Positions 1 through 64,000 of a stretch of DNA of 64,000 nucleotides are shown here, one piece after another. Position 1 is the first letter of the stretch, and every line of letters begins with the position of its first letter. The DNA is from an uncultured Clostridia bacterium (GTDB lineage Bacteria; Bacillota; Clostridia; TANB77; CAG-508), in NCBI GenBank assembly GCA_948875265.1, contig CAQRYF010000002.1:2628-66627 (forward strand). The letters run 5' to 3'. A program made the translations under genes and the position numbers. The notes under the pieces are model-generated. The model was not told the DNA's origin. It saw only the letters and a program-made list of their open reading frames with translations, and ran no database searches.

Positions 1-21554: not shown

Positions 21555-21708
21555 TTTTGTTTTTTGCCTCCTAATTTATTATATCTATTATTATTTTTAT
21601 ATCTTATTAAATTATTTTTACTTTGTCAACAAAAATAAGCATCAGCATATACACCAATACTTATTTTCATTTATTCTAAGATATTACAGGACAAATGGTA
21701 CAACAAAA

Positions 21709-21741
21709 ATGTCCCAAACAGAAACGTCCCCAATAGGACAT
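21709..21741. repeat. family-A palindromic repeat, inverted relative to 20773..20805
   Basis: ATGTCCCAAACAGAAACGTCCCCAATAGGACAT, directly after the pgi stop. Confidence 0.8.
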
Positions 21742-23054
21742 TAATATCCTGGCTTTTTTAATAATTTAAACATGTTTTTCTTGTATTCTTCTACTCCTGG
21801 TTGATTAAATGGATTTACTCCTAATATCATTCCAGATACAGCACATGCTTTTTCAAAGAAATATATTAATTGTCCTATGTTTATTTCGTCTAATCTATCC
21901 ATTGTAATTACGATATTTGGAACGTCTCCTGATACATGCGCTTTTATTGTTCCTTCCATCGCTTTTTTATTTACGTAATCTAATCCTTTTCCTGCTAAAT
22001 AATTTAGTCCATCTAAGTCATCATCATCTGAATTGATTGTAATATCTGTGCTTGGGTTTTCTATTGTTATTACTGTTTCAAATAAATTTCTTCTTCCTTC
22101 TTGTATATATTGTCCCATTGAATGAAGATCTGTTGTAAAGTCTACTCCTGCTGGAAATATTCCTTTTTGGTCTTTTCCTTCGCTTTCTCCAAATAATTGC
22201 TTCCACCATTCTGTGAAATAGTGCATTTTAGGTTCGTAATTTACTAATATTTCTGTATTTTTATATAATTTGTACAATATATTTCTTGCCACAGCATATT
22301 TATAACATTCATTATATTTTAGATTAGAATCATCATATCTTTCTTGTGCTATTCTTGCACCTTCCATTAATTTATCAATATCGATTCCCGCAGTAGCAAT
22401 TGGAAGTAAGCCTACTGCTGTTAATACAGAATATCTTCCACCTACATTATCCGGAACAACGAATTGTTCATATCCTTCATTATCAGCAAGTGTTTTTAAT
22501 GCTCCTTTTTCTTTATCTGTTGTTGCATATATTCTGCTTCTTGCTTCATCTATTCCATATTTATTTTCTAACATTTCTCTAAATATTCTAAATGCAACTG
22601 CTGGTTCTGTTGTTGTACCTGATTTTGATATTACATTTACTGAGAAATCTTTATTACCTATATATTCAATTAATTCATTGATATAATTAGGACTTAGATT
22701 GTTTCCAACATATAATATTTGAGGAAATTTTCTCTGTTTATCTGGTAACATATTATAAAAAGAACTTGTTAAAGACTCTATAACAGCTCTTGCTCCTAAA
22801 TATGACCCTCCAATTCCAATTACAACTAAAATATCTGATTCTTTTCTTATTTTTTTAGCAGCTTTCTTTATTCTAGCAAATTCTTTTTTATCATAATTTT
22901 TTGGCAGCTCTATCCAACCCACAAAATCCTTTTTATCATTTGCTCTTCTATGCAAATCTTTATGAATTATCTCAACTTGTTCTTTATATTCTAGAATACT
23001 TTTTTGAGTGATTCCACTATTTTTTAAGTTTAAACTAATATCTGCCATATACAT
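21741..23054 (-). CDS. pgi: glucose-6-phosphate isomerase
   Basis: PGI family conserved blocks, 437 aa. Confidence 0.9.
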
Positions 23055-23198
23055 ACCTCTTTTCTTATCATTTTTCTATGGTCATTATATAAAACTTCTT
23101 ATTTTATTTCAAGTAAAATTCAAAATAAAACAAATAAATATTTCTCTTAATTAAAACTCACCTAAATCCACTTTTTCTGACAAAATACGACATAAAAA

Positions 23199-23230
23199 TG
23201 AGACAAATTGGGACTGTCCCAAGTGTCTCA
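23199..23230. repeat. divergent family-A palindrome (TGAGACAAATTGGGACTGTCCCAAGTGTCTCA)
   Basis: Between pgi and spoIIP. Confidence 0.6.
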
Positions 23231-24406
23231 TTTCATTACTTCATCCATTACTTTTGCTAAATATTTCATACTTGTTAAACATTGCTCTAGGGTGTTTCCA
23301 GTGGCTCCTACTTCTATTATATTTGCATATTTTCCTGTATGCTGATTATATCTTGAATTTGTTAACATTATTGGTTTAAATAAGCCTGGATACATTTCTT
23401 CTGCTTTTTCTTGCACTTTAATTGCAAATTTTAAATTTTGATTCCAATTTGGATGCCAAAGTCCTCCACCATTTGTTCCTATTACAAACATTATTTGTGC
23501 TGCAATATCATTTTCTCCGATTTTTACACTTGGTGCATAATCAGATCTAGATCCTATTGCATCTCTATGTAAATCTATTATTATATCTGCTTGATTGGTT
23601 TTTAATATATTTTCTACTGTTGCAAGTGAACGTGTATATGAGCCATTATATGAAGGATAGTCATGATAATTAGTATTATGTATTACATTTCTATTATATT
23701 GTTTTAATTGATTTTCTAATTCTGTTCCTACTCTTGTTACTGTAAAATTCAAATCTGTTGTTCTAAAAGTTCCTGTTGGTGTATATGAGTAATTTTGACT
23801 TGAAGTATAGCTTTCACAACTATGTGTATGGAATATTAATACATTTTTATTTTCTATTGTTATATTTGGTGTCATCATTTCTTCTGTTAGTTGATAGTTT
23901 GTTTGATTTTTTATTTTGACTTTTCCATATTGTACATTGTAATTTTCTGATATTGGATTATTTGTTACTACTTGAGTAGTAAGTCCTGTTTCAGCAACTG
24001 TTACTTGTTCTTCTTTATTTTCTTGTTGAGTTTTTGACGTGGTTGCCTGATTTTTTGCAAGTTCTATATTTTTTTCTTCTATTTTCTCTATTCCTTTTAT
24101 AGAACTTAATTGTGATTTTAATATTCCTTCTAAAAAGTCTTGATTTTTTGGTATATCATCTTCTTTAGCAATATCATTATATTCTTTATTTAAATCTGCT
24201 ACTACTGGCATTGTATGCTCTATACAATTTAACATACTATTTTGTGATAATGTTCTTACACCACTTTTTACTTCTTGTACTATTTTTTCTTCTTTTGTAT
24301 CTTTATTAAAATTTCTGCTTATTAATACTACCATTAGAACTGTGATTATTATCCCAATAAAATATTTTATTATATCTCTCATTTTTAATACTGCGACATT
24401 AAACAT
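23228..24406 (-). CDS. spoIIP: stage II sporulation protein P
   Basis: SpoIIP family blocks (IFHTHSCESY...DLHRD), N-terminal TM. Confidence 0.8.
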   Translation of the reverse strand: MFNVAVLKMRDIIKYFIGIIITVLMVVLISRNFNKDTKEEKIVQEVKSGVRTLSQNSMLNCIEHTMPVVADLNKEYNDIAKEDDIPKNQDFLEGILKSQLSSIKGIEKIEEKNIELAKNQATTSKTQQENKEEQVTVAETGLTTQVVTNNPISENYNVQYGKVKIKNQTNYQLTEEMMTPNITIENKNVLIFHTHSCESYTSSQNYSYTPTGTFRTTDLNFTVTRVGTELENQLKQYNRNVIHNTNYHDYPSYNGSYTRSLATVENILKTNQADIIIDLHRDAIGSRSDYAPSVKIGENDIAAQIMFVIGTNGGGLWHPNWNQNLKFAIKVQEKAEEMYPGLFKPIMLTNSRYNQHTGKYANIIEVGATGNTLEQCLTSMKYLAKVMDEVMK

Positions 24407-24561
24407 ATTTTTCTCCTTGTCCTAAGTCTCTTATATCTATATATATTCAATATGTTTAAATTTTATTACTAATATTTTATTGTATTTAGATTCCATACTA
24501 TTATATTAAAAAAGATTCAGTGTTTATGCTGAACCTTTAATTTTCTCTTCTTATTATGTTT

Positions 24562-24900
24562 TTATACTTTCTTCCAGAACCAATCTAAACTGTTATCAAT
24601 ACTTTTTTTACCACTTGCTTTTGCTTCTATATCATCTACCCATAAATATGAGAAAAATGTTATAAATACAAATATAAAGTCTATTACAATACATCTAGAT
24701 AATGTTGATATCATATATCTAAACTCTTCTGATAATGTAGCTATTTGTGCAACATGTATTACTAATAATACTAAATAAGCAAATAAAGTAATTGCTCCTA
24801 TATAGCTTTTTTTAATTTCTTGTGATAAGAATATTAATAATACTGTAGCTACTAACATTAATAATAAAGTTAATGGATTTGATATATCAAAAATAAACAT
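24562..24900 (-). CDS. small membrane protein (hypothetical)
   Basis: 3 TM segments. Confidence 0.5.
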   Translation of the reverse strand: MFIFDISNPLTLLLMLVATVLLIFLSQEIKKSYIGAITLFAYLVLLVIHVAQIATLSEEFRYMISTLSRCIVIDFIFVFITFFSYLWVDDIEAKASGKKSIDNSLDWFWKKV

Positions 24901-25025
24901 TTTAATTCCCCCATTTTTCTTTCGTTATTTTATAATTATATAGTATCATTATTATGTATTTAAATCAATTATTTTTATATTGTTTTTTTATTACAATTTC
25001 GTTACATTTTTGTAATATAATTAAT

Positions 25026-26390
25026 TTAAACTAACTTTTTTTCTATTAATTTTGCTATTTCTTTTGCTTTTTTTGTTATATATTCTTGATCTTCTCCTTC
25101 AATCATAACCCTTACTAATGGTTCTGTTCCAGATGGTCTAATTAATACTCTACCATTTCCCGCAAATTCTTTTTCTAATTTCTCAATTGCTAATTTTATT
25201 TCTTCATCTTTTTCATAATCATATTTTTTGTCTGAGTTTACTTTTGCATTTATTAATATTTGAGGATATAGTCTTACCAAATCTCCTAATTCAGAAGCTT
25301 TTTTATTTTCTTCTAGGATAGATTTTATTAGCATTAAAGAAGTCAGTATTCCATCTCCTGTTGGATTATAATCTAATAGGATCACATGTCCTGATTGTTC
25401 TCCTCCTAAGTTGAAACCTTCTTTTAACATTTCTTCTAAAACATATCTATCTCCAACTTTTGTTTGTAATAACTCTAATCCATTATCTCTTGCATATTTG
25501 TTAAGTCCTAAGTTACTCATAACAGTTGCAACTATAGTATCTTTGTTTAATTTTCCTTTTTTTCTTAAATTTTGAGATATAATAGCTAATAATTTGTCAC
25601 CATCAATTTCATTTCCTTTTTCATCAATAGCTAAACATCTATCTCCATCTCCATCATAGGCAATACCTAAACTTAATTTATTGTCAACAACAAATTTCTT
25701 TAGTCCTTCTAGATGTGTTGAACCACAGTTATGATTGATGTTTATTCCATCTGGACTATTGTTTATAATTTTATATTTAATTCCTAAAGCTTTAAAAACT
25801 TTTTCAGCAACTACAGATGTTGCTCCATTTGCAGTATCTATACCTACAATAAAGTCTTCTCTTATAACTTCACTAATTGCATCATCAAAATTCTTTCTAA
25901 AGAAGTATACATATTCATCTATTAAATCAAGACAATATTCTGAAACACCTATTTTATCATTTACTGCCGTTAATTCTTCTAATTTTCCAGATTCCATAAC
26001 TTCTTCTATTTCTTCTTCTAAAGTATCTGGAATTTTCATTCCTTTATTACTAAAATATTTAATTCCGTTAAATTCATATGTATTATGTGATGCAGAAATC
26101 ACAACACTTGCATCAGCATTTAATTTTCTAGTTAAATATGCAACTGCTGGAGTTGGTAATACTCCCAACAATTTTACATTTGCACCATAACTTAAGAAAC
26201 CTGCAACCATAGCACTTTCAATTAAAGTTCCAGAAATACGTGTATCTCTACCTATCAAAATTGTAGGTGTATGATCTGTATGTTTAGATAATACATATGC
26301 ACCTGCCTTTGCTACTTTATACACTAATTCTGGTGTTAACTCAGTATTTGCTATTCTTCTAATTCCATCTGTTCCAAAATATTTTCTCAT
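25026..26390 (-). CDS. glmM: phosphoglucosamine mutase
   Basis: YFGTDGIRG start, active-site SASHNP, 454 aa. Confidence 0.9.
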   Translation of the reverse strand: MRKYFGTDGIRRIANTELTPELVYKVAKAGAYVLSKHTDHTPTILIGRDTRISGTLIESAMVAGFLSYGANVKLLGVLPTPAVAYLTRKLNADASVVISASHNTYEFNGIKYFSNKGMKIPDTLEEEIEEVMESGKLEELTAVNDKIGVSEYCLDLIDEYVYFFRKNFDDAISEVIREDFIVGIDTANGATSVVAEKVFKALGIKYKIINNSPDGININHNCGSTHLEGLKKFVVDNKLSLGIAYDGDGDRCLAIDEKGNEIDGDKLLAIISQNLRKKGKLNKDTIVATVMSNLGLNKYARDNGLELLQTKVGDRYVLEEMLKEGFNLGGEQSGHVILLDYNPTGDGILTSLMLIKSILEENKKASELGDLVRLYPQILINAKVNSDKKYDYEKDEEIKLAIEKLEKEFAGNGRVLIRPSGTEPLVRVMIEGEDQEYITKKAKEIAKLIEKKLV

Positions 26391-26429
26391 AATATAACTT
26401 CCTTCCTTTTAACAATTCATTCAAATATT

Positions 26430-27248
26430 TTATTTCTTTAAAAATCCTTTTATAATATCACTAAATGAATCGCCTTTTGCCATCATCATTTTTTCTTTAA
26501 ATGTTAGTTCTATTTTATGTGGTTCTTCAATATCTATTCTCTTATTTCCTAATACTAATTTTGGATTTATCGTTGTTAATTCTTTTAATTTGTCTTCTCC
26601 AATTAATTCATTCAATTCTGATAATATTTGTGGTATTTTAGGGTATATTGTATTTTGTCTATGTACATCTGAACCAAGAAAATGTATCATATTATTTTCG
26701 AAGAATTTTTTTACTATTATTTGTGCTTTTTCTCCATATTGCCCTATTATACTTCCATAATTCGCTTGCATTAATACGCCTTTTTCTATTAAATCATATA
26801 TTAATTCTGGTTCTTTTTGTACAAAACTATATCTTTCCGGATGAGCTAATATTGGAACTATTTTGTATTGTTGCATTTCATAGATAACATCATATAAATT
26901 AAGAGGTTCAGCATTTAATGGCATTTCAAATAATACATAACTTGTATCATTTATTGTAGATGCTTTCCCTTCTTCTAACAATTTTATCATATTTTCTGAC
27001 ATATATATTTCATTACCTAAATATAGATTTACATCTATATTTTTTGCTTGTAAATTTTCATATATAGCATTTACCCAAACTTCTCTTTCAGGTGTATTTG
27101 TTTCATAATAACCTTCCATATAGTGCGAAGTGGAAACAATAGCTTCAAAACCTACCTCTTTTGCTTCTTTAATTAAATTAAATGTCTCTTCTATACTTCT
27201 TGATCCATCATCTATATTAGGTAATATATGTGTGTGAATGTCTATCAT
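26430..27248 (-). CDS. capsular tyrosine-protein phosphatase, PHP-family (CpsB/Wzh-like)
   Basis: MIDIHTHILPNIDDG metal-binding N-terminus. Confidence 0.8.
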   Translation of the reverse strand: MIDIHTHILPNIDDGSRSIEETFNLIKEAKEVGFEAIVSTSHYMEGYYETNTPEREVWVNAIYENLQAKNIDVNLYLGNEIYMSENMIKLLEEGKASTINDTSYVLFEMPLNAEPLNLYDVIYEMQQYKIVPILAHPERYSFVQKEPELIYDLIEKGVLMQANYGSIIGQYGEKAQIIVKKFFENNMIHFLGSDVHRQNTIYPKIPQILSELNELIGEDKLKELTTINPKLVLGNKRIDIEEPHKIELTFKEKMMMAKGDSFSDIIKGFLKK

Positions 27249-27276
27249 TTTGTTCTACTCCTTTTTGCTTCTTCTA

Positions 27277-28281
27277 TTATTTTAGTTTTTTCTTTTCTTC
27301 ATCTAAATATTGGTTTATTTGTTTTAATATATCATTTGTTTTTTCTATTGATATTTCATCTCTACCATCAACTTTTAAATCATTTTGTAATGCTCTTGGC
27401 ATTTCATTAGGTTTATTTTCTGTTTTTGTTAAATTTGGTCTTTGCATAGTTTTTACTGTATTAGGTCTATTAATTGCTGGTTTTCTATTTACATTTGATG
27501 TATTTTTAGTATTCATCATAGAAGATGCTCTATTATATCCATTTTTATTTGATTTCTTTGTTTGTGTTCTCATTTTGCTTGTAGAAGTTGAACCGTAATA
27601 ATAACTTTGTTCATATTTTTTAGCAGATACAGGCATTTTATTTACTACAACACCTGCTATTTTTCCTCCAACATTTTGTATATTATTAATAATTCTCTTT
27701 AAGTCTTCTTTTTTTGTTTGTTTACTTGCTGTTACAATTAATGTAGAATCTACTAATCTTGTAAGGATTAATGAGTCTGTTACTAATTGGCTTGGTGTTC
27801 CATCTATAATTATAATATCACATAATTCTTTTAATTGTTCTAACAAATCCACCATTTGTGGGGCAATTAATAGTTCAGATGGATTTGGTGGTATATTTCC
27901 TGCTGATATTAAATATAAATTTTCAACATCTGTTTCTTGTATGTAATTTGCTAAATCTTCTGATGATTCTTCATCTGCATTTACATCTACACCAGATAAA
28001 TAATTAGAAAGTCCTGGTCTTGGAGAAACTCCAAATATTGAATATTGTCTTCCTTTTCTCATATCAGCATCTATTAAAACAACTTTTTTACCAGCTTGTG
28101 CAAATGTTACTGCTAAATTTGATGAAACCCAACTTTTCCCTTCACCTGGAAGTGTAGATGTAACTAATATTGTTCTTAATTTCCCTTTTGTATTCATAAA
28201 TTGTATATTTGTTCTTAAAGTTCTAAAAACTTCTGAAATTGGAGATTTCGGATCTTGGTGTACTATTACTTCTCTTCTCAT
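27277..28281 (-). CDS. BY-kinase (CpsD/CapB-like tyrosine kinase) with N/K-rich tail
   Basis: Walker A GEGKS, Walker B VLIDADMRKG. Confidence 0.8.
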   Translation of the reverse strand: MRREVIVHQDPKSPISEVFRTLRTNIQFMNTKGKLRTILVTSTLPGEGKSWVSSNLAVTFAQAGKKVVLIDADMRKGRQYSIFGVSPRPGLSNYLSGVDVNADEESSEDLANYIQETDVENLYLISAGNIPPNPSELLIAPQMVDLLEQLKELCDIIIIDGTPSQLVTDSLILTRLVDSTLIVTASKQTKKEDLKRIINNIQNVGGKIAGVVVNKMPVSAKKYEQSYYYGSTSTSKMRTQTKKSNKNGYNRASSMMNTKNTSNVNRKPAINRPNTVKTMQRPNLTKTENKPNEMPRALQNDLKVDGRDEISIEKTNDILKQINQYLDEEKKKLK

Positions 28282-28994
28282 TATTTTCTACCTCCTCTTC
28301 CTTTTACCTTTTGTGGCTCTGCATCATATATTGGAATAGATGCTAATACTGGTAATTTAAATTCTTTTTCTACTTCTTCTGCTGTTTTTACAGTTGTATC
28401 AAGCATATTGGCTACTAATACGTATCCTGCTGCAACTACTAGTCCAACAAATGCAAATATTACAATATCCTTTTTATGATTTATATTAGATGGTGTATTT
28501 GAAATTTCCGCTTCATCTACAACTTGTACATTGTCTATATTATAAATTTCTTTTACTTTTCCTGTGAATACTTTTGCTATTTCGTTTGCTATTTTAGAAG
28601 CATATGTTGGATTTTCGTTTGTAACTGTTATTTCTATTAATTCTGTATCTTTTACAGAACTTACCTTTACATTGTTTCTTAATGAACTTTCATTAACTTC
28701 TATATTTAAATTTGATATAACTTGTCTTAATACATTTTTACTTTTTACAAGTTCACTATATGTAGATACTAGCTTTGAATTTACAGTTATATCTGTTGCT
28801 GTTATCGTATTAGCTGTAGTTTGATTATTACTAGATGATGCTAATACTAATGTTGTTGATGAACTATATTTAGGTGTTGTAAAACCTATTGTGTATATTA
28901 TTCCAATAGCAATAAAAATTAATATAATTAGTATTATTTGTACTTTTTTATTCCAAAATATATTAAACAGTTCTTTTAAATCTAATTCTTCCAT
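28281..28994 (-). CDS. capsule chain-length determinant (CpsC/Wzz-like)
   Basis: Two TM segments flanking a periplasmic domain. Confidence 0.75.
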   Translation of the reverse strand: MEELDLKELFNIFWNKKVQIILIILIFIAIGIIYTIGFTTPKYSSSTTLVLASSSNNQTTANTITATDITVNSKLVSTYSELVKSKNVLRQVISNLNIEVNESSLRNNVKVSSVKDTELIEITVTNENPTYASKIANEIAKVFTGKVKEIYNIDNVQVVDEAEISNTPSNINHKKDIVIFAFVGLVVAAGYVLVANMLDTTVKTAEEVEKEFKLPVLASIPIYDAEPQKVKGRGGRK

Positions 28995-29114
28995 ATTTCC
29001 CCCTTATTTGTTTTTCCTTCTTTTGTATTTTTATACTTTTACATTATACATTTAAGTTTGTTTTTTTGCAATATATTTAGCTAAAGTCAATATTTTTTAT
29101 TTAACCTATTTTAT

Positions 29115-30284
29115 TTAATCATCTCTGCTATATAAATCCCTTGTATATACTTTATTTTTAATACTTTTTAATTCTTCTTCCATTCTATTTGCTATAATAA
29201 TATCTGATTTTTTAGCAAATTCTTCAAAAACATTTATAATTTTACATTCATTAAATTCTTTTTCTTTTAAAGTAGGCTCATATATTATTATTTCAACACC
29301 TTCTTCTTTTAATCTCTCAATTATTTCTTGAATAGCACTTGCCCTAAAATTATCTGAATCTTTTTTCATCGTTAATCTATATATTCCAACTACTTCTGGA
29401 TTTTTTTGCATTATCATTTCAGTTATATGTCCTTTTCTTGTTCTGTTCGCTCTTACTATTGCTCTTATTATATTTTGAGGAACGTTATTAAAGTTAGCAA
29501 GTAATTGTTTTGTATCTTTAGGCAAACAATACCCTCCATATCCAAAAGACGGATTATTATAATGAGTACCTATTCTTGGATCTAAACACACTCCTTCTAT
29601 TATATCTTTTGTATTTAGACCTTTTATTTCTGCATATGTATCAAGTTCATTAAAGTAAGCTACTCTTAATGCCAAATAAGTATTGGCAAACAATTTAACT
29701 GCTTCTGCTTCTGTACTATTCATAAATTTTACAACAATATCCTCTTTTATAGCGCCTTGTTTTAAAAGTTCTGCAAATCTTTCTGCTCTTTTACTTTTTT
29801 CTCCTACTATAATTCTTGATGGATATAAATTATCATATAATGCTTTTCCTTCTCTTAAAAATTCAGGTGAAAACATAATATTATCTATATTATATTTTTT
29901 CTTCATGTTCTCTATAAATCCAACTGGTATTGTTGATTTTACAACCATTGTAGTATCTATATTCATACTTGTTACTTTTTGAATTATATCTTCCACACTT
30001 GATGTATCAAAAAAGTTCTTTTCGTCATCATAATTTGTTGGAGTACTTATTATTATATATTCTGCTCCTTGAAATGCTTGTCTATAATCTAATGTCGCCT
30101 TCAAATTTAACTGTTTAGTTTTCAAAAATTTTTCAATTTCATCATCTTTTATTGGTGAAATTTTATTATTTATCATTTCTACTTTCTCTGGGATTATATC
30201 TAATGCAACAACTTCATTATGTTGTGCTAATAATGTTGCTATTGATAAACCCACATAACCAGTTCCTGCAACTGCTATTTTCAT
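29115..30284 (-). CDS. ugd: UDP-glucose 6-dehydrogenase
   Basis: [12 protein letters not shown] Rossmann start; catalytic GGYCLPKD. Confidence 0.85.
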
Positions 30285-30297
30285 TTTTATCTTCCTC

Positions 30298-30781
30298 CTA
30301 ATTCCATTCTTTAAATTCATTTTCTTTTTTTTGATTATGTTTTATAATTCTTGGTTTATTCATTACTACTGTACTATTATTTGGAATATTCTCCACTATA
30401 ATACAATTTGCTCCTATTCTAACATTATTTCCAATTTTTATATTTCCTATTATTTTTGCACCTGCACCGTATATATACGTTTTCTCCTATATCGGGCGCG
30501 CCATAATTTTTACTATCTTTTAGTGTATTACTTCCAATTGTAACTTGATGAAATATAGTACATCCTTTTCCTATACTAGCACCCTTTGATATATAAATAC
30601 CAGACAATCCATGTGGTGCGATAAATTCATTTACTTTTTTGTTAATTGGTATTCCTGCATTTAACTTTCGATTAATGCTTTTACACAAAACCAAATAAAA
30701 ATAATAAAGGATTTTTATCTTCTTTTCATATTTTAAACATTTATTTCGATATTTCCAAAACTTCTTTGTTCTATCAAACAT
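30298..30781 (-). CDS. hexapeptide-repeat acetyltransferase (left-handed beta-helix), interrupted by +1 frameshift at in-frame CGG (30469..30467)
   Basis: [13 protein letters not shown]...GENVYI then +1 frame [24 protein letters not shown]. Confidence 0.7.
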
Positions 30782-32207
30782 TTTTATTTCCTTCTTTCAT
30801 TTTTATTCTTCCTACTAAATTAGCAATATATTTTATGTTGAATAATAAATATATTATTCCTCCTAACAAAATTTGTAATATAATAATTGTTATTTCACTT
30901 ACTTCTAAATATTTTACTGGATATATTAATATCATCATAAAAATCGCCTTAATCAAAAACGGACACACCTTTTTTATATTTTTCCATAAACTAATCTCTT
31001 TTATTATTGTAATAGATTGATATAGCATAACTGTTACTTCTGCAATAACTGTTGCTATACAAGCTCCTATTGCTTGAAATCTTGGTATCAATATAAGATT
31101 AATTATAAAATTTACAACTGCTCCTAATATAACAGATACTATATAAATGTTATCTTTTTCTTTTGGAATTAAATATTGCGTCCTAATGACATTTCCCCAA
31201 CTCACAAACAATGAGCTAATTGATAAAATCTGTAGTAAAATAGTTGTCCTTTTAAAATTTTCTCCTAAATAAATCGGAACGAAAGTTTCAGCTACTGTCA
31301 TAATCCCAAAGCATAGTGCACAAGATAAAAACATAATAAATTCTAATGACTTATTAATATTATTAACAAATTTGCCATTTTCATTTTGTTCAGCCATATT
31401 TGACATTCTTGGCAACATTACAGTTCCAAAAGCCGATATGATTAATACTTGTATATAGTTTATTTTTTCAGCATATTCGTAAAATCCTAATTCAGTAATA
31501 TTGCTAAGAGCTTCTATCATTATTTTATCCATCATTGTGTATATACTAACTGCTATGACAGCCACAAATAATTTTAAATTAGGTAAAAAGTGTATTTTTA
31601 TTTCATCTTTTTTTGGAATATAAAAATCAATCTGTTTTCTTAACTTAATCCACAATATCATATTTCCGACTAAGTAGCTTAAAGCCATAATTAATGTATA
31701 AACCCAAATATCATTTTTTGTTTTTACAAAATAAAAAATTAATAAAATAGTAAATATTTTAGTTATAATATTTCTTATTAATATTTTCTTGAAATCTTCC
31801 ATTCCAGAAAAATACCATGATATATCTAATATTGAAGAAAACACATAGATTAATTGTATATAAAAATAAATTTTATATGTTTCATTGGCTACAAAATTAG
31901 TATAGAGTATATAGACAATTATTGCTGCTATGGTTGTTATTACTTGCATACAATATAGTGAACAAAATAATTTACTTCTTTTTTCTTTATTTTCTTGTAC
32001 TTTTGCTATATTTCTAATTCCATAATTTTTCATTCCTAACATTGCAAATAATACAAAATATTGTGCAATAGTGTATGTGTATGAATATATTCCAGTTCCC
32101 TCTGCTCCTATCGTTCTTGAAAGGTATGGTAATAATATAAGAGGAATGATCATAATTAATATTTGATATGATAAATTGTAAATGTAATTTTTAATTAGTT
32201 TATTCAT
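30774..32207 (-). CDS. polysaccharide flippase (Wzx-like)
   Basis: ~12-14 TM segments, 477 aa. Confidence 0.7.
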   Translation of the reverse strand: MNKLIKNYIYNLSYQILIMIIPLILLPYLSRTIGAEGTGIYSYTYTIAQYFVLFAMLGMKNYGIRNIAKVQENKEKRSKLFCSLYCMQVITTIAAIIVYILYTNFVANETYKIYFYIQLIYVFSSILDISWYFSGMEDFKKILIRNIITKIFTILLIFYFVKTKNDIWVYTLIMALSYLVGNMILWIKLRKQIDFYIPKKDEIKIHFLPNLKLFVAVIAVSIYTMMDKIMIEALSNITELGFYEYAEKINYIQVLIISAFGTVMLPRMSNMAEQNENGKFVNNINKSLEFIMFLSCALCFGIMTVAETFVPIYLGENFKRTTILLQILSISSLFVSWGNVIRTQYLIPKEKDNIYIVSVILGAVVNFIINLILIPRFQAIGACIATVIAEVTVMLYQSITIIKEISLWKNIKKVCPFLIKAIFMMILIYPVKYLEVSEITIIILQILLGGIIYLLFNIKYIANLVGRIKMKEGNKNV

Positions 32208-33417
32208 CTTTCTCTCCTATACCTATTTCTTCTATAATCTCTTCATAATAGTGTTCGACTGTATAATTTCTAGAGTTTTCTATTCCTGCTTTTGACATAT
32301 TTTCTTTTAATTTTGAATCTCTTAAAACTTTCAAAATCTCTTTAGCCAGATTTTCACTAAAATCTTGCCCCCTTTTTACTATAATAGCACTATTTTGTGT
32401 AACATATTCTTTAATCCCTCCTGCATCACTTATAATAAGTGGTGTTCCTGCTGCCTGTGCTTCAATTGCTACCCTACCTGCTGGTTCTTCCCATATAGAC
32501 GGAAAAACAATAACATTAGCCACTTTGTCCCATATTGGTATCTCATTATATTGTACAAATCCTATGAATTCAACTTTATCGCCCAATTTTCTTGATATTT
32601 CCATTATTTCTTTTTGAAAAGCATCTTTTGTATTTTGACTAAACCATTTACTTCCTATCACATATAATTTCCAATTCATGTCGCTTGGTAATTTTTCAAT
32701 TGAATATAGTAATTCTTTAATCCCTTTTTGTGGAACCATTCTTCCACTAAATAAAATAATTTGATTTTTGGAATTTATATTATATTTCTTCATTAATTGT
32801 TCTTTTTCTTGTTTTGTCACATTATAAAAACGTTCTACTTCTAAGCAATTTTTATTAATAAAGATCTTAGTCTGTTTCGCTTCCTCTATTGTTAAAACAC
32901 ATTTCTTTATATATTCACTATTAGTTATAATTCTATCACATGCATTCACAATTTGTCTGTTATGATAAATATCTTTATTTAAGAAATCATTATGCAATTG
33001 TAAACAAATTCTTGCTTTTGTTGCTTTAGATATAGGAACTACTAAATCTACTGCATTTTTAATTAATATTGCTTCATATTTTTCTTTCCTTAATATCGTT
33101 TGAATATATTTGGCATACCCTCTTCTGGTATTTATCTTAAATTTTATATTTAATTTTCTAAAGATATAATTTAAACTTCTTATTATAAAGTTCCTTATTT
33201 CTTCAATCTTATTTTCTTTATAATAATAAAAATCAGTTTCTTTATATTTCTTGCTTTTTTCTTCTGCTAATTTATCATAATATGAAAAAATATCTATATG
33301 AACTTTTTTCTTTTTTTCATTTTCATCTATGATTTGTTGTATTCCAGTTTCTACAGCGCCTCCTTTAATTGCTGGAATCGGTAAATTTGTTGGTGATATT
33401 ATTGCTAGCTTTTTCAT
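32200..33417 (-). CDS. glycosyltransferase family 4
   Basis: EX7E-type motif EPAGRVAIEAQAAGTPLI. Confidence 0.8.
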   Translation of the reverse strand: MKKLAIISPTNLPIPAIKGGAVETGIQQIIDENEKKKKVHIDIFSYYDKLAEEKSKKYKETDFYYYKENKIEEIRNFIIRSLNYIFRKLNIKFKINTRRGYAKYIQTILRKEKYEAILIKNAVDLVVPISKATKARICLQLHNDFLNKDIYHNRQIVNACDRIITNSEYIKKCVLTIEEAKQTKIFINKNCLEVERFYNVTKQEKEQLMKKYNINSKNQIILFSGRMVPQKGIKELLYSIEKLPSDMNWKLYVIGSKWFSQNTKDAFQKEIMEISRKLGDKVEFIGFVQYNEIPIWDKVANVIVFPSIWEEPAGRVAIEAQAAGTPLIISDAGGIKEYVTQNSAIIVKRGQDFSENLAKEILKVLRDSKLKENMSKAGIENSRNYTVEHYYEEIIEEIGIGEKDE

Positions 33418-34585
33418 TTTTTTTCCTCCTATAAACTATATTTATGCTTAATCCCAGCCATAAGAAAAATAATGAACTTCTCAAATAACTTGAGCTTACC
33501 ATAAGTCTTATTATTTCTGTTGAAAATATAATAATTAATAATTCTCTTTCTATCGTATTTGACTTTATTAATGATTTTATTAACAAATATAATAAATAGA
33601 AAAGAATTATACTTCCTATAACATAACCATATTGAACCATTATCTCAATAATGAAATTATGAGGATAAGCACTTCCCATATCTTTTTGCATTACTAATTC
33701 ATTAATTTTTATTCTTTCTACCCCTATTCCTGTTCCTATTAAAGGTTGTTCTTTCAATTGCTCTATTGCTACATCTTGTATTTTTCCTCTTCCTGTATCA
33801 TCAACAATGGATCCATCTCTTATTTTATATAAAGTTCTACTATTTATATCATAATGATGACATATTTGAATTAAACTGGTCAAAATACTATTATAATTAT
33901 AAAATACTAAAAATGTTGCAAGTATCAATATAATAATGATTAGCTTATTTTTCTTAAAATTACTCATTAAATATAAAATAATATAAGATGCTATACATAA
34001 TAGTGGACCTCTTGAACCTATTCCCAATATAATAAAAACTGAAATTATAGCACTTAGTAAATATTTTATACTTTTTTCTTTCAAGAAAAAATAAATAGAT
34101 ATTATAGTAATTGGTAAAATCGAATACGAAATTTCCATATTTCCAGACATTGTTCTTCCTGTACTATAACAATAAACAATCAATAAAATATTAGAAAACC
34201 ATGATAAGACAAAGATCTTCTTAAATCCTTGCAAAATGATATTAAAGTCATTTACATATATTCCTACTATAAACCATGGAAATGCACAACATAGTAACAT
34301 AAATACCATACCTGACCAATTATATATATAGTCTATATATCCCAGAAAACTATAAACCAAAAACACCCCAAAAAATAAAATAATAGTCCAAATTGCTTTT
34401 TTCTTAAATTTATTGAAATATTTTACTCCTACTAAAAAGAAAACAGCAATTATAATTGCAAATATATAGTGACTTTTTGTCCCTAATATTAAATTTAAAA
34501 TATAGTAAATTGGTATAAACATAATATAAAAATTGATAAACCTTGATAAGTATCTATCTTTTTTCAATTCAAACTCTTCCTTCAT
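33365..34585 (-). CDS. O-antigen/oligosaccharide polymerase (Wzy-like)
   Basis: Polytopic membrane protein in cps locus. Confidence 0.6.
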   Translation of the reverse strand: MKEEFELKKDRYLSRFINFYIMFIPIYYILNLILGTKSHYIFAIIIAVFFLVGVKYFNKFKKKAIWTIILFFGVFLVYSFLGYIDYIYNWSGMVFMLLCCAFPWFIVGIYVNDFNIILQGFKKIFVLSWFSNILLIVYCYSTGRTMSGNMEISYSILPITIISIYFFLKEKSIKYLLSAIISVFIILGIGSRGPLLCIASYIILYLMSNFKKNKLIIIILILATFLVFYNYNSILTSLIQICHHYDINSRTLYKIRDGSIVDDTGRGKIQDVAIEQLKEQPLIGTGIGVERIKINELVMQKDMGSAYPHNFIIEIMVQYGYVIGSIILFYLLYLLIKSLIKSNTIERELLIIIFSTEIIRLMVSSSYLRSSLFFLWLGLSINIVYRRKKNEKASNNITNKFTDSSN

Positions 34586-34603
34586 TAATCTCCCCTATAT
34601 CTT

Positions 34604-35650
34604 CTAAACTACCTCTTCAATGAATTTTTTCATAGCCATTTCTGGACTATATTTATAAGCTTCCTTAATACAGTTATATTTCATTTTTATTAGCTCATCC
34701 TGATTTTTATAAATTTCTATCAATTTATTCGCCACTTCTTCTGAATCTTTAATTTTAACTTTATAGCCAGTAAATCCATCTTCTAAAATGTCAAAGTTAT
34801 AATTCCAATTTGAAGCAATAACTGGTAATCCAGAGCAAAAAGCATCTATTATTGTTCCTGGAAATCCCTCACCTTTCCAATATGTTAAAAACAACATAAT
34901 GTCATATTTCTTCAATGTAGTAATTGCCTCTTTCGAATTAACACATCCCCTATAGCAAATAAATTCAGGCAAATCTTTTCTTATATTTTCAAATTCTTCT
35001 ATATATTCTTTGTCAATCTCTCCATATATATCAAGTTCAAAAATATTAGATTTCATTTTTTCATTAGCAATCTTAATAGCTTGTATACTTTCTTCTATTC
35101 CTTTTGCTTTATTTACTCTTGAAAATGTGCATACTTTAATTTTATTTTTATTTGTATCATTTTTGATTTCTTTTTTTTCTATTGGTTTTACATTTTTAAA
35201 ATTCGGAATTATTTCTACATTATTTATTCCGCGTTTCTGATATTCTTCTTCTATTTTTCCTGTTTCTACATATATTTTATTAACTTTCCTAGCCATTTTC
35301 TTTATGAATTTATTTTTATCAAAAATCTCGTATCTAGAACCACCAATAACAAAATCAAATATTTTCCTCTTATAAAAAATATTAAAAAAATTAATAATTG
35401 GAAGTAATATGCAATACCCCCTACTTGATACAATAAGAATCACATTTTGACTATTCTTTATAATATTATAAGTTTTCATTATTATTTTTATCGGATTTCT
35501 ATTATTTTTGTATGTATCAAATTTCAATGTTTCTTCTCCATAATATTGTTCTATATATTTGTTGATTTCTTTCGTCTTTACAGTTTGTCCATCCATTCTA
35601 TTTCCATTTATACAAAAATGTCCTATTATTCCTATTTTTCTAGTTTTCAC
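34604..35650 (-). CDS. glycosyltransferase family 4
   Basis: GEGFPGTIIDAFCSGLPVIAS. Confidence 0.75.
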   Translation of the reverse strand: MKTRKIGIIGHFCINGNRMDGQTVKTKEINKYIEQYYGEETLKFDTYKNNRNPIKIIMKTYNIIKNSQNVILIVSSRGYCILLPIINFFNIFYKRKIFDFVIGGSRYEIFDKNKFIKKMARKVNKIYVETGKIEEEYQKRGINNVEIIPNFKNVKPIEKKEIKNDTNKNKIKVCTFSRVNKAKGIEESIQAIKIANEKMKSNIFELDIYGEIDKEYIEEFENIRKDLPEFICYRGCVNSKEAITTLKKYDIMLFLTYWKGEGFPGTIIDAFCSGLPVIASNWNYNFDILEDGFTGYKVKIKDSEEVANKLIEIYKNQDELIKMKYNCIKEAYKYSPEMAMKKFIEEVV

Positions 35651-35684
35651 TTTTATCTCCTATTACCACTTTTTTTCGTAATCT

Positions 35685-36545
35685 TTATAATTTTAACATA
35701 TTTCCTAATATTTTATTTCCCTCTTTACTATAATATGGAGCACAACAACAAGCTGGTGTAAAAGTTAATTCTCCAAAAATTATCTTTCCTTTGTCTTCAT
35801 ACAAATCTACTCTTACAAAAGGGAAATCACTAGATAGTTTTTCAGCATATTCAACCATCTTGGTTAAATTGTTTGGTTTTTCAATATCTTTAATAGAACT
35901 CCATTTTTTCTTTTCAAATTCTATTCTATTCCAATTCATATCATAATAACTTAACTTAAGCTTTTTATCTCTTTCTGAACAAACTAATATACACTCTGCT
36001 TTCCCATTGAAACAATATATTTTATAATCTAATGGCATTTCATCATTTTCATCACACAAATATTTTTCTGCTATAATTCTAGGTTTTATTTTAGTATAAT
36101 GTAATTCTTGTGTTGCATAACCATATTTTTCTTTCATCCAAGCATTTAATTTATTTTTTGTTTTCTCTATATTTAATTTTTTCTTATTTCTACATATAAC
36201 ATTATATGCACATCCATGTGTACACTTTAGTGCAAACTTTTCAGGAAGTGTTTCAAAATTTATTTTTTCTATGTCATCATAAACTCCATAAAATTCATTT
36301 AATATTTCTTTGCAACCTTTTTCTTTTACATATTGCCTGACAGCATATTTATCAGATAAAATTGATATTTTGTCTTTTTTATTATAATTTTCTAATTTCA
36401 ATTTTGTCATTTTTTCGTTAAAATTTTTAGGATTCTTTAAATTCGGAATTTCTTTTGTTCTATATATGTATAAAATAATAGCACTAAACTTGGGGGATAT
36501 CTTCGTTAATATTTCAAATATTCTTTTTCCTATTTTATTTATCAT
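35685..36545 (-). CDS. TupA-like ATP-grasp protein
   Basis: Resemblance to the ATP-grasp amidoligase family found in teichuronic acid and capsule loci. Confidence 0.5.
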   Translation of the reverse strand: MINKIGKRIFEILTKISPKFSAIILYIYRTKEIPNLKNPKNFNEKMTKLKLENYNKKDKISILSDKYAVRQYVKEKGCKEILNEFYGVYDDIEKINFETLPEKFALKCTHGCAYNVICRNKKKLNIEKTKNKLNAWMKEKYGYATQELHYTKIKPRIIAEKYLCDENDEMPLDYKIYCFNGKAECILVCSERDKKLKLSYYDMNWNRIEFEKKKWSSIKDIEKPNNLTKMVEYAEKLSSDFPFVRVDLYEDKGKIIFGELTFTPACCCAPYYSKEGNKILGNMLKL

Positions 36546-37310
36546 TTATATTCTCCTTTTTATTGCATTAAAACAATACCAACAAAAATTATAGAAACTG
36601 TAAAACACATTTAAATGTTCTACGTTTCTATATAAATTCCATGTTCTTTTTAATGCTTTTAGTTTATTTGCTGATAAAGAATCATTTGTCCTTCTGTAAT
36701 AAGATAACACTTCGTTTATTCCATAAGCACTATCAATTTGCTTTAAAACTTTCCACCATGTTGCAGTATCTTGACCTCTTTTTACATTTGGCATTTGAAT
36801 TAATTCTTTACCTAATTTATCAACATCAAAAACAACTGTTGAAGTCCATATTGTAGTATTTTTCAACGCTTGTTTATAATTTATCTTTTCTGGAACATTC
36901 ACGATTTTTCCATTACCTTTTCCATTTTCATCTGCAAATTCATATCCTGTAAAACTAAATGCACAATATTTTTCTTGCATAAATTTTATTTGTTTTTCTA
37001 ATTTTTCCTTATTCCATAAATCGTCAGCATCTAGAAAAGCTATATATTTTCCTTTTGCTTGTTCTATTCCAGTATTTCTTGCTATCGCTGCTCCCGAATT
37101 ATTTTCTAAATTAATTAGTTTTATTCTTTTATCTTTATTCTCATATTCCTCTATTACTTTTTTACTATTATCTATTGAACAATCATTTATTAATAATAAC
37201 TCCCAATTTTTATATGTTTGTTCTTTTACTGTTTTTATAGTCTCATTCATAAACTTTTCACTATTATACACTGGAACTATAATACTTACTAAATCCTCTT
37301 CCATTTTCAC
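36546..37310 (-). CDS. glycosyltransferase family 2
   Basis: DxD (DADD) and GT-A fold N-terminus. Confidence 0.8.
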   Translation of the reverse strand: MKMEEDLVSIIVPVYNSEKFMNETIKTVKEQTYKNWELLLINDCSIDNSKKVIEEYENKDKRIKLINLENNSGAAIARNTGIEQAKGKYIAFLDADDLWNKEKLEKQIKFMQEKYCAFSFTGYEFADENGKGNGKIVNVPEKINYKQALKNTTIWTSTVVFDVDKLGKELIQMPNVKRGQDTATWWKVLKQIDSAYGINEVLSYYRRTNDSLSANKLKALKRTWNLYRNVEHLNVFYSFYNFCWYCFNAIKRRI

Positions 37311-37958
37311 CTATATAACTTCCTTATATGTATTTTCTTCTAAACTAATTTTCCTAGTTCTTAATTCTTTAATCTCTTCTTTTATTCCATTTTCTGTTAT
37401 TTCAGCATTCGCCTTAGAAAACACTGTCTTGATTGTTTCTAATATTAATTTAACATCTTGTTTAAAACTAATATTGTCTACATATTGTAAATCATAATCT
37501 ATCTTTTTAAATATATTAATTCCATTTCTTCCTCTCACTTGTGCTAATCCAGAAATTCCAGGTAAAACTTCAACTCTTCTTTTTTGTTCTTCTGTAAACC
37601 ATACATAGTATTCTGGTATCCATGGTCTTGGTCCTATAAAGCTCATTTCACCTTTTATTATATTAAATAATTGTGGCAATTCATCTAAGCTTGTCTTTCT
37701 TATAATTTTTCCAACTTTTGTAACCATTTCATCATGTGACAAATTACTATGTAATTCTTCTCTTTTTGTTTTCATTGATCTAAATTTATATGTATCAAAT
37801 TCTTTAAATCCTTTTCCCATTCTTCTAGATTTATATATAACTGGTCCACCATCTTCTAGTTTTATACAAACTGCAACAATTGCCATTAGAATTGCAAGAA
37901 CAATTAATATCATAGTAGCTACTATAATATCTAATACTCTTTTTATCTTTACGTACAT
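37311..37958 (-). CDS. undecaprenyl-phosphate sugar phosphotransferase (bacterial sugar transferase, WbaP/CpsE C-domain type)
   Basis: FIGPRPWIPEY motif; N-terminal TM. Confidence 0.8.
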   Translation of the reverse strand: MYVKIKRVLDIIVATMILIVLAILMAIVAVCIKLEDGGPVIYKSRRMGKGFKEFDTYKFRSMKTKREELHSNLSHDEMVTKVGKIIRKTSLDELPQLFNIIKGEMSFIGPRPWIPEYYVWFTEEQKRRVEVLPGISGLAQVRGRNGINIFKKIDYDLQYVDNISFKQDVKLILETIKTVFSKANAEITENGIKEEIKELRTRKISLEENTYKEVI

Positions 37959-38188
37959 TTTGACTTCCCCTTTTCTATGTGTTTTATAAATTTTGCTACT
38001 CCATTTAATTTCAAAATATAAACTTCATTCCTTATTATTACACACAAATTAATTATACTCCTTTATGTCGCTTTATGCAATACAATTTTACTTTTTTTTC
38101 GTCTTTTTGCTGTTAAAACATTTACATAAAATAAAGTACTATAACTACTTTCTATAAAAGTAGTTATAGTACTTTATTTTTAATATTC

Positions 38189-38671
38189 TTATTCTTTTAT
38201 ATCTATTTTATTTGTTGTCTTTTTATATATTTCTAACAATGTTAATAATACTAATATTCCCAATAACACTCCCATCGCGTCTATTATAACATCTGTTATC
38301 TGACCAGACCTTCCTGGAATGAATAACTGATGAACTTCATCTGAAGTAGCATATAAAATCCCCATACACAAACTAATTATAATTCTTATATTTTCTTTTA
38401 ATTTATATGTACTTACAAATGACATTAGTAATAATCCCACCAATGTATAAATAGAAAAATGTGCTATCTTTCGAATAACAATCTCTGTTTTCTTAAAAAT
38501 TTCCTCTTGATTTTGTATATCATCATAATTCATTTTTTCCAATATGAATTTTGTTATATTACTGCTCAATTCTCCTGATTTCTCTCCATTTTGGCTAGAA
38601 AAACCAAATATCATATAAAATGTCCCTAATAACAATATTAGTAATATTATCCTTAAAAAATTTATTTTCAT
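38189..38671 (-). CDS. VanZ-like family membrane protein
   Basis: VanZ-like TM topology, 160 aa. Confidence 0.65.
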   Translation of the reverse strand: MKINFLRIILLILLLGTFYMIFGFSSQNGEKSGELSSNITKFILEKMNYDDIQNQEEIFKKTEIVIRKIAHFSIYTLVGLLLMSFVSTYKLKENIRIIISLCMGILYATSDEVHQLFIPGRSGQITDVIIDAMGVLLGILVLLTLLEIYKKTTNKIDIKE

Positions 38672-38680
38672 TTTTCTCCT

Positions 38681-39673
38681 TTATTTAGCATATCCTGTCT
38701 TAGTAACAATACTATTACTTATTTGTTTTACTGTATCTGAAGGTATATAATTCTCTTCATTGAAAACTCTTTGATGTAAATTTGTCACATTACTTTCTAA
38801 GGTAATTGGAATTCCATACCACCTGTCTAATGTTATTCCTTTTGTTTCATATGGCCATCCAATACTTTCTGTGATTTTAAAGCTTGGTACATTTGGCATT
38901 AAACTAAACATTTCACTTGCAGATATATTTGTATATACTCTTGGCAATACTTGGTCAATAAAAACATTCAATTGGCTAATATTAAAAGTTTTTACTTTAT
39001 TTGCAACAGCTGTTAACACATCTCTCATTCTTTCTGTCCTTTTATAATCTCCTCCTGTTGCATATCTAATTCTAGCATATGCTAATGCTTGTTCACCTGT
39101 TAAATTATATGTACCTGCTGTTGTAATTCCTGGTATATGTGATACTTCTTCTGAAGTAATAGTCATACGTATACCACCTATACTATCTATAATTTCTTTT
39201 ACAGCATCAAAATTAACTGTTACAAATTCCTTAATATTTAAATCTAAATTAGTATTTAAAGTCTTAATAGCAAGTGGAGCTTCACCATAAGAATAAGCAT
39301 GTGTTATCTTGTCAAGTCCATGACCTTCAATTTGCACATAAGTATCTCTGTATACTGATACTAATTTAACCTCTTTTGTTTTATTATTAATACTTGCTAT
39401 AATAATACAATCACTTCTATTTCCTTTATTATAATTGTCAGATCTCGAATCTATTCCAAATATAGCAATATTTCTATAATCTGCTAAGTTTTTTTCTACA
39501 TCTGCTGAAACACTTAAATCATCTTCGTTTAAATCAACTTGTTGGATTTTTCCTAGTTTGCTATTAACAAACCAGAATGTTCCTCCTATAATAATGGCTA
39601 GAATTATTATTAATACTAATACAATAATTCCAAATGCTTTTAATCCCTTTTTTTGTTTTCTTTCTTTTGACAT
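38681..39673 (-). CDS. LCP (LytR-CpsA-Psr) family protein
   Basis: N-terminal TM plus LCP domain blocks (DSR...R...D). Confidence 0.8.
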   Translation of the reverse strand: MSKERKQKKGLKAFGIIVLVLIIILAIIIGGTFWFVNSKLGKIQQVDLNEDDLSVSADVEKNLADYRNIAIFGIDSRSDNYNKGNRSDCIIIASINNKTKEVKLVSVYRDTYVQIEGHGLDKITHAYSYGEAPLAIKTLNTNLDLNIKEFVTVNFDAVKEIIDSIGGIRMTITSEEVSHIPGITTAGTYNLTGEQALAYARIRYATGGDYKRTERMRDVLTAVANKVKTFNISQLNVFIDQVLPRVYTNISASEMFSLMPNVPSFKITESIGWPYETKGITLDRWYGIPITLESNVTNLHQRVFNEENYIPSDTVKQISNSIVTKTGYAK

Positions 39674-39697
39674 TTTTTCACTCCTATATTTTCTTTT

Positions 39698-40483
39698 TTA
39701 TTTTCCTGGTACTGCTAAAACAAGTTTATTATATTCGTTTAATTTAGCTTGGTCATAAAACATTATTTGTTTTCCTTTTAATATCCAAGATGATTTATTC
39801 TCGCTCAAAAAGTTTACAATATTGTTTAGATAATCAAATGATTCTGATATAGTTGTTTTTGCGTTTTCTAAATCTGTTAGAGTATCATTCAATTCCTTCC
39901 CTGCTTGTTCATCAGTTGCTAACTGTTTGTATAATTCTTTATAATAATCACTTACTGATTTATCATCAATTGCTGATAATAACTTTTCTTCATTACATAA
40001 TTCTATAAATTTATCAATATACTCTTCTCCAGTTTTTTTCATTTCAGCTATTTTTGCTTTTGTTTCTATAAAATCTGGTCCATCATTTTTAATATTTTCT
40101 ATTGAAACTATATTTTCTAATGTTTCTTCATCATATATATTTTCTGCTTCTTTAGCTAATGTTAAAGTTTCATTTAAGTAATTCTTTAAAGTTTCTTCTA
40201 CTACTGCATACCCACCTTTTGTTTTAATTCCCATGTCTATTTGAGCATCATTATTTATAGTTCCATCATCATTTACAATTTTTGTCGCAACTACTTTTTG
40301 TGTTTCTGTAGTTAATAATGCAACTTGTTGGCCATGATATGCAAAAAATCCAATTACTGCTATAGCAATAATTGCAACAACTACTATAATTCCTATTATA
40401 ATTCCTTTATTACTCTTTTTATTTTTGTTTTCTTTTACCTCTACTTTTTCATCTTTTTCTTCTTTCATAATAACCCCCCTCAT
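39698..40483 (-). CDS. membrane-anchored hypothetical protein
   Basis: Single N-terminal TM then soluble domain. Confidence 0.45.
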   Translation of the reverse strand: MRGVIMKEEKDEKVEVKENKNKKSNKGIIIGIIVVVAIIAIAVIGFFAYHGQQVALLTTETQKVVATKIVNDDGTINNDAQIDMGIKTKGGYAVVEETLKNYLNETLTLAKEAENIYDEETLENIVSIENIKNDGPDFIETKAKIAEMKKTGEEYIDKFIELCNEEKLLSAIDDKSVSDYYKELYKQLATDEQAGKELNDTLTDLENAKTTISESFDYLNNIVNFLSENKSSWILKGKQIMFYDQAKLNEYNKLVLAVPGK

Positions 40484-40639
40484 ATAAAAATATTATTTCA
40501 GTTATTTTTCTTTAACTTTTTCATTTTTTATTATACTATTTTATACTTTTATTTACAAGTTTTTTAATAGATTTCATATAAAAATAAAGAAAGCACATAA
40601 CTTTGCACTCTCCTTATTGTTTATCTATGTTTTATTAAA

Positions 40640-41233
40640 TTATCCTATTCTAGTAATTCCGTTTTCCTTTTCTAATCTAGCTATTTGATAAGAAAATTGT
40701 TTATGTTCAACATTATTTTGTAACATAAATTGATCTATCTTATAATTAATCTCTTTTCTAGTTCTTGTCTGTTCTCTTAATATTTGTGCCATATTGACAT
40801 TAGTCATAACATCTAGTTTATCATTAATTTTCTTTATTTCTGTCTTTATATCATCAATTTCATTTACCTTTTCTTTTATAGCATCAATTTCGTTTACTTT
40901 CTCTTTTATATCATCAATTTGATTTACTTTTTCTTTTATGGCATCTATTTTGCTTACCTTTTCTTTTATGGCATCAATTTGATTTACTTTTTCTTTTATG
41001 GCATCTATTTCATTTACTTTCTCTTTTATATCATCTATTTGATTTATTTTTTCTTTTATGGCATCTATTTCATTTACTTTCTCTTCTATCGCATCTATTT
41101 TGCTTACCTTTTCTTTTATAGCATCTATTTCATTTACTTTCTCTTCTATTGTATCTATTTTGCTTACTTTCTCTTTTACATCAGTAAATTCTGCTTGCAT
41201 TTTATCCCATAATTCATCTATTTGCATATACAT
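40640..41233 (-). CDS. repeat protein with ~12 tandem 11-aa units (IDAIKEKVNE[I/Q])
   Basis: 33-bp DNA tandem repeats in frame. Confidence 0.55.
   Translation of the reverse strand: MYMQIDELWDKMQAEFTDVKEKVSKIDTIEEKVNEIDAIKEKVSKIDAIEEKVNEIDAIKEKINQIDDIKEKVNEIDAIKEKVNQIDAIKEKVSKIDAIKEKVNQIDDIKEKVNEIDAIKEKVNEIDDIKTEIKKINDKLDVMTNVNMAQILREQTRTRKEINYKIDQFMLQNNVEHKQFSYQIARLEKENGITRIG
40820..41200. repeat. tandem 33-bp coding repeats
   Basis: Units such as atcaatttcatttaccttttcttttatagc are visible. Confidence 0.8.
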
Positions 41234-41509
41234 TACCTCCTTTTTTGAAATTTATATATAAGTTACTATAATTCTCTCATATAATGAATTAAAAATATTT
41301 TTGATTTAAAATAGTTAGAATAAAATAATATTAGAAATAAAATTTATCTAAATATTTTACATTAATAAAAACATAGATAAACTATGCACATATATTAACA
41401 TGTCTATCTATGTTTTTCAAATCTATATTTTACCATTTTTATATAAATTTTATCTATTTCCTTCGTTTTATTTCCTTTTTCTTCCTTTTTTTAATTAATT
41501 TATAAATTT

Positions 41510-43219
41510 TTACATTTTATTTGGCATTTCTATTCCAAGTAACTCTGCTCCAATTTTTAGTATTTTTCCTACTGCATATGTTAAATATATTCTAGCATTT
41601 TGTATATCTATATCTTCTACAATTATTTTATTTTCATTATAAAAACTACTAAAAGCTTTCGCCAAATCTATTAAATATCTAGAAAGAATTGATGGTTCTT
41701 CTTTTTTAGTAACTTGAATTAAAGTATCTTCAAAATCATATAATAGTCTTATTACTTTTTGTGAATATTCATCTAACAATGCTTCTACTTTTACCTCAAA
41801 TATTTCAGGTGTCTTTTCTACTCTTTCCAAAACACTTTTTGTACGTACATATGTATATTGAATATATGGTCCAGTTTCTCCTTGAAAGTTTAATATTTGA
41901 TTCCAGTCAAATATTTCATCTTTAACCCTACTATTAGCCAAATCATTAAATATTACTGCTCCAATTCCAACTTTTTTTGCAACTTCTTCTTTATTCTCTA
42001 ATTCTGGATTTTTTTGTTCTATAATTTCTTCTGCTCTTTGTATAGCTTCATTTAATAAATCTTCTAATTTTACTATATTACCTTCCCTTGTTGACATTTT
42101 ACCTGTTGGTAATAACACCATTCCAAATGATATGTGATTTAATCCTTTTATATATTTTTCATCTAATCCCAATAATTTCGCTACTTCAAATACTTGCTTA
42201 AAATGTAAAACTTGTTCATATGAAGTTACATATAAGGCTTTATCAAAATCGTATGTTCTTGCCCTATACATAATTGCTGCTAAATCTCTTGTAGCATAAG
42301 TAGTTGATCCATTTGTTTTTTCTATTATACATGGTGTATTTATTCCGCTTTCTTCTAAATCTATAACTCTTGCACCTTGTGATTCTACTAATTTACCTGT
42401 ACTTTCTAAAATATCTATTATTTCAGGCATTTTATCAGAATAAAAAGCTTCTCCATTCCATGAATCAAACTTACTTCCTAATAAATCATAAACTTTTTGA
42501 AATTCTTTTAAACTTAAATCTCTAAATCTTTTCCAGATTTCAACACAATATGAATCTCCATCTTCTAATTTCTTAAAATTATTTCTACATGCTTCTAATA
42601 CTTCTTCATCTTCTTTACAAAGATTATTTATTCTAATATATATTTTTGTTAATTCATTTATTGGATCTTTTTCAATATCATATTCTTGTCCCCATAATTT
42701 GTATCCTTCAATTAGTTTTCCAAATTGTGTTCCATAGTCTCCTAAATGATTTACGCCTATCACATTATATCCTAGATGTTTATATATATTATACAAAGCT
42801 CCTCCAATTACTGTTGAACGTAAGTGTCCAATATGAAATGGTTTTGCAATATTAGGTGCTGAATAATCAATTACAATATTTTTTCCATTTCCTAAGCTTG
42901 ATTTTCCATAATCTTCACTATTAGCTACTTCACCTAATACTTCTTTAGTCATTAAACTTTTATTAACATAGAAATTTAAATATCCACCTGCTATATCTAT
43001 TTTTTCTATTATATTTTCATCTATTTGGATATTTTCTTTTATTTCACTTGCTATAACTTGTGGTGCCTTTTTTAGCTCTTTTGCTAATCTAAAACACGGA
43101 AATGCATAATCTCCATTATTAGAATCTTTTGGTGTTTCTATATATGTTTCTAATTCTTTTTCATTCAAATTTGTTTCTTTAGCTATAACTTTAGCTATTT
43201 CTTGTTTAAAATTTATCAT
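41510..43219 (-). CDS. argS: arginine--tRNA ligase
   Basis: HIGH-type motif PNIAKPFHIGH and class I fold, 569 aa. Confidence 0.9.
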   Translation of the reverse strand: MINFKQEIAKVIAKETNLNEKELETYIETPKDSNNGDYAFPCFRLAKELKKAPQVIASEIKENIQIDENIIEKIDIAGGYLNFYVNKSLMTKEVLGEVANSEDYGKSSLGNGKNIVIDYSAPNIAKPFHIGHLRSTVIGGALYNIYKHLGYNVIGVNHLGDYGTQFGKLIEGYKLWGQEYDIEKDPINELTKIYIRINNLCKEDEEVLEACRNNFKKLEDGDSYCVEIWKRFRDLSLKEFQKVYDLLGSKFDSWNGEAFYSDKMPEIIDILESTGKLVESQGARVIDLEESGINTPCIIEKTNGSTTYATRDLAAIMYRARTYDFDKALYVTSYEQVLHFKQVFEVAKLLGLDEKYIKGLNHISFGMVLLPTGKMSTREGNIVKLEDLLNEAIQRAEEIIEQKNPELENKEEVAKKVGIGAVIFNDLANSRVKDEIFDWNQILNFQGETGPYIQYTYVRTKSVLERVEKTPEIFEVKVEALLDEYSQKVIRLLYDFEDTLIQVTKKEEPSILSRYLIDLAKAFSSFYNENKIIVEDIDIQNARIYLTYAVGKILKIGAELLGIEMPNKM

Positions 43220-43244
43220 ACTTTCCTCCTATTATTTATATTTT

Positions 43245-43613
43245 CTATTTAAACCATCTATTTATACTTTCGTTTAATTCTAAATATTCTCTATACATAT
43301 CTAACTTATATAATTCGAATTTAAACTCATTTTCACAATAAATTGTTTTTCCATTAATTAATATTTCATACCTAAGTCCATCTCCTATATTATTTAAGTC
43401 AATCAAATCCACTTCTATATTTATTATATCTTCTAGTTCTTGAGACAAGTAAAATAATTCTTTCTTATTTATTTCTCTTTTTGGCTTTATGGCAATATCA
43501 ATGTCATTTTCTTTATTTTGTGTACCTCTTGCATAACTTCCGAATAATACGATTGCTTCACATTCAATTTTTTCTAAAATTACTTTTTTTAATTTTTCTA
43601 ACTTTTCATCCAT
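43245..43613 (-). CDS. nucleotidyltransferase-domain protein (MNT-like, antitoxin-type)
   Basis: LFGSYARG...DIDIAI. Confidence 0.7.
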   Translation of the reverse strand: MDEKLEKLKKVILEKIECEAIVLFGSYARGTQNKENDIDIAIKPKREINKKELFYLSQELEDIINIEVDLIDLNNIGDGLRYEILINGKTIYCENEFKFELYKLDMYREYLELNESINRWFK

Positions 43614-43831
43614 AAAACCTCTCCCTTTTTACTTTTCTATTATATTACAAATTGTCTGTTTTTACAATAGCAAGAGAACAATAAAATTATCAAAGTAAAA
43701 TTGCGTTCAAAGTATTTATATTATAATAAATTTTAAAAAACACTCTTATAATATAATCAAAAGCGAAAATATATTATTTATTTTATATTTTCGCTTTCTT
43801 CATATTTAGTGTTTATTTTGTCATTGTCTTC

Positions 43832-44194
43832 TTATGATACTTTTAGTTCATCTAGTCTTTTTCTTATTCTATTCCTTTTTATTTCTATCTTCTCTTTTAA
43901 TTCTTTATTTTGTTTCTGATATAATTCTATTAATTTACTACGTTCTTCATCTGTCATATCTTCTTCAAATATTTTTCCTGCTTTATATTCTTTTTGTAGC
44001 TTTATTACTTTCAATTCTTCTTCATCTTGCTTTACAATTATATTTTCTTTAAAAGTATTATTCTCTACATCTCTTATCATTTTTTCTGTATTAGTATTAT
44101 CTTGTATTTTTTCTCTGTTAGAAAATAAATTTCTAAACATTTTTTTAATTTTAGATATAAAATTTTCTTTATATTCCACAATATCTTTATTCAT
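43832..44194 (-). CDS. hypothetical K/E-rich coiled-coil protein
   Basis: ORF directly downstream of the helicase. Confidence 0.4.
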   Translation of the reverse strand: MNKDIVEYKENFISKIKKMFRNLFSNREKIQDNTNTEKMIRDVENNTFKENIIVKQDEEELKVIKLQKEYKAGKIFEEDMTDEERSKLIELYQKQNKELKEKIEIKRNRIRKRLDELKVS

Positions 44195-44197
44195 ATT

Positions 44198-46963
44198 TTA
44201 ATCTCCTATTTTGTTAGATTTGTCTTTTTTCTCTGCTTGCATAACTTCATTCTCTAACTTTTCAGTTTGTTCTAAGGTTTCTTGTAATTTTTTTTGCTCA
44301 TCTTCTAATATTTCTAATTGTGTTTTTGTTTCTTTATCTTCTTCATATTTAAACTTAAATCCCAGACTATGTACTTTATCAATTATTTCATACTTTGTCT
44401 TTTCACCTAAGTTTCTAATCATATTAAAATCTTCATATTTTTCAATTTCATTTATCAAGTTGGAAATTGTATAACTTTCTACTATATCTCTTCCTCTTAT
44501 ATAACGTGCCAAACAATTATAAGCTCTCGTAGATAGCCCAATTTCATCTAAATGTATTTCACCTTTTTCATATCTTTCTCGTTCTTTTTGTTCTTTTTCT
44601 TTTAATTCAGTTTCTCGTTGTTCTTGGACTATTTTCATTAATTCATCAATCTTATCTTTACTTAAATTTGGTTCATTGTCACCAACAAATACATCATGCA
44701 TTGAAAAATATTTTTTCACAAATTCTTCTGTTGGTTCATATACATACTCATCAATGAATTTTTTTCTTGTAGGATTTCTCAATTTTCTTAATGCTCTAAT
44801 TTCCATTTGTCTTATGCTTTCTGGAGTAACATCATATATTTTTGCTACTTCATTGAATGTTTTTGGATAACCATCTTTAAGTCCAAAACGTAATTGAATT
44901 ATTGATTTTTCTTTCTCTTTCAATTCATCTAAACTTAGATTTATACCTATATCTATTTTATCACTTATTACTTTTCCCCTTCTATTATGATCTTTATCAT
45001 AAATGCAGTCTAATAATATGTTATATTCTTTTTTACCATAAAAATCGAAATTATTTATTAATGGTAAATCATTTTGATACCATGATATATTTTCATTCTC
45101 GTTTAATCTTTCTTTTCTTTTTTCTGTGTTGGCATTCACTAGGTCTACTTTATATTGAATATAAGCATCTCTAAAATTATCAATTGTTCCAAAATCTTGT
45201 ACTAATTGTATAATACTTTTTGTTTGAATTCCATATTTTTCTTCTAACACTTCATCTTCTTTTGTTAATCCAAATACTCCACCTAGTTTTGCATCTATCA
45301 ATTCTTGTTCTAATTCTTTAGGTAATTTTCCTCTTGATTTTCGATTAATAATATACTGATAATCCGATTTATATAATTCTTCTAAATACTTGATTTCATC
45401 TCTTTCAAATTTTTTCTGCAAATCTATTCTATTAGAAAATGCATATGGATATTTCTCACAAAAATCTTTCAAACGTTTTATTTTTTCTTCTATAGTATCT
45501 TTTTTCTCATATAAATATAATATTCCTAGTTTTTCTAATCTTTCTTTATCTTCTTCGCTATATTTAACCATATTTTTATCATATACCATACTTTGTCTAA
45601 TCTGTATCAAATATTTACCAATTGGATATCCTTCAAAAATTGTGTCACTGTGAATTTTTTCATTTGGATTTTCATTAATAAACTTTTCAAATAAATCAAT
45701 TTTTTCTTCTATTGATAATGATTGTAATCGACTAAGTTGTTCAATCTTTCTAGATATCTCTCCAATATTTTTTGTATAATCTACTATTTTAAATTTTCTA
45801 TTTTTAGAATCATCTTTTGTATTATCGTCCTTCATTCTTCCATTTAATTCTCTTGTAAAATCCTCAACAACTCTTATAGAATCAAAATTATCAACTAAAT
45901 CTATAATAACTGGTCTTTTTGAAGAGTTTCCTACTGTTAATGCTCTACCAATTTGTTGCATATATATTGTAGGAGATTTCGTTGGTCTCATCATCACTAC
46001 TCCATCAATATCTGGTAAGTGATATCCTTCATTTAACATATTTACCGAAAATATTAATTTTAATGTATTTTCATTATTATCATTCTCAAATTGTTTTAAT
46101 ATTTTTTTATTGTTTTTTAAGCTTTCTGAAGATGCAACACTATATATCTTTATATTAGGATTAATTTTAGAGAATAAATCTTGTGATTCTTGAATCTTTT
46201 TTTCCATTTCTTCTATATTAGAACAAAATACCATGTATTTTCCATTTTTATTAGTAATATGTTTTTCTAAAACTTCAGGCAAATTCTCTGTATCCTTATT
46301 TAATTGTTTCGATAATTCTTCAAAAAGTTTTCTTGCTTCGTCTTTTCTTGATTGAGTTGAATTTGAATTTTCTATTTGTTCTTTTAATTGTAATAATTTA
46401 TCTTCATACCCATACATTGCACTAACATAATCAAATTCTGGAAGAATACCCTTTTCTATAGCTTCCATAAAAGATATTTCTGATGCTATATGATTTCCAA
46501 ACATCTCTTCAGCCATATCAATATTACCATCAAAATATCTAATTGGTGTTGCTGATAATCCTAAAACTTTTGCATCCGGAAACATATTACATAACTCATT
46601 TACAGCTTCTCCCCAAACTGGAGCTCCACAATGATGAAACTCATCAAGAACTATTATATCTGGATTGATTTTTTTCATTTCTTCATTATCCAGTTTTGAT
46701 GTTTTTTGATATGTCATTCTTTCTAGTCCTAAAAATTTTTGTCCATTGTATTTTATTGAATCTTCTTTTATTTGATGTAAAATTGATATACTAGGCGCTA
46801 AATATAAAACTTTCTTTCCCTGATTATCTTCTATCAGTTTTAGTGCAATATAAGATTTTCCTGTTCCTGTAGGATGAATTATTGCTGCTCTATTACCATT
46901 TTCAAATTCTTCTTTTACTCCATTATAAGCTTCTTGTTGGTGTATTTTTAATTCGATACTCAT
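44198..46963 (-). CDS. SF2 DExH helicase fused to a sigma-70 region-4-like HTH and an RNAP alpha-CTD-like domain
   Basis: HPTGTGKS Walker A, DEFHH box; LSLDELKEKEKSIIQLRFGL...ESIRQMEIRALRKLR; LSTRAYNCLARY...NLGEKTKYEI. Confidence 0.75.
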   Translation of the reverse strand: MSIELKIHQQEAYNGVKEEFENGNRAAIIHPTGTGKSYIALKLIEDNQGKKVLYLAPSISILHQIKEDSIKYNGQKFLGLERMTYQKTSKLDNEEMKKINPDIIVLDEFHHCGAPVWGEAVNELCNMFPDAKVLGLSATPIRYFDGNIDMAEEMFGNHIASEISFMEAIEKGILPEFDYVSAMYGYEDKLLQLKEQIENSNSTQSRKDEARKLFEELSKQLNKDTENLPEVLEKHITNKNGKYMVFCSNIEEMEKKIQESQDLFSKINPNIKIYSVASSESLKNNKKILKQFENDNNENTLKLIFSVNMLNEGYHLPDIDGVVMMRPTKSPTIYMQQIGRALTVGNSSKRPVIIDLVDNFDSIRVVEDFTRELNGRMKDDNTKDDSKNRKFKIVDYTKNIGEISRKIEQLSRLQSLSIEEKIDLFEKFINENPNEKIHSDTIFEGYPIGKYLIQIRQSMVYDKNMVKYSEEDKERLEKLGILYLYEKKDTIEEKIKRLKDFCEKYPYAFSNRIDLQKKFERDEIKYLEELYKSDYQYIINRKSRGKLPKELEQELIDAKLGGVFGLTKEDEVLEEKYGIQTKSIIQLVQDFGTIDNFRDAYIQYKVDLVNANTEKRKERLNENENISWYQNDLPLINNFDFYGKKEYNILLDCIYDKDHNRRGKVISDKIDIGINLSLDELKEKEKSIIQLRFGLKDGYPKTFNEVAKIYDVTPESIRQMEIRALRKLRNPTRKKFIDEYVYEPTEEFVKKYFSMHDVFVGDNEPNLSKDKIDELMKIVQEQRETELKEKEQKERERYEKGEIHLDEIGLSTRAYNCLARYIRGRDIVESYTISNLINEIEKYEDFNMIRNLGEKTKYEIIDKVHSLGFKFKYEEDKETKTQLEILEDEQKKLQETLEQTEKLENEVMQAEKKDKSNKIGD

Positions 46964-47283
46964 TTTTTACCTCTACTTTTTAACATTTTTATATTATACC
47001 ACTTTTATTCTGTATTTATATTAAAATTTTTTTCATCGCAAATATGAAAAACTATTCTATTATTCATCATTATTATACAATTTCTACGTTTTTTATTCAA
47101 TAACTAGCAAGCAATTTTTCTTTACTTTTTTGTTACTTTTTTATTACAATTTTTTAAAAAATTATAGGACAAATAACTTATTATTTTTAGTAAACTTTTT
47201 AGCTTATTGTAAATATTAAAAATCATTTTATTTAAAAAAAGAAAAGCCTCTAATATCATCGACCTTCCTTTTTTCACTAATTC

Positions 47284-48288
47284 TTAGCCATTATTTCTTA
47301 TATAATTCCAAGAGTCTTTACACATATCATCTAAATTCTTTGTAGCTTCCCAGCCCAACTCTTCTTTAGCTTTTTTAGGATTTGCATAACAAGTTGCAAT
47401 ATCACCTGCTCTTCTTGGAGCTATTTTATATGGCACTTCTTTACCTGTCGCTTGTTCAAATCCTTTTACCATATCTAACACACTATATCCAGTTCCTGTT
47501 CCTAAGTTATAAATATACAGTCCTTTTCCTTCTTTATCTAATTTATTTAATGCTGATACATGTCCTTTAGCTAAATCTACAACATGAATATAATCTCTTA
47601 CTCCTGTTCCATCATGAGTATCATAATCGTTTCCAAATACAGATAACTCTTTTAAAGTTCCAGCAGCAACTCTTGCTACATATGGCATTAAGTTATTTGG
47701 TATACCTTGTGGTTCTTCTCCAATTAATCCACTTTCATGTGCTCCTACTGGGTTAAAATATCTTAATATACATATATCCCAACTATTATCAGATGCATAT
47801 GTATCTTTTAATATTTGTTCTATAAATAACTTTGATGTACCATATGGATTTGTAGTTCCTCCTGTTTTACATTCTTCTGTAATCGGAATAAACTCTGGAT
47901 CTCCATATACTGTTGCTGAAGAGCTAAATATAAACTTCTTTACATTATATTTTTTCATAACATCTAGCAAAACTAAACATCCTGATACATTATTTGTATA
48001 ATATTCTATAGGTTTTTGAACTGATTCTCCTACTGCTTTATATCCTGCAAAGTTTAAAACACTATCAATTTCATTTTCTTCAAATACTTTTTCTAATTTT
48101 TCCTTATCTAGATAATCTAATTCATAAAACTTAAACTCTTTACCTGTTATTTGTTTTATTCTATCTAAAACTTCTGGTTTACTATTTGAAAAGTTATCTA
48201 TAATAACTATTTCCTTTCCTTCATTTAATAATTCTACAGCAGTATGACTTCCTATATATCCTGCTCCTCCTGGTAATAAAATTGCCAT
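47284..48288 (-). CDS. galE: UDP-glucose 4-epimerase
   Basis: [15 protein letters not shown] start with GGAGG RBS; the ORF-track N-terminal extension runs into the repeat region and is rejected. Confidence 0.9.
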
Positions 48289-48307
48289 TTTAAATTCCTC
48301 CTTTTTT

Positions 48308-48379
48308 TGTCCTATTGGGGACGTTTCTGTTTGGGACACTTCCCAAATGTCCCATAGACAAACGTCCCTAATGGGACAT
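48308..48379. repeat. two head-to-head family-A palindromic repeats
   Basis: TGTCCTATTGGGGACGTTTCTGTTTGGGACAC + ATGTCCCATAGACAAACGTCCCTAATGGGACAT. Confidence 0.85.
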
Positions 48380-49762
48380 TTGCTTAATTTCTGTCCCTTC
48401 TTTGGTATCTTTGATTTCATATCCTTTACTTTGTATTAAATCTCTTAATTCATCTGATTTAATCCAGTCCTTATTTTCTCTTGCTTTTTTTCTTTGTTCT
48501 ACTAAATCTAATATTTCTTGTGGTATCTCTTCTATTTGTTTTTTAGTTTCTTCGTTTATTTTTAAACCTAACACTGTATCAAATTTTATTAACAATTCTG
48601 CCAATTTAGGAGATTTCTTATCATTTCTGACAACCTCCCATACAGCACTCATAGCAGCTGGCATGTTTAAATCATCATTTATTGCTTTATGGAATTTCTC
48701 CTCATATTCATTAATTATACTTTGGTCTATTTCATCTTTTCCTTCTAGATGATTTTTATATCCTTGTTTTAGTCTTTCTAATGATTTTGAAGCCGCTTCT
48801 ATTCCTTCCCAAGTGAAATTTAATTTATTTTTGTAATGACATGAATAGCTAAATAATCTATATACAATTGGGTCATATCCTCTTTCAATAAAATCTTTAA
48901 TCAAATACACATTTCCTAAACTCTTTGACATTTTCCCACCATTGATTAGCAAATATTCTCCATGCATCCAATAATTAGCTGGAATTTTTCCACAAGCTCC
49001 TTTACTTTGAGCTATCTCGTTTTCATGGTGTGTTGGTATTAAGTCTATACCACCTGTATGTATATCAAATTGTTCGCCTAAATATTTTTGTCCCATTGCA
49101 GAACATTCTATATGCCATCCTGGGTAACTTAATCCCCAAGGACTATCCCATTTCATCAGATGATTTTCTGGTGCTTTTATCCATAAAGCAAAATCATATG
49201 GATTTCTTTTTTCTGGATCTATATCAACCCTTGCACCTGCTTTTTGTTCTTCTAAATTCAAGTTTGATAATATTGGATATTTATCTAATTTAGATATATC
49301 AAAATATATAGCTGTAGAGGTTTCATATGCATATCCTTTTTGTACTAGTTTTTTAACATATTCAAGCATTTCATTTATATGTTCTGTTGCTTTACATACA
49401 ATCTCTGGTGTTTCTATATTTAATAATTCTAAATCTTTAAAAAATAAATCTGTATAATATTTAGATATTTCTAACGGTGTTTTATTTTCTTCTCTTGCTG
49501 ACTTTAACATTTTGTCTTCACCTTCATCACCATCAGATACCAAATGCCCCACATCTGTTATATTCATTGCATGCTTTATTTTATATCCATTATATCTTAA
49601 AACTCTTCTTAAAACATCTTGAAATATATTTGTTCTCATATTTCCAATTGTTGCATCTTTATATACTGTTGGTCCACATGAATATATTTTCACCTCTTCT
49701 TTATCTATTGAGGTAAATAACTCTTTTTTCTTTGTCAATGTATTACTAAAAAATATATCCAT
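48368..49762 (-). CDS. cysS: cysteine--tRNA ligase
   Basis: HIGH-type and KMSKS motifs; last codons overlap the repeat. Confidence 0.9.
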
Positions 49763-49844
49763 TATAGTCTCCCTTCAAATTTTATTAATATTTTTTAATA
49801 TGAGATGTGAAATATCTTTGTTCCACATCTCAACGTCTTAGTTA

Positions 49845-52481
49845 CTATGGATTAGTTGGTGTTGTTCCTTCATCTGGTTTGTCAGTTCCTGCATTTCCTC
49901 CTGAAGGTCCTTCATCTGGTTTTTCAGTTCCTGTATTCCCTCCTGATGTTCCTCCATTATCTCCTCCAGTATTTGTATTTGAAGATGTGTTTGTAGAATT
50001 TGTATTTGTAGTATTTGTGTTTACTGTATTTGTTTTTGGCTTTTCTGATTCTTCTGGTTTTTTATGTATTGTACAAGTTTCTGTTACTTCTTTTCCTGAT
50101 GAAGAACTTTTACCTGAAGCTTTCCACAAATTTAGTTTCTCTTTTGGTGGCACAACACCATAACTATTTGGTTTTGTACTTGGGCAATATTCATTTGCTA
50201 TCAACCCTGATTCTGTACATAAGTTTTGTGTGCCATGTCCTGGACATTTTTCAGGTAGGTGATTTTGTGCAAAGATTTCTTTATACGTATCTGTGCATCC
50301 TGTTGTTGCAACACAACCAGTTGTTTTACATACTGTTTGTTCTACAATTCCTCCAGGTCTTTTAAATGATGCTTTTTCTAATCCTTTATGAATATCTGTC
50401 ATTATTGCGTCCCATATTTGTCCTGCTGGATTTGTACCATTATATCTTACTTCTTCTGGATTATCATATCCAAACCAACAAGCTGCTGCATAATATGGTG
50501 TAAATCCACAAAGCCATCTATCATAACTATTGTCTGTTGTTCCTGTTTTAGCAGCTACATCCATTCCTGATATAGAACAATATGTTGCTGTTCCTTTTTT
50601 TACAGGCTCTTGTAATATTGATTTCACTATATATGCATTTTGTTCTGATATTACTCTTCTTCTTTCTTGAGTTGGTGTTAATACTGTATTTCCACTCACA
50701 TCTACAACTTTTGTATAGAAAGTTGGTGTTATATATTCTCCATTATTTGCTATTGTAGCATATGCTGCTGCCATTTCTAATGGGCTAATTCCATCTGAAA
50801 TTCCTCCAATTGCAAGAGGTAAGCTTTCATCATCTTTTTTTGGATTTTCTCCATTTTTATATAAGCTTGTTACTCCAAAATTTCTTAAATAATCAATTGA
50901 TTTACCTGGTGTTAGTTCTCTCATAATTTTGACTTCTGGAACATTTTGTGAGTATGCAATTATATCCCTAATATTTATTAATCCTCTATATTTATTACCA
51001 TCATTTTTTGGTTTATATCCACTAAAATCTGTTTGTACATCATCATATACTGTTGCTGCAGTTATTATTCCTTCTTCTAATGCTGGTGCTATATCTGCAA
51101 TTGGTTTTATTGAAGAACCTGGTTGTCTATTAGTTTGAGTTGCTCTATTTAAATTTGCTCCTGTTTTTTCTCCTAATCCTCCAGATACACCTATAACATT
51201 TCCTGTTTGGTGATCTATCACTACAAAAGCTGCTTGTGTATGGTCATTTTTCTTCTCTCCATTTTTATCTTTATCAACACCATTAAATTGATATTTTTCC
51301 TTAAGAGTTTCTTGTTCTATTCTAGTTTGTATTGTTTGATCAACTGTTGAATATATTGTAAGTCCACTACTGTATACATAGTTTTCAGCTAATTGTCTTG
51401 ATATTCCCTTTTCTTCCATTACTTGGCCAATTACTTGTTCAACAACCGCATCTGCATGGTACGAATATGATGTTCCTGTACTTTGTGCTCCTTTTTCAAA
51501 TGTTAATCCAGCTTCTGCTTTTGAAACAGCAACATTATATTCATCTTCATTTTGTATATAACCTAATTCTTTCATTTTAGATAACACTGTTAATGTTTTA
51601 GACTTAATTCTTTCATTTCTTTTTTCTTCTGTATCATTTTCTGATGCTAATTTATATGGATTGTATTTACTTGGCGATGTGTTTATTCCTGCTAAAAATG
51701 CACATTCTGCTAAATCCAAATCTTTTGCACTTTTATTAAAATAATATTCTGCTCCTAATTCTACTCCATGAAGATTTCCTTCTCCACCTATATATAAAAT
51801 ATTTAAATATAATTCAAGAATTTGATCTTTAGATATCATTCTTTCTACTTGATATGCTTTTGCCCATTCTTTTACTTTTCTCATTATTCCAGCTATTCCT
51901 GATGCCTCATCATCTTTTGTTATATTTTTAACTAACTGTTGAGTAATTGTACTTCCTCCATATGAGCTTTTACCAAGTACTGTATTTATTATGGCTCCAC
52001 CTGTTCTTTTTATATCAACTCCATTATGTTTATAAAATCTCTCATCTTCTATCGCTACATAAGCTTTTGGTAGATAATCTGCCATGTCTTCTATTTTTAT
52101 TATCTTTCTTTTTTCATCTCCACTTAAATTGGCAACAACTGCCCCATTTTTATCTACTATAACAGAGTTTGAAGCTTCAATTTTTAATTCGTCTTTTGTT
52201 ATTTCAAATTCATCTCCAAATAAGCCAAAAAACATTCCTGCAACAATTCCTGCTCCTATAACACATAAAAGCAAGATTATAATTATTAATATTTTAAACG
52301 CCATAACTAATTTAGGATGTTTTGATTGTTTGTTTCCCTTTTTACAATTTTGCTTTCTTTTCACTTCTGGTCTTTTCCTTGATTTATTTGCTGTTCTTTT
52401 ATTATTTGTTTTCTTTCTTCTTTTTCCATTTTGAACTTTATATGATTTTGTTTTATCTTTATCATTATTACTACTTGGCAT
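49845..52481 (-). CDS. class A penicillin-binding protein (transglycosylase + transpeptidase) with basic N-terminus and TNT/GG-rich C-terminal low-complexity tail
   Basis: GT51 and SxxK/SxN/KTG motifs; AGGAGGT RBS at the MPSSNN start. Confidence 0.85.
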   Translation of the reverse strand: MPSSNNDKDKTKSYKVQNGKRRKKTNNKRTANKSRKRPEVKRKQNCKKGNKQSKHPKLVMAFKILIIIILLLCVIGAGIVAGMFFGLFGDEFEITKDELKIEASNSVIVDKNGAVVANLSGDEKRKIIKIEDMADYLPKAYVAIEDERFYKHNGVDIKRTGGAIINTVLGKSSYGGSTITQQLVKNITKDDEASGIAGIMRKVKEWAKAYQVERMISKDQILELYLNILYIGGEGNLHGVELGAEYYFNKSAKDLDLAECAFLAGINTSPSKYNPYKLASENDTEEKRNERIKSKTLTVLSKMKELGYIQNEDEYNVAVSKAEAGLTFEKGAQSTGTSYSYHADAVVEQVIGQVMEEKGISRQLAENYVYSSGLTIYSTVDQTIQTRIEQETLKEKYQFNGVDKDKNGEKKNDHTQAAFVVIDHQTGNVIGVSGGLGEKTGANLNRATQTNRQPGSSIKPIADIAPALEEGIITAATVYDDVQTDFSGYKPKNDGNKYRGLINIRDIIAYSQNVPEVKIMRELTPGKSIDYLRNFGVTSLYKNGENPKKDDESLPLAIGGISDGISPLEMAAAYATIANNGEYITPTFYTKVVDVSGNTVLTPTQERRRVISEQNAYIVKSILQEPVKKGTATYCSISGMDVAAKTGTTDNSYDRWLCGFTPYYAAACWFGYDNPEEVRYNGTNPAGQIWDAIMTDIHKGLEKASFKRPGGIVEQTVCKTTGCVATTGCTDTYKEIFAQNHLPEKCPGHGTQNLCTESGLIANEYCPSTKPNSYGVVPPKEKLNLWKASGKSSSSGKEVTETCTIHKKPEESEKPKTNTVNTNTTNTNSTNTSSNTNTGGDNGGTSGGNTGTEKPDEGPSGGNAGTDKPDEGTTPTNP

Positions 52482-52596
52482 TTTATTACCTCCTTGCCAA
52501 TTAAAATTCGACAAATACATTATATTATACTTTTTTAAAAAAAGAAAGCTTTTAAAGAAATTTTTAATAAATTCAATCATCTATATTTTACATAAA

Positions 52597-53458
52597 TTAA
52601 ATAATCGTATTATTTGCAATAAGTGCAGCAATTTTAACATTATCTTTTTTAACTTTTTTAATTATATTTTCAAATGGTTGTTTTTTATATATTAAGGCTT
52701 CATATATATCTTTTTTACAGTATTTTTCTAGTATATTATAATCCTCAAAATATATATCATCATTTACATATGTAATCTCATAATCATTTATATTAATCCC
52801 ATTAAATCTTTTACTGTTGATTTTCATATTTCCTTTTAAATTTATAATTATTGCTTCATCATAAATATTATATTTATTTAATAATTCTTTTGGGAAATCT
52901 ATATTTAATATTATTGGTGATTTTGCTAAGCTTTTCCTTTTATTATTCGCTACTGTTATCATTATTCCTTCATCTTCCAAAATCTGTCTTTCTATATTTT
53001 TAAATTTTGAAATATGATTTGTTACAATACTTACTCTCTTATATTCTCTTGCTATCTTTCTTATATTGTGTAATGCATTTTCTGTAACTTCATTAATTGT
53101 TATAGATATACCGAGTTTCTTCCTTTTTCATTTCTTTAACTTTCATAATATATTGTAATACATCATATATCAATACTTCAAATAACCATCTTCCATTTAT
53201 AATACTAATATTATATGAATTTAAATAATCTATATATTGTTCTTTACTTTTTATCTTTTTACTTACTAGAACTTTATTACAATTTGTCTTGTTTAAAATC
53301 TTTTTTGTTTTTAAAGCTAATTTCTCTGCTTGTCTTTGTGTTATTTCTTCATTGTTTATAGGTAATATTATTTTATTATCAATTAGATGAATTATATTTA
53401 ATTTTCTTAATATTTTTCTAGGCTTGTCAGTCTCATGGATATAATACAAAAAAATCAC
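52597..53458 (-). CDS. hypothetical protein (~287 aa), two ORFs joined by +1 frameshift at in-frame CGG (53113..53111)
   Basis: +1 frame after ...KKEET runs uninterrupted into the 52597..52980 ORF. Confidence 0.55.
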
Positions 53459-53517
53459 TCCTTATATACTTTTATGTTTAAGTATATGAGAATGATTTTT
53501 CATATATTCTTTTATTT

Positions 53518-54390
53518 TTATAAAATTATATCACGTTTTAATAAACCTTTTTCTACTGTACCAGTCCCAATAAATTTATTATTACAATATATTTTATATA
53601 TTCCATCTTTACTTTTTTGAGTTGATTTTACACCATTTAAAAACAATTTTAATTTTCTATCATCTAATTTTATTGTATCACTTTCTTTAAATATTTTTTC
53701 TAAAGAAATAAAATGTTCTTTTATGTATGTATCTGTGTCTTTATTTTCCATAAGCTCCTGTATTGTTATAGAATTCTCTATTTTAAAATCACCTACTCGT
53801 AGTCTTTCTAATTCTAACATATATCCTACTGTTCCTAATCTTTTTGCTATATCTTCACATAAACTTCTAATATATGTACCTTTTGAACAACTAACTTGAA
53901 ATTTCAGTTGCTTATTATTATTATCTATATCTAATAATTGTATATTATATATTTCTATATTTCTTGGCTCAATAGCTACAGCTTGACCTTTTCTTGCATA
54001 TTCATATAATTTTTTTCCATTTACCTTTATGGCAGAATAGATTGGAGGAATTTGCTTTTGTTTTCCTACAAAAGTTTTTAACACTTCCTTTATATAATCT
54101 TTTTCCAGCTTTTCTTGTCTAACTTCTCTTTCTTCAATTATATTTCCTTCACTATCTGCTGTATCCGTCTTTTTTCCTAATTGTAAATTAACTCTGTATG
54201 TTTTATCATGATTTACTAAATATTTAGAACATAATGTTCCTTTTCCTATAAGTAATGGCAACACACCTGTTGCCATTGGATCTAAAGTTCCTGTATGCCC
54301 TACTTTTTTATTAAATACTTTTTTAACTTTATATACTATATCATGTGATGTACATCCTTTGTGTTTATTTATAACTATTATTCCATCCAT
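53518..54390 (-). CDS. truB: tRNA pseudouridine(55) synthase
   Basis: GHTGTLDPMATGVLP catalytic motif. Confidence 0.9.
   Translation of the reverse strand: MDGIIVINKHKGCTSHDIVYKVKKVFNKKVGHTGTLDPMATGVLPLLIGKGTLCSKYLVNHDKTYRVNLQLGKKTDTADSEGNIIEEREVRQEKLEKDYIKEVLKTFVGKQKQIPPIYSAIKVNGKKLYEYARKGQAVAIEPRNIEIYNIQLLDIDNNNKQLKFQVSCSKGTYIRSLCEDIAKRLGTVGYMLELERLRVGDFKIENSITIQELMENKDTDTYIKEHFISLEKIFKESDTIKLDDRKLKLFLNGVKSTQKSKDGIYKIYCNNKFIGTGTVEKGLLKRDIIL

Positions 54391-64000: not shown

Follow-up and report, generated by a model that had tools for sequence, protein, structure and literature searches.

The gene at 44198..46963 on the minus strand of the window (the whole 64,000-nucleotide stretch of DNA analyzed here) encodes a 921-residue protein in which an SF2 helicase core is followed by two HA-like domains, a sigma-70 region 4 domain (Sigma70_r4) and a single RNA polymerase alpha-CTD domain (RNA_pol_A_CTD). 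All four domains are present in 28 of 28 sampled family members and in more than 80 among the best 120 database matches, and the gene is followed by a small open reading frame that accompanies it in nearly all full-length loci. We tentatively suggest that the protein is a chromosomal dsDNA translocase that is steered by its sigma4-alphaCTD cassette to AT-rich, promoter-upstream-like DNA; what we infer is that the cassette binds DNA, at which sites it does so, which process the protein serves and what the partner contributes. The locus comprises the following features:

44198..46963, minus strand: whole gene, SF2 helicase-HA-sigma4-alphaCTD (open reading frame, Pfam and AF2 model)
45884..46963, minus strand: SF2 ATPase/translocase core, residues 1-360 (ResIII, DEAD, Helicase_C)
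45269..45715, minus strand: two HA-like three-helix domains (PF03457-type), residues ~417-565 (conservation; PF03457 matches of relatives)
44939..45268, minus strand: helical region with no assigned family, residues ~566-675 (six predicted helices)
44738..44938, minus strand: sigma-70 region 4-like domain, residues 676-742 (Sigma70_r4; SigA alignment)
44552..44737, minus strand: conserved motif and long E/R/K-rich spacer helix, residues 743-804 (model helix 769-800)
44360..44551, minus strand: alpha-CTD-like HhH domain, one copy, residues 805-868 (RNA_pol_A_CTD; RpoA CTD alignments)
44201..44359, minus strand: C-terminal Q/E/K/L-rich, coiled-coil-like helix, residues 869-921 (model helix 872-915)
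43832..44194, minus strand: partner open reading frame, 120 residues, K/E-rich (homologous open reading frame downstream of nearly all full-length loci)
43750..43806, minus strand: terminator-like hairpin closing the two-gene operon (MFE -19.3 kcal/mol, z -8.0 against shuffles)
47072..47100, minus strand: candidate promoter TTGAAT-17-TATAAT (10/12 match; in the 320-nt upstream intergenic region)

Five Pfam matches lie above the gathering cut-offs in the window protein and represent four domain types, with ResIII and DEAD describing one lobe: ResIII at residues 3-142 (E 1.3e-19), Helicase_C at 230-342 (E 1.5e-15), Sigma70_r4 at 678-730 (E 2e-13; 50.1 bits against a cut-off of 24.1) and RNA_pol_A_CTD at 793-865 (E 6e-8; 32.7 bits against a cut-off of 23.8). 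The DExH helicase core that the first-pass annotation had assigned to the 921-residue protein is borne out by these matches and by the open reading frame, in which HPTGTGKS, DEFHH, QQIGRALT and the sigma4 and alphaCTD strings that it quoted are all present. Its sigma region 4 and alpha-CTD assignments, on which it had staked its reading, are upheld by Pfam domain searches and PDB sequence alignment alike. The long middle part that it described is helical, but consists of two HA-like domains plus a further helical region (residues 566-675) that has no Pfam match and in which G592 and F597 are nearly invariant among the 28 members. The spacer segment carries the motif PTEEF..YF..HDVF...LS.D...EL, which is common to the split-gene forms L012 and L023, and a C-terminal tail comparable to residues 869-921 is found in 28 of the 28 members. 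The AF2 model of the full-length protein has a mean pLDDT of 79.5 and a pTM of 0.49, making the inter-domain geometry unreliable. Because the nearest homologue has 1014 residues, we considered a 3' truncation or frameshift of the window gene and rejected it: the homologue has an additional alphaCTD repeat in frame, to which the downstream open reading frame does not align.

The motor has two RecA-like lobes with the GxGKS/T, DExH, SAT and QxxGR motifs that define the SF2 superfamily (Walker A, G33-K36; DEFHH, 107-111; SAT, 137-139; motif VI, Q336-R340), and across the 28 members none of the residues of motifs I, II, III and VI varies. SF2 folds are matched with a probability of 1.00, with LlaBIII, SauUSI, RadD and XPB, all of them dsDNA translocases, ranking best; neither Pfam nor the fold search detects a nuclease or other effector domain in the window protein. 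In the HA region, F425, E426, G445, P447, G449, R456, Y537, R541 and K546 are invariant. PF03457 itself gives no match in the window protein, even at E<=1, but is matched in 7 of the 28 members at the position aligned to this region, and fragments of the HA-sigma4-alphaCTD type score 23-38 bits, with two of the three exceeding the cut-off of 28.4 bits. One HA domain is reported to bind DNA (Mills 2013, as cited in PMC12191111). The same layout, with HA repeats after ResIII and Helicase_C, is found in HA-domain SF2 helicases annotated as "Helicase associated domain protein", such as those encoded on the Ruminococcus albus 7 megaplasmid, to which the N-terminal half (motor plus HA region) is 35-36% identical over residues 1-465; these proteins, themselves uncharacterized, lack both the conserved partner and the cassette of sigma4 and alphaCTD.

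Residues 677-740 align with residues 306-369 (of 371) of B. subtilis SigA at ~49% identity in the PDB sequence search, with the RxPxR tail included, and by this similarity the domain is a copy of region 4 of a primary sigma factor. Sigma70_r2 and Sigma70_r3 give no match in the window protein even at E<=1, and RpoD-type NCBIfam models score 50-65 bits against cut-offs of 354-779. An apparent extension of the similarity into sigma region 3.2 was limited to three cyanobacterial SigA chains and was discarded as not robust. Across the family, the sigma4 scaffold and a basic patch (K593, R596, K597, R599 and R603) are conserved at 71-96%, and the window protein keeps the patch as R723, R726, K727, R729 and R733. 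Conservation of the -35 base-contact residues is 28% for R584, 37% for E585, 59% for R586, 51% for R588 and 65% for Q589, so that uniform -35 recognition is unlikely. In the window protein, the sigma70 positions 584/585/586/588/589 are occupied by P714/E715/S716/R718/Q719; with this poor conservation and with Pro and Ser at two of the contact positions, true -35 recognition is doubtful.

The alphaCTD segment aligns with the RpoA CTDs of C. difficile and B. subtilis in the PDB (E 1.5e-6 to 1.8e-5). Residues 773-875 match the rpoA models over their final ~95 positions, at 37-42 bits against cut-offs of 228-353; these models are matched by the CTD alone, the alpha N-terminal domain being absent. 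The protein lacks this domain as well as sigma regions 1-3 and so qualifies neither as a sigma factor nor as a subunit of RNA polymerase (RNAP). R813, N816, C817, G853, K855 and T856 correspond to R265, N268, C269, G296, K298 and S299 in the numbering of what we take to be the E. coli reference sequence, and the motifs were checked against the alphaCTD sequences in the PDB. Among 168 repeats, the DNA-contact positions are conserved at 86% (R265), 79% (N268), 74% (C269), 89% (G296) and 76% (S/T299), and the K298 position at just 40%. SigA/RpoD region 4 and the RpoA alpha-CTD are thus the donors of the two C-terminal domains. At UP-element promoters the two lie side by side on DNA, whereas the window protein joins them in one chain, and the family differs from the donors in its relaxed -35-reading residues and H5 and in repeating the alphaCTD one to three times. 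The copy number differs even between near-identical alleles; the nearest allele, P0001, has two copies and the window protein one.

The cassette is portable. In some lineages, the gene is split into a motor and a separate sigma4-alphaCTD protein (e.g. L012 and L023), which shows the cassette to be a module in its own right that can be detached from the motor and works together with it. Rare sister architectures combine a complete sigma factor with two alphaCTD domains (P0178) or three Spo0A_C domains with sigma4 and three alphaCTD domains (P0204), and another sister protein built of such modules only has nine sigma4 domains. P0204 occurs on a single 5.7-kb contig, and its downstream open reading frame is unrelated to the partner.

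The small K/E-rich open reading frame that the first-pass annotation had placed directly downstream in the same orientation is real. It begins 3 nt past the helicase stop codon with GGAG 8 nt upstream of its ATG, has homologues of 97-133 residues, and is the sole conserved neighbor across 25 loci; the partner is a conserved, translationally coupled orphan. It is laid out as an N-terminal cationic amphipathic helix (signature sFFxKIKxFFKxlF; amphipathic moment 0.57-0.84), a disordered middle and a long C-terminal helix with the coiled-coil signature LSxxxxxKLxxLY (model pLDDT 72). Searches of Pfam, PADLOC, PHROGs and NCBIfam, and of 5.8 billion proteins with a profile, assigned it to no known family, and Foldseek found no fold match in the PDB.

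Based on these data, we suggest the following tentative model. The two genes form a chromosomal operon of uncultured gut Clostridia that would be vertically inherited, and the first encodes an SF2 dsDNA translocase/helicase that carries two HA-like domains and is predicted to be active. Its C-terminal cassette would act as a DNA-targeting device made of primary-sigma region 4 followed by one to three alphaCTD units on E/R/K-rich helical spacers. The alphaCTD units may bind the minor groove of AT-rich, UP-element-like DNA via the R265/N268/C269/G296/S299 determinant, and the sigma4 HTH would sit beside them through its basic patch, as it does upstream of promoters. Loaded on promoter-upstream-like DNA, the motor would translocate and remodel DNA or protein-DNA complexes, most likely transcription complexes. 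The second gene would supply a small coiled-coil partner that probably binds the C-terminal helix of the helicase and adds a tether or regulator. The first-pass annotation had proposed a helicase recruited to RNAP or promoters; the domains on which this proposal was built stand, recruitment itself is a conjecture, and the residue data favor DNA binding over RNAP docking because the 265 determinant is conserved while H5 is the least conserved part of sigma4. We also count the recurrence of the cassette with other promoter-DNA modules (the sigma factor and Spo0A_C) in favor of DNA targeting, and sigma-HTH-like and alphaCTD-like domains have been described as the DNA-binding parts of other large ATPases and of kinases (PMC12839542). 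In a genome of 25% GC, AT-tract binding of the alphaCTD type would give little site selectivity.

Use of these folds elsewhere as plain DNA binders is also in line with a helicase of replication, recombination or repair, be it RadD-like or like those of phage replication modules, with sigma4 and alphaCTD as generic HTH and HhH binders that have no link to transcription. The relaxed -35-reading residues agree with this reading, and so does the motor. RadD (YejH) of E. coli has the same SF2 core topology and motif set, gives the lowest rmsd among the top Foldseek matches (6.9 over 397 columns, E 5e-11) and matches residues 4-359 in sequence. The N-terminal half of the window protein also matches PHROG 16 and phage "DNA helicase" genes that lie beside Sak4-like annealing proteins. 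However, the RadD equivalog NF053632 scores 57.9 bits, far under its cut-off of 720, and over its N-terminal 357 positions only; the C-terminal part of RadD is unmatched, and the window protein has HA, sigma4 and alphaCTD domains there instead. The genes ligA, priA, ruvX, ruvC and holA are neighbors in some lineages, but this context is not conserved beyond related lineages. Moreover, sigma4 is no generic HTH, given its identity to primary-sigma region 4 through the RxPxR tail, and the cassette is also found joined to sigma and Spo0A_C modules. On balance, we regard a replication, recombination or repair function of this kind as somewhat doubtful.

The origin of the region 4 copy in a primary sigma factor, all of which the window protein retains up to and including H5, could also mean that the protein docks on RNAP, with the sigma4-like domain on the beta-flap tip and the translocase pushing, recycling or removing stalled or sigma-free polymerase. 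In sigma70, it is helix H5 of region 4 that contacts the beta-flap tip (PMC2988021). Across the family this flap-hooking helix is the least conserved part of sigma4, with positions 604-610 variable and 48% gaps at 610. H1 and H2 contain well-conserved positions (L551 89%, E/D555 90%, F/Y563 100%, G564 95%, L565 96%), which fold stability explains equally, and sigma regions 2 and 3 for core binding are absent. The RNAP-associated translocases CSB and XPB/Ssl2 are among the fold matches, but with generic SF2 scores. RNAP docking is unlikely, and we prefer the reading in which the cassette contacts DNA. A docking motor of this sort would resemble RapA, HelD or Mfd functionally. These DNA motors are functional analogues only: their RNAP-binding parts are not homologous, none carries sigma or alpha domains, and the RNAP link of the window protein is putative.

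An anti-phage function, whether as a restriction-type translocase or as a guard with decoys of RNAP surfaces that phages attack, is very unlikely. LlaBIII (type ISP) and SauUSI (type IV) are the top fold matches, and these two and DndH/PbeA-like helicases are what the motor matches best in fold and sequence; the partial likeness to PbeA (90 bits), mREase_IV and dnd_restrict_1 is such that the protein may have a role in conflict. Yet only the helicase part aligns with SauUSI, whose PLD nuclease is absent, and the window protein is without an effector, target-recognition or methyltransferase domain. For Dnd/Pbe restriction, the score is 76 bits against a cut-off of 600, and the PbeA matches are partial. 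In MzaA, a sigma-70-family protein of the MZA anti-phage system, the C-terminal sigma region 4 matches residues 629-743 at 68 bits against a cut-off of 800 (PADLOC, 41 bits); the likeness is confined to sigma4, Mza neighbors are absent, and all scores are far under the family cut-offs of 600-800 bits, which places the protein outside both systems. The surroundings point the same way. In the window, the neighbors are galE, cysS, argS and similar genes, and the 25 loci have a housekeeping context, part of which is syntenic between genera; ligA lies upstream in 5 of these loci. Neighbor clustering detects no restriction-modification or defense genes in these loci, the check that the first-pass annotation had proposed, and dnd/pbe partner genes are found in neither the window nor the 25 loci. 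Location in a defense island was accordingly discarded, the PADLOC and NCBIfam matches being just partial (motor or sigma4). A mobile-element origin was likewise rejected, since INPHARED, PLSDB and IMG/VR contain no full-length copy on phages, plasmids or viral contigs.

Anti-sigma proteins of the AsiA and gp67 types target primary-sigma region 4, and region 4 of S. aureus sigmaA, in complex with phage G1 gp67 (4g6d), is among the best PDB sequence matches. In a guard with decoys of primary-sigma region 4 and alpha-CTD, the two RNAP surfaces that phages attack most often, binding or modification of the decoys by an early protein of a phage would activate the motor and its partner, and the rapid change in alphaCTD copy number and the module-only sister proteins would be arms-race products; although the conserved R265 is the ADP-ribosylation site of T4 Alt/ModA (PMC2988021), we consider this version a long shot.

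The architecture is shared by dozens of clusters at 90% identity, almost all of which come from uncultured Clostridia of the gut or rumen and have members named no further than "DEAD/DEAH box helicase family protein". An alignment-based scan of reference genomes found 37 loci; a single-sequence scan of the same genomes found nothing. The first-pass annotation had called the architecture uncommon, which is true of cultured organisms, phages, plasmids and the literature but not of metagenomes. Targeted literature searches yielded neither a description of it nor experiments on any member, and searches on MzaA, the decoy idea and sigma region 4 contacts likewise returned nothing on it. To our knowledge, the bacterial RNAP-associated motors Mfd, RapA and HelD have dedicated RNAP-binding domains and no promoter-recognition pieces. 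A widespread helicase family with captured sigma4 and alphaCTD domains, and a cassette of the two that also moves onto sigma factors and Spo0A-type arrays, hint at a so far unstudied means of directing enzymes to DNA that resembles promoters or to whatever these domains bind. The family is found in a sizeable uncultured fraction of the gut microbiota, and the conserved orphan partner comes with it. If the cassette reads UP- or -35-like DNA without RNAP, it would be a compact natural promoter-targeting tag.

Candidate signals for transcription of the two genes lie on both sides of the operon. Upstream, TTGAAT-17-TATAAT is a weak candidate only, because the number of promoter-like sites in the region, in DNA of 25% GC, equals the expectation from shuffles (32 against 31.4). 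Downstream, the hairpin was missed by the consensus scanner because its stem is AT-rich, and it is followed by UUUUGAUU.

The ORF at 44198-46963 (-) lies in a window with a GC content of ~25%, in which the minus strand holds nearly all genes, and encodes a 921-aa protein containing all the strings quoted in the first-pass annotation. Five Pfam matches exceed the gathering cut-offs: ResIII and DEAD, which cover the same lobe (residues 3-142), Helicase_C (230-342), Sigma70_r4 (678-730; 50.1 bits, cut-off 24.1) and RNA_pol_A_CTD (793-865; 32.7 bits, cut-off 23.8). In PDB sequence searches, residues 677-740 are ~49% identical to residues 306-369 of the 371 of B. subtilis SigA, an alignment that spans the whole of region 4 up to the end of the sigma factor, and the last domain aligns with the alpha-CTDs of C. 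difficile and B. subtilis. These matches therefore confirm the proposed fusion of an SF2 helicase to a sigma-70 region 4-like domain (sigma4) and an alpha-CTD-like domain (alphaCTD), as well as the assignment of each C-terminal domain. An AlphaFold2 model from 28 homologues (mean pLDDT 79.5) is reliable within the individual domains but not in their relative arrangement, the pTM being only 0.49.

Domains of the helicase encoded at 44198-46963 (-), by residue
1-360, SF2 core
about 417-565, two three-helix HA-like domains
566-675, helical region, family unknown
676-742, sigma4
743-804, conserved motif and long E/R/K-rich helix
805-868, alphaCTD
869-921, terminal helix, Q/E/K/L-rich

The middle of the protein, previously described as long and helical, is indeed helical and resolves into the two HA-like domains and the region 566-675. 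Seven of 28 relatives match PF03457 (HA) at the corresponding position, and Pfam does not detect it in the window protein; DNA binding by an HA domain has been reported (Mills 2013, as cited in PMC12191111). Walker A, DEFHH, SAT and motif VI show no variation among family members, and an active ATPase is therefore expected. Foldseek matches of the protein are generic for SF2, led by the dsDNA translocases LlaBIII type ISP, SauUSI, RadD and XPB/Ssl2.

The protein belongs to the SF2 superfamily and its C-terminal domains to PF04545 and PF03118. It reaches no curated NCBIfam equivalog, with partial matches only to dnd_restrict_1, RadD, the C-termini of RpoD and rpoA models and the MzaA C-terminus. 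Known candidates were rejected: it lacks regions 2 and 3 of a sigma factor and the alpha N-terminal domain of RpoA, and RadD, SauUSI, DndH/PbeA and MzaA are excluded by scores well short of the cut-offs and by missing nuclease or partner genes. Where sources give it a name at all, they use 'DEAD/DEAH box helicase family protein [Clostridia bacterium]'. The architecture had been considered uncommon; it is instead common, all four domains being present in >80 of the best 120 matches in a collection of 5.8 billion proteins and in 28/28 members scanned. The 37 loci in species-representative genomes lie almost exclusively in MAGs of uncultured Clostridia of the gut or rumen, sampled from humans, rabbits and goats; Bacilli MAGs contribute a few. 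No full-length copy was found on phage, plasmid or IMG/VR contigs, where relatives cover only the N-terminal motor/HA half; they are phage 'DNA helicase' genes next to Sak4-like ones and, on R. albus megaplasmids, genes for a 'Helicase associated domain protein'. On contig CAKOTX010000002.1, two paralogous helicase-sigma4-alphaCTD genes (L010 and L014) lie 24 kb apart in one genome. Literature searches aimed at this architecture found no description of it, of a helicase with near-canonical sigma4 and alphaCTD copies, of the sigma4-alphaCTD cassette or of the small protein encoded downstream. In the BREX proteins BrxL and PglW, domains resembling a sigma HTH and an alphaCTD have been described as DNA-binding modules (PMC12839542).

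When 1.84 billion representatives were searched exhaustively by HMMER, residues 641-921 drew 411 matches at E<=1e-10; in 53 of the best 150, sigma4 precedes alphaCTD, in the same order. Carriers outside this family include HA-sigma4-alphaCTD proteins and short proteins of 210-290 aa, split forms or fragments, that consist of sigma4 and alphaCTD alone. Others are unusual proteins assembled from transcription-initiation modules: in P0178, a complete sigma factor, with regions 2, 3 and 4, precedes two alphaCTD; P0204 (L047 2281-5292) has three Spo0A_C, then sigma4, then three alphaCTD; and P0164 has nine tandem sigma4 domains. P0204 is encoded on a single 5.7-kb contig of uninformative context and is not on viral contigs. 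At two loci, L012 (6001-9010) and L023 (6001-8974), the gene is split into adjacent ORFs for a helicase (677 and 607 aa) and a sigma4-2xalphaCTD cassette (317 and 353 aa), with the downstream small gene still following. Many distinct database proteins, from many contigs, have the 677-aa or the 607-aa form, and the split is therefore probably real; L022 (5223-8355) looks like a frameshift within sigma4. Thus, the cassette is a separable module that moves with other promoter-DNA-binding modules.

Cassette copy number also varies. By HMM count, 55 long members have one alphaCTD, 44 have two and eight have three (108 examined). The nearest allele, P0001 (L001 10001-13045; 96% identical, 1014 aa), has two copies where the window has one (44360-44551), an in-frame polymorphism in which each allele is found on several contigs. 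Another >90% cluster has members of 1273, 1200, 963 and 947 aa. Across 168 alphaCTD repeats, the DNA-binding '265 determinant' is kept (R265 86%, N268 79%, C269 74%, G296 89%, S/T299 76%); the motifs were verified against PDB alphaCTD sequences, and the E. coli numbering follows a reference sequence. Sigma4 residues were numbered via the SigA alignment (window residue = sigma70 residue + 130).

Conservation in sigma4, sigma70 numbering
Scaffold: F/Y563 100%, G564 95%, L565 96%, L598 91%
Basic patch (K or R): K593 86%, R596 89%, K597 82%, R599 75%, R603 71%
-35 base contacts: R584 28%, E585 37%, R586 59%, R588 51%, Q589 65%
Helix H5: variable, often deleted; 48% gaps at position 610

This pattern argues against a uniform -35 specificity.

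The small K/E-rich ORF noted directly downstream is indeed co-oriented (43832-44194), beginning 3 nt past the helicase stop. It is the only conserved neighbour (97-133 aa, directly 3' of the helicase) when all flanking ORFs at 25 loci are clustered; an upstream ligA, present at five of these loci, is ordinary synteny. Within the last helicase codons, a GGAG sits 8 nt ahead of the ATG of the small ORF, and this ORF is followed by a strong hairpin (-19.3 kcal/mol, z -8.0) whose tail is U-rich; therefore, the two genes form a bicistronic unit. The partner protein has no family match in any library searched and its model matches no PDB fold. The family shares an N-terminal helix (sFFxKIKxFFKxlF) that is cationic (net charge +3 to +5) and strongly amphipathic (hydrophobic moment 0.57-0.84), then a poorly predicted middle and a long C-terminal helix (pLDDT above 85). 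As a lead only, residues 8-25 resemble MinD/SepF-type membrane-targeting helices; this helix could equally dock a protein. Partner subtypes track helicase subclades, and each of the L010 and L014 paralogues has a partner type to itself, suggesting that helicase and partner form a specific physical pair and co-evolve pair by pair. A coiled-coil-like helix ends every helicase and is a plausible docking site for the partner.

We tentatively suggest, as the best-supported reading, that the protein is a chromosomal dsDNA translocase that its cassette steers to AT-rich DNA of the kind found upstream of promoters. In this model, minor-groove binding would fall to the alphaCTD units, with sigma4 beside them as both domains are arranged at UP-element promoters, and the partner would serve as a tether or a regulator. 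It is less probable that the protein is a replication or repair helicase with sigma4 and alphaCTD as generic DNA-binding add-ons. A motor that docks on RNAP and recycles polymerase is unlikely. The beta-flap contacts of sigma70 map to H1, H2 and H5 or close by, the flap tip being hooked by H5 (Hinton 2010, PMC2988021); with scaffold and basic patch kept and H5 variable, the residues therefore favour conserved DNA and alphaCTD-type contacts over sigma-like RNAP docking. Least probable is a role in defence, whether or not as a decoy guard: Pfam and Foldseek found no nuclease or other effector domain in the window protein, and its neighbours are housekeeping genes that vary by lineage (galE, cysS, argS and PBP1 in the window; ligA, priA, ruvX and others elsewhere).

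Several features of the window were noted in passing. The longest-ORF start of galE (47284-48420 (-), 378 aa) runs into the end of cysS; as homologues are annotated with 334 aa, translation probably begins at the Met of codon 45. An MntA-type nucleotidyltransferase of the type VII antitoxin family (43245-43613 (-); 96.6 bits, cut-off 60) has no adjacent HepT toxin gene, argS beginning 25 nt downstream, an arrangement also seen in four same-species contigs. A 197-aa protein (40640-41233 (-)) contains ~11 tandem 30-nt units (40829-41178) encoding a 10-aa KEKVNEIDAI-type repeat; its homologue in related contigs has 155 aa, so repeat number varies. The class A penicillin-binding protein (49845-52580 (-)) ends in a Gly/Thr/Pro/Asp-rich low-complexity C-terminal tail, for which a tandem repeat of 42 nt (49864-49957) codes. 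Rfam detected no T-box leader upstream of argS or cysS; the sole family at gathering score in the window is the bacterial class A RNase P RNA (11644-11993 (-), 297 bits).
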